Shown: positions 1-64,000 of the stretch, piece by piece
Position numbering within the stretch: the first letter of the stretch is position 1
Layout of the letters: each line of letters opens with the position of its first letter
Source: Escherichia phage EP75
Length of the DNA stretch: 64,000 bases
Sequence record: MG748547
Reading direction: 5' to 3' (one strand)
Made by a program: the position numbers and the translations under genes
The notes under the pieces: model-generated
Seen by the model: only the letters and a program-made list of their open reading frames with translations
Database searches by the model: none
What the model was told of the DNA's origin: nothing

Positions 1-245
1 TAGAAGATACTATCGGTATGGTTAGTTCCGATGAAAGTCGTGGAAAGATGGTGGTCGGAGTATTCATTTCAGATTCAGGTGTGTTGGTACATGAACTGAG
101 CCATGCGGTAATAAACATATTTGAAGCCGTCAATATGGTAGCTAACACTCACACCACGGAAGCATTTGCCTACCTGTTAGAGAGTCTGTATAACCAATGT
201 AATCACCATCTGAACTTATGGAGTTCTTTTGATGAGCCGAGATGA
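1..245 (+). CDS. hypothetical protein, 5'-truncated at window edge
   Basis: Frame is open from the window start to the stop at 243-245 (first in-frame ATG at 18); contains an HELSH (HExxH-like) motif; no family recognised. Confidence 0.3.
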   Translation, partial: EDTIGMVSSDESRGKMVVGVFISDSGVLVHELSHAVINIFEAVNMVANTHTTEAFAYLLESLYNQCNHHLNLWSSFDEPR

Positions 246-510
246 AATTCAGATTGCTTGCGATATCGCTGTCGAGTTATGGAATCAGCGAAACAAACAT
301 TATCAGGTGACGTTGACACCAAAACGTTACCTAGAGCAAGGTGGGTTGATCGTTGTTGACGCCGTCTTGGGTTTCAACAAGTACACAGATATGCAAATCC
401 TCCAAGGGGATTTCATAGTGGCATCAAAATCAGCTTGGGATGATCCTATGGAATTTGTCTACGGTTGGTTGGAATGCATCGAGGAATCATACCATCTGAT
501 CTACGAATAA
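229..510 (+). CDS. hypothetical protein
   Basis: 93-aa ORF on the plus-strand early block; followed by a hairpin terminator. Confidence 0.4.
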   Translation: MMSRDEIQIACDIAVELWNQRNKHYQVTLTPKRYLEQGGLIVVDAVLGFNKYTDMQILQGDFIVASKSAWDDPMEFVYGWLECIEESYHLIYE

Positions 511-514
511 GGTG

Positions 515-548
515 AAGGGCACTAAATATCACGTGCCCTTTATCTTTT
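515..548 (+). terminator. intrinsic terminator
   Basis: Stem aagggcac (515-522) / gtgccctt (533-540) followed by tatctttt. Confidence 0.5.
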
Positions 549-606
549 AACCCTGTCAGGAGGCTCCAGCGAGCTGCAAGTCGACAAACACATAAGGAAC
601 GCCATC

Positions 607-1224
607 ATGACGATGACAACGTTGAAGGCCATGGCCTTGTCCGTGACCTTTACCATTGCCAGCGGGAGTGTGCACGCTTCCCAAAGTACCACCCAATGTG
701 ATTATGAGTTTTCTGATCAACAACTTTCAACCATGGCCACAGCCTATCACGTGGGCAAACAACAAGACCTTGGTTTCACCCTCGCCGCAATATCATGGAG
801 GGAAAGCCGCGCCGGAGAAGATGTTGTATCCATGCGGAATAACCTGAAATCGGCTAATATGGGGGCATTTCAAAATCGCGTCCAAACCGTCGGGAAACGG
901 GAGGGATGCAAAACACAGAAGTGTTACGCCAATGTTGCGATCAAATTACTGGTCAATCAAGAATATGCTGCCAATGCTGCCCTTGATGAAATGAATTTCT
1001 GGCTAGAATATCATAACCAAAACATCCGCAAATCCCTTTCCTCTTACAATGCTGGGTTCAATCGTAACCAGAAATCCAATTCTTATGCAGCCGACGTCGT
1101 GAAGAAGGCTAAATATCTTCAACGATGTGTGTCTTTCAAAGGCATGGCAATAAACCCAAAGGTCGACCCAGGAGTGATCGCCATGAATAAGCGCACGATT
1201 GAGAAACTCAAGAGGACCAGATAA
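607..1224 (+). CDS. SLT-domain lytic transglycosylase-like protein with N-terminal signal peptide
   Basis: Hydrophobic N-terminus (LKAMALSVTFTIASGSVHA); AISWRESR catalytic Glu-Ser motif and downstream GAFQ resemble the SLT ES...GLMQ signature. Confidence 0.5.
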   Translation: MTMTTLKAMALSVTFTIASGSVHASQSTTQCDYEFSDQQLSTMATAYHVGKQQDLGFTLAAISWRESRAGEDVVSMRNNLKSANMGAFQNRVQTVGKREGCKTQKCYANVAIKLLVNQEYAANAALDEMNFWLEYHNQNIRKSLSSYNAGFNRNQKSNSYAADVVKKAKYLQRCVSFKGMAINPKVDPGVIAMNKRTIEKLKRTR

Positions 1225-1862
1225 TGAATATCACTCCATCTCAGACCGGATATGAACACATAATGGTATTTCTGGCTATTCAGGGCGCGAAGGAAGGGAT
1301 CATTACTTCAGAATATTCCGGTACAATGCGCCTTGCGGATTATGTCGCGCCTGAAGCATTCATCAAGAAATGCATTGACGCTTGGTGCCTTTATGCGCTC
1401 GGCACGTATCCATCACCTCCTGCTGGTGAGTTATTGTTTGCCATACCGACTCCGGCAACTGGTGACACAGACGCGATATTCGCTGATATGCTGTCAAAGG
1501 GTTATCTGACATATGACAGTGCTCACGGCGTGTATGATTTTTCTGCGCTGAATCGTATCTTCGGATTCACCATAACTTCTGAAGCCAATATTCCTGATTA
1601 TGGAATACTAGCATGGGGCGTCGACGGTTTGGGGGCAACATATGCATCTTCGGATGTCGGTCCTGTGTTGATAGACCCAGGGGTGACGATGGAGCAATAC
1701 ATGTCACAATTCCCTCAACATAATGTAACCGGAAGCGATATCATTATTGTCTATCCTGGTTCTAACGCGTTGTCCCGCCTGGTGGACGGCTGGAAGCCTC
1801 AGCTGAAGGACATTGTCTCTGGAATCAGGTTCCATATTCCCGTTGTCAATCCAACACCTTAA
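1224..1862 (+). CDS. hypothetical protein
   Basis: 212-aa ORF; ATGA start/stop overlap with the upstream gene. Confidence 0.45.
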   Translation: MNITPSQTGYEHIMVFLAIQGAKEGIITSEYSGTMRLADYVAPEAFIKKCIDAWCLYALGTYPSPPAGELLFAIPTPATGDTDAIFADMLSKGYLTYDSAHGVYDFSALNRIFGFTITSEANIPDYGILAWGVDGLGATYASSDVGPVLIDPGVTMEQYMSQFPQHNVTGSDIIIVYPGSNALSRLVDGWKPQLKDIVSGIRFHIPVVNPTP

Positions 1863-1876
1863 AATATTCAATAAAA

Positions 1877-1898
1877 GGGGCAAAAGCCCCTTTACTTC
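1877..1898 (+). terminator. intrinsic terminator
   Basis: ggggc-aaaa-gcccc hairpin (1877-1890) followed by tttacttctt. Confidence 0.5.
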
Positions 1899-1918
1899 TT
1901 CAATAACCCACGTATAAT
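1891..1918 (+). promoter_or_regulatory. sigma70-type early promoter (TTTACT -35, 16-nt spacer, TATAAT -10)
   Basis: -35 tttact at 1891-1896, -10 tataat at 1913-1918; sits directly after a terminator and ~50 nt upstream of the ATG at 1967. Confidence 0.45.
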
Positions 1919-1966
1919 TCTAAACATAAGCAGTACGACACCAACTTGAAAAGCAGGAACTACATT

Positions 1967-2242
1967 ATGAAAATCATCCTCGACGCATATATCCGTTACG
2001 GCAGCAAATGGTTGATGGCCAAAGTTTACGACGGTGAAGAATTAGTCCACGCCCAAACCGCCCCTTCTGAACAATTGCGTGAAATTATGAAACGCGATTT
2101 TCCTACTGTTGAAATGATTGAACCTGCCAACCAAACCGAAGTTGACAAAGAATGGGAACGCGAATGGAGTCCGGCGGCGTTGGCACAATTTGATAAGAAT
2201 TACAACAATCGCCAAAACGCGTCTCGCCCGTTCCGTCGTTAA
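1967..2242 (+). CDS. hypothetical protein
   Basis: ATG at 1967 preceded by AGGA; the track ORF from TTG 1946 probably over-extends; start lies in a conserved 24-nt element. Confidence 0.45.
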   Translation: MKIILDAYIRYGSKWLMAKVYDGEELVHAQTAPSEQLREIMKRDFPTVEMIEPANQTEVDKEWEREWSPAALAQFDKNYNNRQNASRPFRR

Positions 2243-2246
2243 GAAT

Positions 2247-2276
2247 AAAGGGGTGTTAGCATCCCTTTCTTTTCGC
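2247..2276 (+). terminator. intrinsic terminator
   Basis: aaaggggtg / catcccttt stem with ttag loop, then cttttcgc. Confidence 0.45.
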
Positions 2277-2320
2277 TAATTAAGGGAAACCGCACCGATT
2301 TTATAATCAGGAGAATTACA

Positions 2321-4708
2321 ATGGCCATCCCATCTTTCTTGAACTTTCTTGAAGAGTCTAAACAATTAGACGAAGCGTTTAACTCATCCCCGTATGAATT
2401 GACATTCGGTAAGAAGAACGCTGGTGACATTTTCTTCACATTTGTTGATGAAGACGAAAAAGAATTCCGCATCCAATTTTATACCCCGCAGGGGCTGGGC
2501 AAGAACGTTCGTCAGGTCTTCATAGGCCAGAAACGTGGTTCGACCTATCCAGACGCAATCGGTCGTTTCAAAAACCCAATGCGTGTCATCGCATCCATGA
2601 TCGAAGCAACAAAGCAATTCATGGCGACGCCTTTGGGGAAAACCATTGACGGCTTTGCAATTAACTTCTCCAAGAAAGCATTGGAACGTGGTGTTACCCT
2701 CCTGCCGAAGATCATCCGTCAGTCCGGCCTGAAGCAGAAGCTCAATGTCATGGACCTGACGTATACCCCTATCCCTGATCGTGCATTCGTATGGGTTGTG
2801 CGTAAAGGTAAGGATCCTGCTCAGGTATTCGATGGTCCGAAAATGAAAGGCGTGACTTGGGACGACCCAGACAAAGTCGGCGACGTTCCTGACCAGGCTG
2901 CTCGTGACGCCGCACTACAAGGTGACATAGATGATTTGAGCCAAGCCATAAATGCCGATTCTCGCTGGATTCTGACCAAGGCTGATCATACTCAGCCTAT
3001 GCTGGTCTGGTCTGGTAAAGAACGTGGGCGGACTATTACCGCCAATATCGCACCTCACGCGAATGAACCTGGTGTGTATGCTGGTAGTATCATGAACGAG
3101 AAACGGATCCGCGCTCAATCCCCAGACGCTATTGTACGCCAACTGGGATTACCGCAGATCCCTGTGAATATTCTGAATGATTTCACCAAGCAGTCGTCCA
3201 TCTTCTGGAAAGAGATGACGGGAGATTCTGGAAAAATAGACATGCAGACTTTGCCAAAAACAGGATCTGTGGATGACTTACGAAATCAGGGTTATATTGC
3301 TCGCCTTCTGGGGATTGTAGACACATATGCTCCACAACAGGTCGGTATGTATGCAGGTGAAAAACTAACACGAATCGGCGCGGGCAAATATCGTACTTCG
3401 GGTGGTCTGGACATTCAGGTTTATTTCTGGGGAATTGTCAACGGAAAACTTTCTGTAGAAGTAGTATCAGATTTGTCTGGTCATTACCAACTTATGCTGG
3501 AAGGAGACGTGAAAAACGCCGCTTATGAAATAGTGGGCGCAATCTCCCGTGCAGCCGATTCTCAATTTGCGGGAGAAGTAGAATGCCGTGTGGTTCCTAT
3601 CAATGGTGCCCCATATCCGATTCAAAAAATTTCCCGTTCTCAGGGATATTCTTACGTTGATTGTGGTTCTTTCACATTGAAGATCGCTGACGCTCTGCTG
3701 AATCGGTTTACCTTGGGCAAGGCGGTCAAACTTGATCTGATGAAAGAGTTTCCTCGTACAACATTCAAAGTCCGCTATGATTGGCGTGGAAAAGATACTC
3801 TGTTGGTTCAATCTTCCGACGAGCGTACTATCTTTGGTGAAATCAACACCAATTCCAGTGAAAATGCAGTGATCACTGCAAACATCAAAGTACCAAGCAA
3901 CGCTAAATTTTTTGGTGAAACCGTTCATGGCTTCTCTGTAGCGTGGGATTTCCAGTTCCCTGCTGGTAGCAAGTTGCAAGCCGCAAGATTCGTTACCAAC
4001 GTAACTTACGATTTTGATCGAAATAAAGCCAACATCACCACCATGTTGACTGAAAATGGTCGAAATGTGGTAGACAGCAATGGATATGATATTTCGTTGT
4101 CTGTCAAATCAGTGCAAGATGCATTGGATGAGATTTCTCGACGCCTGAAAGACGCGGCTTCGCAACTGAGCCATCTCAGTTCATCAAACTATAACCCTAA
4201 CAATCTGTTCCTGAATGACATCACTGTCAGTAAATTTGGCGCGATTATGTTCCAAGACAAAGATTTGGCACAGTCCAGGAACCGCACGGCAGTCATTGAT
4301 GCTTTGGCTCGGGCTAAAGATCAGGCTGCTGGAGGTAAGAATGCAGGTGATCTGGCCACCTATGCCGAATCCATTCGTGACAGCGCTCCTAATGGACGAG
4401 ATCTGGATTGGCAGGTATACACAGCCAGTAATGGTACAGTTCTGAATGTTGCTTGGGATATCACTTTCCGTCGCAATACGACCGAAGGAGCATATCGTGA
4501 ATTCAAGGATCAGATCAACCGTGCCAACCAATACCTGCAAACGGTATACAACGACGCGAAATCTAAAGGCTATAATCCTACCGAGCCAAATCTCATGACT
4601 CTTGAACGCGCTCGCCAATCCGACGAATGGGCTATGAGTAATGGTGATAGTGCATACAGTGAATATGAACAATCGCTGGGTGGTAATCTTCAGATTAGTC
4701 TGAAATAA
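2321..4708 (+). CDS. large hypothetical protein (795 aa)
   Basis: Long uninterrupted ORF with AGGAG RBS; no catalytic motif recognised. Confidence 0.6.
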   Translation: MAIPSFLNFLEESKQLDEAFNSSPYELTFGKKNAGDIFFTFVDEDEKEFRIQFYTPQGLGKNVRQVFIGQKRGSTYPDAIGRFKNPMRVIASMIEATKQFMATPLGKTIDGFAINFSKKALERGVTLLPKIIRQSGLKQKLNVMDLTYTPIPDRAFVWVVRKGKDPAQVFDGPKMKGVTWDDPDKVGDVPDQAARDAALQGDIDDLSQAINADSRWILTKADHTQPMLVWSGKERGRTITANIAPHANEPGVYAGSIMNEKRIRAQSPDAIVRQLGLPQIPVNILNDFTKQSSIFWKEMTGDSGKIDMQTLPKTGSVDDLRNQGYIARLLGIVDTYAPQQVGMYAGEKLTRIGAGKYRTSGGLDIQVYFWGIVNGKLSVEVVSDLSGHYQLMLEGDVKNAAYEIVGAISRAADSQFAGEVECRVVPINGAPYPIQKISRSQGYSYVDCGSFTLKIADALLNRFTLGKAVKLDLMKEFPRTTFKVRYDWRGKDTLLVQSSDERTIFGEINTNSSENAVITANIKVPSNAKFFGETVHGFSVAWDFQFPAGSKLQAARFVTNVTYDFDRNKANITTMLTENGRNVVDSNGYDISLSVKSVQDALDEISRRLKDAASQLSHLSSSNYNPNNLFLNDITVSKFGAIMFQDKDLAQSRNRTAVIDALARAKDQAAGGKNAGDLATYAESIRDSAPNGRDLDWQVYTASNGTVLNVAWDITFRRNTTEGAYREFKDQINRANQYLQTVYNDAKSKGYNPTEPNLMTLERARQSDEWAMSNGDSAYSEYEQSLGGNLQISLK

Positions 4709-4713
4709 GTCAT

Positions 4714-4729
4714 AGCCCCTTCGGGGGCT
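4714..4729 (+). other. GC-rich stem-loop (agcccc-ttcg-ggggct) without U-tract
   Basis: Perfect 6-bp stem with UUCG-type tetraloop immediately after the stop of the 795-aa gene; tail is A-rich rather than U-rich. Confidence 0.4.
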
Positions 4730-4759
4730 AAATACATCAAAATCCTTAGGAGATCCACG

Positions 4760-5329
4760 ATGAAACCGTTTATAGAATATTTTAAAGAACAAGCTCAACA
4801 ACCGCAAACTCATGGCGGCATACAAGGCAAAAGTGTAACCATCACCAAACAGGCCGACGGAACCCAATGGTGTACTGGTGCCACCGTGACCCAGATCACT
4901 CCAGATAATCAGGCCGACATCTATAATCTGGAATTGACTAACGGCAACACCACCAAAGTAAAACTCACACCGGACCAGGTTCATGCAGTTTCTGTCGGTA
5001 AAGATGTGGTTGCCGTTCATGACGGTTTTGAGTTCTTCTTTGGGAAAGATGCCAGCAAAGGTCAGGTCACAGAATCCTATGCCCAAGAATTGGCGAACAT
5101 GGATAAGATGATCGGTAAAGCGCTGGGCGTTGGCAAATCTCGTAAAAGCGGTCGTACAGAGTTTGAATATTCCGGTATTCCTGGTATTGGAAAACCTGTC
5201 GCAATCGACTTCGGCGGAGAAGACGATCCATATGTAATTGTCACAGTCGCTGGCAAACAGCATGACATCAGTAAGGGAAAAACCCTAGCTGCGGACATTG
5301 CCAAATATATCGGCGTTAAACCTGTCTAA
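4760..5329 (+). CDS. hypothetical protein
   Basis: 189-aa ORF with AGGAG RBS. Confidence 0.45.
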   Translation: MKPFIEYFKEQAQQPQTHGGIQGKSVTITKQADGTQWCTGATVTQITPDNQADIYNLELTNGNTTKVKLTPDQVHAVSVGKDVVAVHDGFEFFFGKDASKGQVTESYAQELANMDKMIGKALGVGKSRKSGRTEFEYSGIPGIGKPVAIDFGGEDDPYVIVTVAGKQHDISKGKTLAADIAKYIGVKPV

Positions 5330-5338
5330 GGAGGTTGT

Positions 5339-5581
5339 ATGAAAGGATTCCAGGACTTCCTCTTGAAGGAAGCAAAGGTTGACCATCGCCGTCTTGGACA
5401 GCAGGGCATGTATGACATCACCGACGTTGGCCGCCCTAACAAAGGCGATCTGATTGATTACTATGATCGCAACGGGGATAAACATCAGGGGAAAGTGAAG
5501 TCTGTGAACGCACAGAACATTATGACCCTGACGAACACCAGCACGGGTGAAACCGTCAAGCTGACTTTGATCAAGCCTTGA
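5339..5581 (+). CDS. hypothetical protein
   Basis: 80-aa ORF with AAGGAGG RBS. Confidence 0.45.
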   Translation: MKGFQDFLLKEAKVDHRRLGQQGMYDITDVGRPNKGDLIDYYDRNGDKHQGKVKSVNAQNIMTLTNTSTGETVKLTLIKP

Positions 5582-5587
5582 TGACAA

Positions 5588-5616
5588 TCCCCCTAAATAC
5601 AGGGGGATTTCTTTTT
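5588..5616 (+). terminator. intrinsic terminator
   Basis: tccccct / aggggga stem followed by tttcttttt. Confidence 0.55.
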
Positions 5617-5630
5617 CTGAGGAAACAATC

Positions 5631-5984
5631 ATGGTTAACGCGAGTATATTCATCAACCGTGGACTGCTTGCTATAGCCCACTCTCATGCCCTCCACTTCG
5701 TTACAACGTCCTATGCCAAGCACAAGGCACTCGGGGAGTTCTACGGGAAACTGGAGGACTTGCTGGACACCTTTACGGAAGCGTATATTGGTGCGGGTGG
5801 TATATACATTCCAGGATTCGAGAACATCAAATTATACAATCCTGAACCGATATCGTATATCAACAGCGTGGTCATCGACGTTAATGGGATCTACAATCAG
5901 TGTGATAGCCATTTACAAAACACGCTTGACGAAATCAAAACTTTGTGCTATCAAACGATTTACAAACTGAAGCAATTGTCCTAA
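5631..5984 (+). CDS. hypothetical protein
   Basis: 117-aa ORF with GAGGAA RBS. Confidence 0.45.
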   Translation: MVNASIFINRGLLAIAHSHALHFVTTSYAKHKALGEFYGKLEDLLDTFTEAYIGAGGIYIPGFENIKLYNPEPISYINSVVIDVNGIYNQCDSHLQNTLDEIKTLCYQTIYKLKQLS

Positions 5985-6047
5985 CTCAATAGGATCATCA
6001 TCAGGTTATAATTTTGCCCATTCGTCATCAATAGGATACAGATAACA

Positions 6048-6665
6048 ATGGGCAAAATCTTTATACCTTCTCACTCAGAAGGTTGTCAAATCGCTGCAAA
6101 ATTTCTACACAAACAAATGAATTGTGGTGCTGTGTTCGTAGAACCAAATTCATTCGATAATCGTGAATCCCCTGACGCCATCGGGTTCAGACCTGGAGGT
6201 TGTTCTATATTAATGGAAGTTAAAGTCTCCCGCGCCGACTTCCTGACAGACAAAAAGAAACCTCATCGCATGAATCCTTCCATAGGCATGGGAGCATATC
6301 GTTTCTATGTTTGCCCAGCAGATGTTATTAAAATTGAAGACCTCCCTCCCAAGTGGGGTTTGTTGTACTTCACCCCTAGAAAATCTTTGAAGCCCGTTCA
6401 CGTTCCAAATATGCAATATTCCTCTTTGTCTTCACCGGAACATTATGCATCATATTTGTCTAAATCTTTGGACAAAAGAAGACCTACAGATATCCCTCCT
6501 TATCTATTAGGGTACAAACAGATGCTGGAAGAATTCGCCCACTTTGAACGCAATCAGGTTGCGGAACAAAATATTCTGTATGGGGCTTGGCGACAGCTTT
6601 GCATAGCTCAAAGTCGCGGGGTGGATTATAATGTGACAGAAGTGTTCCAGAGGCCAAATATCTAA
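6048..6665 (+). CDS. hypothetical protein, possible PD-(D/E)XK-type nuclease
   Basis: ESPDAIGF ... ILMEVKVSRADF resembles a D...E-x-K nuclease core; weak. Confidence 0.35.
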   Translation: MGKIFIPSHSEGCQIAAKFLHKQMNCGAVFVEPNSFDNRESPDAIGFRPGGCSILMEVKVSRADFLTDKKKPHRMNPSIGMGAYRFYVCPADVIKIEDLPPKWGLLYFTPRKSLKPVHVPNMQYSSLSSPEHYASYLSKSLDKRRPTDIPPYLLGYKQMLEEFAHFERNQVAEQNILYGAWRQLCIAQSRGVDYNVTEVFQRPNI

Positions 6666-7729
6666 TGAAATTCTTGGACGAACAATACATCAATTTTCTC
6701 GCCCCCCGACTTGATAAATTCAGTTGGGAACGTGTTGGCGCTGTCGCCAAATTTCGTTGCCCATTATGTGGGGATTCTAAGAAGAGTGCCAACAAGCGTC
6801 GTGGTCACTTCTTTTATGATCGTGATGACGATGTGTTTCGTTTCAAGTGCCACAACTGTAATGAAATGAGCGGTTGGGCGTTTGAATTCTGGTTGAAGAA
6901 GTTTGACGAGCGTCTGTATAATGAATACAACCTTGAAAAATTCAGGATCATGGGGGATACCAGTTCCCGCCCGTTACAAAAACTCAAACCATTACAGCGC
7001 CTGACCCAGACAGCACGTATCGGTTCTCAGGTCGCCAAACGGGATGAAGAGCACCTTGGGAATATGATACGCCTTGATCTTCTTGACCGTGATCATATCG
7101 CCCGTCGTTACGTTGAAGGCAGGGGAATGCCGGAGAGCGCGTTATCTCTTTTGTATTACAGCAAGAACTTCCGCGAGGATCTTTTGAATTTTGAAACAGA
7201 CGTTGAAAAACAGAAGAAGATCCCTGAAGATGAACGGTTGGTTATCCCATTCTGGACTCAAGACGGTCGCATGAAGATCGTTCAGGGGCGCGCATTCGGT
7301 GATAACCTTCCTGATAATGTGTTGCGGTACGCCACTGTCAAACCCAAAAACGAGGATACTAAAATCTATGGGGAAGAGCGCATCATATGGAATAAGACCA
7401 AATTGGTCGTTGAAGGTCCAATTGATAGCCTGTTCCTCCCGAATTGTTTAGCAACTGCGGATGCCGACCTTCTGAGCGCCAAGGGGGATATCTATATCCC
7501 TGACAACCAATATCGAAACAAACAAGTTTGTGATGGTATACAGAAAATGATAGACAGCGGAGTCAAAGTCGTTCTGTTCCCACCAGAAATTCCATGGAAG
7601 GATATCAACGATATGGTCCATCCGGATAAGGGGAACATCCCTATTCGTGATTTGCTTCAGATCATAGCCAAGAACGTGTATCAGGGGTTGGCAGCGTCCC
7701 TGAGGTTTTCAGATTTGAGGAAGATATAA
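6665..7729 (+). CDS. 61: DNA primase (T4 gene 61-like)
   Basis: N-terminal zinc-binding CPLCGDSKK...CHNC; TOPRIM-like VVEGPIDSLF...ADADL; size 354 aa. Confidence 0.65.
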   Translation: MKFLDEQYINFLAPRLDKFSWERVGAVAKFRCPLCGDSKKSANKRRGHFFYDRDDDVFRFKCHNCNEMSGWAFEFWLKKFDERLYNEYNLEKFRIMGDTSSRPLQKLKPLQRLTQTARIGSQVAKRDEEHLGNMIRLDLLDRDHIARRYVEGRGMPESALSLLYYSKNFREDLLNFETDVEKQKKIPEDERLVIPFWTQDGRMKIVQGRAFGDNLPDNVLRYATVKPKNEDTKIYGEERIIWNKTKLVVEGPIDSLFLPNCLATADADLLSAKGDIYIPDNQYRNKQVCDGIQKMIDSGVKVVLFPPEIPWKDINDMVHPDKGNIPIRDLLQIIAKNVYQGLAASLRFSDLRKI

Positions 7730-7834
7730 GAACTGACCTAAAACTTTTTAACTCAAAATATTTCCCTCCAGGCCTCGTTCTATGAGGCCTCTTAAAATAC
7801 TTCAAAAATATTTTAAAAATTTATTGAAAAAGAC

Positions 7835-7863
7835 TTTACTCTTCAATAATGACGCACTATTAT
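7835..7863 (+). promoter_or_regulatory. sigma70-type early promoter (TTTACT -35, 17-nt spacer, TATTAT -10)
   Basis: -35 7835-7840, -10 7858-7863, inside a 210-bp AT-rich intergenic region upstream of a highly codon-optimised gene. Confidence 0.4.
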
Positions 7864-7940
7864 AGTTCACATAGGGCGGTACACAACACCCCGCCGAATG
7901 AAAAGTGAAACGAACCAACTACATTATGAGGAATTACATC

Positions 7941-8429
7941 ATGGCTACTACCAAAACTCTGATCACCAACGGCACCATCTCTTTTGAACTGAACACTGAA
8001 GTTGCAAAAGTTGAAATGTTCCGCATCGCTCAGGCAGCTGGCTTCACTGGTGGCAAAACTTCCTTCATGAACCTGCTGAACGGCAAAGTCAAAGCGACCA
8101 ACGGCTTCACCCTGGTTGAGCAGGTTGTGGTTGACAAAGCAGTCGTCGCAAAAACCGCTGACAAAGTTGGCATGCTGAAAGGCCTGGGGCACGACATCCA
8201 CGTTGTTGAAGCTACGACCGAAACTTACGGCACCATCACTGTCGGAAAGGGGCGCATCCAGCTGAACCCGCTGAATAACGGAACCTTCTCTGTGATGGTA
8301 TTCCCGAAAAAAGGTTACGACAACAGCGATATCGTGAAAGCCGCTGGCGGTGAAGCAAAATCCCAATATGTCAAAATGGGTAAACTGAGCGCCGACGCCG
8401 TTGAAACTCTGGTAAGCAAACTGGCATAA
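7941..8429 (+). CDS. hypothetical protein, probably highly expressed
   Basis: ATG at 7941 with GAGGA RBS; codon usage (ctg, ggc, aac, ccg, cgc) is strongly biased compared with neighbouring genes. Confidence 0.5.
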   Translation: MATTKTLITNGTISFELNTEVAKVEMFRIAQAAGFTGGKTSFMNLLNGKVKATNGFTLVEQVVVDKAVVAKTADKVGMLKGLGHDIHVVEATTETYGTITVGKGRIQLNPLNNGTFSVMVFPKKGYDNSDIVKAAGGEAKSQYVKMGKLSADAVETLVSKLA

Positions 8430-8435
8430 GTCACA

Positions 8436-8461
8436 AGGGGAGGCAACTCCCCTCCTTATTC
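8436..8461 (+). terminator. intrinsic terminator
   Basis: aggggag-gcaa-ctcccct hairpin followed by ccttatt. Confidence 0.45.
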
Positions 8462-8483
8462 AGAATTTTGGTAGGAGATTATC

Positions 8484-8672
8484 ATGGGACGTCCGATTAT
8501 CCACGTTTCAGAAGGCGCGATTTGGGTTATGACCCGCATCCCTAATGTTCATTTTCCTCAGTTCCAAGAGGAAATCGAGCAAGCAATGCTAACGATCCTG
8601 GAAAAATACGGGTACGACACTGAAGTCCGTGAATCCTTCAACGAAATTATGCCTGTGGTGGTTGCGCGATGA
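8484..8672 (+). CDS. hypothetical protein
   Basis: 62-aa ORF with GGAG RBS. Confidence 0.35.
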   Translation: MGRPIIHVSEGAIWVMTRIPNVHFPQFQEEIEQAMLTILEKYGYDTEVRESFNEIMPVVVAR

Positions 8673-8974
8673 CCCTGACCCTCGAACAAATCGGCGAAGC
8701 AACCTGTCACCTCCTGAAGGAAAAGACAGGCAAGCAGTGGAAGCATCAGTTGTACAAAGATCACCCTGATGGCGTAGGGGCGATCATGATTGATAGCGAA
8801 GAGTCAACAGCCGTCCTCTTCTATTGGCAAGACACTGGCCGCTGGTCGGCTCAGACTTATGGTGGGAATAAGCAATCTAACTCCGTGCCTTCACCAGTGG
8901 AGGCATATGAAAGTCTGAAGAGAGGCATTCAAATGCAGATCGCTAATCTAAACACTCTCTTGTCAACTATCTAA
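8669..8974 (+). CDS. hypothetical protein
   Basis: 101-aa ORF, ATGA overlap with the upstream gene. Confidence 0.4.
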   Translation: MTLTLEQIGEATCHLLKEKTGKQWKHQLYKDHPDGVGAIMIDSEESTAVLFYWQDTGRWSAQTYGGNKQSNSVPSPVEAYESLKRGIQMQIANLNTLLSTI

Positions 8975-9044
8975 CATAGCAGTTCCTCAAGTCAGTTCAC
9001 TTTCACTTTAAATACCTCTGCAATCACTGCGGAGGTATTTTCTT

Positions 9045-9839
9045 ATGGCCATTCTAAAACTTGGCAACCGAGGTTCTGAAGTCAAATCACTTCAGCAAAG
9101 CCTCAATAAAATCGGGTTCTCTCTTATAGCTGATGGCATATTTGGTAAGGCGACCGAGAATGCTGTCAAATCCGTTCAGGCAGGTGCCGGACTGGTGATT
9201 GATGGTATTGCAGGTCCAAAAACCTTCTATGCTATCCGTAATGCCGGAGACGCTCATCAGGAACATCTTACCGAAGCCGACTTAGTTGACGCAGCGCGTG
9301 AACTTGGTGTCGAACTGGCCAGCATGAAAGCTGTTAACCAGGTCGAATCTCGGGGTACTGGTTTCACCAAAACAGGTAAGATCAAAACTCTGTTCGAGCG
9401 CCACATCATGTATAAGAAAGTGGCGGCTAAATTCGGACAAGCAAGAGCCAATGCTCTGTACCAACTTTACCCAACATTGGTTAACCCCAATTCTGGTGGC
9501 TATATCGGCGGAGACGCGGAGTTGGAACGCCTTCAGGGTGCAATCGCCCTTGATGAGGACTGCGCGTACGAGAGTGCGTCCTACGGCTTATTCCAGATCA
9601 TGGGGTTCAATTGCCAGATATGTGGTTATCCGAACGCCAAAGAAATGTTCACAGATTTTCTGACTGGTGAACGTGCACATCTTCTGGCATTTGTGAAATT
9701 CATCAAAGCTGACGCCAATATGTGGAAAGCATTGAAGAACAAAAATTGGGCTGAGTTCGCCCGTCGGTACAATGGTCCAGCATATGCCAAGAACCAGTAT
9801 GACACCAAACTAGCGGCGGCATACAAGAGTTTCTGTTAA
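9045..9839 (+). CDS. endolysin: peptidoglycan-binding domain plus N-acetylmuramidase-like domain
   Basis: N-terminal PG-binding-type repeat (GSEVKSLQQSLNKIGF...DGIFG...DGIAGPKT); C-terminal YGLFQIMG lysozyme-like motif. Confidence 0.6.
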   Translation: MAILKLGNRGSEVKSLQQSLNKIGFSLIADGIFGKATENAVKSVQAGAGLVIDGIAGPKTFYAIRNAGDAHQEHLTEADLVDAARELGVELASMKAVNQVESRGTGFTKTGKIKTLFERHIMYKKVAAKFGQARANALYQLYPTLVNPNSGGYIGGDAELERLQGAIALDEDCAYESASYGLFQIMGFNCQICGYPNAKEMFTDFLTGERAHLLAFVKFIKADANMWKALKNKNWAEFARRYNGPAYAKNQYDTKLAAAYKSFC

Positions 9840-9842
9840 CAA

Positions 9843-9867
9843 AAGGCCGGAAACGGCCTTTTTCTTT
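9843..9867 (+). terminator. intrinsic terminator
   Basis: aaggccg-gaaa-cggcctt hairpin followed by tttctttat. Confidence 0.6.
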
Positions 9868-9944
9868 ATCTAACATACAGGTATGCTGGGCACGTCGCTT
9901 AATTAAAGGTGTCGACAACCCCTGTAGATATAGGAAGGTTCAAC

Positions 9945-10784
9945 ATGCAATCTGCGTCTAAAGTTGTATCCATGAAGCCAGCGAAGACAAAATCTGCTCG
10001 TAAGAAAGACACCATCCAGAAGGAAGAAGACTGGATGAAGTTTTCCAAAGGCGATTTCAAAATTGCTCCGTTCAATGGCCTCTCAGAAAATCAGAACCTC
10101 GCATATCAATCCGCACTCAATGAACATCTCACTATCGCTATCGGTCCGGCAGGTACAGGCAAATCCTATTGTGGTGCGTCCGCTGCTGCCAAGCATCTGA
10201 TTGACAAAACCATCAACAAGATTATCATCACGCGTTCTCCTTTACCGACTGGAACCACAGCGGGGTTCCGGCCTGGTGACACATATGAAAAGCTGATGCC
10301 TTATTTGATGCCGCTCATACAGACATTCAAAAAGGTTCTCAAAACAGATACGGGTTCCGACGGTTTCTTCAACTATCTGTGGGAGAAACGCATCATAGAA
10401 ATTCAAGACCTTGAAACTGTGAAGGGGATGACTTTCGATGATTGTTTCCTGATTATCGAAGAGGCGCAGGAATGCGATATGGAGCAACTGAAAAACTTAT
10501 TGACTCGTGCTTCAGATTCTTCGTACATCTTCGTGAATGGAGATATCAAACAGTCTAACAAGCGACTGCGTGATAGTGCGTTACAGACGTATGTGGATTC
10601 CTTTAAAGACTTCAACAACAAGCTGGAAACAGGTTCTTTGCAAATTGACGGTGTAGAAATCGGAGATGAATATCCTGAGTGGGTTCAGCCATTCAGCATC
10701 ATCGAATTCGATAAGTCTGATCGTAATGGTCGCGGTAACTTCACCCGCCTGATGTTAGAAATTAACGACCTGTACAACATTTAA
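9945..10784 (+). CDS. phoH: PhoH-like ATPase
   Basis: Walker A GPAGTGKS, PhoH-like architecture; ATG 9945 with AGGAAGG RBS. Confidence 0.6.
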   Translation: MQSASKVVSMKPAKTKSARKKDTIQKEEDWMKFSKGDFKIAPFNGLSENQNLAYQSALNEHLTIAIGPAGTGKSYCGASAAAKHLIDKTINKIIITRSPLPTGTTAGFRPGDTYEKLMPYLMPLIQTFKKVLKTDTGSDGFFNYLWEKRIIEIQDLETVKGMTFDDCFLIIEEAQECDMEQLKNLLTRASDSSYIFVNGDIKQSNKRLRDSALQTYVDSFKDFNNKLETGSLQIDGVEIGDEYPEWVQPFSIIEFDKSDRNGRGNFTRLMLEINDLYNI

Positions 10785-10868
10785 ATACCACACGAACTTC
10801 CCCGTCGCCTTCAATCCATGGAGGCGACGTATAATAACAGCCTGCATTAACACAAACCGAGGATCGCT

Positions 10869-13145
10869 ATGATTAACATCATAAAGCGGGACGGATCTTC
10901 TGTCCCCTTTGACATTGAAAAACTCCACACTGTTCTTGAACGTGCCTGTGAAGGATTAGAAGGAGTTTCGGTGTCTGAGGTGGAAGCAGCATCGAAGATT
11001 CAGTTCACAGACAATATGAAAACCGAACGCATTCAGGATATTATCATCCAAGCGGCGGCTACATTGATTTCTGTAGAAAAACCCAACTACCAATATGTTG
11101 CTGCCCGCCTGAAATCGTATGACCTGCGCAAAGTCGTCTATGGGCGATACAAGCCACCTCACTTGCTTGATATATTCGCTAAAAACATCAAGCAGGGCGT
11201 TTATGATCGTGAATTCCTCGAACTCTATACGAAAGAAGAATTTGAAGAACTGAACACGGTCATCAATCACAAACGCGACAAGAATTTTACTTGGGCGGCT
11301 ATGGGCCAGCTCACGCAAAAATATCTTTTGCGCGATCGCTCAGCAGACAGCAAAGTATATTACGAAACGCCTCAAGTCATGTATATGGCGATCGCGATGG
11401 CTCTGTTCTCTGCATGGGATAAAGAAACTCGCCTGACGATGGTGAAGAAATTTTATGAATACGCCAGTACAGGTAAATTCAGTCTTCCAACACCCATCAT
11501 GTCCGGCGTTCGTACCCCAACCCGCCAATTCAGTTCTTGTGTTCTTATCAAAACCGGTGACACTTTGGACTCAATCAATGCTACAGCCAAAAGTATTGTT
11601 GATTATGTATCCAAACGCGCTGGGATCGGATTTGATGTCGGAGCAATTCGTGGCATCGGTAGCCCTATCCGAAAAGGTGAAATGGTGCACACAGGTCTGG
11701 TTCCTTTCATAAAATATCTGACTGGGGCATTAAAGTCTTGCTCTCAAGGCGGTATTCGTGGCGGATCAGCAACTTGCTATATCCCTATCTGGCATTATCA
11801 ATTTGATGATGTTGTGGTCCTGAAGAACAACCGTGGTCTTGAAGAGAACCGTGAACGCCGTATCGACTATGGTATTCAGATCAACCGCGTCATGTTCGAA
11901 CGTCTGGTGAACAAACAACCCCTGTATTTGTTCGATCCGAAAGACAACCGCGATATGTACGAAGCGTTTTTCGCAGATGTCGATAAGTTCCGTACCCTGT
12001 ACGACAACATGGTCAAAGCTGCTGATGCTGGTTTGGTTCGTGCCAAGAAGATGAATGCGGAAGAAGTATTCCAGATGTTGTTGGATCAGCGTTCAGATAC
12101 AGGCCGCATCTACATCGCGTTTGTCGACCACATGAACCAGTACAGTCCATTCAATCTAGACACAATCTATAGTTCTAATCTGTGTCTGGAGATTGCGCTT
12201 CCTACTCGTGAGTTCCAACAGTATGATGATGAAGATGGTCGCATTGCCCTGTGTACACTCGCATCATTTAACCTGACGGCGTTTGAAGATCCAACAGAAA
12301 TGGAAGATGTTGCTTTCGTTCTGGTTTCAGCTTTGGATATGTTGTTGGAATATCAGGACTACCCAGCTCGCCAAGCCCGTTTGGCTGTAGAAGAATATCG
12401 TCCTCTGGGTATCGGTATCGTCAACGTCGCGCATTTCCTGGCCAAGAACTTCACGGGTTATGGATCGCCTGTCGGATTAGAACTTCTAGACAAGTGGATG
12501 GCACATCTTCATTTCTACTTGGTCAAAGCGTCCAACCGTCTGGCCATGCGTTTCGGATCTTGTAAGAAGTCAACTATCCATGATTCTGGATTTGTGACAG
12601 CAGACCTTCAGCCTCTCCCGCTAGACATCCTACCCAATGGCAAAAAGCCTGTTGGGCAAGCCTATGGTCTTGACTGGGAAGGTCTGAAGCAGAACCTATC
12701 CGAGTATGGGATCCGTAACGCCACGTTGTTAGCCGTAGCACCAACTGAAAGCTCCTCTCAGGTGCTGAACGCAACGAACGGTATAGAACCACCAAAAGGT
12801 CTCATCAGCATCAAAGGCAGCAAGGACGGCGTCTATAAACAGATCGTTCCGGATGTAGAAACCCTTGGTCCTCTATATGACCTGAAATGGAATTTGGATT
12901 GTATTGAATACCTGAAGACGGCTGCGGTCATACAACGTTGGGTAGATCAATCTATCAGCACCAACACATGGTATGACCCAGAGAAATATCCAGAAGGCAA
13001 GATCCCGCGCTCTCTTATGATGCAGGATATTCTGTCTTTCTACATGTGGGGTGGTAAAACTCTGTATTACAACACCAACAAAGACTCCAAGGAAGACGAG
13101 GAGTTGTCTCAGGCTGTTGTTGAATGTGACACCTGTGTTGTTTGA
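10869..13145 (+). CDS. nrdA: ribonucleotide reductase class Ia large subunit
   Basis: 758 aa; N-terminal ATP-cone (IIKRDGS...FDIEKL); typical NrdA size; followed by nrdB. Confidence 0.8.
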   Translation: MINIIKRDGSSVPFDIEKLHTVLERACEGLEGVSVSEVEAASKIQFTDNMKTERIQDIIIQAAATLISVEKPNYQYVAARLKSYDLRKVVYGRYKPPHLLDIFAKNIKQGVYDREFLELYTKEEFEELNTVINHKRDKNFTWAAMGQLTQKYLLRDRSADSKVYYETPQVMYMAIAMALFSAWDKETRLTMVKKFYEYASTGKFSLPTPIMSGVRTPTRQFSSCVLIKTGDTLDSINATAKSIVDYVSKRAGIGFDVGAIRGIGSPIRKGEMVHTGLVPFIKYLTGALKSCSQGGIRGGSATCYIPIWHYQFDDVVVLKNNRGLEENRERRIDYGIQINRVMFERLVNKQPLYLFDPKDNRDMYEAFFADVDKFRTLYDNMVKAADAGLVRAKKMNAEEVFQMLLDQRSDTGRIYIAFVDHMNQYSPFNLDTIYSSNLCLEIALPTREFQQYDDEDGRIALCTLASFNLTAFEDPTEMEDVAFVLVSALDMLLEYQDYPARQARLAVEEYRPLGIGIVNVAHFLAKNFTGYGSPVGLELLDKWMAHLHFYLVKASNRLAMRFGSCKKSTIHDSGFVTADLQPLPLDILPNGKKPVGQAYGLDWEGLKQNLSEYGIRNATLLAVAPTESSSQVLNATNGIEPPKGLISIKGSKDGVYKQIVPDVETLGPLYDLKWNLDCIEYLKTAAVIQRWVDQSISTNTWYDPEKYPEGKIPRSLMMQDILSFYMWGGKTLYYNTNKDSKEDEELSQAVVECDTCVV

Positions 13146-13177
13146 TTAGGTCTATACAACACAAACGTTTAATATCA

Positions 13178-13203
13178 GGGGTGATTCGTCACCCCTTATT
13201 CAT
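13178..13203 (+). terminator. hairpin between nrdA and nrdB (attenuator or weak terminator)
   Basis: ggggtga-ttcg-tcacccc followed by ttattcat. Confidence 0.35.
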
Positions 13204-13215
13204 CAGGAAAGAAAT

Positions 13216-14319
13216 ATGAACGAACAAAAGCAATTTTCAGTATTTGACCCATCTTCAGATAATACAGGTTTACCGTTCTTTGGCGACCCTGTGAGCATCC
13301 AACGTTATGACAAAGTCGCATGGCCTTTTGTGCAGAAATGGTATGAAAAAGGTCTTAGTCAATTCTGGCGTCCGGAAGAAGTAGACGTGACTAAAGACAA
13401 AGCCGACTTTGCCACACTCTCCGCAGCAGAACAACACATTTACTTCAGCAATCTGAAACGGCAGACCATGCTGGATTCTATTCAGGGTGCCGCCCCTGAC
13501 GAGGCGTTCAAGGTGTGGACTTCAACGCCTGAAATGCAGTTCGCTGTACAGGAATGGTGTCGTCAGGAATCTATTCACTCCCTGTCGTACACGCACATCC
13601 TGCGCAATACGGTGAACGACCCTGGCATCGTGTTTGACCACCTCCTGGACGATGCCGAAATCGTAGACTGTGCCAAGCAGATCAGCACCTACTACGACGA
13701 TATGGTGCGTTATAGCGGAATGCGCATGGCGGGACGTTTGTTTACCCGTGATGATATCATGAACGCCAAGCGTGCATTCTGGCGTGCTCTATTTGCCGCC
13801 AACTCCCTCGAAGGCGTCCGTTTCTATGTTTCATTTGCGTGTTCTTGGGCTTTCATGCAATTCCTCAACAAAATGGAAGGCAACGCTAAAATCATCCGTC
13901 AGATTGCTCGTGATGAGCAAGACCATTTGATCCTCACCCAAACACTGCTGAACCGTCTACCACTGATGGACCCTGATTTTGCCATTATCAGAGAAGAACT
14001 GCGTGGCGAAATGACCCAGATGTATGTGGATGTGGTCAACCAAGAGAAAGAGTGGGCGAACTATCTGTTCAAAGACGGATCCATGCTGGGTCTGAACGCA
14101 AATATCTTACACCAAATGGTTGATTGGCTAGCAACACATCGTATGGGCGCGATTGGCCACCCGTACCCTGGGCAAGCCCGTAAAGACAATCCGGTTCCAT
14201 GGATAAATGAGTGGCTAGATAATAAAACAATGCAATACGCATTACAGGAAGCGGAAGCCCCTGATTATCTGACTGGTGTCCTTACTGGATCAGTCTCCGA
14301 CGGTCTGAAATTTGTTTAA
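13216..14319 (+). CDS. nrdB: ribonucleotide reductase class Ia small subunit
   Basis: 367 aa immediately downstream of nrdA; ferritin-like R2 size and position; ORF uninterrupted. Confidence 0.75.
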   Translation: MNEQKQFSVFDPSSDNTGLPFFGDPVSIQRYDKVAWPFVQKWYEKGLSQFWRPEEVDVTKDKADFATLSAAEQHIYFSNLKRQTMLDSIQGAAPDEAFKVWTSTPEMQFAVQEWCRQESIHSLSYTHILRNTVNDPGIVFDHLLDDAEIVDCAKQISTYYDDMVRYSGMRMAGRLFTRDDIMNAKRAFWRALFAANSLEGVRFYVSFACSWAFMQFLNKMEGNAKIIRQIARDEQDHLILTQTLLNRLPLMDPDFAIIREELRGEMTQMYVDVVNQEKEWANYLFKDGSMLGLNANILHQMVDWLATHRMGAIGHPYPGQARKDNPVPWINEWLDNKTMQYALQEAEAPDYLTGVLTGSVSDGLKFV

Positions 14320-14328
14320 AGGTGAGAA

Positions 14329-14553
14329 ATGATTACGATCTATTCCAAACAAGGTTGTGCGCAGTGTTTACAAGCCGAAAACATCTGCCGCATTCGCGGT
14401 ATTGAACACAAGATTCTGAAACTTGATAAAGATTACAAGCTGGAAGAATTACAGAAAATCACTGGTAAACAGCGCATGTCTATGCCCGTGATTGTCCTGG
14501 CTGATCAAACCGTGACCGATGTTACTGGACTCGCCGCAAGTTTAAAACGTTGA
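14329..14553 (+). CDS. NrdH/glutaredoxin-like redoxin
   Basis: 74 aa, CAQC active-site motif near N-terminus, directly downstream of nrdAB. Confidence 0.6.
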   Translation: MITIYSKQGCAQCLQAENICRIRGIEHKILKLDKDYKLEELQKITGKQRMSMPVIVLADQTVTDVTGLAASLKR

Positions 14554-14560
14554 TATTTCA

Positions 14561-14589
14561 AAGCCCCTGATCCAGGGGCTTTACTTTTG
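14561..14589 (+). terminator. intrinsic terminator
   Basis: agcccctg-atc-caggggct hairpin followed by ttacttttg. Confidence 0.55.
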
Positions 14590-14608
14590 AAACCTTCCCG
14601 CCTATACT
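14580..14608 (+). promoter_or_regulatory. sigma70-type early promoter (TTTACT -35, 17-nt spacer, TATACT -10)
   Basis: -35 14580-14585, -10 14603-14608, terminator-promoter junction as at 1877-1918. Confidence 0.4.
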
Positions 14609-14659
14609 TCCCAGTAATTCATTGGCAAACGCCACAAATTGAACAGCAGGAACTATATC

Positions 14660-14893
14660 ATGACCAATTCTGAAATATATCATGCTTCTATGCATTATCA
14701 TGACCTACGCGCCCGTCCAGGACACGCCAAACAAAAAGCATTCTGGGTAGCAGAACTCAGATTACGCCGTGCTGTCGTTAACCACCAAATAATCATGAAT
14801 CGGAAAAACGACAAATCACCGTTGTTGGCAGATTCTTATCTTGAACTCCGCACAGCCTATGAACAAGCCAAACAGCACGTAATAGGAGCATAA
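14660..14893 (+). CDS. hypothetical protein
   Basis: ATG at 14660 with AGGA RBS inside the conserved 24-nt element; the track ORF from TTG 14639 probably over-extends. Confidence 0.4.
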   Translation: MTNSEIYHASMHYHDLRARPGHAKQKAFWVAELRLRRAVVNHQIIMNRKNDKSPLLADSYLELRTAYEQAKQHVIGA

Positions 14894-14894
14894 T

Positions 14895-15356
14895 ATGTCC
14901 AACAAATTACTCACCAACCCCCGCCACAACTTTGGTTATATCCAATTACCAGAAGTGATAGACACGTTGTTTGCTGAAGACAAGGAAGAAGTTTGTTGGG
15001 CACCAACGACTCTTATTGAACGTGAAATTTTCAAATCTGAAGTGGATGTGATGTTCCGCATCGGTTCATTCGGAGACCTTCATTATTTGGGAAAAGTGAC
15101 TGAGTTAAAGACCTGTCACGCTCAAAGATTTTTGCGCATTGACACCACTCAATGTGAAGACATTTCATTCAGCATTCTGCGTGAATATGTTCAGGTCAAT
15201 CGCCCTGTGTACCAGCACCGCCCTTACCTGACGTCTATGCATATAGACAATTATATTTCTGACATTCATTTACGTGCATCAACTATCCATGAAGAAGATT
15301 CTGGTATCGCGGTTGATACAGTACTCAATATGATCGTCATTACTTTGGTGCCGTGA
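14895..15356 (+). CDS. hypothetical protein
   Basis: 153-aa ORF with AGGAG RBS. Confidence 0.45.
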   Translation: MSNKLLTNPRHNFGYIQLPEVIDTLFAEDKEEVCWAPTTLIEREIFKSEVDVMFRIGSFGDLHYLGKVTELKTCHAQRFLRIDTTQCEDISFSILREYVQVNRPVYQHRPYLTSMHIDNYISDIHLRASTIHEEDSGIAVDTVLNMIVITLVP

Positions 15357-15357
15357 T

Positions 15358-15696
15358 ATGTACAAATTCCCGATATTAGAAACGGTGTACTCTGTTCACA
15401 AAAAGGAAGGTCCATTATTTGAAAATTTGGATATTCTGTTAAAGGAAAATGTCCGTATCCCTCTGGTTCTAAAGGGAAAGCAAATAGGATATAGCCATGA
15501 CTGCCAAATAATGCGTTCTGAAGGCATCGACGTCTTACGCATCCGTCTAACATTTGTGTTGACAGGTGATCTGGACGGTATGGTGGTTAATCTGAAACCA
15601 ACCACCATAGTCCACAGAACGGGTGGGAAAATATTATATCGTTTATTAACTCATTTTGAGATAGTGACAAAATGTTCTGCCACCGACGTTCTTTGA
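15358..15696 (+). CDS. hypothetical protein
   Basis: 112-aa ORF; last gene of the plus-strand block before the strand switch. Confidence 0.4.
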   Translation: MYKFPILETVYSVHKKEGPLFENLDILLKENVRIPLVLKGKQIGYSHDCQIMRSEGIDVLRIRLTFVLTGDLDGMVVNLKPTTIVHRTGGKILYRLLTHFEIVTKCSATDVL

Positions 15697-16077
15697 TCAA
15701 TTTGTCCGTTTCAACCATATGGTATCTGTTATCGGCTCTGGGTTGTTAACCACATAAAAAGTTATGGTTACGCCCAGAGAATGATAATCGTCAGACAATG
15801 ACACATCAACTGATTGTATCTCCGCTCTCGGTTCAAATAAAGCAATCGCGTCTTCAACTTTGTTTTTAACGTCAACCTGAATTGTGGGGTTTGTATTTTC
15901 CCCCAGCATGGTATACAGCCCAGCTCCGATACTTGGGTATGTCGGCCAATCCCCAACAGTCGACATCACGATATTCCGCACGGATTGCAACACGGCATAA
16001 ACACCTGTTTTCTTAGTGACATCTTTGGTGACCGGATGCATGCCAAACTTCAGGTCAATGTCCTTGTACTCTTTCAT
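15697..16077 (-). CDS. 25: baseplate wedge protein (T4 gp25-like)
   Basis: Internal Met start at 16077; gp25/GPW-family-like core and size (~126 aa); adjacent to the gp5-like gene. Confidence 0.5.
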   Translation of the reverse strand: MKEYKDIDLKFGMHPVTKDVTKKTGVYAVLQSVRNIVMSTVGDWPTYPSIGAGLYTMLGENTNPTIQVDVKNKVEDAIALFEPRAEIQSVDVSLSDDYHSLGVTITFYVVNNPEPITDTIWLKRTN

Positions 16078-16141
16078 GTTAAACCCCTTTGGATATTGCC
16101 TCTCCGGCACGAGAGGGCAATATCTGCCCTCGCCAGTGTAA

Positions 16142-17767
16142 TCATGCGTCTTTACCACCAAAGTTGCCGCCATTATCCTCTAGTTCCGGTTTTATATCAA
16201 TTGGACCAGGACCAGAAGTAGATACTGGAGTTGCCCCAGCGCGTGATGCAGCACGACCAGCACCTTCAGCATATTTGATGTTGCCTTCAATAGTCTGCGC
16301 CACCGACAACTTATCACAAACTATTTCACTAGCCAGTATTTTAGGCACTTTCAAAGTATTGGAAACTTCCAACATCTCGCAGATGATACGCATCACGTTT
16401 TGCGCTTGAATTTCGGCCAGCTGTGAAAATTTCAACAGCGCCGTGCCAGCAACCACATTGGAATAGTTCGATGAATGTAGATGATAGACCTCACCTGTCT
16501 TGCGCTGAACTTCAGTCCCACCAATGGTCAGGTTGTGATCACGACCAACATAGTAACGTTTGTCAAACATCGTCAGATCATAGTGATCTTTAACTGATTT
16601 ATTGACCACGTCCCCGTCAGGAAGCATCTGCTTATAAGACCCCGAGGAGTGCATCCAATGGAGACGTTCCCCGCCTGGTGTGTCATCAACCTCCATAATA
16701 TGTCCCGAACGAGATGCCATGACATTGTTGTAAGGATAACGAGACCCGCCAGCAGAAGGAACCGACACCTCTCCTGTGTTATCAATATCTTGAACACGCC
16801 CAGAAGGAGGCGGAGTTTCCTGAACTTTTGGTGTACGATCAGGGATTGGCTCAGACCATTTACCATTTTGTTGTGTAGGAGCCGCCGATGCTGTCGTAGC
16901 AGGACCAGGCCAACGATAACCCAACACAGATGAGCGGCTGAAGCGACTCACCTTCACAGAATCTGATTGGTTGCCTCCAATACACCAAACATAATTGGCA
17001 TCGAATTTCTGCACGAACGCAACGTGTCCGAATGTTGGGTTGTTGCCACGCCGGAATACAACAACAGCGCCGTAGCGGGGTTCCGACAAAGGGGAACCCC
17101 ATTGCAAATATGAACGAGCCAAAGCCGAGCGCGTTGAAGTGTATCCTGCTTGGATCAACACCCATCCCACAAATGATGCACACCAGCTGACTTCATCTTC
17201 CGAAGCGCCCAAAGATGTTGTCTTGTGATATTCCAAAATCCTTGGGTTATTATTGAATTTACCAGAATATTCTTTGACACCTAATTCACCACGAGCCACT
17301 GTCATCCATTTCTCAGGATCATAACCGTCCACAGGAGGTTGAGGTTCTGGTTGAGGTTCGTCTTCAATCTTGACAGGAACATTTTCAACGGCGTTATATT
17401 TCTGCCTTTCTATAGATTGAACGACCTGGCCCAGCGCCAACGGGTTTGTGTCTGAACCATCTGTTGGTGTCGCCGCTGGCCAAACCCAGGCGATACGAAT
17501 ATTTTGGTATGCTTCATCCAAAGCAAAACCCATAACATCCGACCCGACTGTAATACCCGTTGGAGACCAGCCTAAACCTGCCGAGGAGGCGTTAGATGCT
17601 GGCATGAGCATTTTACCCCAAGGCAATAATTCGGTAGGTAAGAGAGTGGTATCTTCCGTGTGTACACCATAGATGCGCACAGCGACGCGCCCGTTCTGGT
17701 CGGGATCATTCACGTCTTCAACGCGCCCGTAAAACCAACGCAAGTTGTCTAACATATTGAAACCCAT
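16142..17767 (-). CDS. 5: baseplate hub/cell-puncturing protein (gp5-like) with central CHAP peptidase domain
   Basis: N-terminal gp5 OB-fold-like segment (NLRWFYGRVEDVNDPDQNGRVAVRIYGVH); central Cys/His pair (SWCASFVGW ... GHVAFV) typical of CHAP domains; no lysozyme motif. Confidence 0.6.
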   Translation of the reverse strand: MGFNMLDNLRWFYGRVEDVNDPDQNGRVAVRIYGVHTEDTTLLPTELLPWGKMLMPASNASSAGLGWSPTGITVGSDVMGFALDEAYQNIRIAWVWPAATPTDGSDTNPLALGQVVQSIERQKYNAVENVPVKIEDEPQPEPQPPVDGYDPEKWMTVARGELGVKEYSGKFNNNPRILEYHKTTSLGASEDEVSWCASFVGWVLIQAGYTSTRSALARSYLQWGSPLSEPRYGAVVVFRRGNNPTFGHVAFVQKFDANYVWCIGGNQSDSVKVSRFSRSSVLGYRWPGPATTASAAPTQQNGKWSEPIPDRTPKVQETPPPSGRVQDIDNTGEVSVPSAGGSRYPYNNVMASRSGHIMEVDDTPGGERLHWMHSSGSYKQMLPDGDVVNKSVKDHYDLTMFDKRYYVGRDHNLTIGGTEVQRKTGEVYHLHSSNYSNVVAGTALLKFSQLAEIQAQNVMRIICEMLEVSNTLKVPKILASEIVCDKLSVAQTIEGNIKYAEGAGRAASRAGATPVSTSGPGPIDIKPELEDNGGNFGGKDA

Positions 17768-17788
17768 TAGTCAATTAGAATCATGGGT

Positions 17789-17796
17789 TATTTATG
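17789..17796 (-). promoter_or_regulatory. candidate late promoter (CATAAATA, 7/8 match to T4 TATAAATA)
   Basis: Minus-strand CATAAATA 22 nt upstream of the gp5-like ATG at 17767. Confidence 0.35.
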
Positions 17797-18093
17797 GCGG
17801 GGATTTGAAATCTGTCGAATAGTAATATTATAGGAAGCTCTGCTTCCGTTCAACTTTATTCTTTTCATTTCTACTCGCTGAAGCTCGTAACACCGCCTTG
17901 ACAGGCAGTCCCATTCCAATGCCATGGAGGCATAAAGGCGAGGAAAATACTGTACACCTCAGAACATGCGTAGAAAAGGATTATTTTTGCTTCAAAACAA
18001 ATTCAAACCCCAATTTACACAACACTTACTTCAGCAACAACGGTTTTATAGCAATTTAAGGTTAAACGTTCCTGTCTTAACCTATAAAACAGT

Positions 18094-18123
18094 TAAGCAA
18101 AGAAAACCCCACATTACGTGGGG
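18094..18123 (-). terminator. intrinsic terminator (minus strand)
   Basis: ccccac-attac-gtgggg hairpin (18107-18123); on the minus strand it is followed by ttttctttgc. Confidence 0.5.
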
Positions 18124-18274
18124 TTGGAAGATTTCTTAGACAATCGGATCTTCAGTGTCTCTGTTAGCAAATCAAGATGCCAAGGCATCGACTCGCTTAT
18201 TTCAAATATGCTATAGCCATGTGCCTTTAATTCGTCACACATCACAAAGTAGGAGAGTAAATCAATTTCAAAAA

Positions 18275-19078
18275 TTAAATGAAAATTTCAGTGACACTGT
18301 TAAATTTGACTTCGTGTTCTTTCCCACACGAAGGACATTTAATTTTCGTCGCGTAACGGATACGAGGAATCTTTTTAAAGAAATCGTCGGATATATCTTG
18401 AACAATCTCAGATTCAATATTTTCCCCCACCCATTTAATGAATTCATCCTTGACACGTTGACGTTCTTTAGCAACATCGGGAGATATGCCAGGCTCTGCT
18501 GGATTCTCTACTTTCCAAACCTGACCATCATCGTCATACAAACAATCAATAAAGGTCGCGATCATTTGCTCCACAGATGATGCTTCGTTGAGCACTGAGG
18601 CGTCCGAGAAGGACGGTTGACGCATCTTGATGTGATAGCCACCAGGGAGGTCAAATGTTTCCCTGAAGCCTTCTGGGGACACGCATTTCACTTGGTTGAG
18701 GGGGATCGGTAAAACAAGTTCTTGACCGCATTCTTTAAGGCCAGAAACTGGTTCTTCGCCTTCATCTGTGGCAGCTGGAACTTTGTTGTTGCATTTGTAA
18801 CGTATCTTCATGATCTCACCGATAGATATACAGCGCATCTTTAAAAATACTTCTTCAGTAACACCGATCGGCAGTTTACTAAAGGGAACCCCAGCGTCAA
18901 CACAACTATCAAATAGTTGCTCCAGCGTCGCCACACGTTCACTCATAGGAGTGTTCGGATCAGCAACCTGAAGTAACATGGTCTGTTGCCCTGCTGTGAA
19001 GGCGCGGTATTTGATCACAGTCGGCCAGAAATCACTTTTATGTGTTCTCTCAGTTTTGGGCAATGATGGTAAATTCAT
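18275..19078 (-). CDS. late-expressed protein with C-terminal zinc ribbon, possible baseplate component
   Basis: 267 aa; CPSCGKEH near C-terminus; GGAG RBS; TATAAATA late-type promoter ~30 nt upstream. Confidence 0.45.
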   Translation of the reverse strand: MNLPSLPKTERTHKSDFWPTVIKYRAFTAGQQTMLLQVADPNTPMSERVATLEQLFDSCVDAGVPFSKLPIGVTEEVFLKMRCISIGEIMKIRYKCNNKVPAATDEGEEPVSGLKECGQELVLPIPLNQVKCVSPEGFRETFDLPGGYHIKMRQPSFSDASVLNEASSVEQMIATFIDCLYDDDGQVWKVENPAEPGISPDVAKERQRVKDEFIKWVGENIESEIVQDISDDFFKKIPRIRYATKIKCPSCGKEHEVKFNSVTEIFI

Positions 19079-19106
19079 AATGTATCTCCACGGTATATTG
19101 TAATTG

Positions 19107-19114
19107 TATTTATA
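19107..19114 (-). promoter_or_regulatory. late promoter (TATAAATA)
   Basis: Exact TATAAATA on the minus strand 29 nt upstream of the ATG at 19078. Confidence 0.5.
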
Positions 19115-19127
19115 ACGAGGACTGAAA

Positions 19128-19652
19128 ATGCACGCGTTCTGTTTCAGTAAAGTGGGGGAGCAACTCGCAATTAATTATCCGGATGCAAACACGGACTTTT
19201 TTGTATTACTCACAGATTTTGCAAATAAATTGGGGATAAAGAATGTCGCCATGACCGTGTCCGATATGAAATTCGGGTGGCTGGGAGTTAAAGATTTATT
19301 GAATTATGGTTTCAATGTGATTATCGTTGATCCAACGTACAGCCCAATTGAAGAGGATGATGTTATTCCGGTTTGGGTGCAACGAGATATTAACACCCTG
19401 GACAAACACTATCCGGATTGTATCATCATCGGTGAATTAATACCGTATTTTCATAAACGTCGTCGGCTTGAATCAATTAAAAGTTATTTTCAAGATAGCG
19501 ATGACGGATATAAAATGGATGTCCTTACGAGCGGTTGGGTTGTGAAGAATACCACAGGCAACGCCGACCGAATTACTTCTCGTCTTTATGAATATGTTAA
19601 AGAACGGGATTATGAACTGGAGAACAATAATGCCAAACGTAGAACGCGCTGA
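19128..19652 (+). CDS. hypothetical protein
   Basis: 174-aa ORF, first gene of a plus-strand block. Confidence 0.4.
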   Translation: MHAFCFSKVGEQLAINYPDANTDFFVLLTDFANKLGIKNVAMTVSDMKFGWLGVKDLLNYGFNVIIVDPTYSPIEEDDVIPVWVQRDINTLDKHYPDCIIIGELIPYFHKRRRLESIKSYFQDSDDGYKMDVLTSGWVVKNTTGNADRITSRLYEYVKERDYELENNNAKRRTR

Positions 19653-20115
19653 TATCCAGCAAGTACAAAAAGTTATCCTTCAACGCCTCCGTGCTGTTAT
19701 CACAAATGAAAAGGGAGAAATTGCGCCAGGGTTTGAAGGCGCATTCGACGGTTTCGTTGCCGATGATCAGGGGAACCCCGTTGTACAAACGATCGCTGGC
19801 ATGATTATGCTGAATAGCGAATTTATGGCTGATGGTAAAATCCATTATTCTCCCAATCTCAGTGTTGACGGAGAATCTTTGGCTTCCGAAGTGGTTGATT
19901 TAACGGTTGCCGTTGGTGAGTTGGGTTATGTTTTGATGGTTTGCACCGCGCATTATGTGGACGCCAACGGCCATGTGTCGTATGGTGATGAGGCGCGAGG
20001 GATCAAACGTCATGTGGACACTTCTGCATTACTGCAACAGATACGTCAGATGCAAGAAGAAATGGACTCCAAACCTCGCCTGATTTTACCGGAAAGCAAA
20101 ATCGTCACCAGATAA
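19630..20115 (+). CDS. hypothetical protein
   Basis: Internal ATG at 19630 (MPNVERADIQ...) avoids a long overlap with the upstream gene. Confidence 0.4.
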   Translation: MPNVERADIQQVQKVILQRLRAVITNEKGEIAPGFEGAFDGFVADDQGNPVVQTIAGMIMLNSEFMADGKIHYSPNLSVDGESLASEVVDLTVAVGELGYVLMVCTAHYVDANGHVSYGDEARGIKRHVDTSALLQQIRQMQEEMDSKPRLILPESKIVTR

Positions 20116-20152
20116 TCCGGTCTAAATACCCATAACACAATGAAACTTCGTT

Positions 20153-20764
20153 ATGGGTATTTTTATGAAATTTTGCGGAATCGACTATTCTTACGGCTGT
20201 CCAGCCATGTGCTTCTGGGACGACAAAGATCCTCTGGATTTTGATCATCTTCATTTCTATGCACATCATACCGTTGAGAAGCACTGTCGTCAAGTGCGAC
20301 ACAATATTCTTATTTTACGTCAACCCAAATATGAATCCCCCGAAGAACGGTTTTATAACATTTCCAAATGGGCTGAAGCCGTACTTCTTACAGAGAAGCC
20401 GGATTTCATCACCCTAGAAGGCTATGCTATGGGGAATTCAAAAAACTCCAACAACATATGCCAAACCGCCGAGAACACATCTCTATTGAAACAAGCGATG
20501 CGCCGTAACAATATGGAATTTCAGATTGTTACCCCGTCTTTTGTTAAGAAACATTTTTGTGGTAAAGGAAATGCCGACAAATTGGTCATGATAGATCACT
20601 TTGAGAAGCTGTTCAACGTTAAGATGCGTGGTATAATGGACATGTTGGACGTGAAGGATCCAAAGCCTATCGATGATCTTGTAGACTCATTCGCAAACAT
20701 GGTGTCTGGACCTTACTTCATAGAAAATTATCCCGATTTCAATAGAGGTGTAAGAAATGATTAA
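20153..20764 (+). CDS. RuvC-like Holliday junction resolvase (putative)
   Basis: FCGIDYSYG (RuvC motif I-like), ITLEGYAMG (catalytic Glu region), DDLVDSFANMV (D-x-x-D-A/S motif); start may be ATG 20165. Confidence 0.45.
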   Translation: MGIFMKFCGIDYSYGCPAMCFWDDKDPLDFDHLHFYAHHTVEKHCRQVRHNILILRQPKYESPEERFYNISKWAEAVLLTEKPDFITLEGYAMGNSKNSNNICQTAENTSLLKQAMRRNNMEFQIVTPSFVKKHFCGKGNADKLVMIDHFEKLFNVKMRGIMDMLDVKDPKPIDDLVDSFANMVSGPYFIENYPDFNRGVRND

Positions 20765-21053
20765 TTACTGGCTGTTGGCAGACATACTGCTTTTCGCCTT
20801 GCTGTTGATAACGGCATTTATTTGGGTTAAGGGATTCTTGACATTCCTTCATTCATTAAGTGCCATGGTATCTTTCTATGCGGTTTCGCCACATAGTGAC
20901 GTCAATGTAAGAGCTGCAAATCAATCTGATATGTTGGCCGAATATGTTTTGCTGCGTGACAAAGCAATCAGGATTGTCCTGTTTTCTACGCTGGTGGGAG
21001 CAGTTATTATATTTCTGCGACACGTATTGGAGGCGATTCATGCCGTTTTATGA
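20757..21053 (+). CDS. small membrane protein
   Basis: 98 aa with two or three hydrophobic helices. Confidence 0.4.
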   Translation: MINYWLLADILLFALLLITAFIWVKGFLTFLHSLSAMVSFYAVSPHSDVNVRAANQSDMLAEYVLLRDKAIRIVLFSTLVGAVIIFLRHVLEAIHAVL

Positions 21054-21285
21054 TTATGCCTGTACAGGTTGTGGAAATTCGTTTAGTGCTCGAAAATCTT
21101 GTGCTGAACGTCATACACCTGAATTAGAGCCATGTTCTGAATGTGGCGGTGAAATAAAAATGATTATTGGAGCACCAAAGATCGTATCTGGTGTTCGTGG
21201 TCCTCAGTCCGCGCCTGATGGCTTCAAAGACGTTTTGCGTCATATTAAGAAGCAATCAGGGAAGGGGAATACAATCGATGTCTGA
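21040..21285 (+). CDS. zinc-ribbon protein (FmdB-like CxxC...CxxC)
   Basis: MPFYDYACTGCG ... CSECGG; GGAGG RBS before the ATG at 21040. Confidence 0.45.
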   Translation: MPFYDYACTGCGNSFSARKSCAERHTPELEPCSECGGEIKMIIGAPKIVSGVRGPQSAPDGFKDVLRHIKKQSGKGNTIDV

Positions 21286-21520
21286 TCAACAAATAGCACA
21301 AGTGCTCACACCAGATTCTTTTTCCGAATTGGTGTTGATGAGAGCAAGCCAACGCAAGGAATCAATCCTTGAAACGATGGCCAGTGTTTGTGAAGAGTAT
21401 GACATCGAAGAAGCAAAGGTCAAAAAATTGATCACGCCTCCTCTTCTGTCAAGGCTAACAGCTGAATGTTCTGATGCTCGGTTGTTGAAGGGTGAATTGA
21501 AATCTAAAAAACTCATTTAA
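21278..21520 (+). CDS. hypothetical protein
   Basis: 80-aa ORF from ATG 21278. Confidence 0.35.
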   Translation: MSDQQIAQVLTPDSFSELVLMRASQRKESILETMASVCEEYDIEEAKVKKLITPPLLSRLTAECSDARLLKGELKSKKLI

Positions 21521-21529
21521 GGTTGTAAC

Positions 21530-21769
21530 ATGAGCAAAGAGCAAATCTATAAAATGTTGAAGGCGCAAGAGTATCTGCCAGGTTCTATCCGCTGGCGGCA
21601 CGGTAGCCTCAATGAACATGCTGATGATATGGATCGTGTACGTTACACGACGCCGGAAGGTAAATCCTATGTCATCGAATACCATACATTCTTGGAAGGG
21701 CACAAAACCTTCTCAGATGTGTACGATATTATTGAAATAGACCCAGCAAAACAAATGATTGCGGGTTAA
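21530..21769 (+). CDS. hypothetical protein
   Basis: 79-aa ORF. Confidence 0.35.
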   Translation: MSKEQIYKMLKAQEYLPGSIRWRHGSLNEHADDMDRVRYTTPEGKSYVIEYHTFLEGHKTFSDVYDIIEIDPAKQMIAG

Positions 21770-21793
21770 CTCAATAGCAAAACGCAGTATAAT
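21765..21793 (+). promoter_or_regulatory. candidate promoter upstream of the SSB gene (GTTAAC -35, TATAAT -10)
   Basis: tataat at 21788-21793 with a -35-like hexamer 17 nt upstream; ~70 nt before the gene 32-like ATG. Confidence 0.3.
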
Positions 21794-21865
21794 TACACCG
21801 TCGGAATAATTGACAAATACATTTACAGAATAGCCCGAAGGGGCGGATTATAGAGGAATATTAAA

Positions 21866-22897
21866 ATGGGTAATTTATTTGATCGTCTTAAACAATCTCG
21901 TGGCCAACAAGCCGAAGCTATGCAACAGCGACTCGCTCAGCAAGGCCAGCGTGTTGGTGGCGGTCGTGACCCACGCATCTGGAAGTGGACCTGGAATGAC
22001 AAGGGTACTTCTGAAAACATCATTCGTTTCCTGCCGATCCCTTTGGTGGACATGAAGGCTCAAGAAGAAGGCACCATCCCTGAAGATGCTGTGTTAACTC
22101 CGTGTGCCATGATCATGAAACACGCATTCCAGGGCGCTGGTGGTTGGTATATCGAAAACTCTCCACAGACTTTCGGTAACGATGATCCTGTTCGTGACCA
22201 TGACCGTCCTCTGTGGGCACAACAGAAAGAAACGAATGATGAAAAGCTGAAAACAGTTCTCAAAAAACGTCTGCCGGACACCAAATACTACGCCAACATC
22301 CTGGTGATCAAAGATGGCAACAATCCGGAAAACAACGGCAAGGTCTTCTTGCTTGAGTTCGGTAATGCCGTCAAGAAAATCCTGGATTCGGCTCAGAATC
22401 CTAAGTTCTCAACTGACCCTAAATTCGACCCGTTCGATATGTGGGAAGGCGCGAACCTGATTCTGAACCTCTTTGGCGAAGAGAAAGAGTTCGGCAACTG
22501 GAAAGGTCTGGTGGCCAACTTCACCAATGTGAAGTGGGATACTCCGGCACCTTTGGGGACAGACGAATACATTGAAGAGATCTGGGAAAAAGAGCACAGC
22601 TTGTTTGAGTTCTTTAATCCGGCCAACTTCAAATCGTACGAAGATCTGGAAAAACGTTTGCGCAAAGTTCTGGCCATCCCTGATAATCAGCCTCTGGTTG
22701 AAGGTGGTGCTTCTACTATGGCGCATGCGCCTACCCAGTCTCAGGAACCCCAGCGCCCAACAGCGCAGGAAAGTCTGAACCAACAACAATCTCAGCCTTC
22801 TAATGCACAGCAATCTGTTCCAGCCAATAATGGTGGTGCCGATGCGAAACAGACGGCTTCCATTGATGAGTTCGAGCAGTTCCTGAAGCAAGACTAA
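21866..22897 (+). CDS. 32: single-stranded DNA-binding protein (T4 gp32-like)
   Basis: IRFLP, WYIE, YYANILVIKD...PENNGKVF, WEGANL segments resemble T4 gp32 as recalled; acidic C-terminus; optimised codon usage. Confidence 0.75.
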   Translation: MGNLFDRLKQSRGQQAEAMQQRLAQQGQRVGGGRDPRIWKWTWNDKGTSENIIRFLPIPLVDMKAQEEGTIPEDAVLTPCAMIMKHAFQGAGGWYIENSPQTFGNDDPVRDHDRPLWAQQKETNDEKLKTVLKKRLPDTKYYANILVIKDGNNPENNGKVFLLEFGNAVKKILDSAQNPKFSTDPKFDPFDMWEGANLILNLFGEEKEFGNWKGLVANFTNVKWDTPAPLGTDEYIEEIWEKEHSLFEFFNPANFKSYEDLEKRLRKVLAIPDNQPLVEGGASTMAHAPTQSQEPQRPTAQESLNQQQSQPSNAQQSVPANNGGADAKQTASIDEFEQFLKQD

Positions 22898-22906
22898 TTT
22901 CGCTAA

Positions 22907-22933
22907 AGCCCCTTCGGGGGCTTTTTAGTTTTT
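22907..22933 (+). terminator. intrinsic terminator, shared by convergent genes
   Basis: agcccc-ttcg-ggggct hairpin followed by ttttagttttt; overlaps the 3' end of the convergent minus-strand gene. Confidence 0.6.
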
Positions 22934-23869
22934 GACAACATCCTGCAACAATCCGAGTAAACTACTCTTCTCAGACGCCGTCAGGTTATCATTGCCTAAT
23001 ATATCCCTCTGGATGCCGATAGAGATCCTTTCGAAATCAGCCAGGCTGATACCAGCCAGATTGTTTACAAGCTGATCGAGTTGCTTATAAGCCAGCAGGG
23101 CTTCACCTGTGAAGTTTCCTTCTTTGATCTTTTTATACAGCTGTCCGGCTTTTGACGCAGCGGTTTCCCAGTCTCCGGAAGCAAGAGCATCAGTAATACC
23201 CAAAGGAAGAAAATCGCTGGCGAGGCTGCGCGTTTCATATTCAGTCTCCGATAATACTTTGTTATAAGAAAAGGAAATGTTGTACTGATTAAATTGATCG
23301 GCGGCGCTTTTATCCAGGTCTATAGAACTGAAGTTGATGGGGTGAGCCTCAGTCACATAAACGCGATGAACAACCTGATCTTCTGTATCCATTTGTTCTA
23401 TACAAATATCGGTCACGAAATCTTCATAATAACCCATCTTGGTTGTGTATGGGTCGAATATCAGATTCTTCCATTTGTCCATGACCGACTTTTCATAATA
23501 ATCGTTGGCGAGGAGGAACGACAACTCCAGATCAATGTTCGTCTTGTTGTTCGGCATTTTAATGTGGTTGCCGTTGTTGGTCATGGGAGTAGTGTCAATC
23601 CCTGTACCAGGTAAAGATGCGACCATACACATCATTTGCAGGGAACGAGATGTTTGGTTTGTCCCTCCAAAGAATGCGTTTACAATACGGGCGCTTTGTT
23701 TGAACAGATCCCCAAATGATGAAGATGAAGGATACGCGTTCCCATCATTTGCTAGTGTTGCATTGGAATCAAATATCCCAGGCGGCAACGGAATTGTAAC
23801 ACGAAATCTGTTCTTGCGGGAAATACCCCGTTGAAGCAGTTGCGTTAGAAAATTGCGATAGTCTTCCAC
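22925..23869 (-). CDS. late-expressed hypothetical protein (probable virion component)
   Basis: Start reassigned to GTG 23869 (GGAG RBS 8 nt upstream, TATAAATA at 23904-23911); the longer ATG-24064 form would overlap the plus gene by 140 nt. Confidence 0.45.
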   Translation of the reverse strand: MEDYRNFLTQLLQRGISRKNRFRVTIPLPPGIFDSNATLANDGNAYPSSSSFGDLFKQSARIVNAFFGGTNQTSRSLQMMCMVASLPGTGIDTTPMTNNGNHIKMPNNKTNIDLELSFLLANDYYEKSVMDKWKNLIFDPYTTKMGYYEDFVTDICIEQMDTEDQVVHRVYVTEAHPINFSSIDLDKSAADQFNQYNISFSYNKVLSETEYETRSLASDFLPLGITDALASGDWETAASKAGQLYKKIKEGNFTGEALLAYKQLDQLVNNLAGISLADFERISIGIQRDILGNDNLTASEKSSLLGLLQDVVKN

Positions 23870-23903
23870 GATGAGGACTCCATTTAAATAATATATCTGT
23901 TGA

Positions 23904-23911
23904 TATTTATA
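23904..23911 (-). promoter_or_regulatory. late promoter (TATAAATA)
   Basis: Exact TATAAATA on the minus strand 35 nt upstream of the GTG at 23869. Confidence 0.45.
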
Positions 23912-23923
23912 AGGAGTTGACAA

Positions 23924-24628
23924 ATGGCTAAGAACGCTATGGGTGAAGAAGACCCGTTGTTGCTTCCCGCCGAGATGGACGCCCCAGAACTGGTCAAGCG
24001 TTACATCCGCAAATATCGTCAACATTTTGGGCCGGAAGCGAAGCGTAATATCCGTCGTTCTCATGTGTGGTTTATGGAGCGCGTGTCGAAAGATGCTAAC
24101 TTATCTCCGAATCACATGATGAAAGCATTCGCTGAAAATAAACGTCCTGTTCAGGGTGTGCGTTATATTGTTGGTCGCATGTATTATTTCAAATATGATG
24201 CGCTGACTAAAGATGAACTCCCGTATTGGGATATGTATCCTCTGGTGTTCTTCTTCAATTTTGTGAAGGGGGATGGAGTGAAATTCGGTGAACGTGGTGT
24301 AACCTATCTTTATGGCCTAAACCTCCATTATTTACCGCCTAAACTCAGATTGTTGGTATTTGAAGATCTCATTAAATTGAGAAATGAACGGGCATATCGT
24401 TCTAAAACACGTTTGAGACTTACCTGGGATGCGCTAAAGCGGTTTGCGAATCACCCTTTGTACAATCATTGTGTCAAATTATACCGCGCAGATCAATTTC
24501 GTTCACAACTTTATGAAATTGAACCGCAATATTGGGAGGTCGTTTTGTTTATGCGTACTGCTCGATTCCAGAAACAGAGTCAGATGTCTGTTTGGAAGGA
24601 CGCACGTCGTAAACACAAAAATGGTTAG
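23924..24628 (+). CDS. hypothetical protein
   Basis: 234 aa; strong AAGGAG RBS 7 nt before the ATG. Confidence 0.55.
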   Translation: MAKNAMGEEDPLLLPAEMDAPELVKRYIRKYRQHFGPEAKRNIRRSHVWFMERVSKDANLSPNHMMKAFAENKRPVQGVRYIVGRMYYFKYDALTKDELPYWDMYPLVFFFNFVKGDGVKFGERGVTYLYGLNLHYLPPKLRLLVFEDLIKLRNERAYRSKTRLRLTWDALKRFANHPLYNHCVKLYRADQFRSQLYEIEPQYWEVVLFMRTARFQKQSQMSVWKDARRKHKNG

Positions 24629-24633
24629 TTCTA

Positions 24634-24668
24634 AAAGCCGTTCTACGTGATAATTCGCGAACGGCTTT
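24634..24668 (+). terminator. hairpin, possible terminator
   Basis: aaagccgttc / gaacggcttt 10-bp stem with 15-nt loop; weak U-tract. Confidence 0.3.
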
Positions 24669-24689
24669 CTATAAACATGAGGTTATGAT

Positions 24690-25436
24690 ATGTCACAGCT
24701 ACATCGTATTTTTGGTATTGAATTCAGTTCTAATTGCGTTCGATATGATCGCACCCATAAAGATTCGGGTGGTAAAACCGGATATGAACTCGGTAGCCAG
24801 TTGGGATATTCCAAGGAACAATTGTTTAATCAGCACAGGCTGAATGAAACGGATCTTCTTAAGGTTATGGGTATTGAACTTGATTCCGAAGCCAGCTTGG
24901 ATCTGGGCGACGAAATTCGTTTTGGCAAACCAGAAGCATTGGAATTCATTGAAGACTTCGTTTCTGGTTATACCCAAGCCGCTACGAACCGCCGCGCTGC
25001 TAATGATGCAGTGGGTAAATTCTACTTTGCGGCGAAATATCTTGCCGACAAACGTATACAGATGGAAGCGGAATTCAGTAAAGAAAATCTGAAAGCGGTT
25101 TTCGGCGAAGAAGGCGATTTCCGTTTAATGCCAGAATCTGGCACTGATTCAGCTCGTGATTTCTTTGAAAAACCATTTGTGGTCAAAGGCTGTAAAATTC
25201 TTACCGACGAAGACCACGCTTTCGCAATCCATACTGAAGTCGTTTACAATGAAGAGAATTGCCTTGTTATTTCCAGATTGTTCAACAGTCTGTCATATAC
25301 AGCGTATTCTTTGATTGAACGTTGTATGGAAGAAGAGCATCGTCAGGTAGTGGTGAATAAAATTCGCTTACACGTTGAGCAGAATTTTAACGGGTTTGGT
25401 TGTGAATCCGGCGAAATCCCTAATTTCTATCTGTAG
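24690..25436 (+). CDS. hypothetical protein
   Basis: 248-aa ORF. Confidence 0.5.
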   Translation: MSQLHRIFGIEFSSNCVRYDRTHKDSGGKTGYELGSQLGYSKEQLFNQHRLNETDLLKVMGIELDSEASLDLGDEIRFGKPEALEFIEDFVSGYTQAATNRRAANDAVGKFYFAAKYLADKRIQMEAEFSKENLKAVFGEEGDFRLMPESGTDSARDFFEKPFVVKGCKILTDEDHAFAIHTEVVYNEENCLVISRLFNSLSYTAYSLIERCMEEEHRQVVVNKIRLHVEQNFNGFGCESGEIPNFYL

Positions 25437-25453
25437 CACAAGCAGGGGGCTGT

Positions 25454-25741
25454 ATGAAGAAATATGTTCGCCTGAACACGGTACTGGAATCTGTAATCGA
25501 ATATTTCATAATGCAGCACCTGAGAGCAGAAAATGAACACGTGAGCGACGCTCTGACTTATGATCACCGGATAGTGGTTCATTCCGTCGAAATAGTGGAT
25601 GACGAAATGTTGATTGCCAATGTTGAGCATGCCCTCTGGGATGAAGTGTTGGATCAGTATGTTCAACCGAAGTTCACACAGATCGAGTTATCTGCCATGT
25701 GGCCACCTGAAACAGTTTTCAATATTGATATACAAAGTTAA
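25454..25741 (+). CDS. hypothetical protein
   Basis: 95-aa ORF. Confidence 0.4.
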   Translation: MKKYVRLNTVLESVIEYFIMQHLRAENEHVSDALTYDHRIVVHSVEIVDDEMLIANVEHALWDEVLDQYVQPKFTQIELSAMWPPETVFNIDIQS

Positions 25742-25819
25742 TATTCACGTCAGTCCGCGCTATTCCAGCGTTCCGTTGTCTAACACAGAAGTGTTAACCA
25801 ACTTTTCAATAAAAAGTGG

Positions 25820-25847
25820 TTTACATCTTCTAAAAAGGCAGTATATT
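25820..25847 (+). promoter_or_regulatory. sigma70-type early promoter (TTTACA -35, 16-nt spacer, TATATT -10)
   Basis: -35 at 25820-25825 preceded by TTCAATAAAAA; -10 at 25842-25847. Confidence 0.4.
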
Positions 25848-25916
25848 AATGTTCCAGACGCACAGTTGAACATTAAAAACTGCCAAAGAAGGTTACTACA
25901 CAAAAGGGTTTTTATT

Positions 25917-26876
25917 ATGTCCTATATTCTTCATATCGAGTCCGGCCTGAAATTTGAAATTGATGGTAAAACCGCTGCTGATCTTCAAGCAGAAATCAAA
26001 GGTGCAGACCTTATCATCGGCAACGTCACGTTGCGTCGCATGATGGAAGGCGTCCTCCAGTCAGCCAACGGCTTTGAACTCATTGAAGGTCTGAGCCAGG
26101 AAGAGAAAGAAGAGACTCTCGAAGCTCTTGACCGCGCTGAAGCCGAAAAAGTTAAACCGACCGAAGATGCGGGGGTTAAACAGGGCGACGGTGAATCAAA
26201 TCCGGTGATTGACGCCGAAGAAACGGTTGAGCAACCTGTCGGTGATCAAAATTCCCAGACCGTTGAAGACGGTTCTCTTGAAGTCAACAAAGACGGCTCC
26301 ATTTCCCTGGTAGTTGAAGGCGAAGAAGTTCTTGACGAAGAAGCGCAAGCCCGTGCTGAAGAAGTTCGCCGTCGTATGCTGGGCACAACCGTTGCTGAAG
26401 CAATCGCCGACGTTGAAAATCCGAAGGATGATCAGGCTTTAGCGAACGCGAAGGCGGTTCTGGCCAAGAAATCTTCTGAAATGCGTCCTGCGTCTTCTAC
26501 TGAAGAACGCAAGCGTCGTCATAACAAACGTGAAGAAATGGTTGACGCTGCTCGTGCTTCTAACTATGGTCCAATCCTGGCGGCGGTTGAAGCAGGGGTT
26601 ACTCCTGGAGTATATTTGAGTTATGTGAACCCTGATATGCGCTGGTTCCAGTTCCCTGTTACAGAACTGGCGGATGAAGCCAATCCGCATGCCCGCACCA
26701 ATACGTATGTTGATCTGGCACCTATCGTTTCCGGCGGCTGGGGATTCAGCCTGTATGTGAACGGTAAGTCATTCACCAAGCGTCAGAAAATCAAAGAAAC
26801 TGACGCTGAGTCTCTGGTGAAGGCAATCAACGAATGGTTGCCTCAGGCGTTGGCTGAAGCGAAAGATGCTGCGTAA
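25917..26876 (+). CDS. acidic hypothetical protein
   Basis: ATG at 25917; Glu/Asp-rich central region; the track ORF from 25614 reads through the upstream intergenic region. Confidence 0.5.
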   Translation: MSYILHIESGLKFEIDGKTAADLQAEIKGADLIIGNVTLRRMMEGVLQSANGFELIEGLSQEEKEETLEALDRAEAEKVKPTEDAGVKQGDGESNPVIDAEETVEQPVGDQNSQTVEDGSLEVNKDGSISLVVEGEEVLDEEAQARAEEVRRRMLGTTVAEAIADVENPKDDQALANAKAVLAKKSSEMRPASSTEERKRRHNKREEMVDAARASNYGPILAAVEAGVTPGVYLSYVNPDMRWFQFPVTELADEANPHARTNTYVDLAPIVSGGWGFSLYVNGKSFTKRQKIKETDAESLVKAINEWLPQALAEAKDAA

Positions 26877-26905
26877 TTTAACTCAGAAGCATTCAATAGA
26901 TGAAG

Positions 26906-26938
26906 GGGCTGCTATAATAGCAGCTCCTTTTGTTTATT
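26906..26938 (+). terminator. intrinsic terminator
   Basis: gctgctat-aat-agcagc palindrome followed by ttttgtttatt. Confidence 0.5.
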
Positions 26939-26948
26939 GGAGCACACC

Positions 26949-27620
26949 ATGTCGTATTCGCTCAAAGGGTTGTTGAAGCGCCCTGTTCATCTGTTTGTAA
27001 AACCACCCGCTGTTGAAGGGGAATATCCGGCACGAGGAGAGTTGTATTACGTTAAAGGCTCCAACGGTAGCGGCAAGTCCACTGTCCCTTCCTATCTGGC
27101 GGAGAATGATCCTCAGGCATATGTCGTGGCCCGCGATAGCAAGATCATGCTCACGGTTTGCCCTTCTTATAACATTATCTGTATCGGTAAATATGACAAG
27201 TCTAAGTCTAAAGGTGTTGATTCCCTGAAAGACACCGAGCAGATGTTGTTCGCCTTGTCCATTGCGGACCAACCAGAATATCTGAAATACGACGTGATAT
27301 TTGAAGGCATCATCCCTTCAACTCTTCTCAGTTCATGGATTCCCCGCCTGACGCGCCCACCACGAGAATTGGTCGTCCTCTTCATGGATACCCCTCTTGA
27401 AACATGTATTGCCCGTGTGAAATCACGCAATGGCGGCGCAGAGTTCAATGAAAGCCTGGTGGTCGAAAAGTGGGAGAGAGTTCATGACCACCGCCAACGG
27501 CATAAAGGCTTGTTCCCTACCGTTCCCGCAGGTATGATGAAGTCTCACGGTCTAACAGTAGACCAAGCTGTAATGGCATTCCTCTGTCGTGATTTTGGGA
27601 GTATTGATTGTGGAAATTAA
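26949..27620 (+). CDS. P-loop kinase, polynucleotide-kinase-like
   Basis: Walker A GSNGSGKST followed by an ARDS segment (compare T4 Pnk GCPGSGKST ... RD); no phosphatase domain. Confidence 0.5.
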   Translation: MSYSLKGLLKRPVHLFVKPPAVEGEYPARGELYYVKGSNGSGKSTVPSYLAENDPQAYVVARDSKIMLTVCPSYNIICIGKYDKSKSKGVDSLKDTEQMLFALSIADQPEYLKYDVIFEGIIPSTLLSSWIPRLTRPPRELVVLFMDTPLETCIARVKSRNGGAEFNESLVVEKWERVHDHRQRHKGLFPTVPAGMMKSHGLTVDQAVMAFLCRDFGSIDCGN

Positions 27621-28656
27621 AGCAATAAACAACAACGACATGCTGAAACAGGCTGTCTTGGCTATCCGTGAGCACGGGATTGAATCTGATCCAGGTAACG
27701 CGGAGATCAACACCGACGGCACCCGCTTCCTCGATGGTGTGACTATTACCGTCAGTGATATTCGCGACCGCTGGCTTTCCGTTGAAGGTCGCAACTCATC
27801 AGCAATAGCAGCCATCGGCGAAACCTTCTGGGTGCTGTCGGGGCGCGATGATGTTCGCTTCCTTTCTCGTGTGTTACCCCGCGCCGCTAACTTCTCCGAT
27901 AATGGCCACACGTGGCGAGCCGCCTATGGACCACGCCTGTATGCCCATGGCCAGCTGGATAGCGTCATCAACCGCCTGCGCAAGAATCCTAACACGCGCC
28001 AGGCATACCTCACCATCTATGATCCGGCTCTAGACTCAGATTTTGGTCTGGCGAAGTTCAGCCTGAGTGGTGAAGCGAAGACCAAAGACATGGTATGCAA
28101 CCTGGCCCTGCTATTCGCTATCGTTGAAGGTCGCTTGAACCTGACAGTCATCAACCGATCGCAGGATGTTCTCTGGGGTATGAGTTCAATCAACTTCATT
28201 GAGTTCTCTATCCTTCAGGAAGTGATTGCTCAGGTGCTGGATGTTGACGTCGGCCAGTACAAGCTCTTCTCTAACAATCTTCATTACTACAACAATGAAA
28301 TGAGCCAGAAGCAGCTCGGTAAGATCACGAAGGAAACCAAAGTGGAAGCCGGGTTCATCAACTCGTTGATCTACTTCAAGAACGTGACCAACCAGAACCA
28401 TATCCGTGATCTATTCACTGGTGTTCTTCATCACTGTGATATTGGTAGCCCGTGGGAAACTGTCGTCGCCCATCTTAAGAAATACGACGCTGATCGCGGC
28501 CTGATACCACAGATGGCATACTGCTTGTACTGCAAACTGAACGACTACAAGATCAACATGGACATGATCCAAGACCACGGGTTGAACGCAGCACTGCAAC
28601 ATTCACCTGTTGACCGCAAGATCATTGACCCCAAGTTCCTGGAAGGTGTGGTATGA
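27589..28656 (+). CDS. thymidylate synthase-family pyrimidine C5-methylase/hydroxymethylase with C-terminal extension
   Basis: TS-fold motifs FWVLSGRDD, RQAYLTIYDP, catalytic Cys in KDMVCNLAL, NRSQDV (R-S-x-D), Asn in SSINF, NLHYY; start may be GTG 27610. Confidence 0.6.
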   Translation: MILGVLIVEIKAINNNDMLKQAVLAIREHGIESDPGNAEINTDGTRFLDGVTITVSDIRDRWLSVEGRNSSAIAAIGETFWVLSGRDDVRFLSRVLPRAANFSDNGHTWRAAYGPRLYAHGQLDSVINRLRKNPNTRQAYLTIYDPALDSDFGLAKFSLSGEAKTKDMVCNLALLFAIVEGRLNLTVINRSQDVLWGMSSINFIEFSILQEVIAQVLDVDVGQYKLFSNNLHYYNNEMSQKQLGKITKETKVEAGFINSLIYFKNVTNQNHIRDLFTGVLHHCDIGSPWETVVAHLKKYDADRGLIPQMAYCLYCKLNDYKINMDMIQDHGLNAALQHSPVDRKIIDPKFLEGVV

Positions 28657-29222
28657 TGTACCCGAACCTTGAATTCTTCACGGGGCGCAAGCGCTCCGGT
28701 AAGGACTTCTGTTTGGAGTCCCTGATCAGTTTTCATCATATTCAGGGTGATATGGATATTCGTCGTCTGTCTTTCTCGGATGAACTACGACGTGTCGCTA
28801 ATTTCATCTATCCATGGCTACCAGCGGAGGTGGAGGATGCTGTGAAGGACGTTCCCTTCGTACACCCTGATAACCCCAAGGGCTTATCCCCGCGCCAAAT
28901 CTGGCTTCATCTGGGCAGCGATACGGGCTTGCGTTATGTACAGCCAGACCTGTTCCTGTCATTCTTTAAACGATATCAACTTCCTTTGGTTGAACAGAAC
29001 CCCAATGTTCATTATATCGTGAGTGATTTGCGTACTCCTCAGGAATATGAATGGGCGCTGAGCACTAAATGTCCTATCACCCGCATTTCAAAGGCGGATC
29101 GTGGTGGTATCATAGAGGATGACATAGAGGCTTTCATTGATAAGATGGAAGTTGATTATGAATTTGTCAATCCGTTTGAAGGTTGGCAACCGTTCGTCAA
29201 ATTTTATAGGGATCGGAAATGA
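28653..29222 (+). CDS. 1: deoxynucleoside monophosphate kinase (T4 gp1-like)
   Basis: N-terminal GRKRSGKD P-loop variant as recalled for T4 gp1; 189 aa. Confidence 0.55.
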   Translation: MMYPNLEFFTGRKRSGKDFCLESLISFHHIQGDMDIRRLSFSDELRRVANFIYPWLPAEVEDAVKDVPFVHPDNPKGLSPRQIWLHLGSDTGLRYVQPDLFLSFFKRYQLPLVEQNPNVHYIVSDLRTPQEYEWALSTKCPITRISKADRGGIIEDDIEAFIDKMEVDYEFVNPFEGWQPFVKFYRDRK

Positions 29223-29773
29223 TCACAGCAGAGCATATTAAAAGTCTGCTCGAACTTCAAAAGGCCACCAACGTGGCCTACTTTGGGGAAGAGTGGAAGA
29301 ATGTATGGAGTCATAACGCCGTCGTCAACTCCATATATCGTGAGTGGGCAGAGTTTCTTGATGAAACGACTGCTGACTGGAAGGTTTATGGAAACGACAT
29401 CGGGTTTAACCATGCGAACGCAGTCTATGAACTGGTGGACGTGGTTCACTTCATGCTGTGCTTCGTCCTGTTGGACCGTACCAAAGGCGAGATCGAAGAA
29501 GAATTCGAAATCCTCAGTGGTCGCGAATTCACCTTATTTGCTTCGATTGCTGTCGGACATCGAGGTGTGACGTATCGCCTTGGGCAATTCATGAACGATC
29601 CTTGCGTCGAGACTCTCATGTTCTTCCTGTCGGATGCTTGCTTTTACATGGAGATTGACATTGAGACCTACATGCTGGCACACAAACGCAAAAATGATCG
29701 CAATCGGCTGCGTGCTGCTGGTGGCGCGAACTACGATAAGTCCGCAGAAACCCCTCTGACCCTGGAGTTCTAA
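29219..29773 (+). CDS. all-alpha NTP pyrophosphatase (MazG/dimeric dUTPase family; T4 gp56-like)
   Basis: EWAEFLDE and YELVDVVHF acidic motifs spaced as in the E-x2-E ... E-x2-D signature. Confidence 0.45.
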   Translation: MITAEHIKSLLELQKATNVAYFGEEWKNVWSHNAVVNSIYREWAEFLDETTADWKVYGNDIGFNHANAVYELVDVVHFMLCFVLLDRTKGEIEEEFEILSGREFTLFASIAVGHRGVTYRLGQFMNDPCVETLMFFLSDACFYMEIDIETYMLAHKRKNDRNRLRAAGGANYDKSAETPLTLEF

Positions 29774-30303
29774 TGTTTACAGTTGTCGTATCATATTATG
29801 CGGAACATGCCCCGCACATGGCAGAGAACTTCGCTGAGTTTATTAAACCAGGCGGTCATGTCGTTATTGCGACCAATTTCAAGAAAGAGCCAGATGGTGC
29901 GGCTACTGTAACACAACACATTACAACCAAAGAGCCGGAAACACTTTTTAAACGCATTGAGGATTTTGCTTTTGGCGGGGAAGAAATTCCAGAGTCATTA
30001 CAGCATATCTATTTTGAAGATGCGATATATTATATTCATGCTATACCAAAGGATGTTACGACCGAACAACTAATGTATGTTTTGAATATTGCGTTAAATT
30101 TATCGTGCGTCAACAGGGCACAGCATAATCGTTTGCGCAATATGTATTTAACAGAACGCGGGGGTTCCGAAATTAACGATGAAAAACTCCCGTCAATAAT
30201 GGCGATTCACGAAGCAATCAATATATTGTCCAAGAAAGTCTTGGGCACCGATTTATTAATTACGATCAACAAGCAAGAGGAAACGAAATGGCCGATTCAT
30301 TGA
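29773..30303 (+). CDS. hypothetical protein
   Basis: 176-aa ORF between the nucleotide cluster and uvsX. Confidence 0.45.
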   Translation: MFTVVVSYYAEHAPHMAENFAEFIKPGGHVVIATNFKKEPDGAATVTQHITTKEPETLFKRIEDFAFGGEEIPESLQHIYFEDAIYYIHAIPKDVTTEQLMYVLNIALNLSCVNRAQHNRLRNMYLTERGGSEINDEKLPSIMAIHEAINILSKKVLGTDLLITINKQEETKWPIH

Positions 30304-31373
30304 TGGCTCGCATGCTCAAGACAGCAAAGAAACTGGACCCGAATGCCGAAGTGCTGTCAAAGACCGATGCGCTGAAGCCTGACATTATTTGCAGTACGGG
30401 TATTCCTATTCTGAATTTGGCCTGGTCCGGTCGTATTGATGGTGGTCTGATATCAGGCATCAAACAGTTGGTGGGGGATTCTCGTACATTCAAAACCATG
30501 TTTGGGCTGGTGGATGTTAAGGCTTACATGGATAAGTTTCCTGATGCAATTTGTATCTTCGCGGATTCAGAAGGCGGTGCGAATGAAAACTACTGGACAT
30601 CTATGGGTATTGACATGGACCGTGTCTTGTATCTGCCGATTGAAAACGTTGAAAAGACGAAGATCAAGCTGACACAGCTTCTGAACGATGCACAGAAAGG
30701 TGACAAGATCATCGTATTCATTGACTCAATCAGCCAGTTGCCGTCTACCAAAGAAGTTGATGATGCCATCGCGGGCAAAGACACACAAGATATGACCCGC
30801 GCTCGCGCTCTCAATAGTTTTTGGCGTGTTATCACCCCGTTGGTCACTGAAAAGAAATTCGTTTTGGTATGGATCAACTCGTACTATGATGAAATCGGGA
30901 ACCAATACGCCGAGCCGAACATCAAAGGCGGTAAACAGGGGTTCCTGTCTTCTAACCAATTGTGGTTCATCACGCGTGCTCAAGTTAAAGAAGACAAAGA
31001 CCTTTTGGGATGGCAGTTTACAGTCAACATTATGAAAGGCCGCTTTGTCCGTGAAAAAGCCAAGTTCCCTGTCACTGTGTTGTATGAAGGCGGTATTGAC
31101 CGTTGGTCCGGTATGTTAGAAATTGCGCGCATGCTGGGGTATGTGGATTTGGTGAGTGGTTCTTGGTATCAACGCACTGCCAAAGGCGGGTTTGATCCAG
31201 AAAAAGAAAAGAAATATCGTAAGGCAGAGCTGGGGGATGACTTCTGGTATCCGCTGCTGGAAAACCCAGACTTTGTTGACGATGTGAACAACATGTTCGG
31301 TATCTCTCAGAGTTCGGTTATGCCTGCAGATATGCTGGAGCGCCTCGATAATGTCATCAAAACAACCGAGTAA
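30288..31373 (+). CDS. uvsX: RecA-like recombinase UvsX
   Basis: Degenerate Walker A (GDSRTFKT), Walker B-like VFIDSIS, size 361 aa, position next to the helicase gene. Confidence 0.6.
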   Translation: MADSLMARMLKTAKKLDPNAEVLSKTDALKPDIICSTGIPILNLAWSGRIDGGLISGIKQLVGDSRTFKTMFGLVDVKAYMDKFPDAICIFADSEGGANENYWTSMGIDMDRVLYLPIENVEKTKIKLTQLLNDAQKGDKIIVFIDSISQLPSTKEVDDAIAGKDTQDMTRARALNSFWRVITPLVTEKKFVLVWINSYYDEIGNQYAEPNIKGGKQGFLSSNQLWFITRAQVKEDKDLLGWQFTVNIMKGRFVREKAKFPVTVLYEGGIDRWSGMLEIARMLGYVDLVSGSWYQRTAKGGFDPEKEKKYRKAELGDDFWYPLLENPDFVDDVNNMFGISQSSVMPADMLERLDNVIKTTE

Positions 31374-31680
31374 TATTGCAGGGGGAGGAGACTCCCCCGT
31401 TAATTACAAAATCATCGACCCTGGTTCTGATCAGTTAGCAATAATCGAAATAACGGAAGGCAAATTCCGTGGCGTTCAATTTCGTATAGGGAAAGTGGGT
31501 GTCCATTTAGATAATGGAGAGCCTCGGTTATCCTTTACAACAGATATATTGAAGAAACCATGGCGTTTGTTATTTGTTAATTTGAAAGAAAATGACTTGT
31601 TCACTGTGGTGTCTGGGGATATCTTAGTTGATCTGATACAGCAAAATGCTCAGGATTACAACAAAATTTTGGTGGGGTAG
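31351..31680 (+). CDS. hypothetical protein (occupies the position of T4 gene 40)
   Basis: 109-aa ORF between uvsX and the helicase gene; synteny only. Confidence 0.35.
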   Translation: MSSKQPSNIAGGGDSPVNYKIIDPGSDQLAIIEITEGKFRGVQFRIGKVGVHLDNGEPRLSFTTDILKKPWRLLFVNLKENDLFTVVSGDILVDLIQQNAQDYNKILVG

Positions 31681-31686
31681 TTGCCA

Positions 31687-33111
31687 ATGTTACTCGAATC
31701 TGTCGTGCTTTCCCAATTAATCTATAACGAAGAATATCAAAGAAAGATCCAGCCGTATTTGAAAGCCGATTATTTCGATAACGAAGGCGAGAAAATTATA
31801 TTCGGTCTCATTGACCATTACACTTGCGAATATAATGCTCGTCCTTCGGTTGAAGCGTTGTCTATTATGCTGGAAAAGACTTCGCTCAACGAACACGTAT
31901 TTGAACAAGCTATTTCTGCTCTTGAGAATATCAATGACAACACATTCCATCAGGAATGGCTTGTAAAAGAAACAGAAAGTTGGGCGCGGCAGAAAGCTGT
32001 TCATAATGCGATCAAACACGCCGTCAACATCTATGGTGATGAGAAACGTAAAGATGAGATGAACACGATTCCAACTCTCCTACAAGAGGCGTTGGCGATA
32101 AGTTTTGATTCTTATCTTGGCCATATCTATTGGGAAATGGCTGAACAACAATACGACCACATGAACTCTAATGAAGCGAAGATTCCTTTCGCTGTAGAGA
32201 TATTCAACAAAGCGACTCGTGGTGGTGTTGGTAAGAAAACGCTGAACATCGTGACGGGTGCAATTAATGCGGGTAAGACAACAACTCTGATTGATTTGGC
32301 TGCTGGTTACTCCGAGCAAGGGTTGAACGTATTCGTATTCACCCTAGAAGTGGCTGAGAACGTCTGGCGTCACCGCCTTGATGCCCGTATGATGCGCAGG
32401 GACTTCGAGTCCTTAGAGAAGCTCTCACGACATGAATATGTCGCTACGATACAAAAGTTGCGAACTCGTCAAGACGGTTCCATGAAGGGTGATATTGTTA
32501 TCAAGGAATATCCTTCAGGCGCTGGGCATACAGGACTGTATCGCCGCGATATTCTTGATTACGCGACATCAACGGGAATTACGCCGGACGTCATTATTAT
32601 AGACTACTTGGGTGAATCAGCGTCTTCTCGTCTTCCTGCTCATTTAATGCAGAACACCAACGTGTATTATACTTCGGTGGCGCGTGAATTCCGTGCGCTT
32701 GGATTTGAATTTGATTGCCCTGTATGGACGGGTATGCAATTTAACCGTGAAAAACAATCGGCGACTGATGGTGATATTAGCGACCTGGCAGATGCTATCG
32801 GTATTCCGAAGGTTGCAGACTTCATCATGGCGTTCTATGCTCCTGATGAACTGGCGGCTGTTAAGAAAGCCAGAGCATCAATCTTGAAAAATCGTTATGC
32901 CAACAAGCAGAAACTCAAATCATTCTTGTTTGGTATGGACCAAGATAAACAGATCTTGTTCGACTTGGACTGGAATGAAGTCAAACGAGACCTGACTGAT
33001 GAAGAAGCCCGTTATGTTGAGAATGTTCATATCAAACATGACTTAAACAAAACAGGCGACTCGAATGATGTCAAGAAAGCCGAGACCGTGAATAATTGGA
33101 ATTTCGGTTAA
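31687..33111 (+). CDS. 41: replicative DNA helicase (DnaB-like, T4 gp41-like)
   Basis: Walker A GAINAGKTT, DnaB-like size; ATG at 31687 after GGTGGGG. Confidence 0.65.
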   Translation: MLLESVVLSQLIYNEEYQRKIQPYLKADYFDNEGEKIIFGLIDHYTCEYNARPSVEALSIMLEKTSLNEHVFEQAISALENINDNTFHQEWLVKETESWARQKAVHNAIKHAVNIYGDEKRKDEMNTIPTLLQEALAISFDSYLGHIYWEMAEQQYDHMNSNEAKIPFAVEIFNKATRGGVGKKTLNIVTGAINAGKTTTLIDLAAGYSEQGLNVFVFTLEVAENVWRHRLDARMMRRDFESLEKLSRHEYVATIQKLRTRQDGSMKGDIVIKEYPSGAGHTGLYRRDILDYATSTGITPDVIIIDYLGESASSRLPAHLMQNTNVYYTSVAREFRALGFEFDCPVWTGMQFNREKQSATDGDISDLADAIGIPKVADFIMAFYAPDELAAVKKARASILKNRYANKQKLKSFLFGMDQDKQILFDLDWNEVKRDLTDEEARYVENVHIKHDLNKTGDSNDVKKAETVNNWNFG

Positions 33112-33140
33112 CTTCAATAATGGTGATCATAGGGTATAAT
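33112..33140 (+). promoter_or_regulatory. candidate promoter (TTCAATAA element, TATAAT -10)
   Basis: tataat at 33135-33140, cttcaa 17 nt upstream. Confidence 0.3.
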
Positions 33141-33174
33141 CTCTATGATCTGAATATTAACCCAGGAGCACATC

Positions 33175-33507
33175 ATGTCGGATGTTGCATTTATAGCTGA
33201 CCTGATTCGGGCGGCACAACAGGTGTGCCAGTCTGGAGAAACCAGTCTCAAACTCACTACAGAGCAGACTCTAGAATTTTATAAGAATCGTCGGCATTGG
33301 GGTAAGAATGTCAAGATACATTGCGAACCAGGTGAATTGGTTCAGCTTGATCTTCCGTCTTTTCCATTGCCAGTACAGACCAACACTCAGGAATATTACA
33401 ATGTTGAAGGCGTTGATATTATTCCTAAGTTTGGTTTTCACAGTATCGTTTATTTCTTCCTGCGCCGTTTGGGAACTAGTATCGGTCCACTCGGTTCTCG
33501 TCATTAA
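33175..33507 (+). CDS. hypothetical protein
   Basis: 110-aa ORF with AGGAG RBS. Confidence 0.45.
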   Translation: MSDVAFIADLIRAAQQVCQSGETSLKLTTEQTLEFYKNRRHWGKNVKIHCEPGELVQLDLPSFPLPVQTNTQEYYNVEGVDIIPKFGFHSIVYFFLRRLGTSIGPLGSRH

Positions 33508-33519
33508 TGAGGATATATT

Positions 33520-33822
33520 ATGTCAGTTGAACAAATTGGTTTTTATCAACTCCCTTCTGATCCAAAACTGCGTCAAAAGATGATGCAGACTTTAGAAAAT
33601 TGTCGTGCCGCCCAGATCCGTATCAAGTCTGAACAGACCTTTGTTACCGAAGCCCTGGCTGAATTGGCAAAAGAAACAGGCATCAAAGCCGTTGATCTGC
33701 GCAAAGTCGTTACCGATCGCGCTGGTGGAACTTATACCAAGACCATCGAGACCAGCGCCAAATACCAAGATCTTTATGAGTCGCTGTATCCTAACGCCGC
33801 GCCTGATCGCACGGATGAATAA
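33520..33822 (+). CDS. hypothetical protein
   Basis: 100-aa ORF. Confidence 0.4.
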   Translation: MSVEQIGFYQLPSDPKLRQKMMQTLENCRAAQIRIKSEQTFVTEALAELAKETGIKAVDLRKVVTDRAGGTYTKTIETSAKYQDLYESLYPNAAPDRTDE

Positions 33823-33830
33823 TATCGGTT

Positions 33831-33857
33831 AAAGCCCAACATTTGTTGGGCTTTACT
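33831..33857 (+). terminator. intrinsic terminator
   Basis: aaagcccaac-attt-gttgggcttt 10-bp stem followed by a T-rich tail. Confidence 0.55.
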
Positions 33858-33882
33858 TCAATAAAACTTTACTTCAATAAAA
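33851..33882 (+). repeat. perfect 16-bp tandem direct repeat (CTTTACTTCAATAAAA x2)
   Basis: Copies at 33851-33866 and 33867-33882; each carries TTTACT plus TTCAATAA. Confidence 0.8.
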
Positions 33883-33896
33883 CTTGCGGCTATCAT
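33868..33896 (+). promoter_or_regulatory. sigma70-type early promoter (TTTACT -35, 17-nt spacer, TATCAT -10)
   Basis: -35 from the second repeat copy (33868-33873), -10 at 33891-33896. Confidence 0.4.
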
Positions 33897-33939
33897 TTAA
33901 CCTACATTGAAAAGTTTCACTACATCATGAGAGGCAAAA

Positions 33940-35133
33940 ATGAAAGCCAAGACCTTCAGCATCCCAATTGATAACATTGGTCGTGTCAAGGAACGTCTTG
34001 CCAAACTTGAAAGAACGGCAAACCGCCTGAAACTCGAGTTCCCTCTTGTTGAGTTCAGTGAACCATACAAAACACAACACCGCTATTCTATCACTGGCGA
34101 AAAATTTTATCGTTGGTGGCAAGATTGTACTCTAACTGGTGAAGGCATCGACCGCCCCGTTTCTTATGGTGGGTGGAGTATCATTGGACAATTCAACCAC
34201 CAGTATCCAAAAGTCATTCTGAATAAACTGTCAGATGACATCCACCAAAATTTCGTTCAAAGATTTGAAGCTGAAAACGTATCTTGGTGCGAGCATTGCA
34301 ACAAATCTGTGCGTCGTCATAACACATATGTCGTTCGTAACGAACAATCTGGCGCACAGATGCTCGTGGGTAGCAGCTGTATGCATCATTATGTCCCGCA
34401 TCAGAAATCCCTTGATGCGGTTATGTCTTATTACATGTCTATTCACGAAATGTTTACCCCCGATGAAGATGACCCAGAAGGGATTTATCGGGTTAATGAA
34501 CCAGATTATGTTGACACAGAAGGATATTTGCGTAAATGCTTTCAGGTTTTGCTGTCCGGCCTGAGCATTAAAAGTGATGATTTTGGTCGAGTTCTTGGTC
34601 ATATCTCTAGCGGTACTCGTCCAGAGAAAGGTTCTGACATTGATATATTCTATAACAAGGCTGTTAAAGCCCGTGAAGATGCTCAATCAGAAATGTACCA
34701 TATGATGCTTTTCATCTCATCGTTGTCTGAAAATAACGATTTCAACGTCCGGCTGAAACGTATGTGCGAACCTGGTTATCACCTTGTTAAAGACTCAACA
34801 ACAGTTCGTTGGGGAGCAGCAAAGTATTATGATTATATCCACACCCCCCGCCAAACGCGCACTGTATCAAATTGGGTTGGTGAAGTTGGTGAAATGTTAG
34901 AAGCACAGGTCAAATTTGAAGCAAGGATTTTCCTGTATTCATCTGATTATGGTGACACGTATCTGTATACTTTCAAAACCAAGGAAGGCAATACCATTAC
35001 ATGGAAGACTTCCTATATGGAAACCGAATTCCTGGAAGGTGATATGATCATTCGTGGTCGCGTCAAAGAATTGACCGAATTCAAAGGTGTTAAACAAACT
35101 CAGATCACAAGGGCAAAACTGAGGAAATTATGA
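33940..35133 (+). CDS. hypothetical protein with Cys/His cluster
   Basis: 397 aa; WCEHCNK ... SSCMHHY suggests metal binding. Confidence 0.5.
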   Translation: MKAKTFSIPIDNIGRVKERLAKLERTANRLKLEFPLVEFSEPYKTQHRYSITGEKFYRWWQDCTLTGEGIDRPVSYGGWSIIGQFNHQYPKVILNKLSDDIHQNFVQRFEAENVSWCEHCNKSVRRHNTYVVRNEQSGAQMLVGSSCMHHYVPHQKSLDAVMSYYMSIHEMFTPDEDDPEGIYRVNEPDYVDTEGYLRKCFQVLLSGLSIKSDDFGRVLGHISSGTRPEKGSDIDIFYNKAVKAREDAQSEMYHMMLFISSLSENNDFNVRLKRMCEPGYHLVKDSTTVRWGAAKYYDYIHTPRQTRTVSNWVGEVGEMLEAQVKFEARIFLYSSDYGDTYLYTFKTKEGNTITWKTSYMETEFLEGDMIIRGRVKELTEFKGVKQTQITRAKLRKL

Positions 35134-35245
35134 TTATTTTTCAATTTGTTTTGAAAGCATTTGCATTCGGTCTTATCGCATGCGGAGTGATCACAGCTAT
35201 GCTGTTAATCATAGCCCTGATCATCCCCTTTAAGAGGAAACGCTG

Positions 35246-35455
35246 ATGGAATGTTCATGCGGAGGGCAAGGCACAAGTGCATACTTGCCATTTAACACCG
35301 TCAAGGAAGCCGAAGACGCTGGATATGCCGTGGACAAGGCTCCCTGTGTAATTGCCACCAAGGATTGTCCGTGCTGTAAGAGGCACTCTCAGAACGTTTG
35401 GTATGCCCCAGAAGCAAAGGGTAAAATTAATTTATTGAATATGATGAGGAAGTAA
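35246..35455 (+). CDS. small Cys-rich protein
   Basis: 69 aa, CSCGG ... CPCCKRH. Confidence 0.35.
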   Translation: MECSCGGQGTSAYLPFNTVKEAEDAGYAVDKAPCVIATKDCPCCKRHSQNVWYAPEAKGKINLLNMMRK

Positions 35456-35456
35456 T

Positions 35457-35795
35457 ATGACCACACTCGTAGAAACATTATTCCCAGGATGCACCCTTGG
35501 GCGCGGCGGTAGCGAAGCCAACGGGCTGGCAATTGACGCCGAACCCCAGAACTGCGTTGTTATCGACAAATTCCATGACAATCACTATCCTTTGAGCCAT
35601 CGCCGTGATCATTATCTGGTTTCTGTTGGCGAAACATTGGTCTCTCTTCGTATTTGTGAAGCAATGCCTGGTTATGGTTACGATGCATTTGCATATATCC
35701 ATAGCGTTTCCAATGGGGAAATGGGGAAAGAATCCCTGACCGAACAATTTAAAGGATGGAAAGAATCTTTCACTTCTGTCAAGGAAAGGAGTTAG
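35457..35795 (+). CDS. hypothetical protein
   Basis: 112-aa ORF. Confidence 0.4.
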   Translation: MTTLVETLFPGCTLGRGGSEANGLAIDAEPQNCVVIDKFHDNHYPLSHRRDHYLVSVGETLVSLRICEAMPGYGYDAFAYIHSVSNGEMGKESLTEQFKGWKESFTSVKERS

Positions 35796-35817
35796 AATAA
35801 TTCTATTGAAGTCTCTG

Positions 35818-35844
35818 GGGTTATAATAGCATGACGAATAACCC
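35818..35844 (+). other. stem-loop directly upstream of the ligase RBS
   Basis: gggttat / ataaccc 7-bp stem with 13-nt loop, ending 9 nt before the ATG at 35854. Confidence 0.3.
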
Positions 35845-35853
35845 TGGAGACAC

Positions 35854-37281
35854 ATGATGCTTCCTCTTTTAGAAATAATTCAAAATCTTCGCGATACCAA
35901 AGGCACCAACGCCAAGAAAGCTGTGCTGACCGAGGCGTTCAGAACCAATCCGGAATTGGTTGATTTCCTTCAATACGTCTACGACCCGATGCGTTCTTAT
36001 TACCGCACTCAATTCAATATAAACGCATTCCCTCGCATGCTCTCGCGCGGCGTTGTTGGTAGCTGGGATCAGGTTTATGACGTTCTTGATATGATGGCCG
36101 AACGCAAGATCGGTGGGATGAAGGCAGATCAAGAACTTGCGAAGGCCGCGACCAACATCCATCCGGATTACCATACCCTGATACAAATTATACTCGACAG
36201 AGACATCAAAGCGGGAATTGCCGAGAAAGGTATAAACGCAGCATTCAACGCAGCAGGTGGTACAGGGCGTCTGATTAATATCCTTCCATATCACCGTTAT
36301 GATAACATGACGATTGACTTGCTGAAGAAGATGGACTTCAAGCGCGGCGTCTTCAGCCAGCTGAAGTCAGATGGCATGTTTGCCAACATCATCTGTCGTT
36401 ATGGAAGAGACCCAGAGATTCGTTCTCGTTCCGGTTCTCTTATTGCGGGTGGTTCCGTTGATAACCTATCATTGGTTTTCAAAGACCTGATCTACGATGC
36501 GGGGATTGGTGAAAGCGTCTTCCATGGTGAACTGCTCGTCATTGATCTGAAAACGAATACAGTGTTGCCTCGGGCTATCGGCAATGGTAAGCTCAACAGT
36601 GTTATCCAAACGGGTGAACCCCTGGAAGATCGTTACAAGGTGATCTATCGGGTATGGGACGTTGTGCCGTATGATAATTGGTTCAATGCTCAGCGTGTGG
36701 ACACCCCATATGAGCGCCGTTTTGATATCATACAACAGTTGTTCGAAGGGGATGACGGACTGGTTCAGGTTCAAGAAACCCGTGTTGTTCATTCATTTGA
36801 AGAAGCTGTCGAACACTTCAAAGACGCTTTGGCTCGTCGGGAAGAAGGCACGATTTGTAAGGCCGCAGATATGCCTTGGGAAGATGGAACATCATCTGAA
36901 GGGTTAAAGCTAAAAATGGAAGTAGAATGTGACCTTGAAATCGTTGGCTTCAACGAGGCCGATAAGAAAGGGAAGCACGCCAAGACATTTGGATCTCTCC
37001 TCTGCAAGACCTCTGATAGCCTCTTAGTTGTTGGCGTATCGGGGATCTCAGATGAGTTGAGACTACGAATGTGGGAAAACCAAGAGGACTTCATTGGTAA
37101 GATTGCCGCCGTGCTCTCTAATGGCGTACAGGATAAAACCGATGACGCCATGAAGTCTCTATTCCTTCCACGTCTCGTTGAAGTACGCACAGACAAGAAA
37201 GTCGCTAATACACTGGCTGAAGTCTATGCTATCCAGAAAGCATATATCGAAAATATTTTGGTGTTGTTGGAAGCGGCATGA
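35854..37281 (+). CDS. 30: ATP-dependent DNA ligase (T4 gene 30-like)
   Basis: Adenylation motif KSDG (QLKSDGMFANI); size 475 aa. Confidence 0.65.
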   Translation: MMLPLLEIIQNLRDTKGTNAKKAVLTEAFRTNPELVDFLQYVYDPMRSYYRTQFNINAFPRMLSRGVVGSWDQVYDVLDMMAERKIGGMKADQELAKAATNIHPDYHTLIQIILDRDIKAGIAEKGINAAFNAAGGTGRLINILPYHRYDNMTIDLLKKMDFKRGVFSQLKSDGMFANIICRYGRDPEIRSRSGSLIAGGSVDNLSLVFKDLIYDAGIGESVFHGELLVIDLKTNTVLPRAIGNGKLNSVIQTGEPLEDRYKVIYRVWDVVPYDNWFNAQRVDTPYERRFDIIQQLFEGDDGLVQVQETRVVHSFEEAVEHFKDALARREEGTICKAADMPWEDGTSSEGLKLKMEVECDLEIVGFNEADKKGKHAKTFGSLLCKTSDSLLVVGVSGISDELRLRMWENQEDFIGKIAAVLSNGVQDKTDDAMKSLFLPRLVEVRTDKKVANTLAEVYAIQKAYIENILVLLEAA

Positions 37282-37286
37282 AAATT

Positions 37287-37304
37287 GGGGTTCTTCGGAA
37301 CCCC
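37287..37304 (+). other. GC-rich stem-loop (ggggttc-ttcg-gaacccc) followed by TTCAATAA
   Basis: Perfect 7-bp stem with UUCG-type loop just after the ligase stop; no U-tract. Confidence 0.4.
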
Positions 37305-37331
37305 ATTCAATAAAGACAGTAGCAGTATAAT
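37303..37331 (+). promoter_or_regulatory. candidate promoter (TTCAATAA element, TATAAT -10)
   Basis: tataat at 37326-37331, weak -35. Confidence 0.25.
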
Positions 37332-37358
37332 TCCAAGAAATCATTACCAGGTGTTATT

Positions 37359-37622
37359 ATGAAACTTATTGATAAGAAACCAAGGAAAGACAATGATTCT
37401 CTTCACCTCATAAACATTATGAGGGAATTGGGAGTTTCTGAATTACAGATGATGAAGATGATGAATTGTTCTGACGTTGTCTATAATTGGACAAACGGTT
37501 ATCGTCTTATCCCAAAATCATTCCGTCGTTTTATTTTGGCATTGGTGTTTATTCATCGCCAAGGAAAAACAGAAGAGTTTCAACGTTTCGTTAAATCAGA
37601 GGAGAGATCACGTGGTTGGTAA
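37359..37622 (+). CDS. hypothetical protein, possible small HTH regulator
   Basis: 87 aa; LINIMRELGVSELQMMKMM segment is helix-turn-helix-like (weak). Confidence 0.35.
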   Translation: MKLIDKKPRKDNDSLHLINIMRELGVSELQMMKMMNCSDVVYNWTNGYRLIPKSFRRFILALVFIHRQGKTEEFQRFVKSEERSRGW

Positions 37623-37772
37623 AAATCCGCCGACATATGCCAAAATCGGGATCGCTTTCCGGAACGCCATGCTTTTCATTAAAGAGAAAGGCTTGGTGGC
37701 GGAGTTCAATCAGTTCTGTTCCGAACGCCGCAGATTACAGAAACAGAAACAGAAAAGCAGGGAGAAACGCCA

Positions 37773-38434
37773 TGATAACTGAGTGGGAGAAAATGCAATA
37801 TGAAAGGGCATTCAACGTTTATTGCATCTATATGGCGATCAAATTGCATTTCACCACAAAAGACTTTGATTATGGCCTGTATGGGCCGATGAACAATTAC
37901 AAGTTTGAAACGTTCTATTCTAAACAGGGCGTGGCCAAACAATTTGCTAAACTTGCTCGTCGGTTCGAATCTTCCCAAGGTGAAGTGGTGGAAAATTATA
38001 TTATTGCCAACTTTGTTAAATCACCAAAGACGTGGGTGACAACATTACTTACAAGACAGGCCCAAGAAAATTATAATGAATATCGCCGCCTGTATGACAA
38101 CTTCTCATATAATTTTCTTGAACATTTTGAGAGATATATGATCCCTGAGATAAAAGAAAGAGGCGTGAATTTTATCCAATATATCAAAGGAAATGGTAAT
38201 GGGCATCCACCTTTACTGACAGATATTATTGTTAAACGCTATCCAATTTGGTTTCTCGTTGGATTGAATAAAGTAGTGGGGTTCATCCATTTATATGATA
38301 CAATACTCAAGGATGACATCTATTGGAACTCTGAGTCTTTTTTATTAAAGAAAACCAATTCAGTTGTTCCTGATGAAAACACAGAATACACAAAAGGAAA
38401 ACTCCGTGAGCTAATCCTTGCCCACGGAATTTGA
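37773..38434 (+). CDS. possible helicase loader (T4 gp59-like)
   Basis: 220 aa from ATG 37773 (GGGAG RBS); YCIYMAIKLHF...DFDYGLY is reminiscent of the gp59 N-terminus as recalled; low certainty. Confidence 0.35.
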
Positions 38435-40375
38435 TTACCAATCCCAGAGAATGCGCCCTGTATCAGTACGGTTGGACGGCTCCAGTTGTGAACTGTTGAA
38501 GTTGTTCGTCGTACTGACTTTCTTCGAGTTGTCCACATTTTGTTGTACAGGCATTACCACACTGGCTGGCGGGTTAGCATAGGCGGATTTAACTTCTTCG
38601 ATGTTATTGGCTGCTCTTCCTTGAACCGGATAAGCCCCGCCCAGAGTACCTCCCCCGATCCCAGCATATGCATCTTTCAATTGAGAAGTGCGATCTGTTA
38701 CGTTCACAGCATCCGAAGAAACCCCAGAAGGCATTGGAGTCAGCGTGCTGATATCTGCATTAGGTTGTGCTGGCGATTGACTGTTCGGTGGTACAGAGGC
38801 ATTCTCAGGAGCCTTATCGTCTTGGCTTATCAGCATAGACTGTCTTGCTTCCACCATCTTATTCCTGGCTGCTTCACCACCCAACGCATCGGGGATAATG
38901 CTGACAAACTTATCTACGATATCAAACATCGCATTGGTGATAGCATTCAACATGTTGAAGAAAGGTTTCTTCACATTTTCAGCAAATCCTTTCTTCATGT
39001 CTTCAACGACTTTGTTTGCAGCCGCCATGCCGTCATCTATCAGGCCAGTTATTCCACCCGTTACCCAATCAACCAATTTTATCAATTGGCCTTGCAAGTT
39101 ATCTGCAAGTTTACCAGGTATTTCGGTCAGTGATGTACTCTTCCCGATACCCGCAAACAAATCGTTGGTGACCCAATCAACAATCGAGTTCAACCAACGC
39201 ACGGGCGCTTCGGTCATTTTCAGCACTTGTTCACGGAACGCCTTTCCAAACCCAGCATTGTTCCATCCGAATATTTCAGCAACCCAATCGGCGAGATCCC
39301 CGAAACTACCGACCAGCTCTGTTATCCCTGCCTGAACCCGATCAACGATCGATACTTGCGCTTTACCAAGGATTTCTTTAGCATTAAAGAACCCTTTACC
39401 GAATTCAAATACAGATGTTATCAGAGCCAAAGGTCCGACTCGAAGCATCTTGGTTGCTGCTTTCAGAGGCGCAAGCAACCCGCCGATCCCAGCACCAAAC
39501 CCCATGAATAATTTAATGAAGCCACCAACAAGTTTTAATGGGGACATCAGGAGTTTTAACGCGCCCAGTCCAAGGAGTGCCCCCAGCGCCGCGCCTAACC
39601 CAGAAGATTGACCATCTTGTTTAGGCTCAGACGGAGGGATAGAACCAGCCTCTGGGTTGTTCTTGTTTTCCTTACCTTCTTCGCCACGACGGAATTTCTC
39701 TTCTTCTCTATATTTTTGATCACTTTCATAGATACGTGTCAGAGTATCATTAAGATCTTCGTTCATGTATCCCAATTTGTCATCAATGCTGTCGAGGCGG
39801 GTAACAGTTTCGTTACTGGCATCTTTATTGAAATCCAGCGTGTCCTTATGTGTTTGAAGCATTATGTCAGTCAGGTTTACGATCTCCCCTCCGACCAACG
39901 CCAGCTTATCCTTTAATCCATCAAGGCGTTCAAGACTATCTTCGTTGGCCGCACCCAATTGATCTGATATCATGTCAAGATATTCAACTGACATGTCGTC
40001 AACCGGACCATTCGCCGCTTCACCAAATTTTTCGATCTTGGTGGCGATACGCATCAGTTCTTCATTGCCATCCTTTGTTAGACTGACGGTGTCTTTCATC
40101 CAAGTGCTGTAATCCCTTGTGAAAATAGGACTGACGCGGACAAACCCACCAACAATATCATTCACCGATGGGAATTTAATTGGCGGGACTTTCTGCTCCT
40201 GATTAGACGCCTGGCGTGTCTTCAGAGATTGCAGTTGTTTGTTGACATCGGCGAGCTGTTTATTCGTCTCGGATTGGGCGCGCAATTGCTTGCGCTCCAT
40301 CATTTCTTTTTTGATTTTATCCAAAACCTTGACGATGTCTTGCTGCCCTGGTGTCGGTTGATTGTTATCTGCCAT
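38435..40375 (-). CDS. tail tape-measure/baseplate hub protein (gp29-like)
   Basis: 646 aa; N-terminal coiled-coil-like region, central Gly-rich hydrophobic segments (GLGAALGALLGLGALKLL ... GFGAGIGGLLAPL). Confidence 0.45.
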   Translation of the reverse strand: MADNNQPTPGQQDIVKVLDKIKKEMMERKQLRAQSETNKQLADVNKQLQSLKTRQASNQEQKVPPIKFPSVNDIVGGFVRVSPIFTRDYSTWMKDTVSLTKDGNEELMRIATKIEKFGEAANGPVDDMSVEYLDMISDQLGAANEDSLERLDGLKDKLALVGGEIVNLTDIMLQTHKDTLDFNKDASNETVTRLDSIDDKLGYMNEDLNDTLTRIYESDQKYREEEKFRRGEEGKENKNNPEAGSIPPSEPKQDGQSSGLGAALGALLGLGALKLLMSPLKLVGGFIKLFMGFGAGIGGLLAPLKAATKMLRVGPLALITSVFEFGKGFFNAKEILGKAQVSIVDRVQAGITELVGSFGDLADWVAEIFGWNNAGFGKAFREQVLKMTEAPVRWLNSIVDWVTNDLFAGIGKSTSLTEIPGKLADNLQGQLIKLVDWVTGGITGLIDDGMAAANKVVEDMKKGFAENVKKPFFNMLNAITNAMFDIVDKFVSIIPDALGGEAARNKMVEARQSMLISQDDKAPENASVPPNSQSPAQPNADISTLTPMPSGVSSDAVNVTDRTSQLKDAYAGIGGGTLGGAYPVQGRAANNIEEVKSAYANPPASVVMPVQQNVDNSKKVSTTNNFNSSQLEPSNRTDTGRILWDW

Positions 40376-40385
40376 TTGTCACCTC

Positions 40386-41774
40386 TCAGACCTTCTGGGC
40401 TTGTCCTTTCTCTATTGGCGTCGGAGTTGGTGTAGAAGCCACAGTTTGACCAGTCTGAGGCGGTAAGACCTTCTGGATCATACTATCTTTGGCAATCTCG
40501 GCGACGCATTGATAATCATTTGTCAGGCGTGAAATCTTATGGCGTATCTTTGTGACGATATAATGGCCTGATGATAACTTACTTAACTCGGCAATGTTTT
40601 CATTAGATTTAGGGCGGTTCGACAAATCTTCAATATAATAAACCTGCCCAACATTCAGACGGTTATCCCCCACGACCAGCAAACGCATAACCGTTGACGC
40701 GAGGCTGAATTCTATAACGCGTCGTGCGTAATCTATTTGTTCGGCACCATCCGGTTGCGCTTCAATGTACCTAACGTTCTCGCGGTCGAATTGATCAGAG
40801 AACAAAGGGAAAGGATCAAGGTGAGCAGTGCTGTCGAACCATTCTGAATAAATGCGTTGGGTCGCTGTCGTGGATTTTGTACTAAAGTCATACACGCGCT
40901 CGTTCACTGCCAAGATATCCCGATAATTCGCCATGTACTGATCACGCGCCAGTTTCTTTTCAGCCTTGATGATAGTCCGCATGAAACGTTCTGAGTTGAA
41001 ATTGTTATCCTGCATCAACGGCGCATCTTGAGGGTCTCGGAAGAATTTCTTTTCAATAGAAGCCTCTTGCTTCTCTTCAGCAGTCATAGACTGGTTGCCC
41101 TGGTTGAACAATGTTGTCATGCTTTTGAAGTGATAACCCGTAAAGTCTTCATAGAAAACGAATGGCATGAATAATTCGTCATATGCACGGCTGGCCATAT
41201 AATCTATGGAGCGGAGTACAGGCCAAAGAGGGGTGGCGAACCTTTCTTGTATCCCATATGAAGGATCTATGTCTTCAAATTTGGTGCGTGAATTCAGTTG
41301 CTCAAAGATCTTAGCTGCCATCTCAGAATAAGAACCGCTTAATCCAAGAGATTTACGCAACATGCTATCTCGATACGCGTCTGTTGTCACCAAGTGTAAC
41401 CAGAATGCCTTTTTCGAAGAAGAGTTCGATTCATCAGCAACTCTCCCTACCCGACTGACTCGCAATGAAAGCGTAGTGTAGTCGGAAGCCGCAGGTGATT
41501 TGAACGATACCACTACTTCCTCACCTCCGAGGATTGGCATTGTATCCAATATATCCCAGCCTTCTTTGATCAGAATATTAGCTGTCAGCGACGGTGAAGC
41601 ATTCCCTTCCAGACCAAGATCCTGATATACGTTGAATTCTTGAAACAACGATGAAAGGTCATAAGGCTTGGGAGTACCGCCTTCAGGCGTGTGCGGTAAT
41701 ATCGCCATATATTTCAAATCAAATGTTGTGGACGGAGTTAAAATTCCGTCCTGGGATTCTTTATTTTCGATCAT
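40386..41774 (-). CDS. putative baseplate/tail structural protein
   Basis: 462 aa in the minus-strand late block upstream of the tape-measure-like gene; assignment by synteny only. Confidence 0.4.
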   Translation of the reverse strand: MIENKESQDGILTPSTTFDLKYMAILPHTPEGGTPKPYDLSSLFQEFNVYQDLGLEGNASPSLTANILIKEGWDILDTMPILGGEEVVVSFKSPAASDYTTLSLRVSRVGRVADESNSSSKKAFWLHLVTTDAYRDSMLRKSLGLSGSYSEMAAKIFEQLNSRTKFEDIDPSYGIQERFATPLWPVLRSIDYMASRAYDELFMPFVFYEDFTGYHFKSMTTLFNQGNQSMTAEEKQEASIEKKFFRDPQDAPLMQDNNFNSERFMRTIIKAEKKLARDQYMANYRDILAVNERVYDFSTKSTTATQRIYSEWFDSTAHLDPFPLFSDQFDRENVRYIEAQPDGAEQIDYARRVIEFSLASTVMRLLVVGDNRLNVGQVYYIEDLSNRPKSNENIAELSKLSSGHYIVTKIRHKISRLTNDYQCVAEIAKDSMIQKVLPPQTGQTVASTPTPTPIEKGQAQKV

Positions 41775-42328
41775 TTGGTCAGCTCCTGTTCCAGCTGATT
41801 AACAAAGGAAGAAACATAATCTGGGTCTAGAACCTGAATATTCCGTTTGGCTTCGTTTTTGTTTATAGCATCATCATGATATGTAATACCTGTCAGACCA
41901 TAGTTGGCGATAATCGTGGAATCATCCATAGAACCAAGGCCATATGCTAAACGTATTGCTCTAGGATCTGTTTCATGACCGAATTCGTCAACATAGTATT
42001 TCACATCCCACATTCCGTCAAGGCCGTATCGAGCCGTCAGTTCTTCAATGATACGGCGCTCTGGTTTTGGCCAGTCCTCTGTGATGTCCATGATACCATT
42101 GATAAGACATGGGATCCAAAACAGCTCGAAGGAACCGTAGACGCGTTCGGCAAAAGACCTTGGGGTTTCCCCATCGAAAACAGTATACGGCAGGAGAAGC
42201 CCTTCTATGTCCCTAATTTTCTTAACAACCATAACCCGTCGTGTTAAGTTCTGCAACAGGACTTGGTCATCCTCTTTGACACCAATTAATTGATGCCACA
42301 CGAGTGGAAATTTCTCAAAATATTTCAT
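41771..42328 (-). CDS. putative baseplate/tail structural protein
   Basis: 185 aa, ATGA overlap with the downstream gene in the same late block. Confidence 0.4.
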   Translation of the reverse strand: MKYFEKFPLVWHQLIGVKEDDQVLLQNLTRRVMVVKKIRDIEGLLLPYTVFDGETPRSFAERVYGSFELFWIPCLINGIMDITEDWPKPERRIIEELTARYGLDGMWDVKYYVDEFGHETDPRAIRLAYGLGSMDDSTIIANYGLTGITYHDDAINKNEAKRNIQVLDPDYVSSFVNQLEQELTK

Positions 42329-42340
42329 GGCATCTTCTCC

Positions 42341-43309
42341 TTAGAAGCTGTCGCCTTCGGTATCAAAGCGGCCTTTGTGCAACGGTTCTAGTTCTATAAA
42401 CGTCATGTCGATTTGTGTCGACACGATGCTGTCATCTTTGTGTACAGCATATGAAGAGTCAGGCGTCTCGTTGACAAACATATTTGATAGGACGCAAGTC
42501 GATATCCGATGCAACCATTTGTTGCGTTCTCCCTGGACCATGAACGTGATATCAAACGTGGATGGGTGAAGATAGAATGCGCTGGAATTCTTGTTGTATT
42601 TGTATTCTGGATACATGTGCATCTTGAATAAACGGATAATCTCCCGCACCATTTTCGCCTCTTTTTGCGATCTTGGAGTGAATTTGAATGTGAACGGGAT
42701 TTCTCGGTTGCGCACCCCTTGGAAAATCATCTCCACATACGGGTTGGTCATCGTACCTGTAAACAATTCTAATGTATCATGAGCATTAATTGTCGGCAAG
42801 AAAGGAATTGCTTCCGAAGCAGATTGGATGGCCTTTGTCGCCGCAAATCTCCCCATTTCTTTCCCAACATTCAAAGCATCCCCAAGTTTGAATTGACTCA
42901 TATCTTGGGCGGCGCGTGATAAAAATTGGGCACCCATACCTGCTAATCCCAACTCGGAGCCGTTCCAGCCAACGCCATAGTTGGTTGTAATGGATTCGGG
43001 CATACACAACACAATTGACTCGTTAGAGCGGACATGACGCGCCCAAGCATATTTGCTAATAGACCCCGATTTAGAACCATAAACCACAGGAGTCTTACCC
43101 AATGGATTTTGTATCGGATTTTCGACGGTTTGGGTTGTGGTGTCTCCATATGAAGAACCAGATATTCGGTTGATGTTGAATAGAACATAATGGCCGAGGG
43201 TTTTACCCCCTGTTATGTCTAATGGATAGACCAATTGCTTCTGAGACTTGGCCAAGCCTTTTGTGTTCAGAACTTTGATCTTATCGATGGTCGTCTTGAA
43301 ATTCGCCAT
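42341..43309 (-). CDS. putative baseplate/tail-tube associated protein
   Basis: 322 aa, first gene of the minus-strand late block. Confidence 0.4.
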   Translation of the reverse strand: MANFKTTIDKIKVLNTKGLAKSQKQLVYPLDITGGKTLGHYVLFNINRISGSSYGDTTTQTVENPIQNPLGKTPVVYGSKSGSISKYAWARHVRSNESIVLCMPESITTNYGVGWNGSELGLAGMGAQFLSRAAQDMSQFKLGDALNVGKEMGRFAATKAIQSASEAIPFLPTINAHDTLELFTGTMTNPYVEMIFQGVRNREIPFTFKFTPRSQKEAKMVREIIRLFKMHMYPEYKYNKNSSAFYLHPSTFDITFMVQGERNKWLHRISTCVLSNMFVNETPDSSYAVHKDDSIVSTQIDMTFIELEPLHKGRFDTEGDSF

Positions 43310-43362
43310 GGTCTGAAGCCCTTTAATTAGAATAGAGTGATGACACTATTTAGGACTAGAAT

Positions 43363-44103
43363 ATGGCTATGTATCTCGTATACCAAATTACCAATCTGAT
43401 AAACAATAAAATATATGTTGGGGTTCATAAAGGAACTCCAGATGATGGTTATATGGGTTCTGGCCGAGTTATAACAAGAGCGATATTGAAATATGGTGTT
43501 GAGAATTTTCGCAAAGATATATTGAAAGTTTGTAAAACATCAGAAGAAATGTATGAAGAAGAATTCAGGATAGTGAATCAAGAATTTATAGATAGAGATG
43601 ACACATATAATTTAACATGCGGTGGGCGTGGTTCATTTACGCACATAAATTCGGATCCATTAATCAGGGCCAACGCTTCGGAGAAGGCTCTCAAAACCCT
43701 AAGTTTAAAATCAAAAGACGAATTACAAAGAATTTACAAATCTAGGGGATTTCCTGGAGAAAGAAATTTTTGGTTTGGTAAAAACAGGTCCGGTGAAAAT
43801 AACTCAAGATTTGGCTATGTAATGGAACAAGAAACAAAGGACAAAATAAGAAATTCCAACAAGAAAAGAGTGGAATCCGGCCTCGTGGATTATTCTAATT
43901 GCAAAGGACCAATCACAAAAGAAGGGAAGAACGCAATATCCCAAGCGAACTCCAGAGAATTCAAATTTGTTAATCCAGAAGGAAATTTGGTCACAGTTAT
44001 CAACCTTTCCAAATTCTGTAAAGAAAATGAATTGAGCGAAGGATCTATGAGACATGTCCATAACGGCCGAAACATACAACATAAAGGTTGGAGGAAAGCA
44101 TAA
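43363..44103 (+). CDS. GIY-YIG homing endonuclease
   Basis: N-terminal YLVYQITNLINNKIYVGVH ... GSG matches the GIY-YIG signature; basic C-terminal DNA-binding-like region. Confidence 0.75.
   Translation: MAMYLVYQITNLINNKIYVGVHKGTPDDGYMGSGRVITRAILKYGVENFRKDILKVCKTSEEMYEEEFRIVNQEFIDRDDTYNLTCGGRGSFTHINSDPLIRANASEKALKTLSLKSKDELQRIYKSRGFPGERNFWFGKNRSGENNSRFGYVMEQETKDKIRNSNKKRVESGLVDYSNCKGPITKEGKNAISQANSREFKFVNPEGNLVTVINLSKFCKENELSEGSMRHVHNGRNIQHKGWRKA
43363..44103 (+). mobile_element. free-standing homing endonuclease gene
   Basis: GIY-YIG ORF at a strand-switch point between the late tail block and a nuclease-like gene. Confidence 0.55.
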
Positions 44104-44723
44104 TGGCATCGTATTTACAAGGAAAATTTATTCCCAACAATCCTCAAAAATATGTCGGAGACGTAAAAGATATTGTGTTTCGATCCTCTTTAGAATTGGT
44201 TGCATTCAAATTCTGTGACATGAATCCTGCTATCGTGAAGTGGGGTTCGGAAACTTGTGTAATCCCTTACATATCTCCGGTTGATGGCCGCGCCCATCGT
44301 TATTTCATGGATTTGAAGGTTTGGACTCGTCGGCAGGATTCCGATGAATTACAAATTACTCTTATTGAAATAAAACCCAAAGACCAGATTAAAGAACCTC
44401 GCAAAACTAAAACGATGAAGGAATCAACATTCAATAATTCAATGCGCACTTGGTTGGTAAATCAGGCAAAGTGGACAGCAACTAAAGAACATTGTGCAAA
44501 GGTAGGTTGGAAATTCATTATCTGGACAGAAGAACATTTGGTGCCAGGTGAAGACCCAGAAGTTAAAAAACAATTTGCTCTTCGTTCTAAGAAAAAGCGC
44601 GAAGTCGAAATGGAAGATCGACGCCGCGCTCAAAGGATTAATGCGTTGAAAGAGCAAATGAAGAAGGAAACTGCTAATAAACAACCAACGCAATCGGAAG
44701 ATGATGGTTTGTTATTACCCTGA
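44103..44723 (+). CDS. putative PD-(D/E)XK-type nuclease (possibly head-completion nuclease-like)
   Basis: ATG 44103 overlaps the upstream stop (TAATG); FMDL ... LIEIKPK resembles a D ... E-x-K core. Confidence 0.35.
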   Translation: MASYLQGKFIPNNPQKYVGDVKDIVFRSSLELVAFKFCDMNPAIVKWGSETCVIPYISPVDGRAHRYFMDLKVWTRRQDSDELQITLIEIKPKDQIKEPRKTKTMKESTFNNSMRTWLVNQAKWTATKEHCAKVGWKFIIWTEEHLVPGEDPEVKKQFALRSKKKREVEMEDRRRAQRINALKEQMKKETANKQPTQSEDDGLLLP

Positions 44724-44933
44724 TTTCCTTGGATGTCCAGGGGCAAAGCAAGTTTGTTTGTCCCTGCATATCATCCATCCATCAGCACGGGCTTGTCTAG
44801 CACAGTCTCCCCAAGATTCACCAGCATAAGACTTCATCCCACATCTGGGGTGATGTTCTTGCCAAGCCCAATTACAAGATTTGCATTCAACACACTCACA
44901 ATACAAATCGACGGTGTATCCTGCAGTAATCAT
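44715..44933 (-). CDS. small Cys-rich protein
   Basis: 72 aa with nine Cys (CECVECKSC ... C ... C). Confidence 0.3.
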   Translation of the reverse strand: MITAGYTVDLYCECVECKSCNWAWQEHHPRCGMKSYAGESWGDCARQARADGWMICRDKQTCFAPGHPRKSG

Positions 44934-45341
44934 TTAGTCACCCAGATGATCATAAATTTTTTGACGGAATTCGTTCCCTTTAGCACAACCTGTAGCCAAC
45001 AGGCGAGTACCGCCCGTACCAATAACACTGATGGTCGAAAACTTCAGGATACGGCCTGTAATAGACTGGTCCACCTTAATGGTTTCTACTTTACCAAGAC
45101 GGAGTTCATCAGCATCACGACGAATAAATCCCCGTTTGACAATAACACGCTTGTTGGTGACTGCGAATTCAGTTGTCAATACATTTAAAATTGTTGGTAT
45201 CAGAAATAACAAGCTGAATCCAAATGTTGGGATAATCGTTAAAATAACCAGAACATAAATCCAAAAACCGCTCCACCAAGTCGGGCGGGTGAAAGCGATG
45301 ACATGTTCATTTTCGCCGAGCATGCGGTCTACATAACGCAT
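44934..45341 (-). CDS. membrane protein with bacterial PH (YdbT-like) domain
   Basis: Two N-terminal hydrophobic helices followed by EFAVTNKRVIVKRGFIRR...ISV. Confidence 0.45.
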   Translation of the reverse strand: MRYVDRMLGENEHVIAFTRPTWWSGFWIYVLVILTIIPTFGFSLLFLIPTILNVLTTEFAVTNKRVIVKRGFIRRDADELRLGKVETIKVDQSITGRILKFSTISVIGTGGTRLLATGCAKGNEFRQKIYDHLGD

Positions 45342-45342
45342 T

Positions 45343-45864
45343 TTAATTCCTTACTTTGTCTGGGTTGGATAAGATTTGTTCGTATCCGACTTCGCCTTGA
45401 TCGTCGAAAACATGCTGAAGAATCGCCATATCGTCTACCATCCGATAAACTTCAATTCCAGCGTTCATCAATTTTTTGATTCCATCCATGATACGATATG
45501 GCTCTTGATAATATACTTTATCGATCTTGCCGTTGTCGATGATCTTCTGAGTGCAATCAGGGCATGGGCTATGTGTCACAAACATAACCAACCCTGTGAA
45601 ATCATCTGCATTTTCGGGGATACGCATTAGAGCATTTTCCTCCGCATGAATGACACACGGGTTTGTAACAATTTGCCCGTGTTGTTCCATCTCACAAACA
45701 TTCGGCATGCCAGGAGGCGTTCCGTTCCATCCGATAGCCACAGGCTGATCAGTTTCAGGGTTTACGATAACACAACCGACTTGCAGACGCCGAGCATAAC
45801 TGGTTACACCATATGCTGCAGCTGATCGCATATGGGCGAACATCATTCGTGGTTTGATAGCCAT
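45343..45864 (-). CDS. cd: dCMP deaminase
   Basis: Zinc-binding cytidine/dCMP deaminase motifs HAEENAL and PCPDC; 173 aa. Confidence 0.75.
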   Translation of the reverse strand: MAIKPRMMFAHMRSAAAYGVTSYARRLQVGCVIVNPETDQPVAIGWNGTPPGMPNVCEMEQHGQIVTNPCVIHAEENALMRIPENADDFTGLVMFVTHSPCPDCTQKIIDNGKIDKVYYQEPYRIMDGIKKLMNAGIEVYRMVDDMAILQHVFDDQGEVGYEQILSNPDKVRN

Positions 45865-46181
45865 TATTTTACCAGAGCCTTTTCAAGTAAAAAGATCATG
45901 TCATCCTGGTCGGCGCGGCCAAAGATCTGACCGAGGGACACCATGGAATGAACCTCTTTGACAATCAGGTCTTTGCCTGTTACACCGCTGTTGTCCAATT
46001 CGAGAATTGTAGACATGCGCTCAACCATATGAGGTGGATGATTGATATAACGTTGAAGATACTTTTCACGCAACGCAATTTTTTCGATAAGATCTGACAT
46101 TTCTGCATTCTCTTCTGAATACAGACGTTCTTTAGATTTCAGTTCTTCGAGGCGTTCGTACATTTCTTTTAATGAAATCAT
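45864..46181 (-). CDS. hypothetical protein
   Basis: Start moved to the internal ATG at 46181 (GGGAGAG RBS) because the track's N-terminal extension translates the terminator hairpin. Confidence 0.4.
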   Translation of the reverse strand: MISLKEMYERLEELKSKERLYSEENAEMSDLIEKIALREKYLQRYINHPPHMVERMSTILELDNSGVTGKDLIVKEVHSMVSLGQIFGRADQDDMIFLLEKALVK

Positions 46182-46198
46182 GTTTGTCTCTCCCAATA

Positions 46199-46225
46199 AA
46201 TTAAGGGGAAGTATACCTTCCCCTT
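46199..46225 (-). terminator. intrinsic terminator (minus strand)
   Basis: aaggggaag-tatac-cttcccctt hairpin; T-rich tail on the minus strand. Confidence 0.45.
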
Positions 46226-46244
46226 TCTTCAATAACCTAAAATA

Positions 46245-46595
46245 TTATTCAGTACATGCTTTACCGAGGTCTGTAAGCCTATAGAATGTTACTTCAGACT
46301 TCGGCCAATGCTTATACTCTTCAGAGTTGTCATGAACCATTGTAAACGCAGGTTCTATCAGACCTTTAGACAACAAGGATTGACCTGAACGCGTATCCCA
46401 TGGATCACCCTTTACAGAACGAAACCCGCCAGATATCGGTGGCGCATGAAAAGTCCAAACCGTTTTCCCTTTATCGTTCGTCCAAGATTTGGGATTGAAA
46501 TACCAATGACAAAGGCGTCTGGCTTCACCTTTTTCAAAATTCAACATTCCTAAAAGGACGCAGAGTTGATGTCCTGTGATTCTTGGCTTTTTCAT
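46245..46595 (-). CDS. hypothetical protein
   Basis: 116-aa ORF. Confidence 0.45.
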   Translation of the reverse strand: MKKPRITGHQLCVLLGMLNFEKGEARRLCHWYFNPKSWTNDKGKTVWTFHAPPISGGFRSVKGDPWDTRSGQSLLSKGLIEPAFTMVHDNSEEYKHWPKSEVTFYRLTDLGKACTE

Positions 46596-46963
46596 AATAT
46601 ATCTCTCTTCTTCAACATGCGTTCCACCTCTGGCCAGTTCACGCAGGGGCGATTGGAAACTTCATCCCATACCAGAGGGCAGCCAAGAGCGGCGTCGTCG
46701 ATGTAAACCTGGGCATATGCCTTTGGAGACTCCGTCCAAGTCTTCTGTGATGGGTTTGTATTAACTCCATACAGAGGGATGCCACGGACATGGAACCAGG
46801 TTTTCGCTTGCTCCAATTCCGCACCAGAACGCATCGTGAACAAAATCAGCTGATGCCCTTTGGCAACGAGCCTCTTCAGGCAGGCATCAGCACCGATGTC
46901 CCGCCCGACCTTTGGGTATTCGTGGGTCACACAAGTCCCGTCAAAATCCACTGCAATGATCAT
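46592..46963 (-). CDS. HAD-superfamily phosphatase (small)
   Basis: N-terminal IIAVDFDGT (DxDGT nucleophile motif); 123 aa. Confidence 0.5.
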   Translation of the reverse strand: MIIAVDFDGTCVTHEYPKVGRDIGADACLKRLVAKGHQLILFTMRSGAELEQAKTWFHVRGIPLYGVNTNPSQKTWTESPKAYAQVYIDDAALGCPLVWDEVSNRPCVNWPEVERMLKKRDIL

Positions 46964-47292
46964 AAGATCCCCAAGTCAGTAAGGTAACGATAAAACAAGA
47001 TTATAGACAGAAATCCAATTAACACCCAAGACGACAGGATGGGCTTGCAATTTAGCGTAGTCTTTCCATTGGGTATGTTGGGACTTCCAGTAATAACAAC
47101 CGAATCCGTTTTAGCTCTCAGCGTCATGACAGAACCCATGAGGATGATTGGGCGCACATAATGCCCTTCATGATTGCGCTTCACGATACATGGTGAAGAA
47201 AATCGCAGGAACGGATCACCGCTTTTATAACCAAATAACTCGACCTTTTGTATTTCTTCGGGTACTTTCTGACCAGGAAAGAATATTTTCAT
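46960..47292 (-). CDS. hypothetical protein
   Basis: 110-aa ORF, ATGA overlaps on both sides. Confidence 0.4.
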
Positions 47293-47867
47293 AGCACAAT
47301 TCCTAAATTTGTGTATAACAACTCAGCCAGGGTTACAGGACGCTTGAATTGTTCCCAACTGCAGTTCAGGTATTCGCGCTCTTCGCGAATATTTTCGTGA
47401 AGATGACCATGGATATTATACGCCCAACGGTCTAATTGATAAGGAACATGTGTTGTCAACACACGGCCAACAGGCGTGTCACGTTCATACATAGCGCCGA
47501 AGGAGCTAATCCAGCCGTCCAGATACAGAGACAACAACATCTTAAAGCTGTCATGGTTGCCTTGTGCCACCCTGATGATAAAGTTCGGACGCCAGTCATC
47601 GGGAACGGGGCGGCGTTTGAACTCATCAATGTTTCGCTTGGCACCCTCTCGCATCAGGCGAATGAACCCTTCAGCCCCGATGAAGCATATATCACCAGCC
47701 AGTTCAAGAACGTCCCGAGACTTCAACCCCTGAAAGATACTGTCAATGACCGCAGCGTCATGGGCTTCCTGTGTATCAAATCCACGCGGTTTAAAGACCT
47801 TCTTATGCCCAAGATGAGTGTCACCAAGGTGCTTTACAATTCCCGCCATTATGGTTTCCTCAGCCAT
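47289..47867 (-). CDS. calcineurin-like metallophosphoesterase
   Basis: GDTHLG, GDICF, GNHD, GHLH motifs; start may be the ATG at 47849. Confidence 0.6.
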
Positions 47868-48190
47868 TCTAAAATCGGCACTTTCACAAACCCTTTATGC
47901 CAACGATGCGGTTTGTGACCTCTATTATATTCGAGCAAACACGTGTCTGGTGGGACACTGAAGTGGATGCCTTCGATGTCGTAGTAATGTCCGTCAATCA
48001 GAGTATACACATGACCTTCGATCTGGCTGTAATGGATCTCTGCTTGAGGATACACATGCTTCAGAACCAGAGCAACCTGATAGCACTTTCCGTTCTTCCC
48101 AACATACTCAACATCCACCTGTTGTGGGAAGACGTCTTTGATAAGATTTATCAATCTCGTGATGTCATTTACAACAACTGAACGTTTCAT
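47849..48190 (-). CDS. hypothetical protein
   Basis: 113-aa ORF. Confidence 0.4.
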
Positions 48191-48192
48191 CT

Positions 48193-48855
48193 CTATGATA
48201 ACTCATGGCGATGTCGAACACACGCAGGACAATCACAATTCTTTTTCAAAATTGGCAATTCACACCATGTCATTAAGTCATGTATTGGGGACATGTGATG
48301 ATAGAACCAAGATTTCTTGAGACTAATCAATGGATATAAAATTTCAATAGATCTTTCCCCGTCTCTGGTCATCATGTTGTATCCTTCAATAACTTTATTA
48401 AAGGCGGGTATCCAGTGTATTGCGTCATCGCCGTTAACATATGCCAAGATATACGTGGAAGGCAAGCCACTGCCTTTAAATTGCGTGTTTAATAACCATA
48501 TCGGGGCTTGTGCTAAACAAGCGCGAAAACCACCGTTCGGGACGTTGATGCTACTGATAGGTTCTTGATGATGTGTCCAACGATACATGAGAAGTGGGGC
48601 ATTTTTATTAATCCAGTTGTATATTTTATTCCTCGCCCAATTTTCGCGTTTAGATTTAAATTTATTATTTTCGAGGTGGCAATACACAGTATGAACTGAA
48701 TATCCTTTCGATAGCAACCAAATCAACATGTATGTGCTATCCACCCCACCAGACCAGAACAACGTCACTTCTTGATTATTCTGCGGCAATGGAGCATCCC
48801 CTTGAAGAACACGGTATACAAAATCACAATCAGATATTGAGACAACAATTTCCAT
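48193..48855 (-). CDS. PP-loop ATP pyrophosphatase, QueC-like
   Basis: N-terminal SGGVDST (SGGxDS); C-terminal cysteine cluster C-x8-C-x-C-PAC resembling the QueC zinc site. Confidence 0.5.
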   Translation of the reverse strand: MEIVVSISDCDFVYRVLQGDAPLPQNNQEVTLFWSGGVDSTYMLIWLLSKGYSVHTVYCHLENNKFKSKRENWARNKIYNWINKNAPLLMYRWTHHQEPISSINVPNGGFRACLAQAPIWLLNTQFKGSGLPSTYILAYVNGDDAIHWIPAFNKVIEGYNMMTRDGERSIEILYPLISLKKSWFYHHMSPIHDLMTWCELPILKKNCDCPACVRHRHELS

Positions 48856-49151
48856 TAAAATATTCCTCTTAAAGAATCATTTATCCTGCGCAATTCGTTT
48901 TCCACTTTTATCTTCATATTTTTATCGTCGTTCACGAAAATCATTTTATCTAAATCTTCGCCATTAATCTTTGTATAAAAATAAATGTCATGCTCAAAGA
49001 AAATCGTTTTTCCAACAGAACGCATGGCAAAGAACGTTGCAATAGTTCTTGGTAAAGGTTTGAATTTAATGGCATTGAAACGCAAAGCCTGATAGAGAGG
49101 TTTTAATGTTCCTAAGCGAATACAATGCTGGATAATTTCTTGCTCTTTCAT
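48855..49151 (-). CDS. hypothetical protein
   Basis: 98-aa ORF. Confidence 0.4.
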   Translation of the reverse strand: MKEQEIIQHCIRLGTLKPLYQALRFNAIKFKPLPRTIATFFAMRSVGKTIFFEHDIYFYTKINGEDLDKMIFVNDDKNMKIKVENELRRINDSLRGIF

Positions 49152-49194
49152 TTGTTGTGCGCCATAAAGATATGATGGTACAATGATAATACAT

Positions 49195-49226
49195 TATACA
49201 AATAGAAAAGCCCCTTTCGGGGCTTA
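49195..49226 (-). terminator. intrinsic terminator (minus strand)
   Basis: aagcccc-tttc-ggggctt hairpin with T-rich tail on the minus strand. Confidence 0.45.
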
Positions 49227-49514
49227 TTTGTCTTCAGATTCGTATAAACGCCAATTGCCGATGCTAAACCACTCCCCCACATTATTTGAATATCTGGTTG
49301 TTCGGACTCCTCCGACTTCATACGCCCATTTGAAGAATTTCCATTTGGACGATAAAGAAGGACATTCGCTTCCGGATTTCAAAGAACACGCTGTGAGCCA
49401 ACGCGTAATACTGAGAGCCTGAAAAATCGGATGGATAAATGAAGAATACAATATCCAAAGCGTTATGGCAACAAAAACAATGGTCGTGATCACCCCGACA
49501 ATTTGAAAGAACAT
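49224..49514 (-). CDS. small membrane protein (putative)
   Basis: 96 aa with N-terminal hydrophobic helix; frame choice uncertain. Confidence 0.3.
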   Translation of the reverse strand: MFFQIVGVITTIVFVAITLWILYSSFIHPIFQALSITRWLTACSLKSGSECPSLSSKWKFFKWAYEVGGVRTTRYSNNVGEWFSIGNWRLYESEDK

Positions 49515-49590
49515 TTAAGAACCTCCAAAATATTGAACACAGACTATGAAGAAAACTATGATTGTAAACAACCATGAAACAAGGAAAGAT

Positions 49591-50223
49591 TCATCCTTCC
49601 ACCTTCAGCCCCATCAGGTCTTCCATGGTTTTCTGAATGCGTAGCCAGTCAAGCGCCGCATCATAACGAGGGTCATGATAGATCATACCTTCCAGTTCCC
49701 ACGCCTTGATACCAGCATATCGATCCTGCTGCCCAATACCCTTCAGCCAGCTTACGATGTCAAATGTGTGGTGATAGTCCCAAGGTTCGTTGGAATCTTG
49801 CTTACACGTCACCTCAATGATGTGCTGAGCCTTGCGTAGGTCAAACAGATTCCTATCACACCAGTCAACCGATCGCGGGTCGATCCCAAGGCGATGGCAT
49901 CCCTTGCGAATTTCATCGGCCAATTTGAAAATAGAAATATCCTTGTCGGTCGGATATAGACTGATAGCTCGGGCGGCGTCGCACGGGTTGCGTTTACCTG
50001 TACCCAGCCACCATTCCACAGTGCCCTGGTCTTTCACACGGCCAAGTTCAATCTGTTCTTTGACATCCAGTTTGATAAATGTCGTGCGCTCTACAACAAG
50101 CTGCTGAAGAGTATAACGCTTGGTCAGGTCGGCGATAGTCTGTGCCCAAGACAACATGACAGCATCATCCCAACGACCGAGAGTTTCGCTATCAGCGACG
50201 GCCAAGAAATTAGATTTATACAT
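49591..50223 (-). CDS. DEDDh 3'-5' exonuclease (DnaQ/DexA-like)
   Basis: Exo I motif AVADSETLG (D-x-E) and exo III motif YHDPRYDA. Confidence 0.55.
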   Translation of the reverse strand: MYKSNFLAVADSETLGRWDDAVMLSWAQTIADLTKRYTLQQLVVERTTFIKLDVKEQIELGRVKDQGTVEWWLGTGKRNPCDAARAISLYPTDKDISIFKLADEIRKGCHRLGIDPRSVDWCDRNLFDLRKAQHIIEVTCKQDSNEPWDYHHTFDIVSWLKGIGQQDRYAGIKAWELEGMIYHDPRYDAALDWLRIQKTMEDLMGLKVEG

Positions 50224-50560
50224 CAGTTTCCCCTGCTTTCTCTAAAAGGAGTTTCAAAGGATATGTCCCACAAGCGGTGGCATACTCGACTTTGAAATAT
50301 GAATTATCGTTCATGGCGAAATTGCGATGTGGGAAATATTCCCCGTCATCCAACCCGCCTAATCCCCCGCCGACGCGATATTGTTTTAACTCGACTTCGC
50401 CGCCATAACGGAGTTGGGCATATAGGCCGATAGGAGCGCGAACGTAATGCTCCAGCCATACCCAATTTCCATCGTGTAAACGTGTAGGGATAAATGCAAA
50501 ACGCACCTTGGGATGAAGAACGGCTTTGGCGAGCATCTCTTCTGTTATTTCACGCTTCAT
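50216..50560 (-). CDS. hypothetical protein
   Basis: 114-aa ORF. Confidence 0.4.
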   Translation of the reverse strand: MKREITEEMLAKAVLHPKVRFAFIPTRLHDGNWVWLEHYVRAPIGLYAQLRYGGEVELKQYRVGGGLGGLDDGEYFPHRNFAMNDNSYFKVEYATACGTYPLKLLLEKAGETDV

Positions 50561-51177
50561 CCAATACCTTCCTCTTCGATGATATCTTCTTCACTAGCGA
50601 CGACAGAGATTCCGTAGTCTACCATCTGGGAAAGTTCTTGTAAATCTTGTTCAAACCCGTCACCCTGTCGGATATAAAAGACGGGTACGACACGACGCCT
50701 GGTATCTTCGAAGATAGTCTCCGCGATTTTATTAATCTGACTCACCACGTGAAACAGTTTTAATCCACCGATGCCACAGCCGATGGCGGGTAAACCAACA
50801 TAGACTGTTTCGTCAGTTTTTGCCTCAATGATATCGTGAACTTGTTCAAACATAATCTGAACTGAACTGATAATGGAAGGCATGCGTGCGTTAGGACCAG
50901 GGTAGAACTGAGTATACAAATTGAATCCCCAGACACCAGTGTCATGATCAAACGCATAGGACATGTTCCCCAAACGTTGTTCCGGACCACGTTCATCTAA
51001 TTGGTCGGCTCGGTAAATTTCTGGGAAATCTAATCGAACATGGTTGGCGATACCTGCGCCCATCACAGACCAACAATTTGCTCCATGAGCGAAAGCATTG
51101 ATGAGATTAAAACTCGTAGCGGCTTTCAGTAAATCGCCGTTTGTGATAACATATGTGGTCATGCGTAACGTCTCCAT
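50557..51177 (-). CDS. macro-domain protein (ADP-ribose binding/hydrolase-like)
   Basis: INAFAHGANCWSVMGAGIA and GLPAIGCGIGGL resemble the two glycine-rich loops of macro domains. Confidence 0.5.
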   Translation of the reverse strand: METLRMTTYVITNGDLLKAATSFNLINAFAHGANCWSVMGAGIANHVRLDFPEIYRADQLDERGPEQRLGNMSYAFDHDTGVWGFNLYTQFYPGPNARMPSIISSVQIMFEQVHDIIEAKTDETVYVGLPAIGCGIGGLKLFHVVSQINKIAETIFEDTRRRVVPVFYIRQGDGFEQDLQELSQMVDYGISVVASEEDIIEEEGIG

Positions 51178-51395
51178 TGTATAATTTCGTTGTTGACACA
51201 GCTAACCTGGATGATACACATATTCTGGCGATGGTCAGTGAGTGTCATAATAAAACTGTCTGTCTGTGCCATAACACAATTGACAGATATTCCTCGCATT
51301 ATCAAACGAACACAGATTTCTTGATATAATCGTTTCATGTATCCTGAAACTGAAGCGGACTCATACACGCGTTCAAATTCATATAACTCGTTCAT
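51159..51395 (-). CDS. hypothetical protein
   Basis: 78-aa ORF. Confidence 0.3.
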   Translation of the reverse strand: MNELYEFERVYESASVSGYMKRLYQEICVRLIMRGISVNCVMAQTDSFIMTLTDHRQNMCIIQVSCVNNEIIQWRRYA

Positions 51396-51616
51396 TTATT
51401 CAGACCATCAATAGCGTGTTCAGAAATATATTCAACGAATTGGTTATCAGCTGCCATCTTTAAAAGTTCAAATAATTCCGTTCCAACGGTACTCCCAAAC
51501 ATCCCTTCCAATACACCCTGAACATCTTCATCTATTTCTTCGATGACGAGTCCATACGATTTCAGGCGGCGTGAAATAGCACGGAACTGGGCAATATCAC
51601 CAATTTCATTTGCCAT
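51392..51616 (-). CDS. hypothetical protein
   Basis: 74-aa ORF. Confidence 0.35.
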   Translation of the reverse strand: MANEIGDIAQFRAISRRLKSYGLVIEEIDEDVQGVLEGMFGSTVGTELFELLKMAADNQFVEYISEHAIDGLNK

Positions 51617-51665
51617 GTTATTTGTCTCATTATGGGGTTAGGCGGCAATTATACCGCCAATTTAT

Positions 51666-52079
51666 TCAATAGAGGTCTTCGGAAAAGAGTTCTTTGAAAG
51701 GAGTGTTCTTCAAACGGACCTGATTAGTTTGTCCGGCTTCACGAGCGACCACAGCAGCCTCTTCACGGGACATCCATTGCCCATAGTTATCAATAAACCC
51801 TTGTTCACGAGTGTGGGTGGTTTCGATAATACCTGCTTCCTTCAATCGTTTGAGTTGCGTGTTCATCAATTTGTCGTGATGTCGGGCGCTTACAACGATC
51901 ACATCACCATATTTGTTGGCAGCAGCCACAACACGCCGATCAAACTTGGTTGGGTCAGGTATATCACGAGTATACAAGGCGATGTGAGTGTCGTCCACGT
52001 CCCCTTTCACCTCAGAATATAACTGACACCCATTAGGAGATCCAGTAGGTAAAGAACGAAAATATCCAAGTAATTTCAT
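51666..52079 (-). CDS. hypothetical protein
   Basis: 137-aa ORF. Confidence 0.45.
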   Translation of the reverse strand: MKLLGYFRSLPTGSPNGCQLYSEVKGDVDDTHIALYTRDIPDPTKFDRRVVAAANKYGDVIVVSARHHDKLMNTQLKRLKEAGIIETTHTREQGFIDNYGQWMSREEAAVVAREAGQTNQVRLKNTPFKELFSEDLY

Positions 52080-52082
52080 AAT

Positions 52083-52394
52083 CTAATCTATCCATATTTC
52101 AGGTTCGGGGATATCAACCATCTCCACCGTTTGATTCTTTAATTCGTGGAAACAGTCACCAAGGAATTGTAATTTACCATCAGTCAAGAACAAATGACAA
52201 CGACTCGCCGGATCAGAATGATTCACCAACAGACTAGGAGTGAAAGTCGGTGATTCGAGATCGTGATTCCATTGCCATATTGGGCCAGGCGTTTGCCCTG
52301 AAATGCGATAAGGATGAAGCATATTACATCCAGGACAATGAAAATATATGGAACCACCCATTGATAATAATTTTGGAGTCAATAATTTTGACAT
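52083..52394 (-). CDS. hypothetical Cys/His-rich protein
   Basis: Internal start MSKLLTPK; CPGCNMLHPY ... RCHLF ... GDCFH. Confidence 0.4.
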   Translation of the reverse strand: MSKLLTPKLLSMGGSIYFHCPGCNMLHPYRISGQTPGPIWQWNHDLESPTFTPSLLVNHSDPASRCHLFLTDGKLQFLGDCFHELKNQTVEMVDIPEPEIWID

Positions 52395-52395
52395 A

Positions 52396-52674
52396 TCACG
52401 CCTCCACTTCTTCATCAGGATTGTATGGGCGTAATTCTCCAATTAACTTAGGGAAGAGGGCAAACCCGAACAGATTAAAAGAACGCATGGTCCCAACCAT
52501 ACCAACATCATCCAATTCGGTAACGTCAGAAAGGGCACACAACGGTATCCACACGTCTTCTTGTCCTTCGTAATTTACGAAGGCAACTTCCTCTTTAATA
52601 AAACGAGGGCATAAGATATCGAACAACCAATAGAAGAAAGTCAGCAATGAGAGACTGCGGAAATATACAAACAT
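52396..52674 (-). CDS. hypothetical protein
   Basis: Internal ATG at 52674 preceded by AAGGGG; the track's GTG at 52707 has no spacing to its RBS. Confidence 0.35.
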   Translation of the reverse strand: MFVYFRSLSLLTFFYWLFDILCPRFIKEEVAFVNYEGQEDVWIPLCALSDVTELDDVGMVGTMRSFNLFGFALFPKLIGELRPYNPDEEVEA

Positions 52675-52716
52675 GGTGAACCCCTTGCTTGTTTGGAGGG
52701 AATTCACCCTCCGGAT

Positions 52717-54042
52717 TTATAGGCCCAATGCCTTTTCAAGATCATCTAAATCTTCAGTATAAAGATCGATGTCTTGCTTATTATTTAATTCTTCTCGTTG
52801 AACTTCTAAATTCTTTATCTGGTTCAACAAACGTTCACGTGCGTCTAACGTAATTGATGATAAAGACATCTTGAATAAATCATCGAGATCGCCATCAAAA
52901 TCAGGATAGTCTGTCTGGAATAACGCTTTCAGTTCCGTGAGGCTCCGGCGCATATCTGTAACGACAGCCCACCCAATGAATATGGCACGATTGTTCAAAC
53001 GGTGTATTTTGTCGGTCAATTCCTTGATAAGATACTGACGTCTATCTTCATAGCGACTCAGGCGATAATTGAAAAATGGAAGCAACATGTCTTTCCAACC
53101 ATCATAACGGTGAATAACACCATCTTCATCCCAAGCTGTCCACACGGGCTTATTAGCTGAGTAGAGACGGAACATCTGTTCAACCTGTTCGTCATTCAAC
53201 TTAGACAATTCACCCCGCTTGAATACAACAGTGATATCCCAACCATCTTCGGTCGTATCGTTGGCGTACTCAGTGAGGACACCCGCCTTGTACAGGGGCA
53301 ACAGCACTTTGGTCTCATAGGTTTTAGAGAACCAACCAATAGGAACCTCGGTGATGTTCAAAGTGGTTGCATTAACGCGGGTGAACAAACCACGGCTGTA
53401 TGCTCTTCCTTCCTCAGTATAGCCCGTTTCTCCTTTGAAACCATTCCAGTACGGTTTTAAGTCTTTCGGGTCTTCGCCACGGAGAAGCGCTCTCAGGGCA
53501 CTGAGCACGGACTTAACGGAATGGCATGGGGTGTCGGTGGCATAACCGGAGCCGATACCATTGATACCATTCACGAGAAACATGGGCAGGATGGGTAAAA
53601 AGAATTTCGGCTCTAGTTTCTCTTCCCCAAGATAATTGTATTCCAATATCCCATCGTCCTCCTTTCGGAAGATTTTACGGATAACTTCAGACACTGCCAC
53701 TGAAATATAACGAGCGGAAGACGCTTCGCGCCCCATGATTGAACCAAACTGTCCGTCGCGGTCAAAGTATGGGATGTTATTCGTACCTGGGAACCCCTGA
53801 GCCATGTTCACAATAGTGCCGCTCATGTTCTCGCCACCAGATTTGTAGTTGGTGCGGGCGGCGGCGAACATGCCAAGGCGGTCAACGATCTCCTCCTTGT
53901 TGTACTCAAGAGCAGCAAAGAGGATCTTGCGCTGGCTGGGCTTGAGGCTGTCGATCAGTTGAGGGATTTGACGGATGCTGTTGACCACAGAGAACTCCTT
54001 GTGGTCACCATTTATGAAATCCGTCACGGTAATAGTCGTCAT
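52717..54042 (-). CDS. 52: DNA topoisomerase II medium subunit (T4 gp52-like, GyrA-type)
   Basis: 441 aa; SSARYIS region consistent with the catalytic-Tyr segment; adjacent to the gp39-like gene. Confidence 0.6.
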   Translation of the reverse strand: MTTITVTDFINGDHKEFSVVNSIRQIPQLIDSLKPSQRKILFAALEYNKEEIVDRLGMFAAARTNYKSGGENMSGTIVNMAQGFPGTNNIPYFDRDGQFGSIMGREASSARYISVAVSEVIRKIFRKEDDGILEYNYLGEEKLEPKFFLPILPMFLVNGINGIGSGYATDTPCHSVKSVLSALRALLRGEDPKDLKPYWNGFKGETGYTEEGRAYSRGLFTRVNATTLNITEVPIGWFSKTYETKVLLPLYKAGVLTEYANDTTEDGWDITVVFKRGELSKLNDEQVEQMFRLYSANKPVWTAWDEDGVIHRYDGWKDMLLPFFNYRLSRYEDRRQYLIKELTDKIHRLNNRAIFIGWAVVTDMRRSLTELKALFQTDYPDFDGDLDDLFKMSLSSITLDARERLLNQIKNLEVQREELNNKQDIDLYTEDLDDLEKALGL

Positions 54043-54488
54043 TTATCGTATCCCCCTAAATTAAATACGTCCACTTGGTAATCGACCAACCAAGATACCA
54101 GTTTAATCGCTTGTTCCGATTCATCTGATTCATCAAGAGTGTAATATGGTTTACCCGTCCCTTTAAGCGGGTCATACACCACCAATTTACCATCTCGAGT
54201 GTCCAACAATATCTGATGTAATATGCCAGGGGAAGTCAGGGAAGGGGCGACCAGGACATAAACATAATCGTGATAAATCGTTATATTTTGATTAGCCCCA
54301 CGCCCAGCTATAAATGGCACACCATTGAGATGCAGTGCGTCACCAATAGTCATCTCAAATGATTCGAATGAATCATGGAATTCGTCAATAACATTCTGTA
54401 CAGGGCGGTCGAGAATCATGGCCAAACACGCAGACATACAAGTGTTGCCTGTCGGTTGTTTTTGGTGTACTAATGGATTCAAAACCAT
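54039..54488 (-). CDS. papain-like cysteine peptidase-like protein (C39-like)
   Basis: Q-x5-C (QPTGNTCMSACLAMIL) with downstream His (HQILL) and Asp (VYDP); internal start MVLNP. Confidence 0.35.
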   Translation of the reverse strand: MVLNPLVHQKQPTGNTCMSACLAMILDRPVQNVIDEFHDSFESFEMTIGDALHLNGVPFIAGRGANQNITIYHDYVYVLVAPSLTSPGILHQILLDTRDGKLVVYDPLKGTGKPYYTLDESDESEQAIKLVSWLVDYQVDVFNLGGYDK

Positions 54489-54489
54489 C

Positions 54490-56403
54490 TTATTCCCCTT
54501 CCGTTTCAAATAGGCAAACGTCGCTAAACCAGGTTTTGCGGTAGTCGGCGGCCTCATCACCGAAGCCATTCTTCAGTGACTGTTGATAGCCATCGTCCAG
54601 CGTGACCGTCGTAGTATACGCATCCAGGTTGTTTAGAATACGCTTGAAGTCTTCAGTGCTGTTACCGCCAAGACCTTTCAGATATTTATTCTTCGTGATC
54701 TTCTTGGCGTCAGGTGTCTTCAGGAACTCCTCATACTCGGTGTTGTTCATGAACTCATGCATCACCTTACCACACCACACGCGCATGTATGGAGTACGAA
54801 GGAGCTTCAGCCTACCCTGACGAACGTATTCAGGCCAGAACGTACAATACAGAGTTATTAACAACCCACGGATATGAATGCCGTCGTCATCCGCGTCTGT
54901 TGCCACGACGGTCTGTGGATAGCGACTGATATCAAGCGGCTGGCCTGGCACAGCACCGCCGTGAATGGTGCATAAATTCTTGAATTCTTCGTTCGCCATC
55001 ACCTTTGAGCGCGGGGCGTTCAGGCAGTTGATGAACTTACCACGAAGCGGGAACAAACCAATTTTCTTGGTATCACGAGCGTTCAGGATAGGGTTGGATG
55101 CGCTATCACCTTCTGTCAGTAGCAGCGAACACCCACTGCGGTCGCCTCTGGCGGTCGCCGGATAATACTTCTCAATCTCACGATAATCCCGTTTGCTGAT
55201 ATCCTTCTTCGCCTTTTCAAATTCGGCATCTTCTTGTTCATTGCGTAATGAAGCCAGTTCTTTACTCAGCCCTGCTGTCACGAACTCAAGCGCCTTGCGA
55301 ATCAGTTTATCGCTGGGCTTGTAGGACGTACCAAACTGGCTCACAGGAGTCGTCATGCGCTCCTTGGTCTGGCTGTCAAAGCGAGGGTTGTTGATGTCGG
55401 CGGCGATGAACAATGACATGTGGTTCTTGATCATCGCTGGCTTCAGTTCGGTCTTGAACTTCTTAACCAGCTGAGGGCGTATAGCCGCCACGATCTGGTC
55501 AGCAACATAATCAACGTGAGGTCCACCGATGTGCGTGGCGATTGAGTTCACGTATGATGCATGCATGAACGCACCAGATGAGGGAGTGATAGCAACAGAC
55601 CAATCATCCGTTTCATCAACAGCCGAGCCAGCGTAGAAGTAATCAACGAAATGACCAAATCGATCAATGCGGATTTGCTTGCCGTTGAGAACAACCTTCA
55701 GGCGCGGGTTGCATGCCGCCACTTCGAATGCACGACGGTAAATCATGAGCAGGTTGTTCTGGTCAAGCCCCTTAACACCCAGGCGCGCATAATCAGGGAT
55801 CCAGGCAATAGTGGTGCCGAACTCTTTCGGTGTATTGCCGATGACCGGATTGGACTTCTTGCTCATGTTGTCTTCAAACAGCTGAGTATAAGACTTCTTG
55901 CCGTCACTGGTAGCAACGCGGAACCACTTTGAGAACACGTTGACGAGCGAAGCCCCTTCACCGTTCTGGCCGCCGGACTTCTGGTTGTTGTACTCCTCGT
56001 CCTCATCGTTGAAGTTGCTGCCCGCATAGAGCGAGCCAAACAACATCTCAGGGAGCCACTCATTGGTGACGCCATGCTTGACCACAGGGATACCCCCGTT
56101 GTCAGAAACGATGATTTGACCGTTCATAGGGGAGACCGTGACGGTGATTTCCGTCAAGCCTTTACCCTCAGGGGTCTTGCTGTGGTCAACACAGTTGGTG
56201 ATGATTTCATCAAACTGTTTGATCAGCGCAGGGGAGTACTCAAAGTTGTCACGGAAGATGACTTTGTCTTTGGTTGGGTCATACACCCACACCGTCCCCA
56301 CAGACGAACGGATACTGCCCAGATGACGCTCTGGGCGAAGTAGGATATGCTCTATGTGAGTGAGCTTTTTGTATTTGCGTTCAATATCAATTTTGTTGGA
56401 CAT
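54490..56403 (-). CDS. 39: DNA topoisomerase II large subunit (T4 gp39-like, GyrB-type, contiguous)
   Basis: 637 aa; TOPRIM EGDSA motif (SLLLTEGDSASN); GHKL-ATPase-like N-terminal half. Confidence 0.75.
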   Translation of the reverse strand: MSNKIDIERKYKKLTHIEHILLRPERHLGSIRSSVGTVWVYDPTKDKVIFRDNFEYSPALIKQFDEIITNCVDHSKTPEGKGLTEITVTVSPMNGQIIVSDNGGIPVVKHGVTNEWLPEMLFGSLYAGSNFNDEDEEYNNQKSGGQNGEGASLVNVFSKWFRVATSDGKKSYTQLFEDNMSKKSNPVIGNTPKEFGTTIAWIPDYARLGVKGLDQNNLLMIYRRAFEVAACNPRLKVVLNGKQIRIDRFGHFVDYFYAGSAVDETDDWSVAITPSSGAFMHASYVNSIATHIGGPHVDYVADQIVAAIRPQLVKKFKTELKPAMIKNHMSLFIAADINNPRFDSQTKERMTTPVSQFGTSYKPSDKLIRKALEFVTAGLSKELASLRNEQEDAEFEKAKKDISKRDYREIEKYYPATARGDRSGCSLLLTEGDSASNPILNARDTKKIGLFPLRGKFINCLNAPRSKVMANEEFKNLCTIHGGAVPGQPLDISRYPQTVVATDADDDGIHIRGLLITLYCTFWPEYVRQGRLKLLRTPYMRVWCGKVMHEFMNNTEYEEFLKTPDAKKITKNKYLKGLGGNSTEDFKRILNNLDAYTTTVTLDDGYQQSLKNGFGDEAADYRKTWFSDVCLFETEGE

Positions 56404-56452
56404 CGGCCTATCCCGTCAATGGTAAACACACAAGATTATGTATGGGGTTGGC

Positions 56453-57031
56453 TTATAGACCAAATTTAGTGCGCCATTTTTCCACTTTGTGTTCTATGGC
56501 ATGTTCCACTTTAACGATCGTGTTGATATGGTTTTGATTATATCCACACGCCAATTTGGCAGTATTGCGTATCAGATTTGAAACCAGGTCCACCATATTA
56601 TCTTCTGAACGTTGAGGTTGGTTCAGTAAACGAGTGATGCGGCCTTTGTAATGATTAACCATCGCAAGATATTTGTCTATAGTTTCAACACCACTGCAGA
56701 ACCAATAATCCTCCAACGTATGTTGGCTGAGATCAGTTGTGTGATTGGCCGTAGCCAAAGCAAACACCATGGAGTCAAAGATTTCTTCTTTGGTCATAGA
56801 CCCATGTTGTTGAACTTGTTGATAATCCACAACATATAATAGATCCAGAGCCGAGATGATAACGTCCGCCACTTCACCGTTCAGGGGTTCGGATGCAGCG
56901 ATTCCATAAAGCACATCTGATAGTTCACAAGACTCTTCCACGAGTTTGCAATATACAAACACAGGAGAACGATTAGGATCGCGCTGGCTGAGTTCATATG
57001 ATGTGTTGAAGATAGTTTTTAGAAAATTCAT
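56453..57031 (-). CDS. MazG-like nucleotide pyrophosphohydrolase (putative)
   Basis: LVEESCELSDVLYG ... NGEVADVIISALDLL fits E-E-x2-E ... E-x2-D spacing. Confidence 0.35.
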   Translation of the reverse strand: MNFLKTIFNTSYELSQRDPNRSPVFVYCKLVEESCELSDVLYGIAASEPLNGEVADVIISALDLLYVVDYQQVQQHGSMTKEEIFDSMVFALATANHTTDLSQHTLEDYWFCSGVETIDKYLAMVNHYKGRITRLLNQPQRSEDNMVDLVSNLIRNTAKLACGYNQNHINTIVKVEHAIEHKVEKWRTKFGL

Positions 57032-57528
57032 TTCAAATATCCTTCTAGACGGAAGCGGTTAATATGCTGTATGATAAAATCCATAGAGTTTTGAAAACTG
57101 TATTTCCCCTGATGCTCATATGCATGAATAAGGGGAAGACGGCTGTGGGCCAATTGGAATCTCAACTTGGATGGCATTGTCAGCAATTTTTGACTCGTCG
57201 CTGCGATAATGTCTCGTTTAAATTTGGGATCATCAGGGGACAATACAACGATGCGTGACTTGGCCAGGGTTTGTCCAAATTGCTTGGCGTCGTTCCCGTA
57301 AAGACTACGCAAGTCGTCGTGGCGATATTTTAGCCAATACCAGTAGCCTTCTATTGAGTTGAAATTACCATCAACAGTATCCATGGGATGGTATGCAAAA
57401 TGGGAAAGGAATCTGCCTAGTTCTGTGCGACTTCGACTGTATATGTTGTAATGGGTCTTACCTTCACTATCCGGCGTCATACGTTCTTTTGGAACATTGA
57501 GTAATGGGAGCATGATATAGGGTCTCAA
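57028..57528 (-). CDS. hypothetical protein
   Basis: 166-aa ORF. Confidence 0.45.
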   Translation of the reverse strand: MRPYIMLPLLNVPKERMTPDSEGKTHYNIYSRSRTELGRFLSHFAYHPMDTVDGNFNSIEGYWYWLKYRHDDLRSLYGNDAKQFGQTLAKSRIVVLSPDDPKFKRDIIAATSQKLLTMPSKLRFQLAHSRLPLIHAYEHQGKYSFQNSMDFIIQHINRFRLEGYLK

Positions 57529-57556
57529 ATCAAAATTGCTGTGTGTGTGTGTTAAA

Positions 57557-57748
57557 TCAGATCTTTTTGTACGCTTTCAAAGCACTAATAACCGAGACGC
57601 CGCCAAATAGAACTAACAATATGAATCGTTCCATCCTGAAATCAGGAAGGGAAAGCAGTCCCACAAGGCTGTCTAAAGCAATCATGAACGTTACTCCAGT
57701 CAGCATGCCCAACTTAAAGGAGTTGGAACCTCTTTTGCAACGTAGCAT
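57557..57748 (-). CDS. small membrane protein
   Basis: 63 aa, two hydrophobic segments. Confidence 0.35.
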   Translation of the reverse strand: MLRCKRGSNSFKLGMLTGVTFMIALDSLVGLLSLPDFRMERFILLVLFGGVSVISALKAYKKI

Positions 57749-57794
57749 AAATCACCTCCGATTCAAATGGGGAGTTCTCTCCCCACACAGATAT

Positions 57795-58304
57795 CTAGCC
57801 CAGAAACACTACTAAAGTCAAATTTGTGAGACTGGTCCGAGCATCCTGCAACATTTCACGGGCAGCGGCTAAACGTTTTACATCATGTAGAGTGTCAGAG
57901 AACACGATTATGTTAGCCTTATCGATCCTGGTCCCCATGAAATGGGTGATTGTCGTCGTGCTCTCTTTCTTGTCGACATCAGGGATAAGTAATTCTTCGC
58001 CCGTCTGAGGGTTGCGGGAAGGATAGAAGAATGCATCACGTTCACGAGAAGTATGGAAGACGCCAAACACATATGCATCGTTTTCGACCTGAAACTTTTT
58101 AGAAAGTAGTTTCTTCAGAGCGGCTGTATGTCCGGTCTGGCGGAGCATTCTGTAGTAGAGCATGTTGCCGGAGCAAATAGGGTCTATCACTCCCCTAATT
58201 TGACGTTCCTTTTGTATCTCATACGCATCTGCCACAAGCTGCTGGATCATATCGACATGGGCATTCATGGAGATTTCTATTTTACGTTTGATCATAGATT
58301 GCAT
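57795..58304 (-). CDS. hypothetical protein
   Basis: 169-aa ORF. Confidence 0.45.
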   Translation of the reverse strand: MQSMIKRKIEISMNAHVDMIQQLVADAYEIQKERQIRGVIDPICSGNMLYYRMLRQTGHTAALKKLLSKKFQVENDAYVFGVFHTSRERDAFFYPSRNPQTGEELLIPDVDKKESTTTITHFMGTRIDKANIIVFSDTLHDVKRLAAAREMLQDARTSLTNLTLVVFLG

Positions 58305-58391
58305 TTGGTATATCCTCAGTTAGGTTCCGCTCATGGGGAACGGGTCCATTATACACCCAATGCTGGAAATGAAAAAGAGGCCGAAGCCTCT

Positions 58392-58613
58392 TTAATCGTC
58401 GTATTGGCCTGTCCTGAAATTCCATTTTCGCGCCTTGGATAAATCCAAATCTTTGAAAATGCTGCCAAAGATCTTTTTAAAATCAGACTCTTCTTCAAGA
58501 TCTTTTGGTTTTTTGACAGGCTCCTTAACCATACCGCCTTCGGGTTTCCCCACATCGGCGGTCGTGGTTGCCGGAGCAGAAGAGTCTTCAAGGAAATCCT
58601 GGAAGCTCTTCAT
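58392..58613 (-). CDS. hypothetical protein
   Basis: 73-aa charged ORF. Confidence 0.35.
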   Translation of the reverse strand: MKSFQDFLEDSSAPATTTADVGKPEGGMVKEPVKKPKDLEEESDFKKIFGSIFKDLDLSKARKWNFRTGQYDD

Positions 58614-58616
58614 AAA

Positions 58617-59438
58617 TTACACCACAGCCATTTCACAACGAGTAGACGTGACAGAATGGCCATCTGCATCAGAAACAACACACCAATATTCGCCTTCATT
58701 TGCGGCTTCAACTGCTGTGATAACCAGGTTAGCAGTGGCGGCGGTGGCATTAGTGCCAGCATCGATAACTGACCCCGCACCCCCAGGAGTATCAGAGAAA
58801 TGCCACACATAAGTGTATGGAGTTGTACCGCCCGCAGCAACAACACTAAAGGTTCCGTCTTGTCCAGAAGTCACGTCTTTGGTGGCAGGTAAATCAGTCG
58901 ACAGCGATAGAGCGCCTGCAACTGTAATAACCGTAGAATCTGTGTGATTCCCTTCAACCGTGACACCATAAACCGTTACAGTTCCTGAAGCCAGCAATTT
59001 GAATTTACCACCACCGACATGTACAGCTTTCGTAATATCACCAGAATACCAATTAACGCCTTGATATGTGGCATTGGCAGGGGATACCGTCGCTAGCAAT
59101 TCAACAAATTGTCCGACCTCTCCGCTGGCTGTAGCTGGAGTAATCACAAGTCCGGTGGTTAAAATGGCATTCGGATCGTGGATTTCATAAGATACTTGAA
59201 AGCCGATAGGCTTGGTGGGATCCACTTTGGTGACACCGTCCGCTTGTAAATTGCTCTTGGTGAGCAGAGCGTCAAGACCTTTACATTCGGTCAGGATCTC
59301 ATCAGGATCTTGGTTGAGGCTGGTCTTTTGCCAACCCTTTGCAACACCCGTCACGACATGATTGCGTTCGGTTTCGGGTTTGTTGCGGACAACTTCCGGT
59401 GCGACTAATACTGTGATTGTTGGCATGGTTTCCTCCAC
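58617..59438 (-). CDS. Ig-like domain protein (Big_2/Ig-fold, Hoc-like)
   Basis: ATVSPANATYQGVNWYSGD (Big_2-like) and YTYVWHF ... GEYWCVVSDADG (Ig-fold Y-x-C signature). Confidence 0.5.
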   Translation of the reverse strand: MEETMPTITVLVAPEVVRNKPETERNHVVTGVAKGWQKTSLNQDPDEILTECKGLDALLTKSNLQADGVTKVDPTKPIGFQVSYEIHDPNAILTTGLVITPATASGEVGQFVELLATVSPANATYQGVNWYSGDITKAVHVGGGKFKLLASGTVTVYGVTVEGNHTDSTVITVAGALSLSTDLPATKDVTSGQDGTFSVVAAGGTTPYTYVWHFSDTPGGAGSVIDAGTNATAATANLVITAVEAANEGEYWCVVSDADGHSVTSTRCEMAVV

Positions 59439-59797
59439 TCATCCAAATCGTTGTTCAGAGCCATCATCAGCTCATTATCTGGTTCGTATGAACCGGAACA
59501 TAAATCATCTCGCCAAACTCCTAACGTCAACAGCGCTGCTTTAAGACGAGGATGTTGGTTCTTATCCGTTTTCAACACCAACATTCGGCACACGGCTTCG
59601 GTTTCAAAGGTATTGAAAAGAATAATCAATTGGTTGATAAGTACGCGAGGACTTTTCCCTGGCACAAATCTTTTCAATGATTGATTAATTAGCGAAATTC
59701 GCTGAATGTCTACCATCAAATCATCTCTTGAGACACCAGGGGTGATATAATGTCTTAGAGCGTACTCCATCAAATTGCTTTCGTCAACGATAGCCAT
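59405..59797 (-). CDS. hypothetical protein
   Basis: 130-aa ORF. Confidence 0.4.
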   Translation of the reverse strand: MAIVDESNLMEYALRHYITPGVSRDDLMVDIQRISLINQSLKRFVPGKSPRVLINQLIILFNTFETEAVCRMLVLKTDKNQHPRLKAALLTLGVWRDDLCSGSYEPDNELMMALNNDLDEWRKPCQQSQY

Positions 59798-59829
59798 ATT
59801 GAATTATAATCAGCAGTTATACACTGGGA

Positions 59830-60243
59830 TTATTTAATCTGCAGTTTTTCAGTCAATTGCGAGATTATTTCATTACGGTCAGTCGCGTCGATACCCAGGG
59901 GTTCCGCAAGTGTCTTAAGATCATTGATATCAAGCAAAAGAAGAACTTCAACTGTAATATCGGTTGATACCACAGTACCTGGTTTCATAGGTTTACCGAA
60001 TTTATCTAACCCATAACGGCGCAAAGTTCCGGCAAGTCCGGTGAGTTCCTCTAGAAGCTCCTTAGAGCCGTCTTTATATTCACACACCCAACCGTAGTCA
60101 CCAGCGTAGACAATACCGCCGTCGCCGCCCTGAGGCACGTTATCCACCACGCGTTGCAGATAACTGGGAAGTTTATTTTCTTCCTGTGCAGTGATTTCTT
60201 GAATGGTTTGAGTGTTTTCAATTTTCTTTTGTGTCTTCGCCAT
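59830..60243 (-). CDS. hypothetical protein
   Basis: Internal start MAKTQKK; 137 aa. Confidence 0.4.
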   Translation of the reverse strand: MAKTQKKIENTQTIQEITAQEENKLPSYLQRVVDNVPQGGDGGIVYAGDYGWVCEYKDGSKELLEELTGLAGTLRRYGLDKFGKPMKPGTVVSTDITVEVLLLLDINDLKTLAEPLGIDATDRNEIISQLTEKLQIK

Positions 60244-60523
60244 GATCAGTTCTCCTATAGACTGTAATATATTTACCACAACAATTGCAGCAATAAACAT
60301 GCATGGAATATCCGTCGTCGTTAAAGTCACAGCCGCCACAACGACAAAATAATTTCACGAACTGGTCGCCTATGACTTCTCTCGGAGGAAAATTCCTGAA
60401 CGAGTATTCCTTGAGTTCTCCATCAAATTGGAATGAATCAACAAGGAATTTTGTTTTCCGGCGTAATGAACCAAATGCTTGTTGTTCATACACGAAGTAA
60501 ACATCTCTAGTTTCCATATTCAC
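60218..60523 (-). CDS. small Cys-rich protein
   Basis: 101 aa, CRCGGCDF ... CCNCCGKY. Confidence 0.35.
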   Translation of the reverse strand: MNMETRDVYFVYEQQAFGSLRRKTKFLVDSFQFDGELKEYSFRNFPPREVIGDQFVKLFCRCGGCDFNDDGYSMHVYCCNCCGKYITVYRRTDHGEDTKEN

Positions 60524-60569
60524 CTCAAAGAAAAGGAGGCCGAAGCCTCCCTTTTATATCCATTTACAC

Positions 60570-62153
60570 TTACTTGTATAGACCTTCAACATCAATGGAT
60601 TTATGTTGGCGGTTGTATTCCGTGGTGTAATCGTCTAATACCAGATATTCACAGCAGCGGATTTTACTGGAGCCATAATCATCAGTGATAGACACGATAT
60701 CTTTCGGGTTCAGTTTGCAACGGACAACGCGTTGTCCCAGGCTACCAAAACATTGTTTCAGATAAGCCAGAGAACAAACGTGAAGACCGTAAGAGCACAG
60801 ATCTTTGTTGTTATCGTTCACGAATGAGCGAGCCATCCGAACAATGGTGCCAGGAGCATTACTAACTTTTCCTGTGCGCTTGTCCATGTAGTTACCGCGA
60901 ACGGATTTATACAGGATGATATCACCGTCTTCATGAATTTCGATATCCGAATATGCCATGAATTCATAGATTCGACCGGACTGAACCAGCGCGGCGCTCG
61001 GGTTTTGGAACATTTTGTCCAGAAAACGACCCAAGCGTTCTAAGTTCGGATAATCGCCTTTTAATGCCAGTGCCAAAATGCGTTTGGCGACGGAAGTTCC
61101 CGTGATGTCATAGCCACCCCAGCGAACACGATTGTCTGAAAGGTCAACCATGCCTGTGGTGAATTTGCTGATGGCTTCACGCGGTTTCATCAGAGTGTAC
61201 GCTGTTTTGACGTCACGATTTTTAATCGCTTCAACAATACGATCATACGCCTGATGGCTTGTGGTTATCGTTTCCGGTTTGCCATCCATAACGATAACGA
61301 TGCTTTCCGGTAAAATCATGATCTGGTGCTCATTCAAGAACACTGACAGATCTTTTTCTTTAAATGAGTTTTGAGTTTGTTTGTCGCCAGACTCTTCCTC
61401 AACAGCCGTTGTCTTAACCGAGAAAACAACAGACGACAACGCCAGTCGAAGTGTACGCCCCAGAATTGCGTCAAAGTATCCCACACGCCGACGGGCATCA
61501 AGGGAACCGCGCATCGGGTATGTTTCGCCGTCATGTTGTACACTGATTACCACGCCGTCATTGACTTTGGTAACGCCATCAACCAGTGCTGTCGCCAATT
61601 CGGCCAACGGAGAAATGTTTTCTTCATTGAAGCGGCTTGACCGAGTTTCTAACGGTTTCAGTTCTTCGCTTCTGAAAAGTTTGGCCTGAATAGCAGCAGA
61701 GCTATCGTAACGCATACAGATAAACACTGTTTGGTTTTCCAGGAAACGGCCAACATACCATTCTTCGCCTTCAGAATCGACAGACACCGAACCTTCCAGA
61801 ACTTCATAGGTGTCGGGGATTTTCCCTTCTTCAGTCAATTCTTTAATTGGCGAAATCACGACCACGTTATTAGATTCTTTGATGATACGAACCATCAGGG
61901 CGCGGGCAATTGTTTTGGCACTGACGCCATAAACTGATGCCAGAGAAGAATTGCTTTCACCTTTGCTGCTCTTGGTTTGTATTTCTTGAATCTGTTCAGT
62001 GGTCAGAGACTTAATCGAAGCTGGATCCACTCCCAGTTCTTTATCCGACACGCGTTGTATCATTGAGCGCGGTACGCCCAATTCACTGGCTATTGAACTT
62101 TGACTTCTGTTCTCATTCAACAGCTTGAGAATACGTTTTTCTATAGCATTCAT
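60570..62153 (-). CDS. hypothetical protein with N-terminal helix-turn-helix-like segments
   Basis: 527 aa; SQSSIASELGVPRSMIQRV and SLASVYGVSAKTIARAL resemble HTH motifs. Confidence 0.5.
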   Translation of the reverse strand: MNAIEKRILKLLNENRSQSSIASELGVPRSMIQRVSDKELGVDPASIKSLTTEQIQEIQTKSSKGESNSSLASVYGVSAKTIARALMVRIIKESNNVVVISPIKELTEEGKIPDTYEVLEGSVSVDSEGEEWYVGRFLENQTVFICMRYDSSAAIQAKLFRSEELKPLETRSSRFNEENISPLAELATALVDGVTKVNDGVVISVQHDGETYPMRGSLDARRRVGYFDAILGRTLRLALSSVVFSVKTTAVEEESGDKQTQNSFKEKDLSVFLNEHQIMILPESIVIVMDGKPETITTSHQAYDRIVEAIKNRDVKTAYTLMKPREAISKFTTGMVDLSDNRVRWGGYDITGTSVAKRILALALKGDYPNLERLGRFLDKMFQNPSAALVQSGRIYEFMAYSDIEIHEDGDIILYKSVRGNYMDKRTGKVSNAPGTIVRMARSFVNDNNKDLCSYGLHVCSLAYLKQCFGSLGQRVVRCKLNPKDIVSITDDYGSSKIRCCEYLVLDDYTTEYNRQHKSIDVEGLYK

Positions 62154-62185
62154 CTTGTAGTTCTCACTGTGGGGTAATGGGGCTA

Positions 62186-64000
62186 TTATGCCCCGAGAAT
62201 ACGTTTTGAAATAGCCTTCACAAATCTAGTGGCATCTTCAATCGCGTTGTGTGCCGAAGGCTGATATGTTGACATCATGAATTTCACCAAACGATGACAT
62301 TCAACTCGGTATCGGTTTTTGGCCTTTTGCTTTTGAGATATAGTGCTAGTGACCTTTATCTCATCAAATCCTTCAGCAGTTAATTTTTCATTCAATAAAT
62401 CAACAACTTGAGTTAACTGGTTACAGGCGCGGAAAAATCTCGTAGTTGAGAAAGGCATTTCTATATGATAATGTAATTCCTCAACAGCCTTGCGGAAATA
62501 ACCGTACCCCGATCCAGACGGATTTCGTTTGGCCAGCATACGAACAATCTTCCATTCTTCTTCAGTGATTTGTTGTTTCGCATAACCGATGATTGCTTTT
62601 GCCCTGTGTTGATGATGGGCATAGCCATCCGTAACTTTTCCATGGGAATCAATCAACAGCTTGGCACCATAATCAATGCGATGAGACATGATGTTTATGC
62701 CCTTGCGAAGTTTCAGGAGTTTCTTAGATTCAAGCGCCTGAAATTCATCTTTATAATGCTCAAGCAACATATCAAACACTGCGTCAATGGGGATGAATAC
62801 TTCAGGAAATTTCTTCATCATCGGAACAGATTTACGACGCGCAAGAACGATTGTTGGATGTGCTCCCAGCAAATCAAACAGGTTTTCGTTTCCATTCTCG
62901 CCGAACTTCGTTCTTTCCATCGCTTCACGCAAATGTCCAGCCGTGGATTGTCGTAAGGTATTACCATGAATTTTATGGATACCTTCTCGGCCAGATACTT
63001 CGATATATACGATCTTTTTGCCCGAATCAATAATATCTGAAACGGTTTTTCCATCTAATTCATAAACGCTGTCGAAGTTAAATGAATTGTAATGGAAACT
63101 AAACATCCCAGGATCTTTTTCAACGGTCGGGCGAACATATTCCATTTCATGCATGAAATAGACTTCATCCGGATTGAATAAATCGCCAAAGACCTCGATC
63201 AGTTTATCGGCAAAGACCAGGTAGTCCGGCGTTGTTTCTTGTACACCGATCCATGATTCAAAATAAGACTTCAATTCCTCATGGTTGGTAAATGATTCTT
63301 TATGTGCCGCCAGCTGATTCCGATTACTGAAATAATTTTCATTCGGTTTGACGACGATAACGACATTGAAGTTATTGCGTGCTGTTTGTATCTTCAGGTT
63401 TCGAGCACGATTCGAGTTATCAATAATAACAGCAATTTTTGATTTAGATTTCAACCAATTTCCGACAGAGTTCACATAAATGCTGTCGTGTACTACACCG
63501 TTGTCGTGTACTTCAATTTCGTAAGGACTACCAATAGACCGGAAAGGTGCATCCAAAGAGTAATCGCGCACGACGTCCGGCGCTCCGATATAACGGAACG
63601 TGCCTTTGTAGAAACGGTTATCTGCAGGAAATTCTCGCTCCACTAATTTACGGAAACCGCTACCGAACATATCAGTCAGCTGAGTCTTTTTCATATACAA
63701 CATAAGAGGACCCATTGACTCCGCTTGGCGAAGTTCATACATCTTCGCTTGCATGATATTTTCGGCCACATGCTTGAACACGCGGTTCAGGCTTTCACGA
63801 GTGAATTCGTCGTATGACAAGTCTTCGCGTGACGGCGGTACATTCAGTTCTCCAAGTTCGAAGAAGGTATAGGAACTCGGGAATTTTTCCAGCACGGTGC
63901 ATATTTCAGAGTCCAATTGGTCGAGATCTATCGGGTAAGAAACCCCGCCCATGACAGCATAGTGGATGTTGTCGGAATCTGACTTCGGTTGGATATATGT
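62186..64000 (-). CDS. large hypothetical protein, probably truncated by the window end
   Basis: Frame remains open upstream of the first Met (63952) to the window edge. Confidence 0.5.
   Translation of the reverse strand, partial: TYIQPKSDSDNIHYAVMGGVSYPIDLDQLDSEICTVLEKFPSSYTFFELGELNVPPSREDLSYDEFTRESLNRVFKHVAENIMQAKMYELRQAESMGPLMLYMKKTQLTDMFGSGFRKLVEREFPADNRFYKGTFRYIGAPDVVRDYSLDAPFRSIGSPYEIEVHDNGVVHDSIYVNSVGNWLKSKSKIAVIIDNSNRARNLKIQTARNNFNVVIVVKPNENYFSNRNQLAAHKESFTNHEELKSYFESWIGVQETTPDYLVFADKLIEVFGDLFNPDEVYFMHEMEYVRPTVEKDPGMFSFHYNSFNFDSVYELDGKTVSDIIDSGKKIVYIEVSGREGIHKIHGNTLRQSTAGHLREAMERTKFGENGNENLFDLLGAHPTIVLARRKSVPMMKKFPEVFIPIDAVFDMLLEHYKDEFQALESKKLLKLRKGINIMSHRIDYGAKLLIDSHGKVTDGYAHHQHRAKAIIGYAKQQITEEEWKIVRMLAKRNPSGSGYGYFRKAVEELHYHIEMPFSTTRFFRACNQLTQVVDLLNEKLTAEGFDEIKVTSTISQKQKAKNRYRVECHRLVKFMMSTYQPSAHNAIEDATRFVKAISKRILGA

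Follow-up and report, generated by a model that had tools for sequence, protein, structure and literature searches.

A recurrent octamer in the DNA of Escherichia phage EP75 is a probable cis element of pre-late promoters in enterobacterial Ackermannviridae

The middle promoters of phage T4 combine a MotA box at −30 with a −10 element and are used through sigma appropriation by MotA/AsiA. Composite terminator/promoter cassettes called PeSL were reportedly described for T4-type phages by Arbiol et al. in 2010, and PmSL is a middle-promoter variant in Vibrio phage nt-1. In PeSL (promoter-early stem-loop) elements of T4-type phages, a terminator is combined with an early promoter such that the stem-loop lies just upstream (Comeau et al. 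2014, PMC4122927). The consensus in T4 and PST is TTTACW-N17-TAYWAT, accompanied by an A/T-rich region, a Shine-Dalgarno (SD) sequence with its ATG, and an association with swapped ORFans, and recombination between the repeats has been proposed (PMC4122927). For the ViI-like phages, early and middle promoters were reported as unidentified and MotA and AsiA as absent (CBA120 paper, PMC3184105), and a sigma-70 consensus was recognized in only eight promoters in the AG3 and CBA120 papers. In Dickeya phage LIMEstone1 (HE600015; PMC3296691), the orthologues of three sites considered here (those of the boxes at 1899, 7842, and 33873) are annotated 'putative middle promoter' and that of a fourth (25805) 'putative early promoter'. 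These annotations were based on similarity to T4 consensus hexamers and leave the octamer described below unnamed, and their early and middle labels do not track the layout of the box.

The octamer in question, TTCAATAA, is probably a cis element that acts at the level of DNA in the early and middle (pre-late) promoters of enterobacterial Ackermannviridae, a reading that we derive from its placement and conservation. The searchable literature on Viunalikevirus, Ackermannviridae, Kuttervirus, and CBA120 yielded no description of the motif and no transcriptome, start-site, timing, or binding study of any Ackermannviridae phage, and the full-text matches listed for the TTCAATAA string included none on these phages. 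The 2012 paper on Viunalikevirus in Arch Virol falls outside the scope of that literature; its abstract is said to mention 'conserved regulatory sequences', so an earlier description of the motif is possible.

We analyzed a stretch of 64,000 nucleotides (hereafter the window; phage EP75, record MG748547, one strand), which is a segment of a Kuttervirus (ViI-like, Ackermannviridae) genome. Salmonella phage Marshall is 93% identical to its first 20 kb, and many other Kuttervirus genomes also match. PhiSH19 is 99.9% identical over positions 33000 to 35200, and alignment of the whole PhiSH19 genome places the window as the reverse complement of approximately 928–64879, with segments at 84 to 99% identity. 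Plus-strand replication and nucleotide-metabolism genes are interleaved with minus-strand baseplate and tail genes, and about 8% of the window is intergenic. Comparisons employed the complete genomes of PhiSH19 and Vibrio phage BX-1, 150 kb of LIMEstone1, 50 kb of T4, and 50 kb each, syntenic with the window, of Klebsiella phage 0507-KN2-1 (KN2-1) and Erwinia phage Bue1. Note that the gene calls behind all intergenic statistics came from a crude custom ORF caller.

A first-pass annotation of the window had listed the octamer at nine plus-strand positions (1867, 1899, 7842, 25805, 33113, 33857, 33873, 37306, and 46228) and proposed that it was enriched. All nine are exact copies of TTCAATAA, and the enrichment was borne out: the two strands together hold 20 copies, compared with 4.68 ± 2.07 in dinucleotide-shuffled sequences, and the plus strand alone holds 12 where about 2.3 are expected. 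None of 100 shuffles reached 20 copies, the largest value being 12. The plus-strand copies that had been left out (44430, 48385, and 62391) are all intragenic, as are seven of the eight minus-strand copies; the eighth (7821) falls in intergenic DNA, where it pairs in inverted orientation with the copy at 7842. The motif had also been described as confined to intergenic regions, which is wrong, given that intergenic DNA holds only about 10 of the 20 and the rest are inside genes. The crude caller assigns 11 of 20 to intergenic DNA (binomial p 1e-7), the extra copy being that at 21729, which actually lies inside ORF 21530–21769. TTCAATAA is the window's top intergenic-enriched 8-mer, and CTTTACTT is also among its top intergenic 8-mers. 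Coordinates given earlier for two variants needed correction by one or two bases, with CTCAATAG located at 5985 and 21770 (not 5987 and 21771) and TTCAATCC at 10810 (not 10809).

Extension of the enrichment check to a full genome gave the same picture. In PhiSH19, 23 of 39 copies of TTCAATAA are intergenic (p 4e-16), and the octamer ranks first among intergenic-enriched 8-mers, above late-promoter-like CTAAATAC words and terminator stems. It also ranks first in Bue1 (11 of 16 copies intergenic), second in KN2-1 (8 of 12), and fourth in LIMEstone1 (13 of 27). When these four phages are pooled, 55 of 94 copies fall within the 8% of the DNA that is intergenic (p≈7e-36). The box is A/T-rich, intergenic DNA is A/T-richer than the remainder, and roughly half of the copies in the window are in coding DNA at about twice the chance level, as might be expected if the pattern were due to chance or to base composition. 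We assign this explanation a negligible probability because of the shuffling result and the binomial values for the window and for the pooled genomes, and because the signal is specific to the word itself. Only three single-base variants (TTgAATAA, TTCtATAA, and TTCAATAg) are clearly intergenic-enriched in the four pooled genomes and two (TTCAAaAA and TTaAATAA) more weakly so, whereas intergenic enrichment is not significant for most of them. Furthermore, T4 is much more A/T-rich and yet lacks the enrichment: positions 1 to 50 kb contain 11 copies without a truly intergenic one among them, and the 8-mer that leads the intergenic ranking there is GTTTACTT, the T4 early −35 element. BX-1, a member of the Ackermannviridae, has 19 copies in its full genome (144.6 kb), and only one of 11 is intergenic in the 100 kb analyzed. 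Because the enrichment is absent from both T4 and BX-1, the signature is specific to the enterobacterial branch of the Ackermannviridae. An IMG/VR scan for TTTACTTCTTCAATAA was uninformative, with mostly single matches in unrelated contigs among the matches listed.

The octamer is positioned relative to −10-like hexamers, which begin 6 to 14 nt past the box in 35 cases in the four genomes, over a background of 0.71 per distance bin. The distances show sub-peaks at 6 to 8 and 12 to 13 nt and a minor peak near 40 nt that corresponds to upstream copies; individual values are 6, 7, 8, 10, 11, 12, 13, and 14 nt. This agrees with the first-pass observation that a TATAAT-like hexamer and a GC-rich hairpin nearly always adjoin the motif. 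Such a hexamer is present 6 to 14 nt 3′ of the boxes at 1899, 7842, 33113, 33873, and 37306, and 29 nt 3′ of the box at 25805, where it lies past a TTTACA −35 element. The hairpins are real, with ΔG values of −13.6 to −26 kcal/mol and z scores of −3.2 to −6.8. Ten −10 hexamers (beginning at 1913, 7858, 25842, 33135, 33891, 37326, 6007, 10830, 21788, and 26913) lie about 30 to 80 nt 5′ of the ATG of co-oriented genes. The genes behind co-oriented box sites are replication genes, nucleotide-metabolism genes, or unknown early-type ORFs, and no virion genes are among them. Two intergenic copies are outside any recognizable promoter, namely that at 1867, which is 5′ of a hairpin, and that at 46228, which is antisense between two minus-strand genes; the latter site looks like a cassette with a decayed −35 element (CCCCTTTCTTCAATAA). 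The sites fall into two layouts, designated classes A and B (Table 1).

Table 1. Box sites, candidate promoters, and associated features in the window
Feature	Position	Strand	Elements and context
Upstream TTCAATAA box	1867–1874	+	5 nt past stop of ORF 1224–1862; abuts 5′ side of hairpin
GC-rich stem-loop	1875–1892	+	AAGGGGC-AAAA-GCCCCTT; ΔG −13.6, z −3.75; T-rich 3′ tail doubles as −35 region
Class A candidate promoter	1891–1918	+	−35 TTTACT 1891–1896; 16-nt spacer with box 1899–1906; −10 TATAAT 1913–1918; 10/12 sigma-70 match
5′UTR, Shine-Dalgarno, and ATG module	1942–1970	+	Conserved; right-hand cassette end; repeated at 7901–7929 and 14635–14663 (family D2)
Variant-box class B candidate	5985–6012	+	CTCAATAG 5985–5992; 14 nt; TATAAT 6007–6012; 5′ of ORF 6048–6665 and primase gene
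Box-flanked class A candidate	7821–7863	+	Inverted box TTATTGAA 7821–7828; −35 TTTACT 7835–7840; box 7842–7849; −10 TATTAT 7858–7863
Variant-box class B candidate	10803–10835	+	TTCAATCC 10810–10817 in loop of hairpin 10803–10829; 12 nt; TATAAT 10830–10835; 5′ of nrdA
Class A-type cassette without exact box	14580–14608	+	TTTACT; 17 nt; TATACT; TTTTGAAA 14585–14592 at box position; 3′ of hairpin 14562–14582
Variant-box site	21766–21793	+	−35 TTAACT 21766–21771 overlapping CTCAATAG 21770–21777; 10 nt; TATAAT 21788–21793; 5′ of gp32-like ssDNA-binding protein gene
Candidate promoter with upstream box only	25805–25847	+	Box 25805–25812; −35 TTTACA 25820–25825; −10 TATATT 25842–25847
Variant-box class B candidate	26892–26930	+	TTCAATAG 26892–26899; 13 nt; TATAAT 26913–26918 in loop of terminator-like hairpin 26902–26930
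Class B candidate promoter	33113–33140	+	Box 33113–33120; 14 nt; −10 TATAAT 33135–33140 in loop of hairpin 33125–33150
Weak candidate box-binding protein, 100 aa	33520–33822	+	PHROG 639 ('transcriptional regulator'); between 33113 promoter and doubled box
Doubled-box class A candidate	33831–33896	+	Hairpin 33831–33854; box 1 33857–33864; −35 TTTACT 33868–33873
Doubled-box class A candidate, 3′ part	33873–33896	+	Box 2 33873–33880; 10 nt; −10 TATCAT 33891–33896
Class B candidate promoter	37286–37331	+	Hairpin 37286–37305 abutting box 37306–37313; 12 nt; −10 TATAAT 37326–37331
Hairpin and box	46203–46235	+	Hairpin 46203–46225; box 46228–46235; antisense to flanking minus-strand genes; conserved in LIMEstone1

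Class A sites resemble T4 early promoters, with TTTACT separated by 16 to 17 nt from TATAAT, TATTAT, or TATACT and the box situated in the spacer at approximately −26 to −19. Testing for −35 elements found TTTACT, TTTACA, or TTAACT at 16 to 17 nt from the −10, and where the box and the −10 are co-oriented at a distance of 6 to 8 or 10 nt, TTTAC lies 0 to 4 nt 5′ of the box, and at distances of 6 to 8 nt it lies 2 to 4 nt 5′. Many of these sites carry a second box, forward or inverted, 4 to 7 nt 5′ of the −35, with an A/T-rich tract beyond; at 1867, the second box is 16 nt 5′ of the −35, across the hairpin. In the doubled-box site at 33831–33896, a unit of CTTTAC plus box is tandemly duplicated with a 16-nt period. 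Class A sites are often found directly 3′ of a terminator hairpin. A generic sigma-70 scan recovered this class at 1891–1918, 7835–7863, 14580–14608, 25820–25847, and 33868–33896. The idea that class A promoters carry a second −10 was dropped when no such hexamer was found 12 to 14 nt from the class A box at 1899 or in the PhiSH19 cassette at 99555.

Class B sites consist of the box, 12 to 14 nt, and TATAAT, as at 33113, 37306, 26892, 10810, and 5985. At these five sites no hexamer 16 to 18 nt from the −10 matches the −35 consensus in four or more of six positions, and the generic sigma-70 scan of the window called none of the class. TTTAC is absent near boxes at the 13- to 14-nt spacing, and at the 12-nt spacing it appears at two sites, 7 or 12 nt away and off the −35 position. 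The 12-nt spacing is the commonest (9 to 10 sites), followed by 13 nt (5), 14 nt (2 to 3), and 11 nt (1 to 2). At several class B sites the −10 is inside a hairpin loop (33125–33150 and 26902–26930). The class precedes a DsbA-like operon, the gp59 region, the thymidylate synthase/dUTPase/UvsX/helicase run, nrdAB, and the primase gene, and the related site at 21770 precedes gp32. We infer from the sequence alone both the promoter function of these sites and the correspondence of classes A and B to temporal classes.

Upstream regions of orthologous genes were then compared over four genera, and the 33113 promoter was aligned in five phages. Orthologous promoters from the four genera keep the −10 as well as the octamer. 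In the 33113 alignment, the longest blocks without any change are TTCAATAA itself (8 of 8 columns) and GTATAAT, and the 12 to 14 nt between box and −10 differ in sequence and in length. Changes on both arms preserve the hairpin stem of this site in the Dickeya and Klebsiella phages. The site at 26892 lies ahead of a run of nucleotide-metabolism, UvsX, and helicase genes, and all five phages have its spacing of 13 nt. The LIMEstone1 and KN2-1 orthologues of the 7842 promoter are nearly identical to it, and in the Bue1 orthologue both boxes are inverted, reading TTCAATAA...CTTTAC...TTATTGAA compared with TTATTGAA...CTTTAC...TTCAATAA. For the 25805 promoter, Bue1 has another set of boxes, with an inverted upstream copy and a TTCAATAG copy in the spacer, and KN2-1 has only variant words at the box positions. 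The invariance of the octamer, combined with this turnover in position and orientation, points to a protein-binding site on double-stranded DNA and argues against an RNA signal.

Placed beside these data, the suggestion that the motif might be a processing site was not upheld. Under that explanation UUCAAUAA would be a processing or cleavage signal on read-through transcripts, for example for a RegB-family endoribonuclease, and such a gene is indeed present (607–1224) and boxes do occur at gene junctions beside hairpins. T4 RegB, however, cuts at GGAG, to which TTCAATAA is unrelated. The box is located 5′ of the −10 and is therefore outside the transcript of its own promoter, and its position is locked to the −10 hexamer rather than to stop or start codons. 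Moreover, both orientations are found at equivalent positions (7821 versus 1867, and the flipped boxes of Bue1), where the reverse complement would be a different RNA sequence, which again implies recognition on double-stranded DNA. We therefore consider RNA processing very improbable. In contrast, the proposal of a promoter element draws support from where the box lies and how it is oriented, from the genes nearby, and from its deep conservation. Taken together, these comparisons establish the octamer as a DNA element that is associated with predicted promoters and is under strong selection.

The class A site at 1891–1918 belongs to a dispersed repeat at 1867–1969. The 107-nt stretch 1863–1969 gives 787 matches in 281 phage records, nearly all named Ackermannviridae, with two to four per genome. 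Identity is 80 to 100% in nearly all of the matches, also in those from Dickeya and Klebsiella phages, whose overall DNA similarity to Kuttervirus is about 60 to 70% according to the CBA120 and LIMEstone papers (PMC3184105, PMC3296691). The order of elements suggests a cassette composed of a box, a terminator-like hairpin, a −35 TTTACT formed from the T-rich hairpin tail, a spacer box, a −10 TATAAT, a 5′UTR, a Shine-Dalgarno sequence, and an ATG, which would terminate the upstream unit and then restart transcription. The hairpin at 1875–1892 would end transcription from the upstream unit, but a generic terminator scan of the plus strand did not call it, so we grade it as weak or borderline as an intrinsic terminator. 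Between the window and PhiSH19, near-identity extends across the whole cassette to the start codon at 1967, where homology breaks: ORF 1967–2242 (91 aa) is replaced in PhiSH19 by a longer unrelated ORF, and homology returns right after the next hairpin near 2262. ORF 14660–14893, behind the 14580 cassette, was found only in Kuttervirus sequences.

Observations of this kind raise the alternative that the box is functionless in itself and persists because recombination has spread and homogenized the cassette copies that carry it, with homology for ORF shuffling as its main consequence. Class A cassettes are alike over a long stretch from box to ATG, the ORF swap just described is bounded exactly by the cassette, and recombination between such repeats is what the PeSL literature proposes (PMC4122927). 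Nevertheless, only 2 of about 9 breakpoints between the window and PhiSH19 are near a box. The class B promoters of core genes share only the box and the −10, with the box invariant over four genera despite diverged flanks, and boxes come, go, and change orientation independently of the remaining cassette. We judge this alternative to be improbable.

If the octamer acts at the level of DNA, as we favor, it is most likely a protein-recognition box, and the question becomes which protein would read it. One candidate is the host sigma-70 RNA polymerase with no extra factor, such that TTCAAT would serve as a noncanonical −35 in class B and the box as a spacer or UP-like strength element in class A. 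Host polymerase necessarily drives immediate-early transcription; the box-positive phages all infect Enterobacterales, whose sigma-70 is near-identical, and the signature is missing from the Vibrio phage. At spacings of 13 to 14 nt, TTCAAT would be 15 to 16 nt from the −10 and matches TTGACA at three of six positions. The commonest spacing (12 nt), however, leaves only 14 nt, which is too short for sigma-70, and among the orthologues of a single promoter the spacing varies between 12 and 14 nt. That copies face both ways and flank a real −35 is hard to square with asymmetric contact by sigma region 4. Furthermore, the box is kept more strictly than a usual −35, and away from the TTGACA consensus, and T4 early promoters have the same GTTTAC −35 without any box. 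Direct reading by sigma-70 is thus rather unlikely in our estimation.

A dedicated protein, encoded or modified by the phage, may instead read the box in place of sigma-70 region 4, and we put the chance of this at nearly even. We arrive at this reading because conservation keeps the box distinct from the sigma-70 −35 consensus, because of the short TTCAAT-to-−10 interval and the drift in spacing already noted, because copies occur in either orientation on both sides of the true −35, and because class B otherwise lacks any −35. The wide spread of box-to-−10 distances calls for caution, since a single fixed position is what one would expect of an activator touching RNA polymerase. To our knowledge, none of the consensus sites for IHF, H-NS nucleation, OmpR, FNR, sigma-28, sigma-32, or sigma-E fits all eight positions.

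Such a reader would replace the −35 contact at class B promoters, as the MotA box does in T4, and at class A promoters, where it would overlap the −35 and spacer, it could also shut promoters off later in infection. More specifically, and only tentatively, TTCAATAA might be the box of a phage-encoded factor that runs the early-to-middle switch, similar in role to MotA/AsiA but unrelated to them, which would activate the −35-less replication-gene promoters of class B when bound near −30 and, at class A early promoters, would cover the −35 and spacer. If true, this would answer the question, posed in 2011, of how phages without MotA/AsiA time pre-late transcription on DNA with heavily modified thymidine.

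We searched for a protein that might fill this role. Pfam, PHROG, and NCBIfam scans of small ORFs behind or near the promoters revealed no DNA-binding protein that could be tied to the box, and no Pfam match to MotA or AsiA was found among 20 ORFs, mostly small, of the window and PhiSH19. When the window ORFs were profiled phylogenetically against the box-negative BX-1, too many candidates remained. The product of 33520–33822, the sole candidate that carries any annotation, is 100% conserved within Kuttervirus, about 65 to 81% identical among the listed phage records of other enterobacterial genera, 62 to 90% identical in metagenomic and other-genus homologues, and 33% identical in the box-negative Vibrio phage. 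Seven of 21 homologues show faint, sub-threshold similarity to Pfam Phage_DsbA. Its AlphaFold model has a pLDDT of 85, and neither a PDB sequence search nor Foldseek against viral structures returned a named structural match. The case for this protein as the putative box reader is too weak for an assignment.

Against Salmonella, E. coli O157, Klebsiella, and Dickeya, ViI-like phages (Kuttervirus and relatives) are widely used for biocontrol, for diagnostics, and in engineering. An octamer shared by most of the candidate pre-late promoters found here would permit promoter annotation in about 280 genomes, and it would be useful in designing expression cassettes and reporter insertions and as a probe for finding the regulator. 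The cassette structure also accounts for the sites of small-ORF exchange between relatives. If the box is a mere variant of polymerase contact, its value is limited to a useful annotation rule; interest would increase should a new middle-transcription factor turn out to recognize it.

Comparison with known systems defines what is shared and what differs. Like PeSL elements, the cassettes have stem-loops just 5′ of the promoter (1875–1892, 33831–33854, 37286–37305, and 14562–14582), −35 and −10 elements of the T4/PST type (TTTACT/A, 16 to 17 nt, and TATAAT, TATTAT, or TATACT), an A/T-rich upstream tract (7801–7820, beside the 7821–7863 promoter, and in the PhiSH19 cassettes at 99555 and 144502), and a conserved SD and ATG at the 3′ end. 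They also occur in several dispersed copies per genome and adjoin small unknown ORFs that differ between close relatives. Unlike PeSL elements, which belong to Straboviridae, they are found in Ackermannviridae, and their additional octamer, which is strictly conserved and sits in the spacer, 5′ of the −35, or both, is unmentioned in PMC4122927 and also marks core-gene promoters without cassette homology. T4 early promoters, which combine a GTTTAC −35 with an A-rich upstream region and TATAAT, have the same unusual −35 core, (G/C)TTTAC(T/A)T, but no enriched TTCAATAA box in the first 50 kb of T4. Class B resembles T4 middle promoters in placing a box about 12 (±1 to 2) nt 5′ of a good −10 without a −35, and in its gene set (gp32, primase, helicase, nrd, thymidylate synthase, and gp59). 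It differs in that TTCAATAA has no relation to the MotA consensus, (a/t)3TGCTT(t/c)A, with no TGCTT at class B sites, and in that the octamer is also found in or upstream of −35-bearing promoters in both orientations. By analogy, the relationship of class B to T4 middle promoters is a presumed functional resemblance and not membership. Judged by its sequence, the predicted cassette is the ViI-like-phage counterpart of the T4-type PeSL cassettes, marked out by a family-specific octamer; its promoters had already been predicted, and the octamer also marks the putative −35-less promoters of core replication genes.

At two of the class B promoters, predicted promoters in which the octamer lies 12-14 nt ahead of a -10 element without a usable -35, the -10 hexamer sits inside the loop of a stable hairpin (33125-33150 and 26902-26930); at a third (10810), the hairpin loop (10803-10829) holds a variant of the octamer rather than the -10. 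In the phages of Dickeya and Klebsiella, both arms of hairpin 33125-33150 have changed in ways that keep the stem. These arrangements could represent either terminators that have a promoter built into them or structures that help the promoter to open. Directly downstream of the predicted transcription start of the 33113 promoter lies ATCTGA (33149-33154), 9-14 nt beyond the -10 (33135-33140) and invariant in all five aligned phages.

The gene at 607-1224, which lies a short way upstream of the promoter cassette at 1867-1969, has a PhiSH19 orthologue annotated "T4-encoded RegB endoribonuclease family" and a LIMEstone1 orthologue annotated as a putative RegB protein, and we found no link between this gene and the octamer. 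The first ORF behind the 7842 promoter, which is of class A (with a -35), is 7941-8429 (162 aa, PHROG 3764; no Pfam match). Because its identity to the orthologue from Dickeya phage LIMEstone1 (93% full length, 95% over the first 120 residues) far exceeds that of most neighboring genes, we consider it an unusually constrained early protein.

Behind the 1867 cassette, PhiSH19 carries an unrelated ORF in place of ORF 1967-2242 (91 aa), whereas Klebsiella phage KN2-1 has a copy of ORF 1967-2242 that is 77% identical. The swapped segment, 1967-2262, has flanks identical to those of PhiSH19, with the promoter cassette on the left and a hairpin on the right, and is a clear-cut example of cassette exchange. 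Compared with PhiSH19 and Marshall, the window as a whole is a mosaic: its segments are 97-99% identical to PhiSH19 across 29666-64000 and just 84-93% identical across 2262-29391. This unevenness suggests that lineages of Kuttervirus have recently recombined. Separately, a (TG)6 microsatellite (57540-57551) falls within an intergenic gap between minus-strand genes.

Besides the octamer, the window carries another intergenic signature, (C/T)TAAATA(C/T), located within or adjoining GC hairpins.

Positions of the (C/T)TAAATA(C/T) signature
Position	Structural setting
522-529	
4728-4735	
5593-5600	inside loop of hairpin 5586-5609
9008-9015	

In PhiSH19, all nine copies of ACTAAATA and 10 of the 13 copies of TAAATACC are intergenic. 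The signature probably represents this phage family's gp55-type late promoter, here too fused to terminators, as many of the octamer promoters are, and it is similar to the late promoter element of T4, TATAAATA.

Follow-up and report, generated by a model that had tools for sequence, protein, structure and literature searches.

A repeated promoter-to-start-codon cassette ending in a conserved 25-nt block, and its probable part in gene replacement, in a Kuttervirus phage genome

At position 1967 of the window, by which we mean the whole 64,000-nucleotide stretch of Escherichia phage EP75 DNA analysed here (record MG748547), the start codon of a small ORFan lies within a 25-nt block that recurs at other gene starts. 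Sequence comparison places the window in the genus Kuttervirus (Ackermannviridae; relatives ViI, Det7, and CBA120). The 8-kb stretch around the finding shares 90–97% identity with numerous phages of Salmonella, Escherichia, and Klebsiella that belong to this genus; the closest relative overall is Salmonella phage BRM 13312, also a Kuttervirus (97% identity), and the closest around the first site is Escherichia phage 4HA11 (99.7%). A 160-kb pseudo-genome was assembled from the window and the remaining ~96 kb from BRM 13312 (loci L002 and L003). Sites are numbered 1 to 4 according to the position at which the block begins, namely 1946, 7905, 14639, and 33907, respectively, and their features are listed below.

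1863–1890, + strand: AT-rich region and stem-loop of cassette 1; TTCAATAA box at 1863–1876 and GC stem-loop GGGGCAAAAGCCCC at 1877–1890, which abuts the −35 hexamer; kept in relatives
1891–1918, + strand: promoter of cassette 1; TTTACT, a 16-nt spacer with TTCAATAA, and TATAAT; 72–90% identity between genera
1919–1945, + strand: 5' part of the cassette 1 leader; CA-rich, AAGCAGTACGACACCAAC; homologous to the leaders at L003:13848 and L002:16101
1946–1970, + strand: translation-initiation block of site 1; TTGAAAAG-C-AGGA-ACTACATT-ATG-A; start codon at 1967; the replacement slot has its left edge at the final base
1967–2242, + strand: gene for a 91-amino-acid ORFan (phrog_5704), which occupies the variable slot; at least four other unrelated ORFs are found here in relatives
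2247–2268, + strand: putative terminator hairpin; homology resumes in its 3' arm and T-tract (2249–2266), the right edge of the slot
7794–7863, + strand: AT-rich region and promoter of cassette 2; TTATTGAA...TTCAATAA inverted around the −35; TTTACT-N17-TATTAT
7874–7895, + strand: stem-loop of cassette 2; GGGCGG...CCGCC, close to where the leader is predicted to begin; a hairpin is found at the same place in distant genera
7905–7929, + strand: degenerate block of cassette 2; GTGAAACGAACCAACTACATTATGA; Shine-Dalgarno sequence lost (ACCA)
7929–7943, + strand: second half of the cassette 2 duplication; AGGAATTACATC and ATG; functional Shine-Dalgarno sequence, spacer, and start codon (7941) of a 162-amino-acid ORFan
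14562–14608, + strand: stem-loop and promoter of cassette 3; AGCCCCTGATCCAGGGGCT overlaps TTTACT-N17-TATACT
14639–14663, + strand: translation-initiation block of cassette 3; TTGAACAGCAGGAACTATATCATGA; start codon (14660) of a 77-amino-acid ORFan; profile HMM E value of 4e-6
33832–33896, + strand: upstream part of cassette 4; stem-loop; TTTACTTCAATAAAAC tandemly duplicated at 33852–33883; −10 hexamer TATCAT at 33891–33896
33907–33942, + strand: block variant of cassette 4; TTGAAAAGTTTCACTACATCATGA without a Shine-Dalgarno sequence, then the Shine-Dalgarno sequence GAGAGG and the real ATG at 33940

The consensus of the block, TTGAAAnGnAGGAACTAYAYYATGA, comprises an A-rich upstream box (−21 to −14), an AGGA Shine-Dalgarno (SD) sequence (−12 to −9), an 8-nt G-free spacer, the ATG, and an A at +4. 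The arrangement AGGA-N8-ATG is found at 1955–1969 and 14648–14662, and the SD of site 2 lacks its GG. Site 1 is identical to site 3 at 22 of 25 positions and to site 2 at 20 of 25. The original prediction had described 24-nt elements at three of these sites; the sequences it quoted are present where it placed them, but each has 25 letters, so that the true ends are 1970, 7929, and 14663.

With up to three mismatches allowed, the degenerate 25-nt consensus matched the window only at 1946 and 14639, compared with 0 matches expected from 100 shuffles, and the 15-nt AGGAAYTAYATYATG with up to two mismatches gave six matches against 1.0 expected. Ungapped similarity to the consensus was also scored at every called gene start and at every other ATG of the pseudo-genome. 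The distribution of scores was bimodal (22–25/25 versus 19/25 or less), with the bulk of the 202 called starts at no more than 19/25; the ~6,100 other ATGs did not exceed 18/25, except for those at 7926 and L002:16178 (22–25) and at 29158 of the window (20). The six outliers at 22–25/25 are thus 1967, 14660, and 7926 in the window and L003:13925, L003:33412, and L002:16178 in the relative. Searching the 160 kb with a profile HMM built from family-wide copies yielded six matches (E ≤ 0.0034). By itself, the copy at 7905 (E = 2.4) is below significance, as is site 4. Given its TTTACT promoter, its position in the leader, and its 20/25 identity, the site 2 block is best treated as a degenerate copy, and that of site 4 is classed in the same way. 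The repeat among gene starts is therefore real and far beyond chance, as judged by shuffles, bimodal scores, and HMM, and both the ATG scoring and the HMM found high-scoring copies to be absent from coding interiors. The three genes first reported are too few, with at least six strong and about five degenerate copies per genome. A search of the genome for an antisense partner revealed no reverse-strand copy with up to six mismatches.

The partial duplication previously noted at 7905 proved to be a 15-nt tandem repeat at 7914–7943 (ACCAACTACATTATG / AGGAATTACATCATG), and it was through this duplication that site 2 acquired its SD-less layout; the ATG at 7926 is probably not used. Cassette 4, which the first reading of the sequence had missed, contains a block copy at 33907–33930 that is 1 nt shorter and lacks an SD, and its real ATG at 33940 is the start of a 397-amino-acid protein. 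Its layout is that of cassette 2 and also that of the gp45 leader of the relative: in all three, a new SD and the real ATG come 13–15 nt after the SD-less TTGAA-N4-8-MACTAYATYWTGAGG. A looser SD-less pattern gave many chance matches in unrelated viral contigs, with cassette 4 and the gp45 leader being conserved within the family.

The block forms only the 3' end of a repeated cassette of ~100 nt, which the first reading of the sequence did not recognise. From 5' to 3', the cassette begins with AT-rich sequence and a stem-loop, continues with a TTTACT-N16/17-TATAMT promoter and a leader of ~27–40 nt, and ends with the block. Four cassettes are present in the window (the three reported and that at 33907–33942) and approximately four more elsewhere in the genome; the eight TTTACT cassettes of the pseudo-genome are all on the same strand. 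Sequence matches to TTTACT-N16/17 followed by TATAAT, TATTAT, TATACT, or TATCAT begin at 1891, 7835, 14580, and 33868, respectively, corresponding to four TTTACT-type promoters in the window against 0.39 expected. The promoters attributed to the three reported sites are thus present as pattern matches, with TTTACT 55, 70, and 59 nt upstream of the element start.

The AT-rich region lies upstream of the promoter at 1863–1876, at 7794–7834, and at equivalent places in the paralogues, and it carries TTCAATAA or TTATTGAA; the promoter spacer also usually contains TTCAATAA. Stem-loops at 1877–1890, 14562–14580, and 33832–33853 abut or overlap the −35 hexamer. At L003:13848 the −35 hexamer lies within the stem; in cassette 2, no stem adjoins the −35 hexamer, and the stem-loop is instead in the leader. 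The GC stem-loop of the cassette would be the terminator of the preceding unit. Alignment over the full length from the −35 hexamer to the ATG, leader included, is possible for the cassettes at 1891 of the window, L003:13848, and L002:16101 (TATAMTTC..CATAAGCAGYACRACAC...).

The number of cassette promoters, eight, equals that of the "eight tentative sigma-70 promoters" listed for AG3 and CBA120, which are the only promoters given in the papers on these two phages. The 2011 paper on CBA120 found early promoters not to be identifiable informatically, and promoters are absent from a 2024 review of the phage family. Our searches of the Ackermannviridae literature found no transcriptome, transcription start site map, or description of promoter-early stem-loop (PeSL) elements, and those for the Kuttervirus-type family found no transcript, ribosome, or recombination data.

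The block is found exactly 21 nt before the ATG in four settings. In addition to following an early promoter, it follows a second upstream module consisting of TCTATAAAT and a GGCGGGG...CCCCGCC hairpin (L003:33353–33415), a module that one relative carries as a tandem repeat; it stands straight after a bare terminator hairpin with only a −35 remnant (L002:16736–16790); and it lies inside an operon (L003:12738). Given that the 21-nt distance to the ATG holds in every setting, the block is anchored to the start codon and not to the promoter. Six leaders folded no better than did their shuffled counterparts (z scores of −0.8 to +1.1), and the whole window gave no match in Rfam. A structured cis-regulatory RNA, such as a riboswitch, structured leader, or thermosensor, was rejected on these grounds.

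To follow the block beyond the genus, we scanned 2.9 million viral contigs with the exact pattern and obtained 30 loci with 14 different protein N-termini; all but one of these loci are in 152–164 kb contigs of the phage family, the remaining one being in a 5.9-kb fragment. BLAST with cassette 1 detected 760 places in 275 phage records, with two to four per genome. The hosts of these records are Salmonella, Klebsiella, Escherichia, Dickeya, Shigella, Serratia, Enterobacter, and Yersinia, and three records are labelled Enterococcus or Pseudomonas. The block is thus present in related genomes of several genera. At site 1, comparison of Kuttervirus with Serratia- and Erwinia-phage loci gave identities of 0.72–0.90 for the promoter and 0.72–0.88 for the block, with the adjacent leader (0.45–0.59) and the upstream 40 nt (0.45–0.62) at background. 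The block at this site is therefore as conserved between genera as is the promoter core.

Changes in the spacer within and between Kuttervirus-like genomes are confined to exchanges of C and T, and spacers are G-free in the Serratia and Erwinia phages as well. Across genera, site 1 is strongly conserved, site 2 partially, and site 3 weakly; the site 3 leader of one relative (L014) retains AGGA...TATACAATG and lacks TTGAAA. We saw no concerted evolution of sites 1 and 3 within genomes: site 3 keeps an AGCAGG variant, and site 1 has either AAGCAGG or ACGAAGG, depending on which close relative is examined. The TTGAAAnG box is better conserved than a plain translation-initiation region (TIR) would need, and it persists in the gp45 leader and at both site 2 and site 4, where it lies 13–15 nt further from the real ATG. 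Such conservation and persistence on displacement hint at an additional sequence-specific function.

Comparison of relatives at site 1 revealed that homology stops at 1970/1971, that is, at the A after the ATG, and resumes at 2249–2266. The slot thus delimited (1971–2262) holds different inserts, each with its own ORF and its own hairpin stem. The five slot ORFs (with the N-termini MKIILDAY, MTKTELNN, MNAIKTDF, MTQLKNFT, and MTTVTGFY) are mutually unrelated, with a best E value of 0.095, and Serratia and Erwinia phages have further different ORFs at this site. A distant paralogue of the MTKTELNN ORF (site 1 ORF B), with ~30% identity, lies behind another cassette in other genomes. Different ORFs are also present behind the orthologous cassettes of L003:13848 and L003:33412, with one alternative ORF at the latter having what we take to be a denV-like N-terminus.

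A break of homology at the ATG is to be expected wherever unrelated ORFs share a regulatory region, and it is therefore not by itself proof of where crossovers occurred. Mosaics constitute stronger evidence on this point. One relative (L004) is 100% identical to the window through the promoter and leader, differs at four of the 25 positions of the block, and then continues into a foreign ORF, and L005/L034 carries this same foreign ORF behind the window-type variant of the block. Crossovers would therefore have fallen on both sides of the block, which implies that the donor units carried the block as well. Indels of small ORFs at 5323–5584 and 8663–8993, within the same 15 kb, are not bounded by the block, indicating that gene turnover has other routes besides the cassette.

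In PeSL elements, AT-rich sequence and a stem-loop accompany a promoter (TTTACW-N17-TAYWAT in T4 and PST), an SD and start codon form the 3' extremity, and variable ORFs lie alongside (PMC4122927). The cassettes have the same parts in the same order as the PeSLs described by Arbiol et al. 2010 (PMC2839356) and Comeau et al. 2014 (PMC4122927), their hexamers are those of the T4 and PST elements, and, like PeSLs, they are present several times per genome in similar form, next to small ORFans that vary from one close relative to another. L002:16736–16790 resembles the "degraded" PeSLs of Comeau et al., which retain the stem-loop and −35 hexamer and lack the −10. Crossovers in sequenced PeSL mini-circles fell between the −10 hexamer and the ATG or SD (PMC2839356), and the mosaics described here would place breakpoints on either side of the block. 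The hexamers, the A/T-rich upstream sequence, and the small genes of unknown function also recall T4 early promoters, which have a TTTAC-type −35, a TATAAT-type −10, and A/T-rich sequence upstream (Liebig & Ruger 1989, cited in PMC3184105; Hinton 2010, PMC2988021); the Kuttervirus promoters differ from these in carrying a TTCAATAA box in the spacer.

The cassettes also differ from PeSLs in several respects. They belong to Ackermannviridae and not to T4-like phages (Tevenvirinae / Straboviridae), and we claim no sequence homology to published PeSLs; they number about eight per genome, not dozens; the 25-nt leader/TIR block is itself sharply conserved, to the same level as the promoter between genera; and the block also occurs with the second upstream module (TCTATAAAT and hairpin) and at promoter-less starts. 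Our literature search found no paper linking PeSLs with Ackermannviridae. On the basis of order, hexamers, and context, we class the cassettes as PeSL-like elements in another phage family. Phage "moron" units are promoter-ORF-terminator insertions in lambdoid phages. The region 1891–2268 is moron-like in that it forms a self-contained promoter-ORF-terminator unit with a variable ORF; unlike the situation with morons, exchange affects only the ORF and most of the terminator stem and leaves the promoter, leader, and start codon where they are, and the regulatory part belongs to a repeated family.

Taken together, these results identify a real, family-wide regulatory module of which the block is the most conserved 25 nt. 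The sequence data show how the cassettes are built and how many there are, that the block is tied to the ATG and lacks structure, how it is conserved, and where replacement begins and ends. The proposal of a shared leader or translation-initiation region downstream of TTTACT-type sigma-70-like promoters is supported; it did not notice that the block is also a junction of gene replacement. The most probable explanation is a repeated, composite PeSL-like cassette that ends in the block, with a standard TIR doubling as a recombination junction. The AT-rich, UP-like region and the T4-early-type sigma-70 promoter (TTTACT-N16/17-TATAMT) would drive transcription, presumably early in infection, and the leader of ~27–40 nt, either unstructured or with a hairpin at its 5' end, would join the promoter to the block. 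At the level of mRNA, the block would serve as the initiation region, probably an efficient one, for the first gene of the transcript; at the level of DNA, it would provide a short patch of homology common to many small-gene units. Homologous recombination in or beside the block may thus swap unrelated ORFs in register with a ready promoter, leader, and start codon, as has been proposed for the PeSLs of T4-like phages. Conservation beyond the SD and ATG would then most likely reflect selection for efficient initiation independent of context, together with exchange among copies.

ViI/CBA120-like phages are widely used in biocontrol of Salmonella and Escherichia coli O157, and their early gene regulation is essentially undescribed. 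The cassettes provide a concrete consensus for predicted early promoters and leaders of these phages, and they place PeSL-style modular cassettes outside T4-like phages proper. For phage engineering, they point to naturally tolerated insertion sites, such as the stretch between the ATGA ending at 1970 and the terminator (2249–2266), and they offer a defined 25-nt RNA as a candidate translational enhancer or RegA target. In evolutionary terms, a standardised promoter, leader, and start codon would allow newly acquired ORFans to be expressed immediately.

A different role for the block, in line with the translational operator suggested by the original prediction, would be that of a site for a phage post-transcriptional regulator, most plausibly a RegA homologue, that competes with the 30S subunit and shuts off the cassette genes. 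The genome encodes a genuine RegA: the protein, whose gene lies outside the window in the genome of the relative, matches PF01818 (E = 4e-35), aligns over its full length with T4 RegA (1REG; E = 2e-27), and retains T18, R21, and W81. In T4, about 30 early or middle mRNAs have RegA sites, which are unstructured, rich in A+U, and situated over or next to the AUG (PMC3014915). The block spans the AUG, is unstructured, has an A+U content of 68%, and contains AUUAUGA, as does the T4 gene 44 site. Conservation beyond the SD and AUG would suit such an operator, and TTGAA(A)C boxes are present in the leaders of gp44 and gp45, both targets of RegA in T4. The known RegA operators of T4 and RB69 are, however, degenerate, A/U-rich, and C-poor, with no fixed consensus (AAAAUUGUUAUGUAA for T4 and UAA repeats for RB69; PMC3014915), whereas the block is a sharply defined 25-mer with conserved C and G residues, including several C, unlike these sites or SELEX consensi. 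Moreover, the leader of regA itself lacks the block, and the other 189 TIRs show no enrichment of TTGAA (10 observed versus ~6 expected from a base-composition estimate). No structure, palindrome, or trans-factor site that would mark an operator came to light, and we consider a RegA operator unlikely.

An extension of this idea, to which we give a similarly low probability, is that the block acts as a "regulatory socket," in which a sequence-specific operator for a RegA homologue or another early-shut-off factor is fused to the start codon. If this were so, any ORF recombined after the ATGA would gain early transcription, efficient initiation, and a timed translational shut-off, and the conservation of TTGAAAnG and its persistence when displaced would reflect binding of the factor rather than of the ribosome.

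The block might instead act in DNA, as an operator at approximately +28 to +52 where a phage or host DNA-binding protein switches early promoters off. It lies 27–30 nt from the −10 hexamer in four canonical cassettes, TTGAA/TTCAA motifs recur in the UP region, promoter spacer, and leader, and shut-off of early promoters is expected in T4-like development. The distance to the promoter varies, however (10, 27–30, or 41 nt), with that to the ATG fixed at 21 nt, and the block also occurs without a promoter or with a different upstream module. It shows neither dyad nor direct-repeat symmetry, and all copies are in the sense orientation relative to the downstream gene. Given that the block is anchored to the ATG, a DNA operator is very unlikely.

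Cleavage of the SD region of the block by a RegB-type nuclease, with consequent inactivation of early mRNAs as by T4 RegB at GGAG, was found to be even less probable. Relatives annotate 607–1224 or neighbouring genes as "RegB," T4 RegB requires only GGA and 3' context and targets early SDs, and GGA is present in the block. The ORF at 607–1224, however, is not RegB according to Pfam, having only a marginal SLT match and an unknown-function PHROG, and the motif does not fit, in that the SD is AGGAAC rather than GGAG/U and its 3' context, ACUAYAU, departs from GGAGRAYARAA. A RegB target was thus rejected. A DUF7270 gene product adjoins the ORF at 607–1224.

That the block is nothing more than the ordinary strong SD region of an AT-rich phage is scarcely tenable. 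Weaker look-alikes are present at several other gene starts, and the T7 gene 10 leader, GAAGGAGATATACATATG, is a strong TIR that resembles the block. Position-specific composition at the 189 other ATG gene starts, however, revealed information only at the SD (−12 to −8), −3, and +4, with none elsewhere in the TIR, so that the block constitutes a discrete family rather than a generic ribosome binding site. The gap between the two classes of similarity score, the lack of consensus matches in shuffles, and the confinement of exact-pattern matches to the 152–164 kb family contigs and the single 5.9-kb fragment also contradict this explanation, and a chance or generic-RBS reading was rejected on the basis of these four lines of evidence.

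Equally implausible is the suggestion that the block is coding sequence, with genes starting at TTG or GTG and sharing the N-terminal peptide K-S/R-R/T-N-Y-I-M as originally predicted: although TTG or GTG is in frame with the ATG at sites 1 to 3 and ORF calling extends to it, the supposed peptide is translated 5' untranslated region, given that no SD precedes the TTG and the "peptide" itself contains a well-placed AGGA SD, 8 nt upstream of the ATG, that the paralogue at L003:13904 has CTG in place of TTG, and that a 1-nt deletion in the 33907 copy creates a TGA in the TTG frame. Published annotation likewise has ATG starts, with the annotators of phage Marshall having independently placed ribosome binding sites on the AGGA and starts at the same ATGs.

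Cassette 4 (at 33868), one of the four units in the window that join a TTTACT-type promoter and leader to the 25-nt translation-initiation region (TIR) block, contains a perfect 16-nt tandem duplication, TTTACTTCAATAAAAC (33852-33883), by which the -35 region is doubled; some relatives carry this repeat as a single copy or with a diverged first copy. In cassette 2, the TIR itself is duplicated in tandem and in-frame over 15 nt (7914-7943; ACCAACTACATTATG / AGGAATTACATCATG), with the SD lost from the upstream copy, and this arrangement is kept throughout Kuttervirus. The -35 region of cassette 3 (14580-14594) reads TTTACTTTTGAAAC and resembles the enterobacterial OmpR-box consensus, a likeness that is probably coincidental.

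The layout of cassettes 2 and 4 recurs in the gp45 leader of the closest relative, Salmonella phage BRM 13312 (TTGAACCCCACTATATTTTGAGGATACAACTAATG), and TTGAA(A)C boxes are present in both its gp45 and gp44 leaders (L003:20770-20831 and 21515-21577). The sliding clamp and clamp-loader genes of T4 (gp45, gp44) are RegA targets.

We also observed a second cassette type in relatives, in which TCTATAAAT is followed by a hairpin (GGCGGGGTAT..CCCCGC) and then by the same TIR block as in the TTTACT cassettes:

L003:33353-33415 (ON169961.1 133353-133415), second cassette type in BRM 13312
L031:1082-1664, second cassette type in another related phage

Its TATAAAT is similar to the core of T4 late promoters, and the cassette is repeated in tandem in one genome. 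The ORF behind it varies among relatives, its product beginning with either MTDQQIQ... or MTRINVIPVESLCDQHLLAE..., the latter denV-like by its N-terminus. In the PHROG comparison, a 170-aa product encoded downstream of a block copy in BRM 13312, outside the window (L003:33412-33924), weakly matched an Alt-like RNA polymerase ADP-ribosylase (E 1e-7); Alt/ModA have been reported missing from ViI-like phages (CBA120 paper).

Pattern matching revealed a second promoter-like class, (C/T)TCAATA(A/G)-N10-13-TATAAT, without a -35 hexamer:

5985-6012, + strand, second-class promoter-like copy
21770-21793, + strand, second-class promoter-like copy
26892-26918, + strand, second-class promoter-like copy
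33113-33140, + strand, second-class promoter-like copy
37306-37331, + strand, second-class promoter-like copy

These copies are all intergenic, with four further ones in the rest of the genome, and the strict pattern gave 2 matches versus 0.03 expected. The 25-nt block was found behind none of them. The TTCAATAA box of this class also occurs within the spacer and UP region of TTTACT promoters. Its geometry recalls that of T4 middle promoters, which have an activator box at about -30; MotA/AsiA have been reported missing from these phages (CBA120 paper).

The ORF at 607-1224 is labelled "RegB endoribonuclease" in the phage Marshall annotation. It gave no RegB Pfam match, its only Pfam match being a borderline one to SLT transglycosylase, and its PHROG is of unknown function; the label looks unsupported.

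The block forms the boundary of none of three other points of plasticity among Kuttervirus relatives:

5323-5584, small ORF (5339-5581) present or absent
8663-8993, small ORF (8669-8974) present or absent
2890-4713, variable central domain of a 795-aa protein (2321-4708)

In BRM 13312, approximately 3.1 kb without an annotated CDS (L002:23306-26470; ON169961.1 73306-76470) adjoins the tRNA cluster.

Follow-up and report, generated by a model that had tools for sequence, protein, structure and literature searches.

A gp5-like gene in the baseplate cluster

An intact open reading frame (ORF) of 541 aa plus stop lies at positions 16142..17767 on the minus strand of the window, that is, of the whole 64,000-nucleotide stretch of Escherichia phage EP75 (MG748547) that was analysed. 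The ORF described by the initial annotation is thus real, and it encodes a gp5-like baseplate central spike with a predicted peptidase module. In most relatives, as in the Marshall RefSeq annotation, translation starts at Met5 (17755). Judged by these sequence comparisons, this codon is probably the conserved start, giving 537 aa. The gene belongs to a Vi01-like Salmonella/E. coli phage (Kuttervirus, Ackermannviridae), and its product is the counterpart of T4 gp5. The tail-associated 'lysozyme' of the group formed by Vi01, PhiSH19, Marshall, Maynard, phage 38 and CBA120 is encoded by this same gene, with 98-99.8% identity across the 541 aa; the Vi01-like phages have the same neighbours as those found here, without substantive difference.

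Both neighbouring genes are on the minus strand and encode baseplate proteins. Downstream lies a gp25-like baseplate wedge subunit (15697..16077; Pfam GPW_gp25 E 2.8e-8; PHROG 261/43), 126 aa long when counted from Met33 of a mechanical ORF of 158 aa, the length also given in the Marshall annotation. The upstream neighbour is a gp26-like baseplate hub subunit (18275..19078; Pfam T4_baseplate E 1.7e-51; PHROG 150), annotated in phage 38 as 'Gp26 baseplate hub subunit'. The unannotated gap of 507 bp upstream of the spike gene (17768-18274) contains a terminator-like hairpin, and no Rfam family was found in it.

The gp5-like flanks

By PDB phmmer, T4 gp5 structures aligned to the flanks of the protein only (query 4-87 and 339-434). 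A full-length AlphaFold2 monomer, computed from the family alignment A1, had a mean pLDDT of 48.8, and no residue within 289-541 reached 50.

The gp5-type N-terminal OB domain spans residues 5-100 (17468..17755, minus strand) and was recognised by Pfam, PDB phmmer and BLASTP to T2 gp5. Pfam Gp5_OB matched residues 39-98 (E 5.4e-10; 40.1 bits, against a cut-off of 25 bits). The match is partial, covering profile positions 11-70 of 144, and the domain is trimmed relative to that of T4/T2 gp5. Residues 4-87 aligned with the T4 gp5 chains at i-Evalues of about 1e-11 to 1e-14, and likewise with the 9f4a spike. In T4, the OB domain of gp5 docks to the gp27 hub. Neither a gp27 nor a gp5.4 partner was identified within the window, which represents ~40% of the genome, and tblastn with T2 gp5.4 (PAAR) and gp5.1 gave no match in it; in having no gp5.4 homologue, the window, though not necessarily the phage, differs from T4.

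A linker follows at residues 101-149 (17321..17467, minus strand), delimited by the family alignment, BLASTP to T2 gp5 and the low pLDDT of the full-length model. It combines a conserved DTNPLALGQ motif, aligned by BLASTP to GNDTNVLNQG of T2, with a Pro/Glu-rich stretch (EDEPQPEPQPP). A second linker, rich in Pro, Thr and Ser, occupies residues 288-340 (16748..16906, minus strand; conservation 0.57, pLDDT <50) and, in the alignment with T2, corresponds in position to the linker of T4 gp5. The latter is cut during assembly, at Ser351/Ala352.

Residues 341-439 (16451..16747, minus strand) are homologous to the onset of the C-terminal beta-structure of T4 gp5, as revealed by PDB phmmer and BLASTP. 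The onset motif YPY..SGHI.E.DDTPG.ER.. begins at query residue 341, equivalent to T4/T2 residue 384, and query residues 339-434 aligned to gp5 383-475 with i-Evalues of about 4e-15 to 8e-15.

The remaining residues, 440-541 (16145..16450, minus strand), form a family-specific C-terminal module without octapeptide repeats of the T4 type. Gp5_C and Gp5_trimer_C had no Pfam match in the window protein, whereas both matched the T2 control. Only three scattered octapeptides were counted, compared with 13 in-register V/I-x-G octapeptides in T2, and a search for lag-8 periodicity showed none. The module includes a low-complexity stretch (residues 506-522) and, near its end, an invariant L..D.GGNF motif. 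When a profile built from the 106 C-terminal aa (A4) was run against PDB sequences, its matches were at chance level only (best E 0.77), and against PHROGs the same 106 aa retrieved their own family only. By these sequence searches, the last ~100 aa are without a recognisable relative in PDB or PHROGs. The C-terminus may be a beta-helix with another type of repeat.

Two claims of the initial annotation concern the flanks. It had likened the N-terminus to the gp5 OB segment, which the Gp5_OB match and the T4 gp5 alignment bear out. It had also described the C-terminal region as shorter than the T4 beta-helix. This did not hold: from the conserved onset to the C-terminal end we measured 201 residues here and 192 in T2/T4 (about 200 vs 190 aa).

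Virion spike or endolysin

Many TIGR02594 proteins, the family to which the central domain belongs (see below), are small and stand-alone, some of them carrying a phage endolysin label; a 238-aa homologue in phage ICP1 is located among nrd/phoH genes. The protein could accordingly be read as a soluble lysis enzyme instead of a virion spike. We consider this extremely improbable. The protein has the gp5 OB domain and the gp5 C-terminal onset, and its gene is flanked by those of the gp25-like and gp26-like baseplate proteins. In a close relative, Sajous1, mass spectrometry of virions purified on CsCl gave 20 spectra for peptides of the 'tail associated lysozyme' (PMC10892097). Moreover, the window encodes a dedicated endolysin at 9045..9839 on the plus strand, composed of PG_binding_1 (Pfam E 3.6e-15) and an N-acetylmuramidase domain (PF11860; Muramidase E 4.1e-58) and annotated 'endolysin' in Marshall. 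The lysis glycosidase is therefore encoded elsewhere than in the spike gene.

The central domain

The protein carries, at residues 150-287 (16907..17320, minus strand), a TIGR02594-type papain-like cysteine peptidase domain (Pfam CHAP; NlpC/P60 superfamily fold), in the position of the lysozyme domain of T4 gp5. The NCBIfam model TIGR02594 was covered over its full length (profile 2-132 of 132, residues 154-286), with E 8.1e-39 and 132.9 bits against a curated cut-off of 70.55 bits. Pfam CHAP (PF05257) matched residues 191-266 (profile 4-81 of 81; E 3.5e-10) with 40.7 bits, the gathering cut-off being 26 bits. Hundreds of stand-alone TIGR02594 members are 45-59% identical to the domain. The Pfam NLPC_P60 model (PF00877), in contrast, misses the protein (no match at E ≤ 0.1), which sets it apart from the NlpC/P60 (MEROPS C40) enzymes.

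Against PDB, single-sequence phmmer of the central domain alone gave nothing significant, and a fold comparison was therefore necessary. Matches of the confident central-domain model were to papain-like peptidases only, across three structure libraries. The model has the papain-like alpha+beta arrangement of the NlpC/P60 fold, with Cys at the N-terminus of a helix and His on a beta-strand; CHAP (C51) domains were not its closest structural neighbours. Sequence identity to every solved relative was at most 23%. At the sequence level, gp5 matches prevailed in a PDB search with profile A2, in which the flanks were still present, so the search was repeated with the cropped domain alignment A3; the best match was then Tae3 (E 0.0011).

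Most GenBank records name the protein 'tail lysozyme', and the label of PHROG 430 also counts in favour of an ordinary tail lysozyme whose central domain is a divergent lysozyme or transglycosylase. This reading was rejected, and we give it practically no chance. Phage_lysozyme and SLT had no Pfam match in the protein at E ≤ 0.1, while the same search recovered Phage_lysozyme in the T2 gp5 control with E 1.3e-12. T4 gp5 structures left residues 88-338 unaligned, and the confident domain model matched papain-like peptidases only.

Predicted catalytic residues

Within the peptidase domain, Cys196 (17180..17182, minus strand; motif SWCASFVGW) is the predicted nucleophile and His248 (17024..17026, minus strand; motif FGHVAFV) the predicted catalytic base. 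Both are invariant in the 17 family members of A1, down to 34% identity. In A2 and A3, His remains invariant and conservation of Cys is 90% or higher, with a TIR-fusion protein as the sole deviation. Cys196 aligns with the Cys of the DCS.. motif in CwlO, CD630_03720 and Acd33800, and Tae3 also has a Cys aligned with it; in NlpC/P60 structures, the residue aligned with His248 is the His of GHVGIY. Gly264, Gly265, Asn266 and Gln267 are invariant in all alignments, stand-alone TIGR02594 proteins included. Asn266-Gln267 (16967..16972, minus strand), in the invariant GGNQS motif, provide the candidate third polar residue; from the His+17/18 spacing, one of them may orient the His as the third member of a triad. 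In CHAP enzymes, the third residue is typically at His+17/18.

An inactive variant is known in this family, P0038, in which Ala replaces the Cys. The central domain might be a catalytically dead remnant serving only as a structural spacer or a peptidoglycan-binding module, but we judge this very unlikely. Cys196, His248 and GGNQ are retained by all spike-type members, and TIGR02594 is matched along its entire length (E 8e-39). In addition, no other part of the protein is as well conserved as this domain, which has a mean pairwise identity of 0.81, compared with 0.52-0.68 elsewhere, and 72 of 138 columns invariant. The enzyme domain is under strong constraint.

The proposal in the initial annotation of a CHAP-like domain instead of a lysozyme agrees with the domain search (CHAP and TIGR02594, no Phage_lysozyme), and the lysozyme fold that would have contradicted it was not seen in the structural matches. 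The Cys/His pair it had noted is present as Cys196 and His248, both invariant on alignment. Its interpretation that the cell-wall chemistry differs from that of T4 is supported, the protein having a predicted peptidase and no lysozyme domain.

Comparison with known spikes and peptidases

The OB - enzyme - C-terminal spike layout is shared with T4/T2 gp5 (PDB 1K28, 1WTH, 5IV5), as are the N-terminal OB domain, the DTN motif that follows it, the onset YPY..SGHI.EFDDTPG.ER and the baseplate gene neighbourhood; the total length is similar (541 aa here, 575 aa in T4/T2 gp5). Differences lie in the shorter OB domain and the enzyme cassette, a cysteine peptidase here and a T4-lysozyme-like muramidase there. 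The octapeptide-repeat helix and Gp5_trimer_C of T4/T2 are undetectable here, and there is no relation in the last ~100 aa.

The NlpC/P60 (C40) D,L-endopeptidases Acd24020 (7CFL, C. difficile), LytE (8I2F) and CwlO (8WT3), both from B. subtilis, and SagA (6B8C) from E. faecium are 17-23% identical to the domain. These relatives are secreted autolysins, whereas the carrier here is a phage spike. The third catalytic residue also appears to differ, being apparently in GGNQ, about 18 residues past His; in C40 enzymes the spacing from His to the following His/Asn is short.

Peptidase-bearing contractile hubs directed at Gram-positive targets are represented by the CHAP domain of the Staphylococcus phage 812/K hub protein (9EUM, 9EUF) and by the diffocin Hub-Hydrolase CD1368 (8V3W). 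They are 14-18% identical to the domain, act on a thick Gram-positive wall and carry their peptidase without the frame of gp5 OB domain plus gp5 C-terminus.

The same enzyme family occurs, at about 50% identity, on a gp5/gp27-related spike of a T6SS (type VI secretion system), the evolved VgrG P0161 (Phage_GPD, Phage_base_V, Gp5_trimer_C and CHAP, with TIGR02594/CHAP being C-terminal). A further protein, P0064, combines Gp5_OB, SLT and CHAP. In Stenotrophomonas, TIGR02594 effectors are linked to VgrG4 (PMC13055248). The T6SS domain is a C-terminal toxin behind the spike that is set free inside a competitor, whereas the phage domain sits between OB domain and spike and would serve phage entry.

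Proposed role

Taken as a whole, the protein is very probably a gp5-type spike carrying a TIGR02594-type entry peptidase instead of a lysozyme. We infer its peptidase activity, the bond cleaved, the timing and the trimeric state of the spike. As a trimer, the spike would bring three copies of the peptidase. Sheath contraction would drive it through the outer membrane and place the peptidase domains at the peptidoglycan, where local cutting of peptide stems or cross-links would make an opening through which the tail tube can pass. The final lysis of the host would be left to the separate muramidase endolysin. Since the last ~100 residues are without a recognisable relative, the spike-tip part of this mechanism is drawn entirely from the T4 analogy.

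By analogy with the closest structural relatives, the most probable scissile bond would be gamma-D-Glu-mDAP. The same spike in the same role could instead bear a D,D-endopeptidase, cutting mDAP-D-Ala cross-links, or an N-acetylmuramoyl-L-alanine amidase. Tae3, the best sequence-level match, is presumably a cross-link (D,D) endopeptidase, and some enzymes of the CHAP superfamily are MurNAc-L-Ala amidases. We hold such a specificity to be a realistic possibility, while leaning towards the D,L-endopeptidase. A literature search on this protein, its close relatives and TIGR02594 biochemistry retrieved annotation-level mentions and no enzyme assay, structure or mutant.

Annotation and significance

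The domain make-up is correct and ordinary, and has been known at the annotation level since 2011, when the PhiSH19 genome paper listed the 541-aa protein as 'Gp5 OB family & CHAP domain (CL0125)' (PMC3220722). Public databases hold the same domain calls; the product is named 'cell wall-associated hydrolase' in phage 38, and a prophage-like copy is named 'TIGR02594 family protein' by NCBI. Most of the ~250 database records nevertheless use 'tail lysozyme', a misnomer inherited from T4 via the homology of the flanks. That such misannotation spreads is exemplified by the ICP1 enzyme of 238 aa, labelled 'Gp5 baseplate hub'. The error would no longer be passed on if the protein were renamed, for instance to 'baseplate central spike with TIGR02594/NlpC-P60-type peptidase'.

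It is possible, but rather doubtful, that the protein stands both for a cysteine-peptidase virion lysin of a Gram-negative contractile-tail phage and, in residues 440-541, for a different spike-tip architecture. A different fold of these residues could, if true, mean such an architecture. The practical value is modest and current understanding is not overturned.

The enzyme slot of the gp5-type spike emerges as an exchangeable cassette, with lysozyme, M15 peptidases, SLT and TIGR02594 found behind the same OB domain, and the same peptidase family also sits on T6SS VgrG spikes. According to a 2017 review, the dsRNA phage phi6 provides the only virion lysin with demonstrated endopeptidase activity among phages that infect Gram-negative hosts. 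If the enzyme is active, this gap in Gram-negative virion-lysin endopeptidases would be filled for more than 250 sequenced phages. Biocontrol of Salmonella and E. coli O157 makes wide use of Vi01-like phages, and an attack on peptide stems rather than glycans at entry could bear on host-range limits set by peptidoglycan modification and on enzybiotic design.

Gene boundaries, neighbours and phage relatives

The gp5-like gene was intact at 16142..17767 on the minus strand, encoding 541 aa, in a phage that is Vi01-like (Kuttervirus, Ackermannviridae). Its DNA was 98.1-98.6% identical to that of Salmonella phages BRM 13314, Marshall, Maynard and Mooltan, and of Escherichia phages ECML-4 and 3HA11. 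The gene was matched in 253 phage records, with at least 80% coverage in 248 of them. At the protein level, identity reached 99.8% with phage 38 and 99% with Vi01. Met5 (MLDN..) is the first residue in the Marshall RefSeq record and in homologues at greater distance, and therefore the true start is probably at 17755. The mechanical ORFs probably start too far upstream both here (16142-17767) and in the adjoining gp25-like wedge gene (15697-16173). The latter was annotated in Marshall with 126 aa and a start at 16077 (15697..16077, minus strand), which removes the apparent 32-nt overlap with the gp5-like stop.

On the other side lies a gp26-like hub gene (18275..19078, minus strand), separated by a 507-bp gap (17768-18274) that is unannotated in Marshall too. 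This gap held a terminator-like hairpin with a 9-bp stem (18125-18105, minus strand), and an Rfam search of it returned no family. The sequence CATAAATA, which precedes the gp5-like start by about 30 nt, resembles a T4 late promoter. No gp5.4-like PAAR gene was found in the window, which spans only part of the genome.

A papain-like peptidase domain in a gp5-type spike

The N-terminus matched Gp5_OB (Pfam, E 5.4e-10, over the curated cut-off), and residues 4-87 aligned with T4 gp5 chains (1K28, 1WTH, 1PDL) and with the 9F4A central spike. Residues 88-338 gave no alignment at all to T4 gp5 structures. In this central part, residues 191-266 matched Pfam CHAP above the cut-off (E 3.5e-10). The match of residues 154-286 to NCBIfam TIGR02594 was much stronger, covering the whole model (E 8.1e-39, 132.9 bits vs a 70.55-bit cut-off). 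The same Pfam search detected Gp5_OB, Phage_lysozyme (1.3e-12), Gp5_C and Gp5_trimer_C in T2 gp5, and found no Phage_lysozyme in the query.

Cys196 (SWCASF), His248 (FGHVAF) and G264-G265-N266-Q267 were invariant across 17 aligned family members with identities as low as 34%, and still conserved after diverse stand-alone TIGR02594 proteins were added. In a domain-only profile, the family Cys and His lined up with the DCS../GHVGIY motifs of CwlO, CD630_03720 and Acd33800, and with the equivalent residues of Tae3, all at marginal E-values (1e-3 to 4e-2). Alignment thus does show the Cys/His pair whose absence would have spoken against the initial annotation.

The domain was also modelled alone (residues 145-300, aligned with 22 relatives), with good confidence (mean pLDDT 89.9, pTM 0.86). 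Foldseek against the PDB matched this model exclusively to papain-like peptidoglycan peptidases: Acd33800, Acd24020, MepS, LytE, LysK CHAPK, LysGH15 and the phage 812 hub CHAP. Among the viral models in BFVD, family members came first, followed by CHAP, NlpC/P60, TIGR02594 and endolysin entries. No lysozyme or transglycosylase appeared among these structural matches, and a lysozyme fold for the central domain was rejected on these grounds. The initial annotation, a gp5 OB N-terminus followed by a CHAP-type Cys/His centre instead of a lysozyme, was thus borne out for both domains, and failed only on the length of the C-terminus. At the level of the clan, "CHAP" can stand as a name; a TIGR02594-type member of the NlpC/P60-CHAP superfamily is the more fitting description of the domain.

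Predicted activity and mechanism

Conservation across 14 full-length spikes was highest in the peptidase region (mean pairwise identity 0.81, 72 of 138 columns invariant), compared with 0.52-0.68 for the OB domain, the gp5-like beta region and the C-terminal module. Such conservation is consistent with a working enzyme more than with a spacer. A dead copy is exemplified by P0038, an unrelated 336-aa protein with a TIGR02594 domain fused to TIR_2 (PF13676). There, Ala replaces the catalytic Cys (DWASAF), and the copy is probably inactive and binding-only.

The model places C40 D,L-endopeptidases as the nearest structural neighbours, and for this reason gamma-D-Glu-mDAP is the favoured scissile bond. 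A D,D-endopeptidase or an amidase would together be a serious alternative, at somewhat over one chance in three: Tae3 and MepS were likewise high-ranking matches, and amidases occur among CHAP-clan enzymes. The initial proposal, that the wall-cleaving chemistry would differ from that of T4, is supported by inference.

The protein is encoded among baseplate genes and combines a gp5 frame (OB domain and onset of the C-terminal part) with a well-folded, conserved Cys/His peptidase between two Pro-rich linkers. By analogy with T4 gp5, it would trimerise and sit below the gp27-like hub. Sheath contraction would push the spike through the outer membrane, and the three peptidase domains would then cleave peptide stems or cross-links locally, letting the tube pass. 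CsCl-purified Sajous1 virions contained peptides from the "tail associated lysozyme" (PMC10892097). The endolysin is encoded separately (9045..9839, plus strand) and, by domain composition (PG_binding_1 and PF11860), is an N-acetylmuramidase; the same phage would thus use a glycosidase for lysis and carry a peptidase on the virion.

The C-terminal region

The C-terminus had been considered shorter than the T4 beta-helix. Counted from the YPY..SGHI.E.DDTPG.ER motif (query 341 = T4 384) to the end, it has 201 residues, vs 192 in T2/T4; the difference lies in content, not in a shorter length. In T2 gp5, V/I-x-G octapeptides occur 13 times in register, and hydrophobicity shows an autocorrelation of 0.31 at lag 8, whereas the query had three scattered octapeptide matches, no lag-8 signal, and no Pfam match to Gp5_C or Gp5_trimer_C.

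Homology to gp5 stops near residue 439. The remaining module (residues 440-541; 16145-16450, minus strand) had no detectable homologue beyond the family, nor a detectable relative in a PDB search. Some of its stretches alternate in hydrophobicity as strands do (LKVPKILASEIVCDKLSVAQTIEGNIKYA), one is of low complexity (Ala/Gly/Ser/Pro), and an invariant L..D.GGNF motif lies near its end. The module could extend the trimeric helix by repeats of another kind or form another tip structure; it may act as the spike tip or as the place where a tip protein docks.

Orthologues of 605-617 aa (P0014-P0022, e.g. from Serratia phage vB_SmaA_3M and Erwinia phage phiEa2809) have an extra C-terminal extension of ~70 aa past the DNGGNF motif (columns ~765-848 of the spike-family alignment), absent from the window protein. 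This extension is made up of a Ser/Thr/Ala-rich linker plus a conserved end of ~25 aa (VV.LRQ.G.KP....SNG..WE), and PHROG and PDB searches gave no match to it.

Spread of the peptidase module

The peptidase domain was used to scan 1.84 billion representative proteins exhaustively with HMMER. This yielded 8,351 clusters at E <= 1e-3, of which 239 reached E <= 1e-30. The top matches were nearly all stand-alone proteins of 150-250 aa, 45-59% identical to the spike's domain, and gp5-type fusions were a small minority. Among other carriers, P0188 combines Gp5_OB with this domain. P0161 (956 aa), a metagenomic/genomic protein from the scan, has all the parts of a T6SS VgrG (Phage_GPD, Phage_base_V, Gp5_trimer_C) and, at its C-terminus, a TIGR02594/CHAP domain that shares ~50% identity with the phage enzyme, so that one peptidase family is mounted on phage and T6SS spikes alike. 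Other database gp5-OB proteins have Peptidase_M15_3, Peptidase_M15_4 or Phage_lysozyme in place of this domain. In gp5-like spikes the enzyme slot is thus an exchangeable cassette, which this family took from the large TIGR02594 pool.

Further architectures were P0064 (1129 aa), with two wall-degrading modules (Gp5_OB, SLT transglycosylase and CHAP/TIGR02594), and P0063 (655 aa), with Phage_lysozyme, CHAP, LysM and NlpC/P60. Rhizobium phage RL38J1 gp064 (288 aa; 3971-4837 of its locus) has the OB and peptidase domains without the C-terminal spike part. The Vibrio phage ICP1_2004_A protein (2752-3468 of its locus) matched in the enzyme domain only and is encoded among nrd/phoH genes; its gp5-type name therefore looks like a transferred mis-annotation.

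Relation to previous knowledge

The OB and CHAP composition is not new and was known at annotation level. Precomputed Pfam calls (PF05257 and PF06714) exist for the whole family, NCBI named one copy "TIGR02594 family protein", and the phage 38 spike protein is annotated as "cell wall-associated hydrolase". Structures are known for the peptidase-bearing hubs of Staphylococcus phage 812 and of diffocin. The literature searched held no biochemical or structural study of an Ackermannviridae gp5-like protein. According to a 2017 review, virion-lysin endopeptidase activity is generally ascribed to phages that infect Gram-positive bacteria, and phi6 P5 is the sole demonstrated Gram-negative case (PMC5380687). 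The annotation itself is thus old, and a modest opportunity lies in the enzymology of the spike peptidase and in the C-terminal module at residues 440-541.
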